Part shown: positions 1 to 64,000 of the stretch, one piece after another
How positions within the stretch are numbered: the first letter of the stretch is position 1
How the letters are laid out: each line of letters starts with the position of its first letter
Source: Fistulifera solaris
Lineage: Eukaryota
DNA: 64,000 nucleotides
Assembly (NCBI GenBank): GCA_030295235.1
Contig: AP026134.1
Coordinates: 310,001-374,000, forward strand
Reading direction: 5' to 3'
The notes under the pieces: model-generated
Database searches by the model: none
Seen by the model: only the letters and a program-made list of their open reading frames with translations
Told to the model about the DNA's origin: nothing
Program-made: the position numbers and the translations under genes

Positions 1-2
1 TC

Positions 3-1947
3 TCCCGACGCCAAAAACGCGACCTGCCGACCGCCACACGGCCGTCGTCTAGCAAAAAGCCCAAAACACCCACATTGCAAAGTAATGTCATTAACTTACA
101 AGGTTTAGTACATGCCATGGAGAATAATAATAATACCGAAGGGACGGAAGCCGCATTAGCGTTCCGTGTCGAACGATGTCAGTTGTTGTGGAATCAAGTC
201 GCCGAAGAATTGCAACGGGTCGATCCAGAACATTATCAATCCTTGCAACAACGCGTCCAGAAAGTCTGCCAGGGCAGTAAACCACCTTCTATTCCTCCTA
301 CAATTCAACGAATCTTCTTGGACTCCTCATTTAACCATACTCCGGCTATGGAAAGTGAACCGAACGATGGGACCGATCTGAGTCAAGATAACGACATTTT
401 GGAGACGATTGAACCACTTCGACCCAAGAAGGCCGTCGTCGATGTTTCCGAAATGCAAAAACAACAACACGAACAAATGCAAGAAGCCATCTCACAAATG
501 GCGTCACAACTGAAACGAGAAACGGCCCGCATCCATTCGACCTTACAACAACAAACCGATCAATTGGACGAAATGGAAGATCTGGTGACAGAAAATGCTA
601 CCAAAGTCACGGATTTGACGAAAAATGTCCAAGAGCATGTGGAGAAAGGATGGAGAAAAACAATTGGGACATGGACCTTGGTGTTCACCGTGGCGGGAGC
701 GTTTCTGTTCTGTATGGTGACGATTTCTATGGTACCCAAACGACAAGGGACGTGTTTGTTCTTTTGTGCGAAAACAGACGATCAATATTGTCGGATCTTA
801 CCGGGAGGACGTCAGGAATGTATACCGGTCGCGGAAATCAATGTTGGAAAACAACAAGCCAGCGAATGTACGGTGGATGGCGAGTGCATGGAAAATCATA
901 AGGAAACAAATCAGCGAGACGCACGATCCGCTGTCAATGTATTCGCCGAAGAAGCGGCCATCGATGAAATTGATCCAAATATTCCCTTCTACAATGGCCG
1001 ACCTTTTTCGGGAAAAGAAATACGCAAAGCCGCTGCGGGGGTGATTTGCGAGCCTTGTCGGCCATGGTGGAGATGAAGCCAGAATTCATCGATGCACAAG
1101 ATTCGAATGGATGGTCGGCTTTGCATCTTGCGGCTCGATCCGGTCATGAAGACATTGTGCTCTACTTGTTAGACCATGGATGTAATGCGGTAGTGGAAAC
1201 CAGCAACGGGCGCACTGCACTCGATATTGCCTACGGAAAGCACGGAGCGGATCATCCCGTATCCAAATTGCTCGAGGAACTGTTCGAAAGTGGTTCCACT
1301 CCGAATGGCCAGCGTGAAGCCAAACAGCCACCAACGGGGAGGACATTCGGAGCGCGTCACAGACTGGAAATTTATCGCAACTGATGGAAATGCTTTTGGC
1401 TGCCCCCGATCTCATCGATGCGCAAGATAATAACGGCTGGGCCGCGATTCATCTTTCGGCGCGGGCTGGTCATACACCTGTCATTCAGTATTTGATAGAA
1501 GCTGGTTGCCAAACGCAAATCAAGACGAAGAGTGGTGAGTCTGCACTAGCGATTGCTGTTCGGGCGCTGGGCCATGATCATGCTATTGTGCATATGCTAG
1601 CGGCACGTCCGGATGCCGAACCAATGGTCCAGGGACGAATTTTTACCGAACATGATGTTCGTCTCGCTGCACAGCAAGGGAATCTAGAGCTATTGAAAGA
1701 GATGGGCGCCATCAAGCGAAAGTGGCTAGAAAGTCATGATGAAAATAAATGGGCCGCGTTGCATCAGGCAGCCCGAAGTGGGCACCTGGAGATTGTTGAG
1801 TATCTCCTTGAGCAAAGATGTGATCCAAACGCGCTAACGAAAAGTGGCAGCACGGCTTTGGATATTGCTAAAAATCTTCATGGAGACGATCATCCTGTTG
1901 TTACCTTACTTATGGAAAGCCAACGATTCCAACATACGGAATTGTAA
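3..1947 (+). CDS. Use1-like (Qc) SNARE fused to C-terminal ankyrin-repeat modules, ending HTEL; probably 5'-truncated by the window; two apparent frameshifts (~1040, ~1345-1383)
   Basis: The frame is open from base 3. It contains a coiled-coil SNARE-like helix (QHEQMQEAISQMASQLKRET...), a TM segment (WTLVFTVAGAFLFCMVTISMV) and a Cys-rich linker. Three similar modules with DxNxWxA(L/I)HxxARxGH...(T/S)ALxIA ankyrin motifs follow across ORFs 1046-1384 and 1384-1947. The C-terminus is QHTEL. Confidence 0.7.
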
Positions 1948-2065
1948 ATGCAGTTGTGAATAAGAGTTAAATGTGACATATTAATAAACGGATATCAAGG
2001 GAAAAAAAGCATTTGATTTTTTCGGGTACTACAGAATAATATTCCGTCGTCCGTTTCCAGACGCA

Positions 2066-3388
2066 TTATGCGGTAGACAATGTTGTCACTTTCCGCTGTT
2101 CTGCGTTCCATCGGCGTCCTCCCACGATTTTGCCGGCGAGTAGCTTTTGCGCCACGTTACACCGCATGATCAAAATGTTGCCGTCTAACTTATTTGGATG
2201 CAAAAGTGTGTCAGCATTCTTCCTCCAGACGACCCAACGTCGACAAGTCGGATGTCCTGGGGGTCCCGATCGATCGTTCGCTCGATCTTGACCTTTCGTT
2301 TCTTTGTAGGCACATTTGAGGCAGCAAGGTGGTTGTGCGTATCCTAATCGCGCAAAGAAGCACATTTCGACAAAAAGTTCCTGCAGTTGCTGTTCGTCAA
2401 AATCGACAGCGCCATTCCATAAATCTTCTGGTTCAAGGATGCCATGTGACTTGTCACCGGATCTAGCCGTATCCGTATTCTTAGTTTCGTCATCCGAAAA
2501 CTCGATAGGTAGAGTTTCGATTTGGTTACTGCCCCAACTCACTCGACCCTTCGAATGACTCTTTTTTCGCCCGCTCACAGTTGTTTCGGTCATGATGGAA
2601 TTCGCGTCTCGATCGACTATTTGCTTTATCTTACTTTTCTTTCGATGGGCAATGTCGTCCAAGTACTTACTGATTCTTTGTATGTAAAAGTCGGATCTGT
2701 ATTGTTTCAGAAGCTGTTGAAAATGCTGATAATCTTTTTGACTTAGACGTCCCTTCTTTTGAAAATCGTCCAGTCGCTGAAATAAGGCTAATACTTCCTG
2801 ATGTTGTAGTAATCGGGGGTCTTCCTTCCAATGGGGTCGACTGGTTGGCGAGTTGGGTAGGCTGGTTGTTGGTGTTTCGACTTGAATGGGATCGCTTTGG
2901 TAGTCTCCTGTGTCTTTCTCCAAATAATTTGTTTGTTGGACAGAGGCCGACTTTACTGACTTGGAAGAAAACGACCTGGCTGCTGGTAGACTATAGATTG
3001 TTGATTTCGGGGTTCCTTCGGTGAATGATTGATACGATGAACTCGTGTCGCTGTCAAAACTGGATAGAACGTAGAGGTCCGATATATCCGAATAACTCTT
3101 TGCTGACGGAATTGACACTTCTTCTGACGAATCAAAGGAAGATGCTAAAGTGCTGCTGTCCTTGATGACGATTTCAAATACGTCTGGACTAGGACGATGC
3201 ACGAATGATTTATGGCGCACTTCCTTCGGCTGATCCTCTTCTTTCAATGCCGCTTCTTCGACACTTTCCTCAACTGACAATCTCCGGTCTTTTCTCCAAA
3301 AAGGAACTATTATTTTCTTTGCCAAAGGACGACGTTCATGGATCACCAACAAGGAGGACTTGCCATTGCCACGGGTTTTCCGGACCAT
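2066..3388 (-). CDS. Hypothetical protein; Ser-rich N-terminus and compact Cys-containing C-terminal domain
   Basis: Uninterrupted 440-aa ATG ORF. The C-terminal FVEMCFFARLGYAQPPCCLKC...CRRWVVWRK region looks folded. Confidence 0.7.
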   Translation of the reverse strand: MVRKTRGNGKSSLLVIHERRPLAKKIIVPFWRKDRRLSVEESVEEAALKEEDQPKEVRHKSFVHRPSPDVFEIVIKDSSTLASSFDSSEEVSIPSAKSYSDISDLYVLSSFDSDTSSSYQSFTEGTPKSTIYSLPAARSFSSKSVKSASVQQTNYLEKDTGDYQSDPIQVETPTTSLPNSPTSRPHWKEDPRLLQHQEVLALFQRLDDFQKKGRLSQKDYQHFQQLLKQYRSDFYIQRISKYLDDIAHRKKSKIKQIVDRDANSIMTETTVSGRKKSHSKGRVSWGSNQIETLPIEFSDDETKNTDTARSGDKSHGILEPEDLWNGAVDFDEQQLQELFVEMCFFARLGYAQPPCCLKCAYKETKGQDRANDRSGPPGHPTCRRWVVWRKNADTLLHPNKLDGNILIMRCNVAQKLLAGKIVGGRRWNAEQRKVTTLSTA

Positions 3389-3732
3389 GTCGATCAGGTT
3401 TTTTCAAACTGTCAATGCGAGCAAGGAAAGCCTTTTCCAATTTCCGTTGGCGATGATCGAATACAACATGCTAGTTTCTTCCATTGGACTTCTACAAGAA
3501 TGTATACTTTTAAAAGAGACTTTGAAGTACATAAACCGAAAAATTGAACGGACATTTTGCACGTTTCATGAATAAGTAACGAAAAACCGTTCAATCTTGT
3601 GAACGGATTTCATTTTGATACAAATGCGATCCGAATAACCACTCGGTTCGCATAATACTCGGGTACATAGCACCTTCCGTCATCGCTATTCCATCGCGAA
3701 CAGCGATTTTCGTCTAAGTGTCTTGCAGTATT

Positions 3733-5858
3733 ATGGAGGGTCGCGCTTGGTGTGAAGAATAGAATGATTTTAGAAGGCACATCCGATCCGACGTTCCGTG
3801 GCCACCATCATCAAACAGTCATTGCCTCAAGAACTAGTTACGAGGAAGGCAACCAAAAAGCCGACATGATTGTTGCCTCGCAGAAATCGCCTGTGAAGGC
3901 TTCTCCAGTGCGTCTGGATGCTGGCAAAGCATTCACGTTTGATGGAGCAAATGCCGGTGGTTTTCATTTGTCTGCCGAGTCAGATGTACGTACATAAATA
4001 TGTTTTTGACAATAATCCGGTCACCCAAATACCCACTTTCTAATGCTCTGTATTTTTGTTTCGTCAAGGACTCGAAAATTGACAAGCGTCAGGTTGACGT
4101 CGATCAAGGCGAGTATCTATCAAACAACGTGAGCGGTCTTTCGTCGGGGTGGGAAGAGAGAGATGGTAGTGTCGAACACAGGGAAGGCTGGGCCGATGAT
4201 AACGCTTGGGATCGCAAACAGGAACGCGACGCTCCTCCCATTGCTCCGGCTGCCAGTGATGCTCTAGAGAAAATTCGGGAAATGCGTCAGATTTTGGAGG
4301 CCGATCCGACTCTGAAAGAATCTTTGTCCAAGACTGAGAGTATGACGCTGTCAAAGAATGACTCCAACCCGGAGCTTTATCCGTATGTCTTTCGCAAAAC
4401 ATCGAGCAATGCTTTGGACGCCCTGCGAGCCGTACGAATGCAATTGGAGGCGAACAAAGATGTCGCCAAGGCCGTCTCCGAAACTATGCATGGTACACCT
4501 CGTAAGGGTTTACCCCTCGTTCTCCTGCCAAACATTTGGCAGACCGCTCCTTTCCGAAAAGTAACGGCACTGATGCTTTGCAGTCTTTGCCGGAATCCTT
4601 GCCTCAATCGGCTCGTGAAAAGGAGTATGACCAAGATGGTGGGGAAGATGAAGTTGCTGACGATCGAAGTGTTGCATCTCTAGTCGGTCCGCCACCACCA
4701 CCCCCGCCCATCGACATGAATCGGTCCGAAGGAAGCGTTTTCAAGGAAAGCAGTCTGGTGCGCATTCCCATTGAGCCTATGTCGCCTTCCGCGGGTGTAA
4801 ATACTACACGTGACGAGCAAAGGCTCGTGAGTCCGCGTAATGTTGAAGAGCAGGGCACTGTCGACCCTGAATCAGATGTACGCCCTCGATCCAGTAAGCC
4901 AGGAAGAGGGAGACTATCCATTAAAAAGTTGTTCAAAAAGGGTGTGGTTAAAGCGGAACCAGAGGCGCGGTTGCTATCCCCGGATCCGACTCCCAGTGAT
5001 GAGAGCAATCAACAAGAATTGAATGCGGCAGAGGAAGAAGATGTTCAAGATCCAAGTGTGGAGGTTATTCTAAAAGGATATGTCGCTCCGGAAGAGATTG
5101 AAGAAACCTGCCATTCGAGAATCCGTCGCCGAGGCGTCAAAAGTCTTTTCAAGAAATTGGGAAGGAAGAACAGAGCTGAAGTGCCTGATAAAAGTCCTGA
5201 GACAGTCAGTGGAAAAGAAGAAACTACGAGTGGTCAAGTGGACAACGGAGAAAGTTCCCAGCGCCTGTTTTCGTCGGACTCCTTTATTAATGAGGGAACA
5301 GTGAACATGGACAACCATAGGGTCGATGCCGTAGATGACGACGACTCTGTCGGACCGGCACCTTATGGCGAATCCTCTGGTGTCGGGGACCGTAATAAGG
5401 TGGTAGAAGCCGACGAAGATCCCTTCCAAGAAATTATCAACAGACACAGACCGACGTTTGCCCCTGTCGAACCAGAATCGGTCGACACCTTCGACATTGT
5501 TAACGACCTAGATTTTGAATCTCGTAGGCTGGACATTGATGTTAGAGAAATCGAACGTAAGATGAAGCAAAAGCGTGCCACTGATGCGTCGACTTCATCT
5601 TCGCGGGTACCTGTGGCGTTGGCCGGTACAGCGGGTAAGAAAGTGGGGCATATGCCAAGTACAGCCAGTGTGAAATCATCTCGAACGACCAAGAACACCA
5701 GAACTAGCAAAAACCGTCCCACCCCTAACATGACACCGAAAAAGCCTGCAGTCTACTATAGTGGTAAACTTGCAGGGAATGCAGGAGCTACACAGAGAGG
5801 AGACCGAGGAAAGTACAGAGATGATCATATGTCGTTTACACGATGGCCTCAAGAATAA
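3733..5858 (+). CDS. Hypothetical low-complexity/disordered protein (intron ~3987-4068, probable frameshifts)
   Basis: Consecutive same-strand ORFs 3752-3997, 4000-4683 and 4536-5858; GTACGT...AG intron candidate; acidic/Pro-rich composition; no recognisable domain. The start is uncertain. Confidence 0.55.
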
Positions 5859-6030
5859 TCTCTCACATTAGACTTCTGAACGAAAAAAGTAAATACATTA
5901 CGTAGTCTTCACCCTCTATAGGATGTAATATATTCCGTTTCCCAGGAGAATATCTGGTTCATAATACAATCATGCAATTAGAAATAAGAAAATGTGACCT
6001 TAAGCACTATTTTATCTACTCCGTATAAAT

Positions 6031-9000
6031 TTAATCTCCTAGACACAACACATATACACGCCCAAGTCTTTCCAGCTCTTCGATTCCTGCTAATCCATCT
6101 GGGCCATCTCCTTGGTAGTCTCGTCCTCGTCCGGCTTTTGAACTGACCATGTGAAGCGTGGAAGCCAATAATTCTCGAGCCTCTTCACCGAGAAATTTCT
6201 TCAACGTTGAGCGCAGAAAATCGAGCTCGTTGGCAAGACGATCGGCCTGCCGCACCCTTAACTTCATGCGTCGCTTAGAAATTTCATCACAAATACCCTC
6301 AATGACACCATTTGCAACAGTTTTCATCGCCAAGTGCTGGTATTGTAAGTTAGCTGCCTTACGTATTTTCTCCCCGACAGCTTGCTCGACTTGGGCGCGG
6401 CACCGCACGATAGCTAATAGCGATGCAGAAAGGTATGCGGGAAAAGCGTCTTCTTTGTCTTCTTCCTCTTTATCGAGCCATCCAACCTTAACGCTTTTCG
6501 AAACGGTGTGCTTGATGCTGTCGAGGTATTCGTCAAACATTACATTCTCGAGACCGGTGATCTCCTCTCTCATTACTTCTTGTAAAGTATCGGTATTTGG
6601 TGTCAAAGGCATACTTTCGCGGACAACATCATCGAGACGATCTGCCAGCACATCAGCGCATTCAGCCACAGCAATAAGGCGAGCCGCATCGCCTCTATCT
6701 CTAACGTAAGAGGCTAGACCTTCACAACAGCGCCTGATGACAAGTTCGCAACCCTTCTCTACCTCCGAAGCACACTGATCAGGCCTTGAAAGCTGTTCGC
6801 TCAAGTTTTTCAAACACTGCGACAAAGTGTCTGTATCAAACTTGCCACTCCCACTGGCGCGATTCGAGCAAGCGCGGGCACATACATCAAACGCGTAAAT
6901 GCACCGACGTTTTTCAATCGTCACGACAGCGCTATCACCAAGCGACTTACAATCGTCAAGAAGACTGAGTGTGAAGACGCTCGTGGTGTTGTTTTGAAGT
7001 GCGCGTGCACTGCCTGAACTTTCGGAAAGGAGTGTGACAAGATCTGCCAATTCTTTGCCTACCTTAGTGCTTTGAGAGGGTGGCAACGGCGATCTTATTA
7101 ACGCATGTAACTTTTCGTTCGCACTTTGCCCAAAAAGTCATCCGAACATCCTTGGCACCACTCCTCGTATTGCTACCTATCGCACAGAATGTCGCATGTT
7201 CAACGAGATTTTTTAAGGGTGGAGAGATATCACGGACAAAGACATCGAGAGCAGTCATATTTGCCGTCTTGGTACTGTTTCGGCCTTTGGCAGCCCGGCG
7301 CTTTTCCTCTTCCCGAGCTGCCTGAGCAACAGCCAACAATCGTGGCAACCAGCGTCGTGCTAACGTTACTGCTTTCATTGTCGCTACGACGCGAGCATCA
7401 AGGACATCATACTTCCATTGGTTTCCTTTTTCGCATCATCACTATCATCAGCGAAAATTCGTTGACAGGCGTCATCCGTATTGTTGATTACTTGTTTCAC
7501 TCCTTGAGAAAAGTACGCGGCTTGCAGCAAAAGGCAAGAAAGAGCGGGATGATAGTCTCGGACCTGGATCTTAGTTCCTCCGATATCAAAACACCCATCT
7601 AAAGTAGGATCAAGGTCACTTTCCGATGAAGGGGGTAATGTTGGAACGTCTAGTTCAAGCAAATCACTCAAATCCCGAATGCCGCCCATGAGATCATCAA
7701 TCGATACTGTGTCTTGAGCAAGTCGTAACTCCAGGTCACGTCTAGCTTCTAGAACACATTGCTCAGCTTGCTTCTTGACGTGGTTCAACAAAGCAATTTG
7801 GCAGTTATCCCCAACCACAAGAACGCGACGAAAAGTCTTTAGAGCCTGTGAGTAGCGTCGATTTTCCAAGTGCTGACGCATCAAAGAAGGAACTTGTAAA
7901 ATTGGCGCAACTCGGTGCAATACAGAAATGGCACTTTGCACCTTGCGGACTTCAGACGTATTATCAAGCAAAGGCTTGAAAGACTTTTTGGCTTGAAAAG
8001 CACATGATTCTGCAATCGCTTCAAGCTTTCCGATTCGTTCGTGAACGCCCATTCCTACCTCGTTCTCACTGTTGCGCCGAAATTCTTCAAAGCCCTCCGC
8101 GCATCGTACAAAGAGTGGAAAATTCTCCCTCACGAGATTTTGCAGCTGTTCGGCTTGATTTTCCGTTTTACCTGCGGTGCAGTAGTTACACGACGAAATG
8201 ATTAGCAGTGTCATCGACGAGAAAGAAGGAACGAAATGACGATGTATACTTACTTGAAAGACGCCCCATCGAACCCATCAAAGCGTCGTAAGAAGTCTTC
8301 CGATGCACTAGAGTTAAAAAGAGCAGCGGATCGAATTTGGGGTGCGACGGTAAAACCGAATGTGTGGCATTCTGTGGGTTCTCCATCATTTCCAATCCCC
8401 CCATTCGTTCAACCAATGCCTCCAAACTCTCCTTCTGTGCGGCTGCCGTACGAACCAACTCTTCACTGCCAGCCGACTCGGCCTTTTGTATCTCTTCTTG
8501 TAAATCATGTAGAGCCTGCTCCATTTGTTCTGCCATATTTAGTTCAACTTGTCGTAGATCAAATTCTTGGTCATTGATAAGGCCGAGCGGATCTTTTCCG
8601 ACCAGCTTATCTCTCACTTCCTCACGTTCGGCCGCTTCCTGGGCCGCATCTTGGGAATCGCGGACGCTCTGATGCTGTCCCGCTCGATTCGCGGAAGCCG
8701 CCCAGGCGCGCTGTTCACGAGCCAGCTGACTGTCTTCCCATCGAGCGGCAACCCCTGTTTGGCGCGGATCTCACCACGACCTTCCGCTTGCTTCAATTCC
8801 TTCCGTAAATTCTTCTGACGTTTACGAAACGCCGCCATGATATCATCCGAGTCACCATAATCCTGATCACTGCCTTCCGATCCATCGTCTTTCTCGTGAT
8901 CGGACTCGGCGGCATCACTGTCGTCATCATAATCTTCCTGTACACCACCCCCGAGTGCCTTGTTTGCAAGCATGTCTTGACGTTGCTGCAGGGCGAGTTC

Positions 9001-9576
9001 GGCTTGACGGGCCGTCGCACTCTTCTTAATTTTTTCTTGCACCGACGCCGAAGTCGAGTTGGCCAGCCAAATTTCGAATTCTTGCTGCGCGATCGGTCTG
9101 GTAATCAATTCTTCCATCATGAGTGGTTGGGCCTTTTCTCCATCTTCGGAACGATGTTCCGTGAGAATGAGGACAATCACTTGACACGCTTCTTCTTTCG
9201 CACCACCTCGATCACCTTTGCGATCGTCACAATGAAAATCCAAGCCCATGTATTGATACTGCTGCGGATTGAGACACAAGAAACTGGTCTTGAAGGGATT
9301 CGGTGCATCGGAATTTTTGTTCCAATCCAGGAGCAGCCATTTGAGCAACGTCATGGCGTGACGCGCGGATCGTTTGAGGGTGCCGTCGTGTTCACCAGAC
9401 GGTGTTCCGCAGGCTTGTAAGAGACCGTACAACCCCGCGAGGATTTCTACATCGTCCGGATCATCGAGAGAAGCGGCCGGAGCCGCGCTGCCCAAGAATA
9501 ATAAAGGAATATCATCGTCGTAAAATTCGGGAGTGGTTCCTTTCTGTGAAAGGTTTAGTTTTGAATAATCATTCAT
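6031..9576 (-). CDS. SEC5: Exocyst complex component Sec5/EXOC2-like
   Basis: KDPLGL, FDPLLFLTLVH and LQNLVRENFPLFVRC motifs typical of the Sec5 domain. Intron 8172-8253 (GTAAGT...CAG) joins the frames. Frameshifts near 8640, 7385 and 7085. Confidence 0.8.
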
Positions 9577-10407
9577 TAGTGATATTCGGAGAAAGAACGA
9601 CAGGAAGAATGAATATATTACAAATTACTTACATTGGAAATGTAATTGCGGAAACGATTCAAGCGACGAATACGATCTTTGTGGTTGCCCTTATCGGGAT
9701 GGAGTTTGCGCACTAACTGTTTGATTTCGATCGACGAGCGGTCGGCATTCTTCTCTTCCGCCATGATGTTGTTAAAGACTTGATAGAATTGAAATGAAGA
9801 AAGTTACTATTGATAAGGAAGCAATGAATTGAAATGTTTGAGATGCGTTTGAACTCCCTCCGCAAAGAATAAACAAAAACACAACGCAGCCCGATAAAAA
9901 GCAACGCGGCACTTGGTTATAAGCTTTTTAAAGTACTATAGTCTAAGGTGTAATCTCACCTTTTCCAAGACTGGATTTTAGTCATGAGTCATGAGTAAAT
10001 TTTTTACGTACGTCGATTATTAGGAGGAAAAACTGGCTGTAAAGGTCAGTCACTTCAACAACATCATTAACATAACGTTAGAGCAGTAGTAGCACCAGTA
10101 AAATCAGAATGAATATCGCTTCATTGGTTGAAATCATTGGTTGACAACCATCGCCGAGGTCCTTCTATTGTGATGCGACGTGATCCATCTGTTCCGGGGC
10201 TGCATTCCATTTGAGTCGTCACCCAACGGAGAACCTACACTTTACCCTAGTTTGCGAGTTGCGGAAGGACACTCTTCGGACGCGATTCGGCGCGGATTCG
10301 TTTTTGCTCGTTACAAGTTACAAAGCAAGAAAACAATCTACGAAAGGTGCTTTGCTTTCACATTCTTTCCTTTATTCGACTTGTGCCTCTTTCCATCTCA
10401 AAGGAAC

Positions 10408-11378
10408 ATGTCTTGGAGAATAGCTGCGTTGTTATCTGTAGCTATTTCTTGCAGCGCCTTCTCGGGTCGACAAACCTTCCTTCCACAACGATGGACGTAC
10501 GTCATTCGTTTGGTATTTCCGCAAACTAATCTTACTCCTTCTTCACACTCTTACTTCTCTCCTTTCACATGCCTCCTTTGTTGCTGTTTGTATTTACTGC
10601 TGCATGATATATGCAGAACTTTGTCGTCTTCGACTGGCTTGTACGCCGACTTGCAAGCCATTCTTTGGGATATGGATGGTGTTTTGGCGGATACCGAGCG
10701 CGATGGTCATCGTTTGGCGTTCAATCAAGCCTTTGCGGAAAACAATTTAAAAACAGAATGGGATGTGGAACGGTACGGAGTTTTGTTGGAAGTCGGGGTG
10801 GCAAAGAACGCATGACGGCGCATTGGAATGAAGTTGGTTGGCCCGCCATTCCGGAAAAGAGTCGGCAGGAAAAAGTGAAGGAATTGCATTTGCGGAAAAC
10901 TGATATTTTCATGGATATGATTAATGAAGGACGAATTCCGCTGAGACCGGGAGTTTTGCGGGTTATTGATGAAGCGATTGCGAATAACATTCGTTTGGCC
11001 GTGTGCTCGACGAGCAATGAAAAAGCCGTGACCAATTTAGTTCAGACATTAATGGGCCCCGAGCGAGCGGCTCATTTTCGAATCTTTGCGGGAGACATGG
11101 TGCAACGGAAAAAGCCGGCTCCCGATGTGTACAATATGGCAGTCGAGCAAATGGATTTGGATAAATCGCGCTGTGTAATTGTTGAAGATAGTGGCATCGG
11201 TCTCAAAGCCGCACTGGCGGCCGGTATTCCGTGTATTGTGACGAAGAGTTCGTACACGGCTGGAGAAGATTTCACAGGAGCCGCCATGATTGTGGATGAG
11301 CTGGGCGATGATCCGCGGACGGGTGTGACTCTGGAAACATTGGCAGGTCTACTTGTTGCTGGCTCTCCTTCTAGTTGA
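10408..11378 (+). CDS. cbbY: Plastid-targeted HAD-superfamily hydrolase, CbbY-like (putative xylulose-1,5-bisphosphate phosphatase)
   Basis: Signal peptide ending SCSA|F. Intron 10497-10616. HAD motif I WDMDGVLADTERDGHRLAFN, GGKERM, CSTSNEKAV, KKPAPDVY and EDSGIG. Frameshift at GGGG near 10796. Confidence 0.85.
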
Positions 11379-12209
11379 ATCGGACCATATAGAACTTCGA
11401 TATGAAGATGAATATTTAAAGCTACAAAGTATACATTCTTTTCTTATATTGAAATACCTGGTAGTGTCGCGCGCTTTGATTTTTCTGATTGGCGCATGTG
11501 TGAAAGTTTGTCGTTGAAAATAAGTCGACGGGAGGAGGCAAGTCGGATATGATGCACAAGAATGAAGTATTGCAAATGCCTCGTCTTGGTAGCTTGCCAT
11601 AGAGGCATAGAGGGAATTTCTTCTTGTTTCATCCAGTACGCTAGAGACTTTGTAGAGTACCGGGTAGTCGTATCCCTAGCTACTAGCTATGAACCAAAAA
11701 TTACGTGCAACGGATAATCGTGAAAATTCCATGGAGGAGGTACGCGCCGGCGCAGCTTACAGGACGAAGAAGGGGACGCAGTACTTTCTGATGTGACAGT
11801 CAAAAAGTGGACTTAAGCAGTAACTCGTCACAGAGAGATTTCATTTAGGAGTTTGAATAACACGGCGAAACTGTTTGAAATGAAACGTTAAACCCATGTA
11901 CATCACTGTTATGCCTGCGTGATAAGGCACTATCCCTTTTGAAGTATTTTGGTTTACTTCATCTTCATGTCCGTAGTATCTTATCCAGGATGGCGCTCCA
12001 ACGAATTGGTAAGTGAGGCTCTTGCACCACGCAGCCGCCGTGGATAAAATTATTCACCAACGTTGCACTGTTGCACCGCTGCCTTTTTGTCGTTTTCTTT
12101 CACCACACAACCCAACAAGAAAAATAGTTCGACCTCACCTTTTTCCTTCAAGACGGTGATAGATTCGACAGCAACAAAAAATTCTTCAAGTAGAAATATT
12201 TAAGCAGCC

Positions 12210-15200
12210 ATGGAGGTTGGCGCTCAAGTGTGGCTTCGAAGAGAGGAGTCTCACTGGGGTTGGGTTCCAGCCATCATTTCGAAAAAAGAGACAATTGTAA
12301 TTCGTGGCGTTGAGCTCATTAATCTTACCCTCAACGATGACGCGAATATCGAGGACACAATGCCATCTCCTGCGGTCAAAAAGTTCGGCAGGAGCGACTC
12401 TAGCCATTATGGCGAACACAGCCAGTTTGAAGTTGTGATTACCGTGGACCCGGAACAGCTCAAGACGGCGGACCATGATGATATCAAACTGCGAAATCTT
12501 CCCTCGTCCTATCATCTTTCCGGAGAAGACCCCGAGGCCCACGTCTTGGCGAGTCCTAGCACTCATACTAGCTCTCGAATTGTTGGAGGAGTAGATGATC
12601 TGATTGGATTAACACATCTTCATGAACCGGCGATCTTGCACGCCCTCCGATTGCGTTACGATGCGAATATAATATACACAAACACGGGCCCGATTCTCAT
12701 CGCTGTCAATCCTTTCAAAAAAATGGATATTTATTCGGACGCAATCATGGCGCAATATTGTCTGCAAGGTGAGACGGGCTCCGCGAAGCCCAACGCGAAT
12801 GCCTACAAAACACCCTTCCGACACCGCCCGAGCGGCACACTGCATACTCCTGGACTCGCCCAAGCGTCGGATAAACTACCGCCGCATGTGTATCAGACAG
12901 CTGACGATGCTTATCGAGCCATGCTGCGTGGGTTGGAAAACAAAGAACTGATGAAGACTCCTGCCTCTATTCGACGAGGCGATAGTGGGCTTGATCAAAG
13001 AGGTGTTCCAACCAATCAAAGCGTTCTAGTGTCCGGTGAAAGCGGGGCTGGCAAGACGGTTACCACGAAGATCGTCCTGAACTATCTGGCGATGCTTTCG
13101 AAGAGGCGTGGGTCTGACGCATGCCCACCTACTGATTCGTCGCGCCGAAGCTTTGATACGCACTCCATTGAACAACAAGTGCTTCAAAGCAATCCTATCC
13201 TTGAATCGTTTGGAAATGCTAGGACGATCCGGAACGACAATTCTTCTCGCTTCGGAAAATACATTGATATCCGCTTTTCTCGCGCTGGAAAGCTTTCGGG
13301 TGCTTCCATTGAAACCTATTTGCTAGAAAAGGTTCGATTGATTCATCCTGGTCAAAACGAGCGAAATTATCACGTCTTTTACCAGCTTCTTTCGGGTGCC
13401 ACTGGTGAAGAAAGACGTGAGCTTCTCTTGGGAAACATGCAAGCGAAGGATTTTAAGTTGTTGTCTCAAACAGGAACGTTTGGACGGCGCGATGGCATTG
13501 ATGACCGAGAGAATCACACCGAGATGCTGGATGCGATGGTAAGTCGTCTCTTGAACTTGTGTTTCCAAAAGCTATTACTATTGCTAATATGAAACTTGCT
13601 TGTCAGATTACCATGGGTTTTCCACCCTCGCTAATACAATCATTTATGAGGATGGTTGTTTGTATTCTCTATGGCGGCAATGTTTCCTTCACGGCGGCAC
13701 GCGACGGTGAATCCTGCCAGATGAATAAAGATAACGCTGCTCTTCTTTTGCCGAACTGTTGGGGCTGCAATACGAAGACCTGGCGGCAGCACTGACAACT
13801 CGCGTGCTCTTAGCTGGTGACGAAATCGTACATCGGTCACTGACAGTCGAGGCTGCGACGAAAGCCCTCGAATCGTTAATGAAGACGCTTTATGGAGCCA
13901 TGTTTGATCTGCTCGTCGAGTTGGTCAACGCTTCGATTACCAACGAAGGTGACGGCATGAGTACTGCATCTATTGGTGTTCTCGATATTTTCGGTTTTGA
14001 ATCCTTCGAAATGAATAACTTCGAGCAACTTTGCATCAACTATACGAACGAGGCTCTACAGCAGCAGTTTAACAAGTTTGTTTTCAAGCTCGAACAGCAA
14101 GAGTACGAGAAGGAAGGCATCATGTGGAAATTTATTTCTTTTCCTGATAATCAAGACGTTCTTGATCTCATTGATCAGAAGCATTCCGGAATTTTGGCTT
14201 TGCTCGACGAACAGTGTATACTTCCTAGTAGCACCGACGAAAAGTTCACGAGGTATTTGTACGCAAGATGCGACAAACATCCGCGTTTCCACGCGTCATC
14301 ATCACAGCGTGTTCGCTATGTCTTCAGTGTTCAGCATTATGCCGGACATGTTGAGTACACGACCGATACATGGCTCGAGAAGAACAAGGACGAACTTCCT
14401 GCCGCCTCGTCAGACCTTCTCAAATCATCTTCATTTGGTCTGATCAGCGAAGTTCAGCGTTACATTCGAGCGGAAGAACGTGGAGGTCGAGGAACTGTTG
14501 CCACCAAATCCGTCAGCTCGCAGTTCTCATCGCAGCTACGTGTTTTGCGTGCTCGCATTGAGCAAACGGTCCCGCACTACGTACGTTGTCTGAAACCCAA
14601 TGACGACCTTGCGCCTGATTTCTTCGAACCGAAAAACATCGTAGAACAACTTCGTTGTGGGGGTGTCCTAGAGGCTGTTCGTGTCAGCCGTGCCGGTTAC
14701 CCAACCCGTTATCCTCACGATGTTTTCTTAGCGCGTTACTATATTCTCAACGACAGCAGGGACAATTCACCTCAGAGCCCTGCCTTCTCTCCCGGAAATC
14801 AAACCCCAAAGATAGACAATCTAAAGAGGCTCATATCGAAGATCGCATATGATCTTTGGTACGCAGATCATCAAATGCTCACCGCTCTTTTGACTGCTGA
14901 AGCCGAACAAGATGAGGATAGGAAGTTGGAATCTCAGCAAGTCACCAACGTAAGTATTCTGTCGATTTGTTGAGCTTTGTGCTGGATGATTATCTGACAT
15001 TCTTCTCATTTGTTCTTGCTATAACAGCAAGTCGTTCACCGCAGCTCCTTGAGCGCGCTTCAGAAAAAGGTCAAACTGCACAATGGTCCACGGGGTCCCA
15101 ATGTTAATCTTGTCGTAGAAAGCTCAGTTATCAGTCCTGAAAATGCGCGTCGCAGATCTCAGAAAGATCTTCCGACAGCCGTCTTGCGGGAGAGACGAGA

Positions 15201-18200
15201 GCGCTCAACTGTTATGCGTCCTGAGAATGCGGCAGAATTCTTGTCATTAGACTTTGCCTCTCGGTGCGCAGTAGCTGGCTTGCAACTTGGTCGTACTAAA
15301 GTATTTCTTCGCCGCGAAGCCTTTGATCGCATTGAAGCTCTTCGTTCTGAGCGCTTCTTCACTGCAGCGGCCACGATCCAAAAGATTGTCCGCGGAAAGA
15401 TTTGCCGAGAATATTTCCTAACTCTACGAGCTGCAGCAATCAAGATCCAATGCATGTTCCGAATGAAATTATCTGTATTCAAACTAGAAGGACTCCGAAT
15501 CCTGAAAGCGATCATTATGATTCAATCGAACTGGAGACGGTACATATCGAATGTCATGGTGTCTGACTTCATTAAAGCTCGAAACGCCGAACGTCGCTCC
15601 AGACAACCCAGTGAGGACGATATTCTTAGAGCTGTCATATCTATTCAAACGAAGCACAGAGGAAGAATTGCCCGCCGATTGATTTCACACCTAAAATTGG
15701 AAGCTTCTAAGAAAGCTCGAAGATCTTCTTTACGCGAAATGGAAGAACAGAAGAAGAAACGAGAGGAGAATGAGCGTGCTGAGAGAGAGCGTCTGCTCCA
15801 ATTGCAGCAAGAGAAGGCCCGAAACACGAGATTAGTTACGCAATCTAGCAGTCCCATCCTGTCAGAACTCTTCAAAGAAATCCAGAATGAGAACTGGGCT
15901 ACTGTGGAAAGTATACTCGACAAGCACCCTGAATTGGTGGAAGCTGCTGATCTCAAGTCAGGAGAACTTGCATTGCATAAGATAGCTCGGCATGCAAATG
16001 CGTGGACGCTGCTTATTGATATGGTTCTCGTTCTCTATCCAAAAGCCCTAGTCCATCGCGATAACATGGGTGCGCTTCCGATTCACCACGCATCTGCTCA
16101 CGATAACTTGGCTGCGTTGGAGATCATCTACACTGCATACAAAGAAGGAATAAATGAGCACGACAAAATGGGCCGTCTCCCTATTCATGTTGCGGCCTAC
16201 TACGATGCTGTTGACGCGACGAAATTTCTCCTCTCAAAGTTTCCTGATGGCGCCTACACAATGGTGTATCGTCCTCCGCCAGACTCGGGTGGCGGTCTTC
16301 CCTTACACGTAGCTTGCAGTAACCATGCCTCCATCGGTGTAATAACTGCGCTGCTTGCAGAGAACTTTGCCTCAGCCAAACGCGCCGACGAAAATGGGGA
16401 TCTTCCGCTCCACCTCCTTCTTCGTTGTGGCGAAGTCGTTGACCCTGTCGTCGTCAAGACACTTTTAACGTGCTTCTCAGGCGCTTTATCGAGAACTGAT
16501 ATGAACGGTGATCTCCCGCTTGCGATAGCACTTAAACATCAGTGCAGATCCCCCGTCGTTAACGCGCTGCTCATGCAGTATCCGAATGCAGCAAACGTTT
16601 TGAACGGAGAGGGTCACAGCCCTATCTTCCTTGCCTTTAAGCACAACGCCGATGACCGAACCATAATGGGTTTGTTAAACCATGCACCAGAACTTGCCAC
16701 TGCCGTTGATAAGAAAACAGGTCTTCTTCCTATCCAGATTGCTACCGAGAACGAACACTCTCACTTCATTGTCCACAATTTGCTCAAACGAGATCTACCA
16801 ATCGACATCCATGAAAAAGTGAGAGCCCAGCTCATTCCCCATCATTATTCATGGAATCATGTCGTATCAAACACTGAAGACCTTTACCACCAAGTGGTCA
16901 CGAAGATTCTTCAATCTTGCACGCAACCTCAAGTGTTGGCTTTAGCTCATGTTGAAGGTCCGGACGGGAGAATCGCCCTCGCATCGGCTACCCCTGTTTG
17001 CAAACATGAAATGCGAGTTATGCTCCGCCTTTTTAACACTCTTGAGGTTGTGAACCAACGTCCTGCCTACACGAACCCAACCAGCGACACGCAAATCTTC
17101 TACGCTTTGCGATATGAGCCACCTCCTTCGTCCCACGGCGCATATACGATCATCCATGACGAGAAGAAAGACGGTGGAGACAATGACTTCGTAGAAGAAT
17201 ACGATGATCATTCCATTGTTTCTGCTGTATCTCGTGCCAGCATGAGATCCACTCTCACCAGTCGATCACAGCAAACAATCGAGGACAAACTTCGTCACAT
17301 CCGCAAGGAGAAGGGACAACAAGTCATCGCAAAATTGACTTCTCGGTCGGACGTTGTAGAACGGGAGCTCAAAGTTCGCAAAGACCATCACCTGTCACGC
17401 CATTACGTCCCAGCAATCATCAGTGTTCACCACACAGTGCAACACGCAGCCTATGCAGAAGCAATGGCTGAACCAGGGTACTGCATCACCATGGAAGGTG
17501 CTGATACGACGGCCGAAAATCTTATGCTAGACTTAAGAAAATCCGGCAAGACGTTCCCTATCAAGCCATTGAAACGAATCGGCATCTCTCTTTTGCATAT
17601 GCATGAACATGGTGTTATTCACTGTGATTTCGGAACACACAACATTGGTAAATTTGGAAGCAGGTGGAAATTGCTTGGAGTTGGTGGTAGTGTACCGATT
17701 GGCGAACCAACAGACCCGAATCGAGGCTTTTACCACCCGCCCGAAGCGATCGTAGTGGAAAACAAGAGAGTATCTATCGGCAAGAAGAATTGCACAGCCG
17801 ACATAATTTCCGTTCCAGCCCATCCGACTTATGATATTTGGGCATATGGGATTGTTGTTTACGAAGCTATCGCAGGAATTCCCCTGTCACCTTACGCTTG
17901 TCGTGGTAAGCGGCAGATGACAATGGCCGAGGTATACAAGATTGGTTCATGGGACGAAAGTAACCTCAAGAAAGCACTTCGACACGTTAACGATGACGAT
18001 GTCGCCAGAGATTTACTCAAGCGACTGCTCCATCATGACCCCCAACAACGATTTTCGTCGATGCGCGATGTTTTGGAGCACCCTTTCTTTACAGGAGGCA
18101 GTCTACAAAAAGATGCAACAAGACAAAGCACCTCGCCCGTGGCAGCACCTGTGAGCAAGAACCCCTCCCCACCGACGGAGATGAATAATGTTCGTTCATC

Positions 18201-18399
18201 GAAAGGAAGTTCGCACGATAAATATGTTTCATCGGTACGTTTGTCCCAGTCCAGTGACAATAGCATTGAAAATCGTGAGAACAACAACACGAGACGGCGA
18301 CCCCGCATCTTTTCCTCCGATTCTTCCGTCAGTTCCGAAAAGTCGTCTCGAAGTGCCCGAAGCTTTCGATTCCTGCGCCGCCCGCATCTCCAAGGTTGA
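12210..18399 (+). CDS. Unconventional myosin: motor domain, IQ motifs, coiled coil, ankyrin repeats and C-terminal kinase-like domain
   Basis: P-loop GESGAGKT, switch I NDNSSRFGK, switch II DIFGFE, RCLKPN and LQLGRTKVF; IQxxxRG motifs; LPIH/LPLH ankyrin repeats; HCD...PPE...DIWAYG kinase fold. Introns 13539-13606 and 14950-15027; one frameshift near 13750. Confidence 0.92.
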
Positions 18400-18609
18400 T
18401 AATCACGTAAACTAGTAAAAAGTAAAAGACTGACTGAAGGATATTGAGTAGTTGAGAATTCTATTATGATTATCACATTAATGGCTACGCCTAACGTGTA
18501 GACGGGACGATGCTTCTTTCGACGGCATTTCCGTCATGACGTTTTTTCAGCCCAACTGCTACTGGCGAGCTCTATATTCATGTCGCAAAATCGCCTGTGG
18601 ATTGTTGTC

Positions 18610-18627
18610 TTTTTTTTTTTTTTTTTT
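18610..18627. repeat. Poly-T tract (18 nt)
   Basis: Direct read of the homopolymer in intergenic DNA. Confidence 0.9.
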
Positions 18628-18875
18628 ACGATAAAAAGTTCGTCACGACTCATACATTCCAGTCATGAGTCGTCCTCTTGGAAGCATGCATGGATGATGG
18701 ATGATGAATGATGAATAATGATAAAAAAAAGGCGAAGGGATCGTTTTGCGAAAATGTCTTTTTTTGTATTATTTTGACGTGTGTTTTTTTGTTTTTGTTT
18801 GATAGGAAAGAAGAATGCATGAAAAAGGCTATTATTGTTTGCAGAATACGTTTTGTCATGGTCGACGACGTCCTA

Positions 18876-19982
18876 TGAGAAGGACGACAGCAATCCTACG
18901 GTGCCTTTGGAGGATCATGATTGGTCTATTCTTCTATTCCATAGGGTCGTTGTTGTTGTGGTGGTGGTGGCGGTGGTGGACCCTGTCGTATGAGACATGG
19001 GATCCTCCATCATTGACAACAACAACAACAACAACAACAACGAATTGCGAAAAACCATGGTTTCGTCTACTTTCCGATGCGGGAATGAGTCGGAATTGTA
19101 CCGGTCTTCCCTCGTGGCAGCAAATTACCAGTCTTTACGGAAATGAACCAATTATTGTGGGTCTCGAACGGTGTGAAACGTACCGTCAATGGGTGGCTCG
19201 TGATGATGGTGGTGTTGTTCCTCGCATTGCGGGACTTTACAATACCGGAACCAATGCACTCGCAAAATTGTTGGATTTGAACTGGGACACCGAACAGATG
19301 GTGTGGATGTTAAAAGGTTCTTATTTCAAGTGGGATGTTCCCTACGGCAAACACGTTCCGCTGCACCAAAAGACAACATTACCGTTCCGGCCCGGAATCC
19401 GACACCCAAAGATCAAGTATTACCGATTGTTTTGATCAAAGACCCCTTCTGGTGGATGCAATCCATGTGTCGGAATCCCTACGGAGTCAAATGGCCTCAC
19501 CATCCGGATCATTGTCCCAATCTCGTCGTCAACGAAATCGATCAAAAGCATTTCGGGGGTGAATGGCATACTGCCATTGCCGTCACGACCAAATATACCT
19601 TTGGGACACCCAAAAGAACAATGTACAGAAATTACAAATACATTCGGCTTCGTTGGTCCATTTGTGGAATGATTATTATCGAGAGTATCTGGACAGCACC
19701 CAACCGCGTCTCATGATTCGCTATGAAGATCTACTGTACCATGGACCAGCCGTTTTGACCGCGATTTCGACGTGTGTTGGTATGGCGTTATTGCCCCAAT
19801 TTCGGTATGTGACCGAAACCAGCAAAACCCACGGGAAGGGTGCGACCGATTTTCGCCAAGCGTTGGCAAAGTATGGCCATGCCACAGCACGCCTCACACC
19901 GTTGACCGCCGTCGATCAACAGTTTGCTCGTCACATGCTGGAGGAACGACTCATGAAGACTTTTCAATATCAATATCCGTAA
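18876..19982 (+). CDS. Type II membrane sulfotransferase-like (P-loop) protein; two apparent frameshifts
   Basis: N-terminal TM and Thr-rich stem (ACA repeat 19016-19040). GLYNTGTN resembles a 5'-PSB loop; KH motif, IKDPFWWMQSMC (3'-PB-like) and IRYEDLL are spread over three overlapping ORFs. Confidence 0.65.
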
Positions 19983-20070
19983 CAACATAATAACAAGGTC
20001 ATATGTAGAAGGAAAGAAATAATAGAATCACTCAGTTTTTTTTTATTCAGCTTGTTCATTTCATTTTTTT

Positions 20071-22541
20071 TTAGTAGAATCGTTGTGCCGACTTGTGGAG
20101 AATGGCGAGTGCAATGAGTCGAAAGACCACAAACTGTCCGATCAGAATGCACCAGTACCATAGCACTTCGTCGGGATCGGCTCCGGTATTGTCCAGTAGC
20201 GACTGGCAATAAATTTGGGACAAGAAGCTTTCCTCGCAGGTTTGAAATTCGGCAACGAGCAAGATGCGGGTAGCGTAGGTCATGGGACAGATGTATTGGA
20301 TCCAGCGCAACCATACGGGGATCAACTCGGGCGACACAAAATACCCCACAAACAGCATTTGCGGTAGCAAAACAAGTGGAAGAGCCGCTGTGGCAATTTT
20401 CGAGCTGCTGCCCGCGGCCGCTCCTAAAATCACCGCAATGGCCGTACTGCCCATGGCTAACGTGAAGCAAGCCCCGTAATAGTTGATGAATGAACCCCGA
20501 AAGTCAATGGCAAAATAGCAAATCAGAGTAGTCAACAGAGACTGCAGTGCGCCCATCATGGCTTCGATAGATAAGCGTGATAAGAAATAAGAACTGACGG
20601 AGTAGTGCTTTGTGGAATATTCACGAAGGAAAACCGGTCGTTCGTCAGGAAACGACAAAAGTCTTTGGGAAGAGGAATACAAAGAGTTAAAACGCGAATC
20701 ACCAGTCAAAGGATAATGGAAAAATAAACCACGAGAAACTTACGCAGCTTGAGCTGGTCCCATCATAATAATCGTGGCAACCATGATGATAGCTCCAAAA
20801 TGGCCCTGTAAATTGCTGACGGAGTCATTGGGAGCATTTCCAACGTCAAAGAAAATAAGACCAATGACGGATGCCAGAACAATGGTCTGAATAATCCTTG
20901 CCACCGTCACAGATTTCGCACGACGGATGTGTACGAGTTCTCGCCAAACCAACATGGAAATCTCCGTGGTCATGGTTGGCGGTTTTTCTTGCCTGAGGAA
21001 TGCTTTGGTTGCGTAGGATCAAAAGTTCCGATGTATCTACCTCATTTGTCACCGTTGCCTTTCGTTCATCCTTCGGAAAAAATCCCGCTTCTTCAAGCTC
21101 TTGAATCGGAACCTTTTGGGCAACCTTCATTATCCAGTCCGCTGGGTTGTAATTGCGAGGACACGGGTGTCCGCGCGCACCAAAATAATCGGCGATTGTA
21201 CTGACCGGTCCCTGGTACATGACGCGCCCTTTGTTCAAAAGAATCAGCTGATCAAACTCTCGGAAAATACGGGAGGATGGTTGATGGATCGTAAACATGA
21301 CACTGGCACCAACGCGAGCTACTTTCTTCAGCAGCTGACAGAGCTGAACGGCCGAAAACGAGTCCAAGCCACTGGTGGGTTCGTCGAGAAACAGCATGGC
21401 CGGTTTGACCACCAGTTCTACCCCCACACTTGTTCGTTTTCGTTCTCCCCGCTGATACCCTTAATCAATGGCCCACCCACGATCGTGTCCGCGCATGCGA
21501 CAAGTCCTAGTTCATGCAACATGCACTGGGTCATGATATCCAATTGATCGTCCGTGAGGGATCGTCCCAGTCGTAACTTAGCCGAAAATCGAATCGCTTC
21601 TCGTGGGGTAGCCGTCACTTGCAAGGAGTCGTCCTGTGCAACGAAAGCAATCATTTGCCGTACGCCAATCTTGGTAGGATCCGCCGGCACATTGTCCAGT
21701 GTAATGTTTGCTTTCACTTGAACGTTACCACCGCTAGCCGTTCTTCCCGATAAAACGTTCATTAACGACGTCTTTCCGGCTCCGGACGAGCCCATAATCG
21801 CGGTGGTCTCTTTTTTCGGAACCTCACCCCATACATTTTGTAAAATACGACGGTCCAGTATTTTGCCTCTACCTTTCTGTTGTAAGAGCAACAAATGATT
21901 GAATTGAGATAATGTGAAGAAAAAAATAATAAAGGCTGGCACTTTCCAGTAGGAGAGTAGTAGTGACTTACCACCGTCAAATTCACATCCTTCCAGGCCA
22001 AAGTCATACCTTCACGGATCGCAAATGGGTCGGCCTCGGGAGGAAGTGTTTCACGTATCGACTCGGGAAACTTGTCAGGGAAACCACGGAACGAAGCTGC
22101 ACTATTACTACTACTACTCCGCTGGCTGTCATCGGCCAATTCGGATGGCAATCCACAATATTGTTCGGGGGCATGCTTGACGGCTAATTGTATTATGGGA
22201 CGTTCTGGGGGTACTTCCGTAGCTACCTGGTAGTCCGCAGGGACGGACAACGACAACCCCTCGTTCATTGACAACAAGTTTTCACCTTTGTTTTCCGATT
22301 CGCGGATGGATTCGTCCACCGTGCGGAGCATTTCGGAAACGAGTTGAATGAGTTGAGCGCCGGTATTCGTTGCGGCGTTGTATTCTTCTGGTGTTAATAT
22401 GTCACAATTATACAGCGCTTCGGCGGGCATGCAAGAAGGAATATCAAAAACACCTTCGGCCGTCGTAGCATCGGCGATTACCGGCGTTGCGGTCGACGCA
22501 CTTTCACTTTCGTCTCTTGGTGCAGAAGAATCATCGGTCAT
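20071..22541 (-). CDS. ABCG (White-type) half transporter, NBD-TMD order
   Basis: Walker A GSSGAGKT, ISGG(E) signature (frameshifted near 21445), Walker B LFLDEPTSGLD, TIHQP, NPADW and ERPVFLRE in an ABC2 membrane domain. Introns near 21875-21972 and 20665-20743. Confidence 0.9.
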
Positions 22542-23190
22542 TTTTCTTGCTTATATACAAAAAGCTCGGCTCCAGCAGCTTTCAAACTTAATTGTGGACC
22601 AGATATTGCCTAAATAATACAGGGCAAATCGTAGAAAAAGGAATGACTTGTTTCTTTAATTGTCAATGATGGAACAAAACAAGCGAAAAAAAAAGGACCA
22701 GCCAAACACGTTATTGAGCGATAGCTGTTTTGTATACTGTCCAACTGTACTGGGTCTTGCTATTGCCGTTTCCAATAAAGACGAGTGTTGATTTTGTTAG
22801 TTAATGAAGTTGGCGTTGGTACGACATCAGGGTGCACGACTTTGATATATTTTTAGCTTTTGCGGAAAAAACCATCAATGGTCAATATTACAGAACGCCG
22901 TACAGACGAGCTGGTAAGACTGGCTTGAATGCAGTCGTGGCGAAAACCAGTCTACACTAGATACCTATAGTGCAATCGTCCCGTCATCTAGCGAGAGAGA
23001 CGTCTTATCTTCTGATTTCCTCGCGACAAATAAAATAGAATACTCCAGTGAACTGAGTCCTTAGGCTAATACGCTATTTAACTGTCCCTTTTATGCGAAA
23101 AATTTCGTCTCAATTTTTAGTTTTAGTGTCGTGATCATTGAACTGATTTCAAAAGCAGGAAACTGAGAGGAAAGGTTCAGACGGAGCTTG

Positions 23191-23907
23191 TTAGTATGCT
23201 CGTATCTCTAGAATCTCAAGATCCACATCCCCTATCGCGAATTTGGGATTCAGTTCTCCGCCGTACTCAAACTTGGAATAAATTAGTTGTATGCCAACCA
23301 CATTGCTTCGATTCAGTTCAACACCATTCACGACTGTCGCAAACTTGGTGGGCGTCAGTTTGTCAAAGGGGACTCGTATCTTTTTGGTGGTCGTGGGTAG
23401 GTCGAAACTGGCGGCCCACACCAAGCCATTGAAATCGGTGCTATCGCGAATACCGACTTTGAAGCGGCTTACCGATGGGCCCGTCCTTCGACGGAGCGTC
23501 AGTTCCAAACCCCGACAAGAACTCAGATCCCAGTTAAAGTTGGGTGTATTGCGAATGCCGATAAAGCCACCATTGTTCGCATCCGTCACGGTGCCCTTCC
23601 ACACACCATTCGCGAAAGGTAGACGACGAGGCTCCTCCCATGACGACATCATCGAGCCGGTGCAAAGGTAAAGGTCGGTGTAGAGGCTTTCCACAGTACA
23701 TCATTCGGTCTCACGAGCTGCTTGGACGCTTTGGAGGAGAATGGAGTAGGAACGAACTTGGAGGACTGGGACACGAAACGAAACACGTCCCAGGGCTTGC
23801 GTTCCTTGCTGGCCAAAGCTGTCGACGACTGTACGGCACGTTTCTTATTCGGGTAGAAAAGCCCGAGTCGAAGAGGCAAGAAATAATATTAAAAGGAAAC
23901 GGTTCAT
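23191..23907 (-). CDS. Plastid-targeted CIA30-domain (complex I intermediate-associated protein 30-like) protein
   Basis: ATG at 23907 gives MNRFLLILFLASSTRA|F (signal peptide + F). Then PWDVFRFVSQSSKF, DDVVMGGAS, NNGGFIGIR and YSKFEYGGELNPKF. About three single-base frameshifts. Confidence 0.8.
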
Positions 23908-23958
23908 GATGGTATACATCTCTTCGCCGGGTGGCAAATGCTGTGAGTTTTGTGACGG

Positions 23959-24131
23959 TGTTGATATCTATAAAATCAAAGTCAGCAACAAAAGTGTTCT
24001 ACGAATTAATGAGCATAATGTTACTCGATTGCGAAGGCGAAGGAAGTGAAGTCCTGGATTCGAGGATATCTGGGATTGCCTGAGGCGCTCGTCACTTATG
24101 GGTGTCGCAGTGGCTACAGGCATAATCAATA
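23959..24131 (-). repeat. 3' LTR (173 bp)
   Basis: Matches 29518-29691 except for one 3-nt and one 2-nt indel. Confidence 0.96.
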
Positions 24132-27100
24132 CACCCTCACCTCGAATCGCAGAGTCGGGAACGGATATAGCAACATCCTGATGAGGAGAGATGGCTTCGT
24201 AATAAGACGTAGATGAATTGTCTTGAAGATACATTGGACGCATTGTGCGATGATGGGAAGTAGCATGATGCTTAGTGAAGTAATCCGCTTTGTTTCCAGC
24301 GCCAGCCTTCCAGTACACATGAAATTGACCTTGGCGAACACGGTCGCTGAATCCAATAGAATCGCATATCCATAGCCTTGGAGCGCTTTTGTTTGACTTT
24401 GTCATTGACAATGCCCGCAGCAGTGCTGTTGTCAGTTTGGATTGGAGTGGCAGGTTGGGGATGGCCCATTTCCTCCAAAGCGACACGTAAAGGACATGCA
24501 TTTTGGCGATTGAGAAATAACGCACCAAGTTCGGCTTCGGCTGCACTTGATACCACATGTTTCATGATTTGACAATAAACGGTGATGGCCATTGATGGGA
24601 GGAGAAGTCGGATCAGGAAGTTTGGTGGGATCGGAACTCAAAAAATAATAACCAGCCGCACGGGACCTCGCCCGGACACACTGAGATAAGAAGCATCGCT
24701 GTCGATCCACAATACCATGTCACTTGCCCGATAGCGAACAACGCCAGATGGGTGAGATGCACAATAATTTAGTAACTGCGTTAACGTCTCCATGGTCTTC
24801 ATTGTAGGCTGGGCTTGACACGCTGCAATGGAACCCAACGCCGGTAACATTGTGCAGTCGATGGCCCGAGCATAATATAATAGAACGCCAAGGATTTGTT
24901 GCAACAAATTAATGTTCTTGGCATCCAAGTAAGGCGTGTTGTCAGGGGCTTCTGCATACTGCGTTTTGGCCCCGTCGTAGGCTGCTGCCACGGGTGGGGC
25001 GAATCCTCGGGGCGGCCGGTTGGCGTGGGGTGTTGAAAACGAGTCAAGGCTCGTTCGATGTACCCAGGCATGGACAAGTCGACAGTGCGGTTGTTGTAAT
25101 CCCAATCAAGATTCAAGCCGACGTACCGAGAACCAGACCAATCTTCGGATAACCGATAACCAGTGTCGCTGAAGAGTTTGAAGGAGCCGATGGACATCGC
25201 GATCATCCGTGTATTTGACGGCAAAGTCATCCACAACTAAGGTGAAGGTTAGATCCGAACGGGAATCACGCCACAAGCCATGAGTATGTGGGACTGGATG
25301 ATACCCATGAGGAGCTAAGCGGGCAATAAGTTGATCGTTAGCCAATTTGCCGGCTTGGGGAAGTCCATACATGCCTTTGCTGACTGCAGCATACACGAAT
25401 CCATTGTGTATCAGTGGTTCCAGATTGTAGTGATCGATGATGTGCTGGGACAAAATGCTAACGGGAATGCGAATGTATTCCAAATTGCCCAAGATGGTTC
25501 CCAAATAATAGTCTTTGAGGTCCAAAGTCATCATTTTAGCCCCGGGTGTGGACAAGACACTATTGAAAAACAACTTGGCGGTTTCCAGCGCGGCGGTTTT
25601 GGTAGATTTGTCTCCGGCAAAATATATTTGATCGCCACCAATACACCAACGGACGCGGAAAGGATTTTCTTTTTCCGGACGGTAAGCACACACCACGAAC
25701 GTACGCTGCACGCATACCTTTGGGGATATCCTTGATGGAGATAAAATGAATAGTGTTGGACCCCCGGAATATGGCGGAAGCCTTGGGCTAAACGGTGAAC
25801 CTCTTCGTCGTTGCCGTTGACCCATTGTGGACCATCAGACGACCGACTTAGCTCAGGAAACTCAGCGACCTTGCCAGTGTCCGGGTTGAGCGCATTGCCA
25901 TGTAAAGCGTGATGAAGAAAAGATGAATCAACATCGGGTGGGCCAAGGAGAGTGGCAGAAGCTGCAAGTTCAACGGTCTTATTGGCTCGAGTGCCGTGAT
26001 GATGTTGGGGGCGCCTGACGGTGATTGCGATGAGGTTTGGTCTTCGTCTTGTGGCGTGGGCGACGACGGGTTACCGTTTTGAAGGGAGTGTCAACCGACC
26101 GGAAGTGTTGGGGCGATGCGGCAGGGTCAACTGGGACATCCGGGGGCGAAAGTAACGGATTTGCGACGGGGTGCTGGTGGAGGCATGCTGGGTGGTGAGC
26201 ACGGCGGAGACGGCCGAAACAGGGACCACAGAGGGGGGCTCCCGATAAGGCGTCGACCAGAGTTTTTAATTCGGCAACGTGGCTATCGGTGGTAACTGGA
26301 AGAGGGGAAGTGATGGATGTAGTGCGCAACGCCCTGAGTGACATCGCGGGAGGCCGGCCAAAAGAAGATCGGAAGCCGAAGGCGGTGGGCATGGTGACGT
26401 GTTCCGGGAACCATTCCAAGGTGTCGGTAATGCGTTCCATTTTGGTATCCCATATCCAGACGCTGAAAACACCGATATGACTCGAGTGCAGGCCCAAGAT
26501 ACCAGCCCTCGACAGCATGTGGCGCCCAAGTGGTACGTTGTCCTGGCTTTTCGTGAACCAATACCTTGGTGCCTGGGGGCCCAATTGGGGTTCGATCGAA
26601 ATTGAATGCACCATAGACTTGGGCATAAGCTGAAAGTTTATGATTGATTCGAGAAGTGCGAAGAAGGTTGAGGGTAAGTAGCGCCTGGGGCAATAACCGA
26701 TCCCAAAGATGAATGGGGAAGTTGCGGTCTGTGCTGCACAATCCCGCAATGAAATGATTTTGAAAAGTGCGGATGGCACGTTCGAGGCGTTGCGGCGATG
26801 CACATGAGGCGGCGTAAGTTGAAAATCAATGCCAGCGTCCGCCATGAACTCTTTCAATGAAAGGTCACATTCGTTGTCCAAGCGATGTAAACGGGGCTTA
26901 AGACCGGCACGGCATAAGGTAGCGTGGACGGTTTTGAAAGCTGTTAAGATATCCGAAGCTTTGCGACTGGCGATGGGCTCAGCGAAGATGCAGTTGCTGT
27001 CATAATCATACATGACGAACAGATAGTTGTTACCGGTGCTGGAGAGGGCCGGAAAACGTCCGGTTTGGTCGCTATATGTCTGGCCAGTGGGCTGGATTAT

Positions 27101-28253
27101 GCCGGCATAACAATGGTGAGAGCGCTCCGCGTCCGGTTCCGGGAGGGGGAAAAGCGTCATCGAGCACGGCTGCCTCATTATCTGCAGGGGCGGACAAAAT
27201 ACCAGGGCTTAGTGGAGCGAAGGTTTTTTCGCGAATTTGGTCCATATGTCCCTTAGCTGTGGCAACAGAGATGGGCGGATGCCGACGAAGCGCGTCGCGC
27301 GAAAGACCAGGGAAATGAGGCAATAAATCGCGTTGGAGAGCAACATCCAAAGTGGATAATGCCGGAGAAAAGAGTGCCGCATGTGCAAACGCCACCAAAG
27401 AGGCGGGAGTGGTGATGGAAACGCTGGCGTTAGCCGACTCGGAAAGCGAAGCCGAGTCAACCGGAACTGGAGTCACGGGTGACGTGTCAGCACCCTCAGA
27501 CACCGCCAAAGATAGGGACGGTGACGAGGCACCCTCAGACATGGGGGCAGATGAAACGTTGGGACACCGCTCACACACAGACAGAAACGGGCGACCATCA
27601 CATGGCGTAGGGTGCGACACACCCTCAGACACCGCCACAGGGGACAGAGCAGAGGAGCACGGCACATCCACCGACACCGCCAAAGCATCGGTCAGCGGAG
27701 ACGGGGATGGGTCCCCCACAGACACCGCCAGGGTGTTAAGGGCAACGGCGGTGCACGGGCGCACCCCTCAGACGTCGGGAAGGGGAGGAAAGAGGCAACG
27801 TCCACAATTTAGTGATGGGGCGAGCGCAAGCCAGACAAGATAACTGCATTGTTGTAATAGACATGAATAGCCTGCGCGAGTGAATTCGACATGACAGCCG
27901 GCATCGCATAACTGCCCAATAGACAATAGTGGTTTCGTGTGCAGATCGGGGGACAATGTGGGCCCGCCGAGCAGAGAGTGGCAAACCTGGTAACGAAAGG
28001 ATTGCATCATGAGTGGAATGCATGAGCGTACCATTGGGATTGGCAATGGTGATGGGGTTGGCTGTTGGCAAGCATGATTCGACAGGTGTGTCAATGGGCA
28101 AAAAGTGACTGGTGCACCCGGAATCGGCAATGCCATCAGTAACAGGGGGAAACGAGGGCGGGAGGACCTACAGTAGAAACATTAAAGGCAGACTCAGATG
28201 GTTTAGTATCTTTATCGTTCTTTGTAATGTGTACCGTAGGCTTCCCCCATCCC
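23968..28253 (-). CDS. pol: Copia pol (aspartic protease, integrase, reverse transcriptase, RNase H), fragmented by many frameshifts
   Basis: Protease IADSGCTSHF (~28120). Integrase YSDQTGRFP...LDNE...HRRNA. RT LDLKDYYL, KGMYGLPQAG and VVDDF. RNase H SDASYL, SAAEAE, TDNSTA, KAMDMRFYW and ADYFTKHH. The last frame runs into the 3' LTR. Confidence 0.92.
24132..24142 (-). other. Polypurine tract (AGGTGAGGGTG) abutting the 3' LTR
   Basis: Purine-rich run immediately upstream of the 3' LTR in element sense. Confidence 0.75.
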
Positions 28254-29392
28254 TCATGCTTGAGCAGTAGGAGCAACCGGCGTGGGGAGAAGCCCGGCGG
28301 CCACCGATGTTGATCTTGTTGCTGCCCTTGGTATGCTTGGCGGACTTGAGTGTGGCAGAGTGAATGTGTCCGTCCGCAGGGTGGTTGCATGTCTTGCTGG
28401 TATGTTCGGCGTTCATGCCAAGGCCATGCGTCCAACAATAATACATGCGGAATCCGCCTTCAGCGACCACTTCGTACGGATTCGTAGGTGCGGGAACCGT
28501 GGCACTGGCAGCGGCTAACTGGGGAACAACCGCAGGTGCCGGTGAGACCCCAGGAGGGATCACACTACCGGCCGAATTGGCATGATGATACCCAGCGACG
28601 GAGGTGGTAAGATGTTCCTGGAGGGCCTCATGTTCCTCAGTAAAGTAGTTCATGAAGTTGTCATATGTCTTCTCCGCGGCCGGCAGCCAAGCGTCGCAAG
28701 CGGACTGAAGAGTGCCGTGACCTGCAGTTTGAAAGAGAAGAAGGGTTTGATCCATCACGAGACGATCAGACAAAGGCTCCTCCGCAGCAATGGCGAAATC
28801 CCGGATCTCGACATGACGATTCCACAATGCCTGAATAGGCTGATTCGGTGTCCAAGCGGAGGCGAGACTGAGTCGATTGGCTTCAATCTCGGCTGCAGTG
28901 ATCTTGGTAAACTTATCTTTCAAATAGACTACCATCGCGTAGGCCGACACCCGCCCTGTTTCCAAATTGACACGGCCCAATCCAATCTCGGTGCCACGAA
29001 GAGACATCATGTAAATGGGATCGACGGCGGCGATGATTTGTTGGCGGAGCAGCTGATGGACGTACTCCTGGCGCAAGTAATCTTCAATCGCCGTGTCGTA
29101 GGCGATTAGCATCTGCACGCTGTGCACTTGTGGCATTGGCAGGGTAGGGGACAAGGGTGCCCGGATGGGTGAGAGGTTGAAAATCATGCCCGGTGAGTTC
29201 GCGAAACTCCTCACCAGAAAGGAGAAGACCGACATGGCCATGAGTGCCGCCCCAATGCGTAGACGGGACGGACAAAGCGTTGGCGATGACCTCGCTGTAT
29301 AAGCGATCGACGGTGGCGTAGGATGGTTTGCCCTTGATGGGAGTGAGATGCTCGTGTGGCACTCGAATGGAGGCAGATGAAAAGTCAGTCAT
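28254..29392 (-). CDS. gag: Copia gag
   Basis: LTPIKGKPSY, WGGTHGHVGL and the Cys/His motif YYCWTHG...HTSKTC...GH. Frameshifts between ORFs 29084-29446 and 28168-29241. The stop is uncertain (28254 or 28168). Confidence 0.8.
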
Positions 29393-29504
29393 GGTGATGA
29401 CACGGAGAGCACGCTTGTGCGGGATAAGAGAATGCGACGATGGCACCGGTGATAGCGACGCTGGCTAACCGAGAGAATACACTGAACGTGATGATAAGAA
29501 CGGG

Positions 29505-29517
29505 AATTCAGTAGAAC
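29505..29517 (-). other. Primer-binding-site position (GTTCTACTGAATT), non-tRNA type, complementary to LTR segment 29555-29566
   Basis: Directly follows the 5' LTR, lacks TGG, and pairs 12 of 13 nt with AATTCGTAGAAC in the LTR. Confidence 0.6.
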
Positions 29518-29691
29518 TGTTGATATCTATAAAATCAAAGTCAGCAACAAAAGTGTTCTACGAATTAATGAGCATAATGTTACTCGATTGCGAAGGAAGC
29601 GAAGGAAGTGAAGTCCTGGATTCGAGGATATCTGGGATTGCCTGAGGCGCGTCACTTATGGGTGTCGCAGTGGCTACAGGCATAATCAATA
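29518..29691 (-). repeat. 5' LTR (174 bp), termini TATTGAT...ATCAACA in element sense
   Basis: Direct repeat of 23959-24131, flanked by TSD GACGG. Confidence 0.96.
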
Positions 29692-30008
29692 GACGGATGA
29701 TGATGCAAGAAAACGGACGAGAAAAAATCGCGAGGATGAGTCATGTACCATCGTACCGGTTTTGTAATTACAAAATACCAACTACTGTTTGAGTACGATC
29801 AGACATCTAAGCTTATTCTACATGTCCGCGTATTATCAACAACTAATCACTCCCAACTTCAGGTCTAAATACAAGGTACTCCGAGTAACTCGATTCTCAA
29901 TATTGACATCATATGACGGGAAACCGATTGCTCTGATCACGGAGTCAACCATTAAAGATCAATTTCTATCGCTAAAAGAGATGTTTCTATTGACTCCGTC
30001 GACATTAT

Positions 30009-30969
30009 TTACCACGGAATTTCTAGTCCATCCTCGCAATTTCTGAATTTGCCCGATTTTTCCATGGTGAGCTGGATCGTTTCGTAGAGAACACGTTTGG
30101 CTCCGACCGGAGGATCCACCGCGCCTTCCGACTCCCAGGTATCCTTTAGTTCCAAAGTCATTTCCGTCTTTTGAAAACCAGGATGGAAAATACCAACCGC
30201 AATTCCCCGATTCTTGACTTCATTCGCCAACAAGACAGACAACATGTTGGCACTCGCTTTCGACATCTACATCATAATAATGAGTTTCGGATTGGTGTGG
30301 CTTTAACGTGACACAATCTTCGACTTACATGGTGCCCATAATTGCCGCCATTGGGAGACTGAACCTCTCTCCAACCAATGGAGCCGGCTTGTGACGTGAT
30401 CATGATTACTTTGGAGCCTTCCTTCAACAGATCTAAGAGAGCGGAAGTAACACGAAGGTGTCCACAGGCACTTATATCGATCGTTTTAATCTGCGTGGGA
30501 AAGTCAAGACTATCTAGCTTCTCACCCTCTTTTTCAGGAACCCAACGTTGTTAATCAACTGATCGGCGAAAAGAGAAGAGCATTCGTTAATATCGTAAAC
30601 ATTTACCAAGAGCGACTAAAATTAGTGACTTACAATGTCAATGGGACCACCGTCGATGTGTTCGCTTAAACCAGCACACTTCTCATCATCCGTCACATCA
30701 ATGCCCGAAACAATCTGTCGAACACCGAGTCCTTCTAGTTCCGACGAAGACGATCTGACAATGGCAATGACTTCGGCACCAACATGAGTCAGCTCCGCGG
30801 CCAAGGCCAGGCCTAGACCCTTGTCTGCTCCGGTCACCGCGACGCGTTGGCCCTTGAGGGAAGAGGGATCATAGACAGTGGTAATATCCAGGTAGCGCCG
30901 GTTGTTTTCACGTTTCGCGCGGGCAAAACGAGCCTTCTGGTCAGCGATGCTGTAGCGTTCGTCTGGCAT
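30009..30969 (-). CDS. Short-chain dehydrogenase/reductase (CsgA/C-factor-like), two introns
   Basis: VAVTGADKGLG Rossmann motif, LINNVG, ITSQAGS, YGHH|MSKA and FHPGF; C-terminal EDGLEIPW. GTAAGT introns at ~30560-30633 and ~30267-30328; one frameshift near 30530. Confidence 0.85.
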
Positions 30970-31990
30970 GACAAGTATGCAGTGCTGATAAAAATGGAGG
31001 ATAAAATGATAACCTGGTAGATTGGTTGATTTTAAAGAAGCGACAGAGATGAGCCGACTCGGTGTATGAAGAAAGGAACACTTCTCCAGTGATCGAACTA
31101 TTCTCATAATTTCATAGGATTCCGTAGGATCTCCGTTTCTCGTTCCTCCTTTCATCGAAAGAAAACGAGTTCTCTGACGCACGGATGAGAACGTCGAGAA
31201 TCATCGTTTAAAAAATGCCGATTAAGCGCCAACTTCTGCCGATGCACTATTCTGGAACAAGAGCATTGAGGTCCGTTTTTCAAGCAAATCGTTAAGAAAA
31301 CTGTTCGGAGCAAGGACAAAGACAAGAGTTGTGTTATTAGGCTTCTTGTCTATTTCATCATTATTTTGTCTGTTTCGTGTAACTGTTGTTGTTCGAACGT
31401 TGTATGACGTTAAATTCATGACTTAACCAGTCGCGACGACGTACAGCCTACATAATAATGCTATAGTAATCTTTAATGCAAAGCCTTTGGACTTGCGAGC
31501 GTTTGACCTTAACGATGGAAAACTGCATCAAAATAATGACCAAGCTAGTAAGCCGTGCGAACCATAATGAGACATTCTGTTTTCACAGATTTGTACATGG
31601 TGACGAAACTAATTGGAAAATGAATATTCACATTCAAGCTCGAAGCAACATATGTGGTTGACGAAACTGGAGGGGCAGTTCAATTCGGTGGTCGGTCGAT
31701 CTTGGCGTTCAGCGCTGTAGATGAGAGTCTTGAGACGACCGGTGGTCCCCAGACAGGAGCCCCGTTACTCACCAGGTGGATTTCATCCACTGGATCCGTT
31801 GTGTTTCTCTAACTAGTATTAGGGATTCAGTTCTCTCGCAGAGATGGATAGGACGTAGCATTAGTGAATTCTAGCCTTTTTTCGAAGCATTTCCTTTTAG
31901 GCGATTGATGCTAAAGCCAAATAATTGATGAAAGACTGGTCGACCAACACAAGAAGATAATAAAATTGTTAAAAGCTCCTTGCAAACTCA

Positions 31991-34192
31991 TTACTTGTTA
32001 AAACTTGCAACCTTTTCGATCAATACATCCACAATAGAAGGGTCAGCAAGCGTGCTGGTGTCGCCTAAACTGTCAACTTCATGACAAACAATCTTGCGTA
32101 GGATACGTCTCATAATCTTTCCAGATCTCGTCATAGGCAAGGAGGGCGTCACCAATATCATGTCCGGCGATGCGAAACCACCAATTTCCTTTCGAACCAA
32201 ATTCTTCAACTCATTGACCAACGCCTCAGACTCAGATTGTCCTTCGACCAGCATGACGAATGCCGCAATGCTTTGTCCCTTGATTTCATGCGGCTGCCCA
32301 ACAACCGCAGCCTGCGCGACGGCTCCGTGAGCCACCAAAGCGCTCTCTACTTCCGCGGTTCCGATGCGATGACCAGAAACGTTGAGAACGTCATCGACAC
32401 GGCCAATAATCCAATGGTATCCATCTTGATCCAAAATGACTGAATCGCCTGTGAAATAATATCCCTTATAAACGTGGAGGTAAGTCTTTAGATAGCGTTG
32501 GTGAGCATTGATGCACGTGCGGGCCATTCCAGGCCATGGTTTCGAAATGGCCAGAACTCCTTCATAGTGACCTTTTTCATCCGGTTCTGTGACGGGCGTC
32601 CCAGCTAAAGGATCCAATACGGCGGTTGCGATACCATAACTCGGCAACGTACAACTACCAGGTTTCATCGGCGTAATACCGGGGAAATTGGTAACGACAT
32701 GTCCTCCGGTCTCCGTCTGCAACGAACGATCAGTATGATGAAAGTAGGTCCACTGCTACAGTGCTCAAACCGCTCGTACGTACCTGCCAATAAGTGTCAA
32801 CAACCGTGCATTTGCTTTTACCCACAACCTCAAAATACCAACGAAAGGCTTCCGGATTGATGGGTTCTCCGACCGACCCAAGAACTCGAACAGTCGAAGT
32901 ATCATATTTGGTGGGGTACTCATCACCGTATCGCATCAACAGGCGAATGGCGGTAGGAGCCGTGTAAAATTGGGTGATTTTGTGACGCTGCACCATATCC
33001 CAGTACCGACCCGGATCCGGGTAGACCGGTGTCGATTCAAAGAGGAATGTGGTCGAGCCATTGAGCAACGGACCATAAACGACGTACGTATGACCCGTAA
33101 TCCATCCACAGTCCGCGACGCACGCAAACAAATCACCTTCTCTCAAATCGAACGTATTTTGGGTGGTGAATGCCGCATACAACGCATATCCTCCCGATGT
33201 GTGCATCAATCCTTTGGGTTTTCCGGTAGAACCAGCTGTTCCAGTGATGCAATTCAGAAAAATGAAGGATTACAAACACATTACTTCGAGTCGAGCACTT
33301 ACACGTATAGAGCAAGAACAAACCATCTTCGGAATCCATGGTTTCCGGAGGACAGTAGGGCCGCTGTTCCGCCACCAACTCGTCCATGCGCACATCCTTG
33401 GGCATCCGTTCGTACGGTAGTTCACTCTCGGGATGGTAAAAGCGCTCAAATACGAGGACTTTTTCTAACAATTCTTCACAATCTAACTTTTCCCGCGCCG
33501 CGTTGGCAATGTCCTTGAGAGGAATGGATTTTCCGCCGCGTCGTCCTTGATCCGCGGTAATCAAAAATTTGGAAGCCGCCGCCGAAATGCGTTGCGCCAA
33601 AGCTTCGGCGGAAAATCCGGCAAAGACGACCGAATGCAAGGCTCCAATCCTAGCACATGCTAGCATGGTCATGGCCAATTCCGGAATCATGGGCAAATAG
33701 ACCGTGACGACTTTTGGATGGACGTTGTTGTGAGCACGGCATCGAACGAGAAGGAGGCACTACAAAGAAGCGTGTACGTACCATCACCTTTCCGGACACC
33801 CGACATTTTGAGTGCATTCGCGATTTGCGAAACTTTTCGTTGCAGCTCCAAATACGTAATTTTGCGAATATCTGTCGGTTCGTCGCCTTCAAATACCATG
33901 GCCACTTGATCTCCGTTGCCATTGAGGACGTGTCGATCGACGGCGTTGTAACAAACGTTCAATTTGCCTCCCGCAAACCACGTAACATCTCCGGCATGAA
34001 AATCTCCCGCGAGACCTTGTGAGAAGGGCGTGAACCAATCCAAACGTTTCTGCGCTTCCGCCGACCAAAAAGCGGATGGATCGGCGATCGACTGGGCGTA
34101 CAATTGTTTGTAGTCGTCCAGCGACATGGCTCCTTCACCCAATGGGGCAATTTCTTTGGCAATCACATGGGGAGCCAAGCTTTTTCCGTCAT
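31991..34192 (-). CDS. ACS: Acetyl-CoA synthetase (AMP-forming)
   Basis: [32 protein letters not shown] (intron-split), [40 protein letters not shown] and [11 protein letters not shown]. Three introns. Confidence 0.95.
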
Positions 34193-34510
34193 TTTGTTGC
34201 AGTCACTGTTGTCGAATGACAAAAGAATGGGATGTATAACTTTAGGATCAGCAACACAAAGCGAATAATGAAGGCAGCGATCGTTTCGTTGTCATGCTGT
34301 CGTCCGCCTCTGATTTTGGATTTACCGTGAACCCCCCGGGGTACTATTTTACTATCGATACTGGAATCGCGCATGTACGCGCGCATACGTCATCTCAAAA
34401 CTTCAACCGCATTCTAACCTTTTAAGAAACGTCTAGAATGTCGCAGCAGTTATCAGCAATTCGAGTTACTCTAGGTTTACAGAAGTAATAGTACCAGTAC
34501 GCATTCATTG

Positions 34511-35605
34511 TTACAGTATCTCGTGAGGATTCGGTAAACCCCAACCTCCATCGGGTCGATTCAAGGAATCGAGAGCCTTCATTTCAATATCCGAAAGTTC
34601 AAAATCAAATATATCACTGTTGGAGACCATGCGTGTCTCGGTATTGGTCAAATAAACAATCGAGTAGCCCAGTTGATACAAATAGCGCAAGGCAATTTGC
34701 CCACCGTCCTTTCCATACTTGGATGCTAATTCAAAGACCAAAGGCGGCATCTCTGCGTATCCTCTGCCAAAGGGAGAATACGCCTGTGGAATAATGTCGT
34801 GGGCTTGACAGTAGGAAAGAATTTTGGGATACTGCAAGGTAACACTGGCTTCAAATTGATTCACCATCGGCTGTATCCTAGCTCCATCCTCTTTTAATTG
34901 TTCCAAATGATCCGGCGAAAAATTGGAAACACCAATCGACCGCACCCAACCCTTTTCGTACGCATTCTCCAAGACTTTCCACGCCGCGCTGCGACGCTGC
35001 CGATTGTCGGCTGCGGTACCTTCATTCCATCCAGCAGGCCAATGCAATAACATCAAATCGACATAGCCCACACCCAATTCAATTAAATTGGCTTCAAATT
35101 GTTTCTGCGCTGTGGTAGTGACTTGTTCGGGCGTCATGTGGGGCATATCCGCCATTTGATTCGTCGCAAAGGTGGAGGCGGTCGCGTCCGGGTGAAAGAT
35201 TTTCGTAGTGATCCACACTTGATTTCGATTTTCCAATCGTTGTGTCCGAAGCCACTCCCCCAGGACATATCCCATGGATCGTGGCGTCCGGTATATATAA
35301 GCTGTATCAAAGGCTCGCACACCCTTTTGTAAAGCCAATTCGATCTGTCGATACCCTCGTTCGGGGAGCATGCCCCGAAACGTCGAATGAACCGTCGGAT
35401 CTTTGCCGGGAAACGCGACTAGTTGTGCCGTTCCAAGTTGTAACAGAGGCATTTCGACGCCATTGTGGAGTGTGACGGTGGGGATGGCAAGAGGAGGAGG
35501 AGGAGGAGTATCGTAGGACGAAGCACAAGCTCCTCCTTCTTCAGTGACCGCGGGGCGTACCAGCAAAGCAATGACGATGCAGCACTTTTGAAGTTGTGTT
35601 CGCAT
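34511..35605 (-). CDS. Aldo/keto reductase with N-terminal hydrophobic leader
   Basis: AFDTAYIY, WITTK, DLMLLHWP, RSIGVSNF, NQFE and AYSPFG motifs in an intact 364-aa ORF. Confidence 0.92.
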   Translation of the reverse strand: MRTQLQKCCIVIALLVRPAVTEEGGACASSYDTPPPPPLAIPTVTLHNGVEMPLLQLGTAQLVAFPGKDPTVHSTFRGMLPERGYRQIELALQKGVRAFDTAYIYRTPRSMGYVLGEWLRTQRLENRNQVWITTKIFHPDATASTFATNQMADMPHMTPEQVTTTAQKQFEANLIELGVGYVDLMLLHWPAGWNEGTAADNRQRRSAAWKVLENAYEKGWVRSIGVSNFSPDHLEQLKEDGARIQPMVNQFEASVTLQYPKILSYCQAHDIIPQAYSPFGRGYAEMPPLVFELASKYGKDGGQIALRYLYQLGYSIVYLTNTETRMVSNSDIFDFELSDIEMKALDSLNRPDGGWGLPNPHEIL

Positions 35606-36043
35606 AATTCAGTTTGTTTGACTTGGATGTTTTTGGTTGTTGTGATATACTACAAAAGAAGGAGGAGCTGTTTTGTTTCTGTGGATAGATCTTTTTTTCT
35701 TTGGGTCGGAAGGCGGAAGGCGGAAAATCTGTTCGCAAAAGATACCACAGACCCTTTCTGTAGACGAGAGTACAATGTAGCTCTCGGTACGACAATGATC
35801 AAGTACCGGTACCGTACCGGATACGAAACTTCTACCGCCACCGCGCGATCGGCGATCGCATCTCTCGCATACCCGAAAGGAAACAATTGCATCGTACACA
35901 ATTACTTCTAAAAGCTTTGTATATTTACTTCGTTTGTTTAGGGTACACAACGAAAAGAATACACGTTCGAACAAGCAACTGCAGCGTCAAAAGTCGAGAC
36001 GCAATCCTCCATCTTGGTGAAATCAACAGCAATCGAAACGACA

Positions 36044-36454
36044 ATGCGGCGGAAGCAAAACTATGTATTCTTCTTCGTGTCCTTATTTTCTTTTTTATTT
36101 GAGACAGTGCAAGGAACCGAAATCAAATGGAAAGGGACGTCGCAGGATGGCGACCCGGCCAAAACTGCACCCAAATCACAGCGCTATTGGGACCAACACA
36201 ACATTGCGCGACCCGACTATGCCAAGACGGATGCCGAGATAGCAACGGAACGCGGTGATGCCAACTATCCAGCAATCGTCATCTTGATCTTAATATTTGT
36301 AATAAGTGCCGTCTACTTCTTTCGAATGAAACACAATGGGCAACGTCTGGGAGGAACGAATGGGATATTATCACCATTTTCGCAACGAATGGATGAAGAA
36401 CGGGCGAGGGAGGCTCGATTAGCTCGTTTTGAAAAGCAGAGCAAGAATGATTGA
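36044..36454 (+). CDS. Small single-pass membrane protein (signal peptide + TM + basic tail)
   Basis: MRRKQNYVFFFVSLFSFLFETVQG leader, APKSQRYWDQHNIARPDYAKTDAE, TM AIVILILIFVISAVYFF, and GQRLGG...AREARLARF. Confidence 0.7.
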   Translation: MRRKQNYVFFFVSLFSFLFETVQGTEIKWKGTSQDGDPAKTAPKSQRYWDQHNIARPDYAKTDAEIATERGDANYPAIVILILIFVISAVYFFRMKHNGQRLGGTNGILSPFSQRMDEERAREARLARFEKQSKND

Positions 36455-37372
36455 TTTACTTTGGATGCAAGTAACCGCTCACAATCGCACCGACGACAAA
36501 GCCTTTCATCGATCTCACACTTGTGAGTAACGCTGTCTTTGATATTGATGAAGCGGTCCATGAGGGGGAAAGTTGATCATGCCCGCTCGCCGCTATGGTC
36601 TTCGCGAAACTGATTTCATCCAATTCAAATGACCGAGTTTTGTCGTTATATTGCCGATCTTTTGGGTAGTTACTCACGAATGGGGTATAAATAGATCATC
36701 AAGAATCTTGTTACGGTAGCTGGACGGCTATAAATTGCCTGACGTAGATGTAGATGTTTAGACGAGAGGACAGCTTTGGCGAGAAGGGTCTACCACTACC
36801 AGGTAATGATGATTGATGATGATGGGAAGATAATGTGGAGATGTGAGATGCCTCGAATCTTCTATACATCGCACCCTTGAAGTTATAGGTTAAAACTGTA
36901 TTACGTAGTGCAATTGTTCACAGTTACAGTTACAGTACCAAAACCAGATATTGTACCGTTAGCTCGCATTCCACATTCCACGGAACACGTAACAGACTGT
37001 ACAAATCCAATAAGTACGTAGTACTTTGAAGTGTCTCGGTAGTACGTAGTACGTTTAGTCCAAAGAAACCGATGGTTTCGGTTTTGGAGTTATTTATTAC
37101 TATCAATCCAGTACCGGTTACTTTCCCCGACTTCAAAGGTTATCTGGAATCTTGGTCGGAAAAGTGCTCAAACTACGTCACGCGAAACGCGAGCGAATGA
37201 GAACGGAGAATGGTGAGTTCCGACTTACGACGTTTCGACCGAACAAACGAAACAAAGAGAAAAATGGCGTCTGGGTCTGGGAGAAAGCTGATGCATATCG
37301 ATCAAGGATTTGATGTTCGAAAACCAAAGCTAACGAAGTATATTCTAAAAGTAACATTGACCCTCTCCAATA

Positions 37373-37960
37373 ATGACACTACGTCGAATTCAGAGTTTTT
37401 TCGGTAGACATCAGAATTGCTCCTCGACTCTGTCAGACCCCGAAATCTCCATTCTCGCCCACCACGAACAATATCCTTCGTGCTCGGACAAACCAAAACT
37501 GCATTCTACACTAGAAAACTCCTTTTCTACAGTAACTACACGAAAGCAGAGCTCCGTTTGCTTCTCGACCGTCCAAGAGCGTCAATACAATCGAATTCTA
37601 GGTGACAATCCCTCCTGCGAATGGCCTTTATCTCTGGGCTGGCACTGGGTGGAAGGAGCGCCCATTCCTCTACAGCAATACGAGTTGACCAACCATGAGG
37701 CCAATCCTACGTACACAGACGCGAAACGATACGAGGCACTCACTGGGGAGGAGCGTAAACTTGTATTACGCCATTCTACGGGGCTATCCGAGTCGCAAAT
37801 ACGACTGGAAGAGCGGAGACGGCGAATGCAATTGATCTTGGAAGTGTTTTCTTCTAGCTCATCTAAAACAAGTGCCAGTGCCTGTTCGGTTCTTCCTGCC
37901 AACGCGGAACGGCTGCTCGTCCGATACTCTTGCGAGCGAGGATTAAAGATTGGGAAATGA
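37373..37960 (+). CDS. Hypothetical protein with V(C/S)F...RILGDNPSC..PLSLGW motif
   Basis: 195-aa ATG ORF. The motif resembles a family I recall as common in diatom proteomes; function unknown. Confidence 0.65.
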   Translation: MTLRRIQSFFGRHQNCSSTLSDPEISILAHHEQYPSCSDKPKLHSTLENSFSTVTTRKQSSVCFSTVQERQYNRILGDNPSCEWPLSLGWHWVEGAPIPLQQYELTNHEANPTYTDAKRYEALTGEERKLVLRHSTGLSESQIRLEERRRRMQLILEVFSSSSSKTSASACSVLPANAERLLVRYSCERGLKIGK

Positions 37961-39034
37961 CCCCATGCGTTTTCTTTGAACAATCATGACAATGATTCAT
38001 TCATACTTTAGAACTTTATCCCCAGTGTATCCTGTTTACTTAAGGACACCTGGATTGCATTATGCGACGACAGCCAAGATTCGAAAGATCATGCGGATGC
38101 TTTGCTCAGGAATTACACTTTTGTGAATTGTAAGCACTCTATTTATTTTGATACTACATTTTCGATTATCTAAACCTTTTATTGGAACGAATAATATGTG
38201 TTATCACCGATAAGGAGCTTTCATGTAGGCTTAATGAAAAGAGTTTCACAAAAATTTTCAGCTATAGCTTTCGATGACCTGACCGCGATAAACCGTCAGT
38301 AAGTACCGGCACCTGGTAACGTAGCGTTCGTCGAGGAACAGGATTATGCTATCAATTGAGGAGGAGGTTTGTTGTTTCGAGGATCGGTGGGTCGAACCGA
38401 TTTTCCCATTGCTTCGTTGGAGGATTTATGGTCAGTCTAGTGCGATTGTATGATATATTTGCAGACGAGTCGATCGTACTCTCGGGACATACTACCCCTA
38501 CAACACTTGGGACGGAAAAACAATCCAATTTTTTGTACATAAAGCTTTGAGTATGTCAAAAGAGGAGTCGTCTTTGGAGTCGCTGATCGCTGATGCATAA
38601 AATGGGCTGAAACTCGTGGCAGGACTTTAGCTTTATTGGCTTTTTGTCGCTACGCAGAGTTTGCATTCAGGAGTTCAAGTTACCATTATGCTCAAACTAA
38701 ATGCTGCATTATGTAGTTGCAGATGACAACGCTAGAAGAACAAATGGCAAATAGCGAGCAAAGACTATTGGATTTTTTTAGCTTGAGGAATTTGATTTAT
38801 GACTGAAGTCCAGTCGTGATTTTCGAAAACTCACACTTGGGGTGATAGTGATAAGAGAAACTTACGACTGGAATTTCAGTCATGAGAAAAGGTCGTGTAC
38901 ACTTGGACCTATAGTACATAGTAAATAATGTCGCGAGCGATGATAACAGAAAAGCAACTACTGGCAAGCCGCAAAAGCATTTCATTCCGATGCAAAACAA
39001 GTTTCCATTTTCAAAAAGATAAACACTTATAAAA

Positions 39035-40126
39035 ATGACAGATGAAGAAGGAGGGAAACGAATTCTGCAGTACCGCCGGATCGCACAGCGTCCATGGGGG
39101 GCGCAATTGTGGGAAGACGTGCAATTGCTGTCACCCTTGACCTGGAGAGGAGCCGCCAGTATCGGAAAAGTCCAGTGGGAATGGAAGAAATTACTCCAAT
39201 CCGCTGCAGCCCTTGTATTATTGATTCCCCTTGCGTTTAAGAGGGAAAACTCAATGCCACAGATTCTTCCGCGTTATTCTGTTATCAGTCTGTCGTCGAT
39301 TTGGTCCGTGGCGTGGTTGTGGAGGGGAACTACCGGTATTCGAACGGTCTGGCACAAAACGTTTACCTTCAGTCGATGGTCGGAGATGTTGGGTCTTCCA
39401 TCGACCCGGTCAGTGGCCGAGGAAGATGCGTGGCGTGTCTTGTCGGAACGAATCACGCAACAACGTGCCTATCGGACGCGGAGGTATGATGTCTACTTGC
39501 CTCCACTATTGACGGGACGGGCGCTGGAAGCGATTATGTTCCTTCCTGGGTTCGGTGTCGAACATGTGGCGTATGCCGAGTCGGCGGCGCGATTGGCGGA
39601 TGCCGGATGGGTGGTGGTTGTCGTGTCGGCGGAGCCTTTGCGGATTGCCTCGAAAGGACTGGGGTTTGCCTCATCGAGAATACGAGATATTCCGTATCTT
39701 GTTTGCAAAGAATTGAATGTACCCCTATCGTGGAGTGTCATCGGACACTCGTTGGGGTCATTCACGGCGACACATGTTTCCTTGGAGCTCGACATTCCTC
39801 GAGTCGTTCTTTGGGGCTCAGCTCCTATGGATGATCTCATTGCTGATTTATCGAATTTGAACAAAAGAGTTCTTGTCTTGCAAGGTTCCGAAGACAAGGT
39901 CATTCAATTTATGGTACCGGATGAACAAGTCCGGCAACAACAAACAGATAACTTTTACCGTAAATTGCCGACAAACACCATTACCAAAATGATTGAAGGA
40001 GGAACTCACAAAGGTTTTGGAAGCTATACACCTGCGTTCTCGATTGAAAAGTCATCAGGAATACCTCGGAGTGAACAACAATTTCAGGCAGTAGCGTTAA
40101 CTGTTGATTTTTTGCGAAATGTTTAA
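39035..40126 (+). CDS. Alpha/beta-fold hydrolase
   Basis: FLPGFG oxyanion loop, GHSLG nucleophile elbow, GSED (Asp) and GGTHKGFG (His). Confidence 0.88.
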   Translation: MTDEEGGKRILQYRRIAQRPWGAQLWEDVQLLSPLTWRGAASIGKVQWEWKKLLQSAAALVLLIPLAFKRENSMPQILPRYSVISLSSIWSVAWLWRGTTGIRTVWHKTFTFSRWSEMLGLPSTRSVAEEDAWRVLSERITQQRAYRTRRYDVYLPPLLTGRALEAIMFLPGFGVEHVAYAESAARLADAGWVVVVVSAEPLRIASKGLGFASSRIRDIPYLVCKELNVPLSWSVIGHSLGSFTATHVSLELDIPRVVLWGSAPMDDLIADLSNLNKRVLVLQGSEDKVIQFMVPDEQVRQQQTDNFYRKLPTNTITKMIEGGTHKGFGSYTPAFSIEKSSGIPRSEQQFQAVALTVDFLRNV

Positions 40127-40233
40127 TGCTTATAAATAATGGTGTTTGCAATCGTAATGTCACATTCGATTTGTCTATTTGCAGCATTCTACTTCTACTT
40201 CTACCGACCAATCATTTTCGACTTCGAGTCAAA

Positions 40234-41494
40234 TCACTTGTCACGGCAGCACTGTCGAATGTCGTTGATAAAGTTGGTGGCCGCTTGCAACCCGATACGC
40301 TTTGCAATCATCATAGGCACGAAAGGTGACCGAATATGGTTGACGGCAATCAAAAGACAGCGCCGATCGTCTCCAGGGATTCGCCATATGACATTGATGC
40401 CCAGTAAAATCTCTGATTTCAATGCGGTGGCCGATCCGAAGGGAGATTCGACCGCGCGAGTGACCAGCTTGTATCCAGCCTCCGTTTCACGAGCGTGCAT
40501 CAAACTGGTGAATTGCAACGTTTTGCGCATAATTGTCGTTTGGCTTGTCATCACCTTAGTAATTCCTCCAAAAGGACCATCAGAACTGAGAGATTCCTGT
40601 AAAATGAGCTCATCGGTCCGCCCCAAACTGAGTTTATTGTATTCATGTACGCGATTGGAATCCACCAAAAGTTGCATCAAGTCTTTGGCGGACGTGGGAA
40701 CGATCCCTGCCACTCGAACGGCCGGTATTTCACTACCGTACCCACCTCCACTGAAGGTGGTTGACCAAACGAATATACGATCGTCTTCCGCTGATCCAGC
40801 TTGGGGAAAATTCTTCCATACGCCGTTGGCATCGTCATTCGGTGATTTCCAAGTACATTGATCCCAGCCATTTTCATTTTGTTCAATCCACTTTGCCGTA
40901 CTCGCATCGGGGAGTCCATTTGGATGCGGATCCCGACAATTGATGCGCCGATTGCACCAGCGCCGCGACCGCAAAGGGAGCAATCGGAGCGTGACAGCCG
41001 TCCCCATTGTCCAGCGCAATCCACTGCTCGCGAGGATCATGTGATACTCCCGGTGGCGGATCTGCGGCAGGATGATGAAAATTTGGGAAAGAGTCTTCCG
41101 AACAGTGTTGTTCGTCCAGTGTCTCGGAAGAAGAGGACATGCTGGGGGCGCTGCCTTCGATGTTGAGATCGGAGACTCTTAAAAAAGAAGAAGAACTTCG
41201 AATGAATTTCGGGGGCTTCGATGGCGCGCTTCCATTACTATCTGTATCAGGTAGGGATATATTCTCTAGAGCCTTCGCTACTAGATCCGTCTCCTCGTTC
41301 GCAGACTGTCGTTGCGTCGGACTCGGAGGGTTGGACGAAGAAAAGCTCTCCACGGCCTCACAGTCCAGCGTCAAACCTCCCGATCCTAGCGACATACTAA
41401 TTGATGCTCTGGTTATCTCTGAAGGACCCTTTTTCTTTGATGTAAACAATCTCATGGACTTCATTCCGCTCGTTCTCATACACCAGTGAAACAA
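40234..41494 (-). CDS. START (lipid-binding) domain protein; frameshift ~41000-41040
   Basis: LMQLLVDSNRVHEYNKLSLGR and SEILLGINVIWRI helix-grip START-like fold, after a Ser-rich N-terminus. Convergent with the hydrolase. Confidence 0.72.
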
Positions 41495-41982
41495 TGAACT
41501 CCACCGTCTCGCATCTCCATGATTTTTTTCGCATACACATCAGAAAAGGAAACGTTGGCACGGTCGAGCCATAAAGTAGGATCTAAACGGAAACGCGGAA
41601 CATACAAGTAGTACCAGGTAAGAGACGCAGTTTTTCAAATTTTCTGTTGCACAATGGAGTGTCTTTTGAATTGTAGATTTTCTTTGAAATGATACCGGAC
41701 AGACAAATGGTGTTCCTCACTGTGTAGACCTGTATTGTATCAGTGATCAGTGTCTTTTGAATCAGACTCACTTGGAATGTGACATGTGACCCGTGACTGA
41801 GCGGATCTTATCGTGACTGGAACGACGACCTGGTGTGCGACACGGCGGAGCCGGAAAAAGCAAAGGGGTAAGTTTTATTGTTGTAGTAGTAGTTGTCGCT
41901 CATTTGCTCCGACAGGAGAGTCTTTTCATGTAAACTCGGCAAAAGAGCGCATCAGAATAGCAATTAGTCAATAACGACAAAA

Positions 41983-44900
41983 ATGGAGACGCCGGAAGAA
42001 ATTGTCATGGATGAGGATCAGTTGAAGGCGTATCATGAAGCCAGCGCTATCCTGCAAACGACGACTAGCTTTTTAGCTCCTCTCTTCTCGGTGGTACCCG
42101 TCCAGGAAGGGATTCCCTCGGAAGAAGCACCAAGATCTCCATCTTCCGATGTACGACGTAGAAGTCCGTTTCGCCTCGAATCGACAACCGGCAGTCCGGC
42201 ACGCCCTTCGTGGTTCAATGATATGGGAAACTTGACTCGAAATCAGCCTCTGCAAGATGCTTTGAAGCAGCTGGAAGGACTCGAAAAAGAAGAAGCTTGT
42301 TTAGTCGAACGGTCCGACCTGAGTCGGAAGCTCACTCAGGTCCTTACGGACGAATTGTATCAAGATACGACCGAAGCGTTGCGTCGCCTGACCGTCTTGG
42401 GCGAAGCTGTACCGCGACGTGTCTGTCAGCACCCTTTTCGGAAAAACGATATTGTATGGGTGTGTCGCACTTGTCAAGCGGACGAAACCTGTGTTCTCTG
42501 TCATACTTGCTTCTCTCAGTCGGACCACGCTGGTCACGATGTGAATTTCTACCACGCTCAAGCCGGAGGATGTTGCGATTGCGGAGATCCGGATGGTAAG
42601 TCGCTTTTCGAAATAATGTCTCGAGTCAACTGAGAGCGCGATGACTCACTCTTTCTTAGCCTGGGATCCCGCTGGCTTTTGTCCTTTCCACGGACCCAAC
42701 GCCGCGTGTTCTTCGTCGGATCCAGGAGCACTACCACCCTCGTTGGTCAATCGAGTGCGCGGAGTGGTGCCGGCGGTGGTCGACTGGCTCGTTCTTACCA
42801 TTGCCGAAAATGCCGAGAAAGCCTATGCTCGTGTCAACTCTGGGTTGCCACTCGACACGGATATGGAAATTATGGATGTCGATGATATGATGGTTTCCCC
42901 GAGATCGCACATTTTTTCTCCAACGGCCGCATCAACGAACCGATCGCAGAGAGATGAGTTGTCTTTGTCTGCAAACAATGAAGTTGCTCATTCCATAGGG
43001 CAGTTGGGTTCCACTGGTCGTGGATTATTCCTTGTACTGCATGCGGATGACATACATGTGAAGTCACAAGTTGTAGAAGCGTTACGTCATTTCTGGGGCA
43101 CTAGTATGTTTATTTCCGATATGCTTCTCAATCGAATGGTCGATGCACTGAAACAATATGGCCAGTTGGTCATTTGGGGGACGTCAGATGTTTGCGCGGG
43201 GTTGACTTCAGCTCAAGCGCACCTTTGGATGGACGGTGACAAAGTGGCGTGTACGAGAGTGGGCGAAATCATGCTGGAGCGGGCATATCGGCTCTTGCGA
43301 CACGGCATGTTCTGCAGTATAGTGACGTACGATGAATTGCTGCTAGAGCAACAGGCTGTGGGAATCTTACAGTGGCTCTCCATTGTTGCTCGAAGCTGTG
43401 ACCCGCTGTGTGTAGAAGTCGCTGAATGCATTCTGCCGAACAGACATTTAGTACCTTTGCTTCGGTCCGATTTCAAGATGAGCTCCCGCGTGACGAAGGC
43501 TTGGTATGCTTTGCTGCTTACATTATTGGCTGTCCCTACTTTTAAATCCCATCTTGCGGCAGCGTACTGCGACACGTATGCTGATGTCACCTCGAAGTAC
43601 GCGCGTGGGATGGGCGTTTTGGAACGCAGCGGGTACACCCTCTCCGTTCAATTCCTCAACCGTGTAACCTATGTCATTGATTTAGTTCAAAGTCGAGATC
43701 TTTTAGGAAAACTCGGCGAGTCGCTTTTGGAAACGATGAAAGTCGCGACAAAATCGCAACAGTACAACGGGCGACTGGATCCTAATCATTTTGTCCTTGC
43801 CCACCGTCGCTATTCGCCATGTGTTTCGGATCTGAAGTGTGTACTTAATGTTGCTGGTATGCCCCGCGTTGCTTGTTGCGCCAAAACCACATTTCTCAAA
43901 GACTGGGTTGCGACTCTCGCCATCGCCCAGTTCATGGATCCCCAGTCTTGGAGAAACTGGAACCAAGGCCATGTTGAAGACGAATCCAGAGGCTGGGTTG
44001 GAGCGTTCAACGCAAGTATATCCTTAGGGAGTTTGTTTGAACGCTTGCTAGGGTGGCAGGATGACGATGAATGCCCTATCAAAGATTCTAATTCACCGCT
44101 CTCGAAGGACTTGATGACTTTCGTCGACTTGACATTTTATATCGTCGTGAAAGGTATAGGACCGTGGCAGCTCAAAGAAGCAGAATCGTATCAAGCTACT
44201 ACGCTGTCGTCGTCGATTCCACCACACAAGCGGTGCTCCCGCAGTCTCCCCCTTTTCGACGATTGCTTCGAAGAGAGGAACACCCCTCGCTATGCGTCAC
44301 TTACCAGTGTCCCAAATGACACCATTCAGTTTCCATCTGCCTCTTCACCGCTTTGCGGCGAGTGCGATGCGAGAATTGTGTCTTCGAAAAGATGATTCCA
44401 ATTCCGGCATGTACAATCTCATGCAGCGCCTTCGCGCAGAGGTTCAAGATGATACAACGGATCATCTCTTTTTGGGGCTAATGGAGTTTCCGTTGCTTGT
44501 TCTTTCTAGAGTTGCCCAAATTAGATCGGATTTATGGAGGAGGAACGGTCCGAATTTGACCGATCAAGTACTTAACTACCAAGAGCCTCCATTTTGTCGA
44601 AATATGAGGGACAATGATCTTTTATTGGTCCAATTTGCTGTTCTTGGTCGGAATCGATGCCTTAGTCGATTGATTACACGAGACAACTCAGAGGTGGGGA
44701 TGGGGTTTTTGACGAACTTGCTGCTCCACCGATTGGGTATCTTTGATTTTGTAGGCTTTTTCATGGCCCCAAATAGTGACACAGAGAAATATAAACAAGA
44801 AGCAGATTCTGGCCTCTATCCTGGGGAAGAAGCTGTACCAGACGCATTTTCAAAAGATACACCACTTCCGTGGACGTATAGCCCCGCTAGAGACATTTCG

Positions 44901-47900
44901 GCTCGGATGAAACTTCTTGAAGAATATCTTCATTTTATGATCGTCTTTATTTCCGAGCTGCCCCCTGTGGTGCCCAAGAACAAGGCTGAACAAACAGAAC
45001 AGGCGAAGCACAGGCTTTTCAGGGAAGTTATTCATAGGCTAGCTTCTGGTCCGAAAACTCATAGTGAACTGTCGGAGGTGCACCACGTACTATCGCATTG
45101 GGATAACGTATTGTTGAGCGAAGAAGGGAAGTTAGTTAACCCTGATGACGCAACGGGTGCTGCTCTCGCGGCTGTGTTAAGCGACGTAGCTGATCGGAGG
45201 GTGAGCCGAGGAGGAAAACCGGAACCAGATAAGTGGGAGCTTAGGAAGACTGCTTGGGCTGCTTATGATCCAGCCTTCTTTCACATAAGTACTAGGCATC
45301 ACCAAGTTGCCGCAGAAAGTAGGCCAAAACCAAATCTTGACCCGTCTGGCCAGTACAAATGGGAAGCTGCGCCTTTTTCTCCGATACCTGCTAATACCCA
45401 CCAGTGCTTTACTCGACTTCGAAGAGATGCAACGGCGGATGCGTGCGTTTTAGCATTGGCCTATAAGGTTTTGCATCTTCATTTCCGGAGTGACTCTGGG
45501 AAAGAACTTTCAGATCTCAGGGGTAGGGAGATGTACGAGGATAAGGAAATGAGTGAAACAGCTGTAGCTCGTGTGGTGCATCTGCTGACCTTGGCTGCGT
45601 ATGCTTGGGATGGCGCTGACAGCTCAAACAAAAAGTGGAGAGAAGAAGGAGGGGGTCCGCTGGCAGCATTTTCTTCCATTGGCAAGCAGAAACTGCACCG
45701 ACTGTCACTGATTGGATAAACGATTACCTTCTAGAGGATCCTAGTGTACTCCTTGATTGTGACTGGTATAAAGGTGAAGAAAGCGCATTTGTGCTTTTGC
45801 AAAAACTCGCTAAAAGCGGAGGTGAAAACGGTTCGTTTATCGCTCAAGATGCATCGCTGAGATCCGGCGCAGCATGGATATGCTCTTTTGCTTCGAGGCG
45901 GTCAAGGCGAGCCGCTTCCAATTTACTAGGTAAAAATTCAAGTGATGGATTGATTGGTAAAAAGGAGAACGCAGCACTTGACATTGAGACGAGAAAGAGA
46001 CTAGCAAAGGAAAAAGCGCTTGCCAGAATGAACGCACAAGCAGCCAAGTTTGCCTCTATGATGGATGTCAAGCTGGGAGATAACGAAGAAAGCCCAGATC
46101 AATTTATGGGTATTGATAACAACGCGTCTGCGTCTAGCCCAGTGACTCCCAATAGACCCATTCGAGCAGGAAGTTTTGGCTCTTCTCTTAGTTCTGCGTC
46201 TAGTATGAGTTTGACGTTAGGGGACAGCGATGGCCCCAATGTACCAAATTTTGTCTCCCTTGCTTCTGATGTGCGAAATATTGATTTGGCAACAATTCCT
46301 CAGCGTTTGCTTCAGTGTCGACCGCGCTGCATTATTTGCAATGACGAAGAACACGTTGAAGCCAGACAATTTGAGCGAGTCAATCTTGATGAAAATGACG
46401 ATGGAGAGAGCCAAAGGAAAAAGAGTCGTCGACGTGGTGATAACGCTCTTGGTTTCGTTGGATACGCGCAGGCAAGTACCGTATTGAAAGGTGGAGGAGG
46501 CCCCCCTCCAGGGCTAGACTTAGCAGAGTCTGCTGTACGCGGGTTTGTTGGAACGCACGTTGCTTTATGTGGCCATGCAGTTCATTTTGAGTGTTGCGAA
46601 TCGTACCTTGCAACAGTGTCGCACAGAGAAGATCGAGCGATTGGAAAGAGAGATGAATTTCGTTGTCCACTTTGTCAGCGCCTGAGTAATTGTTTGGTTC
46701 CATTCATAGATGTTGGGGTTGACTGGATCGAATCCCCTACGATTGACCCGTCTGTGGGCGAGCCCAAACATCAGCAATCACCTATGATCGACTACTGTTC
46801 TCAGGATCCCATGGCGATTGATAGTACTTCCCACCAAGGAGTATCGCGTCGCACATGTCTGAATGATTTCTTGGAGTGCACCAACTGGTGGGTGTCGAAG
46901 CATAATGCGCACTATGGATGGGATGGACATAGCGCGTTTGTCGATAAAATGGCTCTCTTTCCGACAGTGTCCGATCATCCTGAAAACCTTTTCAAGAAAC
47001 CGGCACGAAAGCTCAGGTCACTCAAAAAGAAAGATCTTTACGCCGCTTGGAATGCAATGATGAGAACTCCACGATACGTCAAACGTAGACTGCGCCCTCG
47101 ATCGGCAACGTTACGAAACGAAGAAAATTCAAGCATCCATAGTTCAGATATCGCGATTAGTGAGGAATCGTCTGGAGAAACAGTGGTTTGGCGGCGATTT
47201 CTAGATCAGATCACTGATATCGGCTACAAAGCGGATAGTAGACGTTTGGGGGAGGAACAGTTTCAAAGGTTATTTGGAGAATTTCGACATTTTGTCGCTG
47301 AAAAGCATGCCTATAATACGTTACGAAATGTTGGGACCAACAGAGAAACAAGAGATGTACGTTGTTTCAGTTGTCAGCTCGCTTGTTCCTCATTTTCGTC
47401 TAATCTTGCCTCCAAAAGTGGCCATCCTGCATGTTTGAGGAACCTCTGTCAGACCAAAAAAGGCAGGAAATGTCTAGAGAAAAGCTCTTGGCGAAACTTT
47501 TTATGACAATTCAGTCTTTTGCGTATAGTGCGTGTTGCGAGATGCATGATGCGAAACGGGCTTACCAAAGAAGCCAGTCTGTCAGAGAATTAAGACAGAA
47601 CGTGGGCATCGAATCGATTTTCGCTCGATATGGAATCAGCCGAATCGACTGCGCAGGAAATTTTGTCCTGCTTCCTCTTCCAACAGCCGTCAAGGACTCC
47701 GGGGAGCAACCCTTTGAAGGTCGCTTAGGAAAACTTAGATACTTAGCATTGGCGATTATGAGTGCTGCAGGTGCGGTATCAGCCGATCTGATTCAATTAT
47801 CTTTGGGATTCCCTACCGACTCTGCATTTGAAGCGGCTTGCCAAAAGGATTACCGATGAGAGCTCCGATTGTGTACCCTCTTTGCTGGGCCATGTAATGA

Positions 47901-49340
47901 CGCACGTAGTCGCAGCCATGTTTGCCACATGTGGAAGAGCGCGAGCTCTCGGTGACTCCATCGAGACATGGCAAGTTCCGGTGCATGGTGAAAGTATTGC
48001 TTTGTCGTCGTCACTACCACATAGCGACACAAAGCGTATTGACACGGTAGTTGACGACTGTGAAAACTTCATCAAACTAGGCATGCTTGCGCGCGTACAA
48101 CAATTCTTGTTTGGTAAACTCGAGTTTCCGGTCCGTGGAGCCTCTAACATCGAGTCTTTCTTAAAAGCCCTCGACTCTTCACTGAATGCGCTTGTTAAGG
48201 AAACACCGGATCTTGAGAGAGAATGGATGAAGCTGTGTGTAGATATAGTGCAGATATCTTTGAAAGATACCACAACGCGTTCTTCTGAGGAAGTAGCTGC
48301 ATTGCCAACTCCTCAACAATTGAAGAACGCTTGCCATTGTGCCTGCGATGTCGCTTGCTCTTTCGTTGCTGAGCTCTGTACGATTCTCCAGCTTCTCGTT
48401 CCTGGCATATCCGTAAAATACAGTGGATATAGAACGGGAGAAGGTATTGAGATTGAGGCGACCCCATTCAGTATGATGGATGAATTACGAAACCGAATAG
48501 GTTTCGAGCGGATGAGCGAAATGATTGAAGGAAAGCTGGTGCAACAAATGATAGCGTTTTGGTACGAGTCTGCGAATGACTTTGCGCTCGAGGCGATCAA
48601 AGCAAATGTTGCTGCGACTCCGGAACTTGCTGCTTATTTGCGTAAAACACAAGGCTTTCGTCATCTCGACTGGCCCTCGGTTTGCTCTCTTGATTCCTCC
48701 GAAAGTAGAAAAGCATTCACAGCAGCGAAAGGAATCGAAAGTGTGGAATCATCCAACGGGCAGCCACAGTTCACTCTGCCCTCGGAATCTGAAGAATTGT
48801 TAGCCCGGTTGAATAGTCCTGTGTATGATCCGTATCGCGAGTCTGGGCCAGTCCTAGTCACATTTAGCTCGAAAAAAGCGTTCCCCTCCTCGGCGGAGTC
48901 AGCATGGACGCTACCAAAGCTTTCAAATCGCCCAGAGTAGTAGCGCTACCAACTTCATACACCGACTTATACGCCGAGCTGGGATCGATCATGCCAGATT
49001 GCGAGCAAACTGCGGTGTGCCTAATTTGTGGATTAACCCTTAACGCCGGCGGAAAGGGTGAATGTACGCGCCATTCGTATCACTGCGGCGCCGGCGCCGG
49101 AATGTTCTTTTGTTACAGGAATGCAGTGGACTGATTATGCACAAGTCCAAGGCAGCCTACATCCATAGTCCCTATGTGGACAGTCATGGAGAAACGCCTC
49201 AGTACCGTGGACGTCCGCTGAACCTCGACTTAGATCGGTATAATCACCTGGGTGAAATTTGGTTCGGTCATGGTGTCCGGCAACAAGTTGTCGCCGAGCG
49301 AGGAAGCTCCCGACAGGTCATTCTTCCCGATTTTTACTAG
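41983..49340 (+). CDS. UBR1: UBR1/PRT6-type E3 ubiquitin ligase (N-recognin)
   Basis: UBR box CRTCQADETCVLCHTCF...GGCCDCGD, SVQF, SFHLPLHR, split RING (CIIC...CGHAVHFEC...FRCPLCQRLSN) and C-terminal AVCLICG...SPYVDSHGE...RGRPL. Introns 42596-42659 and ~47357-47418; several frameshifts. Confidence 0.92.
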
Positions 49341-50454
49341 CTTCTATCGACATTTTATCATAACCAAGGAAACAACAAGCATTTCATTTTCAAAAAAAGT
49401 ATTAGGAATCTTGTGACTAATAAAAATCCTTCAGCAAAGCAGATCCTAAATACCTGGGACTCCTTTCTGCAGATAAATTTTCCCGTATCTGTTACGTGAA
49501 ACTTACGTCGACATTAGAAACGTTGCATCTTTCATATTTTACAGTATGAAGTGTAATTGATGTCGGTTATCGCTATTTGGTAGAAAGGTTCGGTGTTGAT
49601 GAAAGTGACGGAGAAATCAGGGTAAGGCAGACCTATATGAACATTGATAAAGGTCATACCACAACATCCGGGTATCCCCACTGTCGATACATTTCCCTAC
49701 GAGAGCTACGTGAAAATCTACGTCTGCATTCAAAGCATTGCATCTTTCATTTATATTTTACGTTTTGAATTCAATCGGATGTTGATTATTATTAACGTGT
49801 ACGAAATGTTTCTGTCGACAAGAGTGACGATGACATTTGGTGCAAGGCAGGCCCACAAATCGATGAGGTCGAACTTACTCAATACAAAGTACGGTACCAG
49901 TACCTTTTTCTCCGACTCAAAAGCGATTTCAGTCCCGGAACTTGTCATCTCGCCCTGTGCAATCTATTTCTGCTCACGGAAGTCGTTGCGTTGATGGAGG
50001 TCAAGCTGCCTTCCACTAATCCAGTCATCAAATACGAACCAACAATTAATGGTCAATAACACCATTCCCGTCCCATGCTAAACGTCTCCGCCTCATCGGG
50101 TGTCATGCGTCAGCCACAAGACCCGATCGCACGTCGGTCGTCGTGGGTCCCATTTGCAAATCCAGGAAAGACAAGAGAGAAGAAATTGACCATGAACGAA
50201 TCACGCCTTTCTCAACAATCAACGAAATGTCTCCTTCAAGCAATCGAGTTCGGCTGCTTTGTTTTGTCCAAGTAGTGAAGAAGGCGTGAGACAGAAGTGG
50301 CATGGAGTATCATTTTTATTATGATGAGAAAGAGAATTCAAAAAATGCAAGTCACTATTATTTTTTACTTCTGTTTTCAATGGGAAAAATGGACTCTCTC
50401 GGTGCTACATAAACTGATATCAAAACGAACGAAGCCTTCTCGCTCTCTCCGGAA

Positions 50455-53400
50455 TCAATACACAACATTGGCTCGAGCACGAGCGGCCAAGACTTCGAAC
50501 TGGGCCCGGCCGGTATTCATGCACAATTCATGGAAAATCGAATCGGTCTTCTCCAATAAGTTGTGCGGGGTATCAAATTCGGCTACCACACCGGCATTCA
50601 TCACCAAGATACGGTCGGAATCAATGATCGTATCCAAACGGTGGGCAATGGTGAAGATGGTGCGGTGCGAAAAGTGCTCTTGCAAGACCTGCTGCACCGC
50701 CGCGTTCGTATCGGAATCGAGAGCGGCCGTCGCTTCATCCAACAACAATACACGGGAAGGATTCAACATGGCACGCGCCAAGCAGATCAACTGCTGGGTA
50801 CCAAGCGAAAAGTTGGAGCCCATCATTTCGACGCGAGCATTCAGACCGTCCTTGTTTGCGCGAACGACGGGGCCCAACAAACACTTACCCAAAAACATCC
50901 CAGAGGGCGTCGTCAGTGTGCTGGTTGAAGGGGTCCAAGTTGTAACGGAGTGTACCAGAGAACATGACGGGTTCTTGGGGAATAATCGCCATGCTGCTAC
51001 GAAGCTTGTGCAAGTTGACCATGGAGCAATCGACGTTATCGACACGGATGCGACCTTCGGAGATCTCGGCCAAGCGGTACAAAGCTACAATCAACGAACT
51101 TTTGCCGGCACCTGTACGTCCGACGACACCGATCTTTTCACCTTCATTGATGGTAAAGTTGATTCCCTTGAGCGTCGGAGGCTGGCCGGGCAAGTAGGGC
51201 ATGACCACAGCTTCGAAGCAGATTTCTCCCTTGGACGGCCAGTTGGCCGGGGGCTGGACTTCGTGTTCGGGTTCTTGTTCGGCTTCCAAGTTGCAAATCT
51301 CACGGGCCATGTTCACGGACTTCATGTTATCGTGGAAGTCACCCATCAATCGAGACATGATACTAAAGAAGAGGAGAATCTGGAACGAGTTACTGACAAT
51401 CAACCCGGCAATAGGAGCATCCATCGAGGTATCAACTACGGCCAAAAGGCAACAACCCAACACCAACAAAGCACCGATCAAGTCAACACGGAAGGCCAAC
51501 CACAAGGACAAGTTGGCAATCGAAAAGGTAGCGACGGCCGACTTGGCTTGCAATCCAACGTTCTCGTTCACGAAGCGTTCTTCCATACGGAAGGCACGGA
51601 CCACGGCCAATCCGCTCAAAGTCTCGGCGGTGTGAGCGACGACGTGACTGCCCGACTCTTCCGCGGCGCGCATGAGGGGCACGGAAGCTTGAATGTAGTT
51701 GTAGACAGTGTAGATGTACACAACGGCCAAACCGGCGACAATGACCAAGAAAAAGATCAAGTTGTAAGCGACGACACCGCAGGCCATGATGAAGATCCAA
51801 AACATGATCTGAAACATGAGCACGTTGTCAACCAACTGATCGTCAATGATCTCGACATCCTTAGAGAAGAACGCCAACAATTTACCGACAGGTGTGACAT
51901 GGAAGAAATGCATGGGGGCCTTTAGGGCGGCAGCAAAAGCCGCGTCGTGAATGTTCATGGCACCTACTTTGCCCGTGCGGAAGTAGAAGAAGGCACGCAA
52001 GAAGGACATGCACAAGAAGACAAAAACCAACAAGCCGTAGAGACCGGCATAGAAAGAATCGGCAGTGCGCTCCGGCTCGTACTTGCGCTTGGTCCAGACC
52101 GAAACCCAGTTGTCGCTGTACACACGGAAGATTTGGCCGACAACGAAGATCAAAGTGGCGGTGGTGAACAAGCAGACTCCAATCTTCTGGATGTACCACA
52201 AGTAAATGCTTCCCTCTTGGGCATGGTCGTTCACCTTGGTAACCAGCTTCTTGGTGGAAGGGGTCGGAGTCATGGGAGCATGAGGCTTGAGAGGGACCAA
52301 GGCATCGTGTGTCACCTTGACGGAATGATCAGGGTGTTCCAAAATGTCTTGTGAACCGGTGTGCGGATCCGTCGGCTTGGGGTGCTTGACGGTTTGGGAA
52401 GAACCGGGTGCGGTGCTTTCGGCAACTTCATCGCCGCAAAAGTTGGGGAACAAGTGCTTGATGCCCTTGAAGGAGTACTTGGCATTGTAAGCGACCTTGT
52501 TCTCTTTCATCACGACCAAGTGATCCGACATGGCGAACAACTCCGTTTGATGCGTTGCTAAGACGACCGTTCCACCACCAGCAATCATCATGTCCTTGAT
52601 GCAGAGCTTGAAAATGTGTTGACACGTGTACATGTCGACGGCAGACAAGGGCGAGTCCAAAACGTAGAGCTTGGCGCGACTGTAGGCAGCACGAGCAAGG
52701 GCGATACGTTGCTTCTGTCCACCGGAAAGGTTGCCTCCGCGTTCTCCGATCCAAGTCTGGTCCCCAAGGGGCATCATCTTCAAATCCGGTTCCAAGGCAC
52801 AGGCAAAAATGACCTTGCGGTAGAAGGCTTCTTCAAAGGGCAGACCGAAGACAATGTTGTCTCGCACGGTTCCCAAAGCTGTCCAAGGGGTCTGAGGAAC
52901 GTATGCCTTGGATGCCGGAGAAAGACACTGGCCGCTACGGATGGTCATGTCACCGAGGATCGCTTTCAACAAGTTCGACTTTCCAGAGGCGACTGGTCCA
53001 GCAACCATTACAAGGGAGCCTTGTGGAATGGTCATGTTGACATCGTTCAACAAGATAGCACCGTTCATTCCGTACGACATGCAAGCATTTCGGAAGGTGA
53101 TGCCTTGGTAATTGTAGGACGTATCGCTCTTTTTCTCTGCAATACTCAGTTCGGGCTCGAGCAAAAGGCTTGAATACGCTCCATGCTAGATATGGCATCG
53201 AGTACATCACGAAGACTCTTGGGCAATTTGGAGAAGGGCACACGGAGCGTGTTGAAGAAGGACATGGCGGTAAAGACAACGACCGATTCTATGTCACCCA
53301 TCGCCTCCTTGGTACCAAAGATGACAACACACAACATGGGAGGCAAACTGAAAATCAATCCAAGGATGGTCGACTTGTAGTTGTTGATTCCGTCAGCCAA

Positions 53401-54315
53401 GCGACTCTCCTGCGCGCGAATGTCGTTGAGGTTCTTGAAGAAGGAGGCTTCCCAACCGTAGATCTTGATGAGCTTGATGCTGCGCATGATTTCCTCCATG
53501 AGAGAGATGCGCTCGTCCGAGACCGCAGCGAGATCTTTCTTACGATAGGCTACAACCATACCCATGTAGTACTGGAGCGGCATGAAGATAGCCATCATAG
53601 CGACACCGGGAAGGATCGTGGCACCCAACAGAATCAGCGTCACCGCAAAGGCGGCGAGCGTTTCGAAGATACCGGACCACAAGTACTGAAGACTCAAGCA
53701 TGCTTCGGCGAGCTTCTCCACATCCTTGGCGACGAGAGCGACGATATCGGCCTTGGATCCGTATGGATCACGAACAATCATCTTCTTGTAGATCTCGGTA
53801 GTGAGTGCAGTCTTAACCTTGGAGCCCAAAATCGACGAGTAGATGCCCATCTGTTGGATTCCAATTGACAACACGAACATGGTAGCAAAGAAACCAGCAC
53901 AGAGGTAGAACTCGTAGTTCTCGCCCTTGTTGATTGGAGTTCCCTTATCACGTTTGTTGATGAAGTCAAGGATATCGAAGACAAAGTAGTAGATCGACCA
54001 GATGACGAGGACCGACCACGTGAGCTTGGCGATGAAAGCCTTGAAGAAATCGACGCGGAAGGACTTCCAGAGGCAGCGCAATAGCATCTTGTAAGGTTTC
54101 TCGTTCGGGTCCACCTTCTTCTTCTCATGTTCCCAGTTGGAGATGAAGGACTTGTGCGCATCCGGCACGCTGATGAAGTTCTCGAAGTCCTTACAGAACT
54201 TCTCGACCTTGTCATCCTTGCGGGACGACGGAAGACAGGGCTTGCACAAGGCGGCCTCCTGGTTCACCACCTCGGAGACGCGTCCTCCCGTAATCGGAGC
54301 GAAAGGACCAGGCAT
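50455..54315 (-). CDS. ABCC/MRP-type full ABC transporter (TMD-NBD-TMD-NBD, no TMD0), apparently intronless
   Basis: NBD1 GPVASGKS, LSGGQKQR and LDSPLSAVD; NBD2 GRTGAGKSS, FSLGTQQL and LDEATAALD. Frameshifts near 53160 and 50890. Confidence 0.93.
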
Positions 54316-54458
54316 GATTACAGCTTTGTAACCAACATTTGCGATAGACGACGATGTTAATCAGAATGCTCGAGTGTTCGACTGTTCGACTCGAGAGATT
54401 TGTGAGAAGACGAATTGTTGATGGTGATAGATGTTGTTTGCGGGTGTTGGCAGTTTTC

Positions 54459-54747
54459 ACGTAGACGTGCGTAGCCTGGTACGTAGAGCCCACGTCAGCA
54501 TACGTGGCAGAGTTCACTTCAACATGACGTTTTGCAGAAACAAAGGTTCATTTTCTGGTTCTGCGTGATATCGTTGTACAGTTTCACTATACTTCATTTA
54601 TCACTGACGTGGTAATCTTGTTTGGAACGATTCATTCTGTTCCTCGGAGTACCGGTACGGTTACCAGTCAAGTAAGGCTTACTCCGACGACCTCCGAAAT
54701 GATGTCAAAATAAATTTGAACTTACTCAGAAAATTCGACCATGACGT
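54459..54747. promoter_or_regulatory. Cluster of CRE/CCRE-like bZIP motifs upstream of the ABCC gene
   Basis: ACGTCA 54492-54497; TGACGT 54525-54530, 54605-54610 and 54742-54747; further ACGT cores at 54459, 54465, 54481 and 54502. Confidence 0.55.
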
Positions 54748-55394
54748 TCTATCGTCGCATCACCCCTTGTTTCCATCGATTGCAGGCTACAAAAGGTTCT
54801 ATTTCATGTTCAGACGAGGGTCGCGATGCGTAGGGCAGGATCACAACCACTGAAGAGTCTGACGAGCACAACATGAAGTGCAAGACGCGACATTGGTTCG
54901 GTTTGTCAATCGCGAATTGAATGGTGGATACAGTCTAGCTTTTTGCTTGTTTCAAAAATCAGATCGTGCAGTTGGAATCCGCTTTGTGGGGTCGATGGCG
55001 AACGATCGATTGTCAAGCGCAACAGAAAGGAATCGACCAATAAAATCATGATCTATCAAGTGGAGGCAATCAAAGCAACCGCACAACACGCTAAGTTTGG
55101 GCTCCAGTTACCAGCGCAGTGAGTGCTTTCGTAAAGGAGGGACTGTCGTTTTAAGAGAAAACTCAGAATGAATGCTAAGCTTTTCGAGAGGCATCGGATC
55201 GATAAGAAGAATCGTTAAAGTAAACTACTAAGGGACTGTAAGATTGGTACGTCATAATTTGAAAACGTATAACGTATACTCAGTATTATGTGGACTTTCG
55301 TTTCAAACATCTTCTTCCATTGTTTCCGATACTATCATCACAATAGGATGACTGCGCACATTAAGAGGACAAACGACAAACGGTGAAGGTGAGG

Positions 55395-58319
55395 TTAAAG
55401 CGACTCCAATTCAAATGTTCGCGATGCACTGGTTCTTACGGATTTTGATTTCTTTGACTGATTGGTGTCGCCTGTGTCGCTTGGGGTGGCCCCTCGCACT
55501 GCGCTGCTCTCCGTTGAAGGCGGAACAGGAGCCATATCGGTAGTGCTAGTACTGACGGGAACCGAGCCAGAAGACGGCCCAGCGAGCGTGGAGAGGGGCA
55601 CCGCGATTGGTGACGGCATGGTCACACCCGTTCGCTTGCCACTGATAGGACCCAAAACAGGTGGACTGACAGGCGTCGGTACTGAAACAGGTGAACTGAC
55701 AGGCGTCGGTACGGATACAGGCGAGCCCGAGGGAGGCTATGAAAGTAGTTGATGAGTCGAAGAAACGCTTCAGTTTGAAAAGAAATATGATAACAACACT
55801 TACCACTTCAGTGGTTCGATCAAAATCAATGCATTGGGCTTCGCTGGCGCTGCTCGCTGAAGCAGCAATGAACTGGCAAGGAAGACCATCATCTGCAGTC
55901 CCAAAATTGTTGGCAGCGCTCACAGACCCTCCATCTAAGACGACAACGGTTCCTACTCCTGTGAAATCATTGCCCACGAAGTTTGTGTTTGAGACTTCAA
56001 CACTACTTCCTTCAACAGCCAAGATTGCGTATCCAAACCCCTCCGCACTGTACGTGTTGTCTTCGAAGCGGGAATTCTGCACAATGATGTCGTTGTAGCC
56101 GGATGAGGTCGTGACGACGCCGCGCGACTTATCAGTCACAGGTAATCCTTGAGCGTTATTTCGGAATGTCGTTTCGACAAGACGTACTTGCTGGCGCGGC
56201 AAGGAGGGATCAATCACAGGAGTTGGGACCGCGGGGGTGGGTAGAACAACAGGCGAAGAGATAGGGGTGGGTAACGCCGGGGTAGGGATCGTGATAGGGC
56301 TCGCAACGGGGGTGGGGAGTGCCGGCGTAGGTAACGCCGGGGTAGGGAGCGCAGGAGTAGGCAATGCCGGGGTAGGGAGCGCTGGGGTGGGCAAAGCTGG
56401 GGTAGGCAAAGCTGGGGTGGGAAGCGCCGGGGTCGGAATAGCAACAGGGCTCGCGATGGGGGTTGGAAGCGCTGGGGTTGGTAATGCAGGAGTCGGAATA
56501 GCGACAGGGCTCGCAATGGGCGTTGGTAGTGCAGGTGTGGGTAAAGCAGGAGTGGGCACCGGAGCCGCCACTGGCACAGGTCCAGCAATAGGTGGCGCAA
56601 CCGGAGTAGCCACAGGTGCAGCGACACAAACGTCATCACAAACATTGTTGAAGATACTGTCAAAACCTACCGAAGTACAGGAGCAATCACCAACCATATC
56701 TCCACAAGCATCGTTGCATCCTTTGACGCGACAATCCGTGAACGTATCGCAGTTGTTTCCACTGCACACAGACGTAACCGTGTAAGTGAAATCCCTACCG
56801 GTTCCACAGTACCCAGGGCAAAAGATCTCATCCATGAAAACCGCATCCGTATGCTGGAAGGAATAGGAACAGCCCGGAGGAGTCACGGAAGGTGGGATGG
56901 AATGGTTTTCGTTAACAAAGTCTTCCTGTAGACCGCGACCATGCGGGTTTTCACGAATCTTTTGTTGACGAACGCTTTCCATGACCGTGCCCATGTTGTT
57001 CATTACTACCTGAACGCTGTTCGTCGCTTGTATTTTGCGTACACGACGAGTTGTGGGGGCTGCTACGGGGGAAAGGGGTGGCTCTGTCGAGGTAACCGTG
57101 GGATCCCACGAAAGCAACATTGGACCAATGTTGGTGTGATCCTGGTCATTCGAACGAAAAATGCAGCAAAGTGAGCTCGATGAAAGACACATCTTTATCA
57201 AAAATGTCCGATCCAGCGAATGAACTTTGACCTTACCTCAAAGATGCAATCCTGGAAGGTAATGTCACCCGAGTTATCCAGAACGGCGCCCGCTTGTTGG
57301 GCCATCGCAAAGGTGAATCCTTGAAACCGAGCATTGGTAGCCGGCTGCTGATACAAACTAAACGCCGATATCACTTGCGTTTCACCACCAGTGAGCACAC
57401 AATTGTTACTGACATCTCCATTGGCACCACAGATATAGTGCGTGTTGGTGCGTGCCGTCAAAGGAGCCATGCCGCCCACTAAAGAAGTGCTTCCCGCAAT
57501 GTTGGTAAGAGTTCCAATGTTGTAGACGCGGTTGCTGCAGAGCGAATACGTCGTGACGACTGCCGGATTAGCATTCACAACATCTTGCAGTAACAGCGTG
57601 GTGTCGCTGTAGCAATTGGGAACGTCAATTGTGGGCGTCACCACCGTCGGGACGGAAGGCACGGCGACAGGAGTCGTAATGGGAGTCGAAGGCACCAGCA
57701 CAGGCGTGGTTACGGGCACTGATACGGGGCCCGCCAGAGGAGTCGGCAATGCCACTGGTGCAGTAACGGGGGTCATCACCGGAGCAGGGACAGGGACCGT
57801 CACGGGAGCGGGAACCGGAACCACAACAGGAGCGGGCGCGACGGGAGCCGGACCATCACACAAAATTTCGCAAGCTTCATCGAGAGCGGTGTTAAAGTCA
57901 ATGATTTCCAAGGGCGGACATTCAAGCAACCCGGATGTACATCCAGTAACACCACATTGAATCACCGAACTGCAAACGGCGGTAGCGTCGGTGTACGGTT
58001 TATCGCATTGCGTCGCAATTCGCAGCGTAAAGTCGCGGCCGGTTCCGCACCGACCCGGGCACACCATTTGATCAATCGGATTCGTGGATGTGGGAGTATG
58101 ATTCAAGTCATCGTAATCGCATTCGCTAGGAACAATAAAAGAAGGTAAAGTGTGACCTAATCGACGAGCTTTGTACGAAGCGGTCATCGTTTCTTTGAAC
58201 TCCTCAAAAGCGTTCAGGCGATTCTCCCCCTTGCTGTATTCGGAAAAGGATTGCGTGAATTGTGCCGCATCTGCCGCCGCTCCTAGCCAAAGGCTCAAGT
58301 ATGCGGCCTTCATCTTCAT
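55395..58319 (-). CDS. Secreted mosaic protein: two Cys-rich CPGxCGTGRDFT domains, Pro/Thr linkers and a beta-helix-like domain (candidate cell-wall/extracellular glycoprotein)
   Basis: Signal peptide MKMKAAYLSLWLGAAADA. In-frame introns 57142-57236 and 55738-55803 join ORFs 57198-58319, 55546-57201 and 55395-55655 into one gene. Confidence 0.78.
56225..56560 (-). repeat. Coding tandem repeat, 15-bp unit encoding PTPAL (about 13 copies, 8 contiguous)
   Basis: Direct read of units such as CCTACCCCGGCGTTA and CCCACCCCAGCTTTG. Confidence 0.9.
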
Positions 58320-59104
58320 AGTTGCTTGTTTGGTGGGTACTTGTAGATAGCACCCGACAACTCTTCGTGTCTAATAATGCCTTCTCGGTTGTGTTTGGAT
58401 TTCGAGGCGATACGAAGGACCTCCGCAACTCCGTTCGATGGAGGACGTAAGTCTAGAATAAGTGCACCCAAGCTGTTTCTTGCCTAGACACACTAGTAAT
58501 TAAGCGCCCGATAGTTCACTTCAGTACTATACTCAGCTTCTGCTTTCCTAAATAAGCGACTTGCAACGGAAATCAATCGGGACAAAAATACGCCAAATTT
58601 TCATTCCGCTTTGGATTTGATACGAGAGAAACAATTCCCGCCTTTCCATTATCGATCCAAGAAAGTACTTCCATGACGTCTGTCACGACATAATATTCAA
58701 TGGAATGTACTAAGACTTGTTAAGTAATTTCCCGACTTAAAGGTAACGGAAAGGCCTGGCGCACCATCCTTGACCGTTTCCATTATTCAAACTTTCACGA
58801 ACAAAAATGACCCTCCCTCCGATGAATTCAGGGCTGCCGCCGAAAAGCCCTTGGATCCATCGGTGATGTGATCGGTGATGTATCTTGATAAGAAGAAATA
58901 GTTTTAAATCACTCTTCGATAATATCGATGATGTTTCGGAGGAATGCGATAATGATTGCTACACGATTGGATGACACTGCCAACATCACGAAACATAAAT
59001 CACCAACGATCGGGGTTCCCGATCGGGTCCTCGACGCTTTCAATGTACTTTTTATAGTAATTGGCTATCCTTTCAGGCTAATACTTCACCGGATTTAACT
59101 GTTA

Positions 59105-61998
59105 TTATACGATAGGTGCCGATAGTTTCGGACGCGTGACCCACTGCGCCAATTGTTCGTACGCCATCAAGGAGATGCCAAATTGCGGAGCGAGACGAAG
59201 AACACGTGCCGTGCCTCCACGAAAGAACGATCGCCATCCCTCTTGGTGATACATTTTTGTGACGCAGTCTCGTATGCCGCTGTAATAGTAGAGCACTTCA
59301 CCGTCCGGACGAGTAGATTGCAAGCGAGTCTTAATGACATCGGCTGGAATCGTGAGGGCGGCGGCCGGGATCCCGGCGCACGTACCCGCTAACCAGATAT
59401 TGACATTAGTTGGTTGATTAATTTCGGCATCTAGAAAGTGACGGATTGCGGAATACGTAGGAAAGTAAATGGCACTGAACGGTACATCGCGCAATAAGCA
59501 TGCGGTAGCACCGCGAAAGACTCCCGGTAGACCCATTTGCCGCACGATCGATCGGAGTGAAGCTGGTTCGATTGGCGGAACACCACGTTTCTCCAAAAAG
59601 CGATTAGTTTCCCCTTCTAATTGCATATGAATTTTCGTTACTTCCATTGGATTGGTCACGAGCAACTGACAGGCACCGGCGCATGCACCCGCTACCACTT
59701 CGACCCATAAACTAGGTTTCGTGGAGATGCCATTTGCTTCATGACTTTCCCTGTGCGGATCCAGAACTTGCTTGATCAAATCATTCACCTGAATTTTAAT
59801 CAGTTTTTCAGGACCTATTCCGATGAGCTGTGGAGTGAGTCCACGGTAGAGACCAAGAGCTGATTCATGCTGCACGACACTGCGTAAGCAGTGCATCCAG
59901 CTCGATACGATGCTTGTCCTCCTTTAGGCACTGCTTCATTCATCATTCGTGTCTTAGCAAGATCCAGCGGATAAAGGAACAGAGCCCCCATGGAGCTTGC
60001 TACTGCTGTCAGCCAAAAATGCTGTACAAAGTCTTCCATCTTCGCCCTAAAGCTCTCTTCCGTTTCTTTCTCCATACTGACTCGATCATCAAGATGAGCC
60101 GCAGACGAGGCGAAGGTGAGCTTCCCGTCTCGACCAGGTAGCGCTTCCAAGCGTCGCACAAAATCCATTCCACAAACTTCAATAGCATCTTGCGAAGAGA
60201 TGTAACCATCATTATTACGATCAAACAGCGCAAAATGATTTCAACCTGCCTCCGACTGAGCCGTCCACCCATTCCTAGTGCCCGATTCGCTACTTTGAAA
60301 TCATCCGGAGATATGGCACCCTTTTTAATCTCTTCTGCTTGGTCAATTAAATTGCAAATACCCGATAGATTTCCAAGTATTTCTTGAAAGGCGAGAAAGT
60401 CGCCGTATGCAAAGTAGCGCACGCCTGTAATCGTACCAGCGTCGATGTATTGCTCTGAACTACTAGCATTCGTTGAAGGGTTGACTGCACTTTCGGGATT
60501 GATGCTTTTCTCCGCTTTTCTATATATTTCATCCAGTCGGTCTGCGATGCCTTGGGGTAATCGCCATCCACAAGCAGTCGTCAACACCTTGATAAACTCG
60601 TCTGGATCCAAATGATCTTCCACAGAACCTCGCTTCTTCGTATCGATAGCGCGAAGAAACGCTTGCTTTCCGATTTCTCGCTGGAGGTCCATCAAAAACT
60701 GCGAAAAGTGAACCTGACGGATGGATTGCTTCCCGTCTTTACCAAAATATCGTTGAAAGAACTGCGAACTAAGGTCCAGATCAGGGAAAAGAGGCTTGAC
60801 AAAAGAAACAAGATCAGAAAGCATGATCTGACCCTTCTGTCGTTGATCCATCAACAAAAAAGCTACATCTACTTCCGGGTCGGGTCGATCCATGAGCATG
60901 TGGTAAAAGCAAAAATCCTCCAAGTAGACGCGCGGTAGTTCTTCGTAGTCTTTCTTTTGCCTTCTCCTTAAAAAGACGATGTAATGAATTTACAGTTCGT
61001 AAACTGGACATAGGATCCTCGTTTAAGGTACTGGTCGAGTTCCATTTGCGTCGAGATTCCACGAACTCTTCCATGGTCATGTAAAGAACACCATTCTCAT
61101 CAGATCTGGTGGCGCATTCCACGAACCAGCGACTCATCACTTCACTCGGGAGAACATATTCCCAAAAGGCCGTAAAATCGACCACCCAGCACTGCAAATT
61201 CGATCCAGTCTCTGCTTGCGTGGATGCTACGACCGACGCGGAATGCTGTCGCCCGAACAAGAAACCGCCTTCACCAAACAAAGTACCGGGGCCCAGCGAC
61301 GCCGGACGAAAATTTTGTGGCTGATACCACACATCGGCTTTACCGTCGCGCACTACGTACAAAGAGCGTTTGATTCCACTCCGTGGAGACACGGGAGGAT
61401 CTTCCAAAAAATCCGCCGATAAGAAAGTTGTCGCAGCCTCCCGCGCGCGAAGGAAAGGGTTCTTCCACGAACTATCCATGCCACCAAATACAGTCGACAT
61501 TGAATAATCGGATGGCCTTTTTTCATTCTCATCGGGTGACTCGGCCTCGTCATTGTTCGCTATCCGATTTTCCGTCACATCTTTCGTTCTGCTCTCCTCG
61601 ACAGGGGCATTACTACGTTCAAACGACTTGGCATAAATTTCTTCCTCTTCCACATCCGCAGGATCTATTTCAGAGAAGATTTTGGTGGAAGTCCGTTGCG
61701 GTTTTCGATGCAAATCATGTGAACCGTTGTCAGCACGATCTTGTAGGTCGTCATCATCCACACAACCTTCTAAAATAACAATATCTCCCGGATGAAACTC
61801 TTTCAATTCGGCGACCGAGATGAAACGCTCTATTTGACTTTCATCTAAGCAAGCGAAGAAGGGAGACTTTTGAATAGCGAGACGAATCAGCTCTCGATCT
61901 TGTTGATTTTTGAAATGAGAAGGAAAGTAACGCGTTCGCTTGCGCGTCTTGGGCTTCGGTTGCATTTCTCTTTGGGGACTGTTGTTTGCGTCCGTCAT
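59105..61998 (-). CDS. Aralar/citrin-like (SLC25A12/13) mitochondrial carrier with EF-hand region and an extra N-terminal cyclic-nucleotide-binding domain
   Basis: Three carrier signatures (YPLDLAKTRM, NPMEVTKIHM, IPADVIKTRL), GLYRGLTPQLIGIGPEK and LLRDVPFSAIYFPTY; EF-like segments; cNMP motifs SPFFACL, GDIVILEG, LYVVRDG and LGPGTLFGEGG. Frameshifts near 60925, 60230 and 59900. Confidence 0.85.
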
Positions 61999-62444
61999 GT
62001 TTAGCCTTAATGAGCGTCAAAATAAATCCAGAATGTGTGCAGGTAAAGATGAGCTTTAATCAATGTTCGTTGTGAATAATATACAACACTCTGTTGGAAC
62101 CTTTTGCCTCGACGCATTTTTGTGTTTGACTTCGAAGTCTTTTACACCTTGGCGGATGATGATGATCCGGATGGAAAAACATAATTACCGGTACGACTTT
62201 GTCGAAATTTTGCTCATCGAAAAGATCCTGAGTACAGTATAGTACAGTGTGGGAACATATATTGGCATTAGCGAGGTGAAACGGCTCTAAATAAATAGCA
62301 CAATAACATCCTCGCGCCATGACGAGGATTAGGATGAGGATGAGGACGACGAGGACGAGTTTTTATTTCTTGCGCATCATTGGATGGCCTGATCTTGCTT
62401 TTCTTGTGAATAAATCGTATAACCTGCATAAACATCTCTTTAAA

Positions 62445-63317
62445 ATGAATCTGAACACACTGAAACTCCTTTTCGCCGCAACTATCGGGGCCAACGCTTC
62501 TCTCGTCGATGTTATTGACTTCAAAAGCATTAACAGTCAGCTCCAGAACGAACAGAGAGACTTGCAAGGTATTTGCGACACCATTCTTCGAAATGTCCCC
62601 ATTTTTAAAGGGTGCACCTGTGAACTGCAGTTCTTACAAAACACCGCCACAATCAGTTGTGACGATAAATGCCAGGGCTGCTCACGAACCGAAGACGTTT
62701 GTGTGGTGGGCTCGTTCGACGCGACGATCGCAGTGACTACTCTCGAAGTGCAAAGAGTTGCCTTCCGGGTTGAACACAGCGGAGATGATAGTAGTCAGCG
62801 CACGTTGCGGCTTGAAATAGTTGAAGGAGCAAACCCTGGTTGCAGCACATTCATCAATAATGTGAAATGCTCGTCCTGTACCTTGAGCACCACCAACATT
62901 GATCTCAGTGCCAACTGCATTGATGCCGTCCATGACTGCCGTAACATTGGTTTTGGCCGCGTGGATGGATGCGACTTGACTGCTTTGCGAGCTCTTCCTT
63001 CAGAAAATCCATTCAGCGTTTTGACGAGCGATGTCCTCTTTCCTCTAGAGACTTGTCTAGCTCAGGATGGCGCGCCAGCTCCAGCACCAGTTCGAGCACC
63101 CGTTCCAGCTCCGGTTCGAGTCCCCGTGCCCGTTCCTGCCCCTGTTCGACCACCCGTTCCAGCTCCGGTTCGTGTTCCGGCACCTACTCCCACATTATCG
63201 GGAATTCCGCCAAAGAAAACTCCGCCAACTAACAAGGAAAAAGATCAATTGAAGCTTTTCAATTTTGATGCCGATAGAGGTGGCCTGAAGCGCAAGCTCA
63301 AGAGCGCTCGGGGCTAA
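62445..63317 (+). CDS. Secreted Cys-rich protein with Pro-Ala-Pro-Val repeats and basic tail
   Basis: MNLNTLKLLFAATIGANA signal peptide, RDLQ motif, many Cys, and a PVPAPVR repeat (63070-63190). The upstream ATG at 62319 is probably not used. Confidence 0.72.
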   Translation: MNLNTLKLLFAATIGANASLVDVIDFKSINSQLQNEQRDLQGICDTILRNVPIFKGCTCELQFLQNTATISCDDKCQGCSRTEDVCVVGSFDATIAVTTLEVQRVAFRVEHSGDDSSQRTLRLEIVEGANPGCSTFINNVKCSSCTLSTTNIDLSANCIDAVHDCRNIGFGRVDGCDLTALRALPSENPFSVLTSDVLFPLETCLAQDGAPAPAPVRAPVPAPVRVPVPVPAPVRPPVPAPVRVPAPTPTLSGIPPKKTPPTNKEKDQLKLFNFDADRGGLKRKLKSARG

Positions 63318-64000
63318 TCTAATAGATACAGCTTTCCAAGGGGAAGGTTCAATGGCCGATCATCATATTTTTGTATGCGATTATAGCATAAAGCGGTATT
63401 AACAGTATTATTTAGTGTTCCTTGTGACGGAATCCACTTTCAAACTCTCTAAGGAAAGCAGCATAACACTGACTTGATTTTGAAACTAAACTTATCAAAT
63501 GCTTTATGCTAAAACGCGTTCAAGGTTTTTTCTTCCATGCTTCATCAAAGACCGATGCAAATTTAACATTTTAAGCGAAATATAAGCATTTATCATTTTT
63601 GTGTTATCGCTATTTTTATGGAGCAAAGCGCATTACCTGGTAGTGGTAGGTGTCCATCACCATCACCCATCATGATCGAGTTTAAGTGTACAAGGACGAC
63701 TTCGAATCAAAATTATGTCAATCCCGGACAATCTCTCACAAATCCTTTGTAGAAAGATATTCTGGTTTTAAACTTTATTGTATTCCAATAAGAATAAGAA
63801 AAGGGGCGTGTCATCTGCTTCCATTCTTGTTGTCGCTGTGGATGACTTAAATGCAACACAACGCATTACTTGTAGATGTCCAGTATGATTTGACTCCGGG
63901 GTGTTTTTGTTAATGTGAATTGTTTCAGTCCCGGATATTATTCACGAGTGTAAATTAATTACGGGGTACTCCGTATTATTTATCTCTAACCGCATCGCTA

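Follow-up and report, generated by a model that had tools for sequence, protein, structure and literature searches.

We found that a Copia-type element of 5.7 kb, lying on the minus strand of the 64-kb window (the whole stretch of DNA that was analysed), carries directly past its 5′ LTR a short site that is complementary to a segment of the same LTR. The complementarity is anchored at the first base past the LTR, the site abuts the LTR end exactly, the pairing is conserved with compensatory changes among related elements, and a site of the tRNA type is absent. The 3′ end of the LTR is where minus-strand DNA synthesis begins. A duplex that starts at this very point, that has its partner in the same RNA and that is maintained by compensatory changes in about 30 families is what one would expect of self-priming of the kind used by Tf1. 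Judging from sequence, we put at roughly 80% the probability that this is a diatom-type Ty1/copia LTR retrotransposon which primes its own reverse transcription in the manner of fission-yeast Tf1. The core idea of a first-pass annotation of this DNA, namely that the site pairs with the element's own LTR rather than with a tRNA, is supported by the family-specific arms and the covariation described below.

The window element and the duplex at its LTR end

Two direct repeats were recognised as LTRs by aligning them with one another (Table 1); the 3′ copy differs from the 5′ copy by two indels and about two substitutions. In element sense the LTRs start with TATTGA and finish with TCAACA, and the terminus of the 5′ LTR reads ...GATATCAACA, at 29518. 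Because a perfect 5-bp CCGTC duplication flanks the pair, both LTR borders are fixed independently of any hairpin. Both LTRs open with TATTGA (29686-29691 and 24126-24131) where the relatives have TGTTGA, so that the usual TG...CA ends have become TA...CA in the window element.

Table 1. Coordinates of the features of the window element; 'sense' refers to the element, which lies on the minus strand.
Feature	Position	Strand	Description
5′ target-site duplication	29692..29696	-	CCGTC in sense
5′ LTR	29518..29691	-	174 nt; from LTR-LTR alignment and target-site duplication
Initiator-like motif CTCATT	29567..29572	-	directly 5′ of arm 1; resembles diatom TCAH(+1)W
Arm 1, proposed self-primer	29555..29566	-	AATTCGTAGAAC in sense, within 5′ LTR
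Spacer, candidate R-U5	29518..29554	-	37 nt, from arm 1 to LTR end; strong-stop DNA would copy it
Arm 2, candidate primer-binding site	29505..29517	-	GTTCTAC-T-GAATT in sense; begins at first base past 5′ LTR
Internal region	24132..29392	-	gag, protease (DSG), integrase, RT/RNase H; from ORF map
Polypurine tract	24132..24143	-	GAGGTGAGGGTG in sense; adjoins 3′ LTR on its 5′ side
3′ LTR	23959..24131	-	173 nt; from LTR-LTR alignment and target-site duplication
Arm 1 copy in 3′ LTR	23996..24007	-	AATTCGTAGAAC in sense
3′ target-site duplication	23954..23958	-	CCGTC in sense; identical to 29692-29696

The gag ATG lies at 29392-29390, and at the other end of the interior the polypurine tract overlaps the conserved GEGVL codons with which pol ends. 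An integrase-like region (sense nt 2497-3723) is placed ahead of RT (3871-4596), which is the Copia order. The RT piece gave a weak RVT_2 match of 20.2 bits against a Pfam cut-off of 31.6, and the RT of the relatives, at 24.5-28.5 bits, also stays under that cut-off; the assignment to the copia type (RVT_2) rather than the gypsy type is weak but consistent. Pfam gave no match for the pieces of the window element that correspond to gag, protease and integrase. Taken together, the protease-integrase-RT order, the copia-type RT and the 5-bp target-site duplication point to membership of Ty1/copia. Between the protease and integrase regions there is also an imperfect 41-nt direct repeat (27642-27730; 48-nt spacing, 71% identity) encoding a reiterated Ser/Pro/Val-rich stretch that is absent from the relatives' consensus.

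As assembled, the window copy has a reading frame interrupted by many frameshifts and looks dead. A single public sequencing run, run X1, was found to contain the element, and its contigs differ from window positions 23700-29950 by 38 small indels (12 of them listed) and few substitutions. The frameshifts may be assembly errors rather than decay, or else run X1 may carry another copy. Run X1 is perhaps the source sample of the window assembly, and it bears on the bulge in the duplex described next rather than providing independent support for the element.

In element sense, positions 29517-29505 read GTTCTACTGAATT. This sequence abuts the 5′ LTR directly and has no TGG, just as the first-pass annotation had described it, to the base. 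It forms a duplex with arm 1 of 12 pairs over 13 nt, made up of 7 bp and 5 bp separated by one bulged T (+ strand 29510). Arm 1 itself starts 48 nt and ends 37 nt upstream of the LTR 3′ end, with GCTCATT (29573-29567) immediately 5′ of it. Its + strand sequence, GTTCTACGAATT, gave two matches in the window against a chance expectation of 0.34, and these fall at 29555-29566 and 23996-24007, so the earlier statement that both LTRs hold the pairing segment is correct. In a test with mononucleotide shuffles of the 174-nt LTR, in which the helix was anchored at the first post-LTR base and one bulge was allowed, 12 of 12 pairs were reached in 1 of 3000 shuffles and at least 11 in 18 of 3000. The pairing over 12 of 13 nt with one bulge that had been proposed is real as stated, and it is equalled by one shuffle in 3000. 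The bulge is missing from run X1, whose contig (depth 51.9) omits base 29510; because this base is absent, the site in run X1 is a perfect 12-nt complement of arm 1.

Conservation and covariation of the hairpin among relatives

Relatives were collected with a 409-aa integrase-containing piece of the window element as the query in a protein search. It matched 36 longer proteins at 33-55% identity, the sole named homologue being from the diatom Fragilaria crotonensis. An alignment of these proteins was then used in a single scan of metagenome contigs, giving 78 loci. Many of the related contigs are 5.1-5.9 kb long and circularly permuted or tandem, with a period equal to the element minus one LTR (for example L003, L005, L006, L008, L010, L016-L018, L020, L023, L025, L039, L049, L064 and L068); in L020, positions 1-3941 equal 5314-9254 at 99.9%. 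Such contigs may represent circles with a single LTR, tandem arrays or assemblies that have collapsed. A further contig (L015:1-7947) holds two head-to-tail elements, about 80% identical and sharing one LTR (1-2518 matches 5448-7947), and is either a tandem or a chimeric assembly.

The LTRs of these elements can be located from the protein-coding side. Pol has a conserved end, (G/C)EGV(L/F) or RGCV, and because its codons are the purine tract plus the LTR start (GAGGGTGTGTTGA), this motif anchors the LTR 5′ end across families. The corresponding stretch of the window (24120-24145) is at once coding sequence, plus-strand primer and integrase end, and in many families the pol frame continues into the LTR. 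Directly upstream of the LTR, GAGGGTGT(G/A)TT was present in 27 loci matched for the motif. When regions were displayed from the pol-end anchor to the gag ATG, all 24 loci and the window had the same layout: YCAT(A/T)A, an arm of some 12 nt whose sequence is specific to the family, a spacer of 21-61 nt (median 32 in the relatives), an LTR end of the TCAAYA type and then the arm's exact reverse complement.

Among the gag-matched loci the hairpin layout is present in 33 of 34, upstream of gag in 32 and, in L001, past the LTR at the other contig end; the 34th locus (L051) has only 88 nt of upstream sequence, too short to judge. The complementarity looked for in sister families is accordingly there, as the same anchored 12-bp duplex in 33/34 gag-matched loci. 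Its imperfect members are L018 (one bulge), L068 (one mismatch) and L077 (imperfect). A scan for perfect inverted repeats with arms of at least 10 nt and loops of 20-90 nt, run over all 328,604 nt of the loci, gave 67 matches, about 41 of which are of the shared-layout type. In a blind scan anchored on the purine tract, at least 11 of 12 pairs were reached in 28 of the 31 instances with enough downstream sequence, another duplex tying with or beating the expected one in about five (L017, L018, L046, L069, L077). Only 10 pairs were reached at L031, L059 and L075:3618.

Several loci lack the pattern. L059 is a decayed copy whose arm has decayed as well. At L069 and L075:3618 a 3′ LTR gives way to flank, a place in which a site would not be expected, and L031 consists of an LTR start followed by unrelated GC-rich sequence. 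In L066 the LTR region holds an array of the palindrome GTGCTAGCAC (3840-4000) in place of the usual single hairpin.

One relative, L016, holds both LTR ends. Its two LTR copies are identical up to ...CATCAACA, after which one continues into the arm complement and the other into unrelated flank. The last bases shared by both copies are thus ...CAACA, and arm 2 follows in one of them only; at the 3′ LTR plus flank the score of the covariance model described below is only 21 bits.

For an anchored count, 35 loci and the window were aligned on the junction between LTR and site. Offsets 0-11 were Watson-Crick paired in 31-36 of the 36 sequences and offset 12 in 9, percentages that are inflated by selection in that 32 of the 36 rows came from the perfect inverted-repeat scan; the unbiased figures are the gag-anchored tally (33/34) and the purine-tract-anchored scan. 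Because pairing holds at offsets 0-11 and drops at 12, the helix is one of 12 bp starting at the first post-LTR base, with a range of 11-15 bp among the perfect ones. In register, 11.7 of 12 positions pair, against 2.3-3.1 of 12 when the register is slid by 1-3. There are 30 distinct arms among the 36 sequences, with all four pair types at five offsets. When arm 1 was set against arm 2 of other families, the mean contiguous helix was 2.5 bp, and at least 10 bp was reached in 0.3% of 1242 combinations. A MAFFT alignment of all 36 regions left several rows 1-2 columns out of register and was not used for counts.

Compensatory change was assessed with a covariance model built from eight sequences with 31-nt spacers. 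A search with this model at E up to 1 gave 48 matches in all sources, including the new loci L063, L073 and L076; the same search gave seven weak antisense matches to known hairpins, as a symmetric helix would, and scored the window at 18.8 bits (E 0.49). The covariation count was made on 30 chosen sources, in which 29 matches had an E no higher than 0.004; these comprise 28 distinct rows, and the window row is not among them. Across these 28 rows, 98.8% of cells are paired, compared with 71.1% in shuffles (0/500 shuffles as high), and 11 of the 12 pairs are changed on both sides. Double-changed cells number 84 against 18.3 in shuffles, and the covariation score is 0.704 against 0.156 (0/500 in each case). 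An alignment to a covariance model is fitted to the structure and so favours it, but the slid registers of this same alignment are only 29-37% paired, and both these controls and the anchored count agree with the result. The comparison of site and LTR segment across relatives that the first-pass annotation had called for therefore yields compensatory changes in 11 of 12 pairs.

These data bear directly on whether the primer might be a host tRNA, or else an internal fragment of one as used by copia and Ty5, the match to the LTR being secondary. In favour of this is that tRNA priming is the usual state in Ty1/copia. Against it stand the 30 distinct sites in 36 sequences, each matched by its own LTR, none of which starts with TGG (0/36), and the covariation of 11 of 12 pairs, which one host tRNA pool cannot track. 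A shared tRNA primer is ruled out because the arms differ between families and the pairs change in compensation. Judged on the variation of the site and the missing TGG, priming by a tRNA or half-tRNA appears close to refuted, and we give it very little credence. ARAGORN found no tRNA genes in the 64-kb window.

Predicted RNA start and a proposed self-priming scheme

The 12-bp helix is present in the minimum-energy fold, with at least 9 of the 12 anchor pairs, of 31 of 34 sequences, whereas the stems inside the spacer differ among relatives. The TGTTG/CAACA inner stem proposed in the first-pass annotation does form in the window fold, but it is particular to the window copy, the spacers of relatives folding in various ways. 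Additional duplexes of the Tf1 type were not found when the spacer was compared with the 30 nt past the site (z averaged 0.04, and only one of 36 sequences fell under -2). A conserved KTT past arm 1 is paired with the AAY of the LTR end in some folds, with no consistent covariation by eye. This KTT belongs to a conserved A-Y-C-K-T-T directly past the arm (window 29549-29554, and 35 loci), in which A occurs in 30/36 and T at the sixth base in 35/36. The motif could provide a context for cleavage or a 3′-end signal.

On the other side of the arm, all 36 sequences have CA[TC] at a distance of 16-18 nt upstream of the arm's 3′ end, the distance being 17 nt in 25 of them; by eye the trinucleotide is CAT in 35 and CAC in 1 of the 36 tabulated, and the initiator-like motif sits 3-5 nt 5′ of the arm. 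The diatom initiator-like motif is given as TCAH(+1)W (PMC4686930) and that of oomycetes as TCA(+1)TTCC (PMC4368664), and the conserved YCAT(A/T)A of the relatives resembles both as they are described there. By this resemblance, transcription of the window element would start at about 29568-29569, 3-4 nt before the arm, which fits the 29566-29569 put forward in the first-pass annotation. The sharp end of the 12-bp helix would, however, be a better fit to a start at the arm's first base; in a few families the helix does extend to the motif (15 bp in L033 and 14 bp in L036). It seems that either the RNA starts at the arm's first base or the primer has a short unpaired 5′ tail. A start at the motif's +1 would leave 3-4 unpaired 5′ bases on the primer. 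Tf1 has no such bases on its primer, and they would be a handicap when the second strand is transferred.

On the self-priming reading, transcription would start in the 5′ LTR, at or just past the YCAT(A/T)A motif, and the next 12 nt (arm 1) would fold back over the 21-61 nt spacer to pair with the 12 nt past the LTR. Cleavage of the RNA would follow where arm 1 ends on its 3′ side, the RNase H of the element being the presumed enzyme, and the freed 3′ OH would be extended back through the spacer to give a very short strong-stop DNA, which would transfer to the repeat found at the RNA's 3′ terminus. Plus-strand strong-stop synthesis is known to copy tRNA primers, and the same is reported for Tf1. 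Plus-strand synthesis would here copy arm 1 in the same way, and each round would renew the site from arm 1. Such renewal would explain why the arms stay perfectly matched and yet drift between families. Within this scheme we infer where transcription starts, that the RNA is cleaved, which enzyme does so and that the site is rewritten.

A different view of the same structure is that the hairpin serves the 5′ leader as a conserved cis-acting feature, with a role in packaging, dimerisation, translation control or transcript stability, while something else primes reverse transcription. The data establish structure and conservation, from which priming is an extrapolation, and two observations speak for such a role: the extra duplexes of Tf1 were not found, and the conserved A-Y-C-K-T-T past arm 1 hints at further signals. 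It would leave unexplained, however, why the helix begins exactly at the point of minus-strand synthesis, in the window and in L016 alike, and past the LTR there is no other conserved candidate site (TGG starting 0/36). We consider a purely leader-based function unlikely.

The primer might also be self-derived but act in another geometry, either with arm 1 supplied in trans, whether by the second RNA in the particle or by a short transcript of the LTR, or with the 3′ end of the genomic RNA as the primer, which in that version would end at arm 1 of the 3′ LTR. Arm 1 is present in both LTRs and the present data do not separate cis from trans; moreover, the offset of 3-4 nt from the initiator-like motif is not explained by a simple cis model. 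The initiator-like motif that is conserved immediately 5′ of the arm nevertheless fits a primer at the 5′ end of the RNA, and a 3′-end primer would call for an RNA that lacks poly(A) and terminates precisely at the arm, with no repeat left over for strand transfer. These arrangements strike us as distinctly improbable, and folding back in cis from the 5′ end of the RNA remains the reading that we prefer.

Relation to known priming systems and significance

In copia, Ty5 and elements of the Osser/Bianca type, priming is by a half-tRNA and the site corresponds to a stretch inside a single tRNA (initiator Met or Ile). The elements described here are like them in that their sites do not start with TGG, but the site in those groups is conserved across families, whereas here it varies and tracks the LTR. 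Self-priming itself is proven for Tf1 and is common to the Tf1/sushi group of gypsy elements according to the available account (PMC10085805). As described there, the likeness to our elements is close: a site that directly follows the CA of the 5′ LTR can pair with about 11-12 nt of 5′ RNA from the element itself, and there is no tRNA site (PMC10085805). The two groups are otherwise distinct, since the order in Tf1/sushi is RT-RNase H-integrase with a chromodomain, while here integrase lies ahead of RT and no chromodomain was seen. Tf1 is also described as requiring a three-duplex 'pretzel' structure (PMC10085805); in our elements no 'pretzel' was found in the folds or in the pairing of the spacer with the 30 nt past the site, the loop is only 21-61 nt and the arm possibly lies 3-4 nt inside the RNA.

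Within Copia, self-priming has been predicted by sequence for the plant TAR lineage (Houba, Osr-1), which like the elements studied here is described as Copia-type and without a tRNA site (PMC6317226). The first-pass annotation had stated that copia elements normally use tRNA or half-tRNA primers; this holds as the usual state, but by that description the TAR lineage already stood as a predicted exception (PMC6317226). TAR is a land-plant lineage, and we liken it to the diatom clade by description, not by arm geometry.

A third point of comparison is offered by the fungal GalEa elements, in which a 'Conserved Hairpin Site' is reported to replace the primer-binding site and which the same report assigns to 'branch 1' of Copia together with the diatom CoDi elements (PMC5445492). 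They resemble our elements in being Copia without a tRNA site and in having a conserved hairpin that starts at the LTR end (PMC5445492). As that report describes it, however, the partner in GalEa lies 12-41 nt downstream and the first arm is palindromic and includes the LTR's last A, and its authors state that they found no complement in the LTR (PMC5445492). In the diatom clade the partner is upstream, inside the LTR, and the hairpin is thus not one of the GalEa kind.

With respect to the diatom elements already described, the 174-nt LTR and the missing TG lie within what is reported for CoDi4 families (PMC2806351), a comparison made with that description. The main text of the same paper, which defines the diatom CoDi groups, contains no mention of a primer-binding site, a tRNA or a hairpin (PMC2806351). 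Full-text searches of the literature available outside subscription journals turned up no report of self-priming in diatom Copia.

Self-priming in the diatom Copia clade therefore appears to be a known mechanism in an unreported place. It would represent a third, distant group with this solution, after Tf1/sushi, where it is proven, and the plant Copia lineage, where it is predicted. The compensatory changes seen in about 30 families are unusually clean evidence, which extends the range of groups known to prime independently of tRNA and is relevant to how primer use evolved in LTR elements. It also has a practical side, as LTR annotation pipelines that seek tRNA-type sites will mislabel such elements as site-less. 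The layout amounts to a simple, testable rule: motif, 12-nt arm, spacer, LTR end, complement.

Copia elements are the most abundant transposons of diatoms. A broader idea, which we put forward tentatively and think less likely to be right than wrong, is that self-priming, independent of tRNA and relying on a minimal primer of 12 nt and a strong-stop DNA only about 20-60 nt long, could be the general mode of a whole widespread diatom Copia clade instead of a peculiarity of one family, and that in this clade the site would be rewritten each cycle and so drive fast, concerted change of the two arms. If this is true, then taken with the GalEa hairpin it would suggest that hairpin or self-priming is old in 'branch 1' Copia and that the use of tRNA was a later gain. 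It would also mean that diatoms hold a retroelement system in which the choice of primer may be re-programmed by two matching edits.
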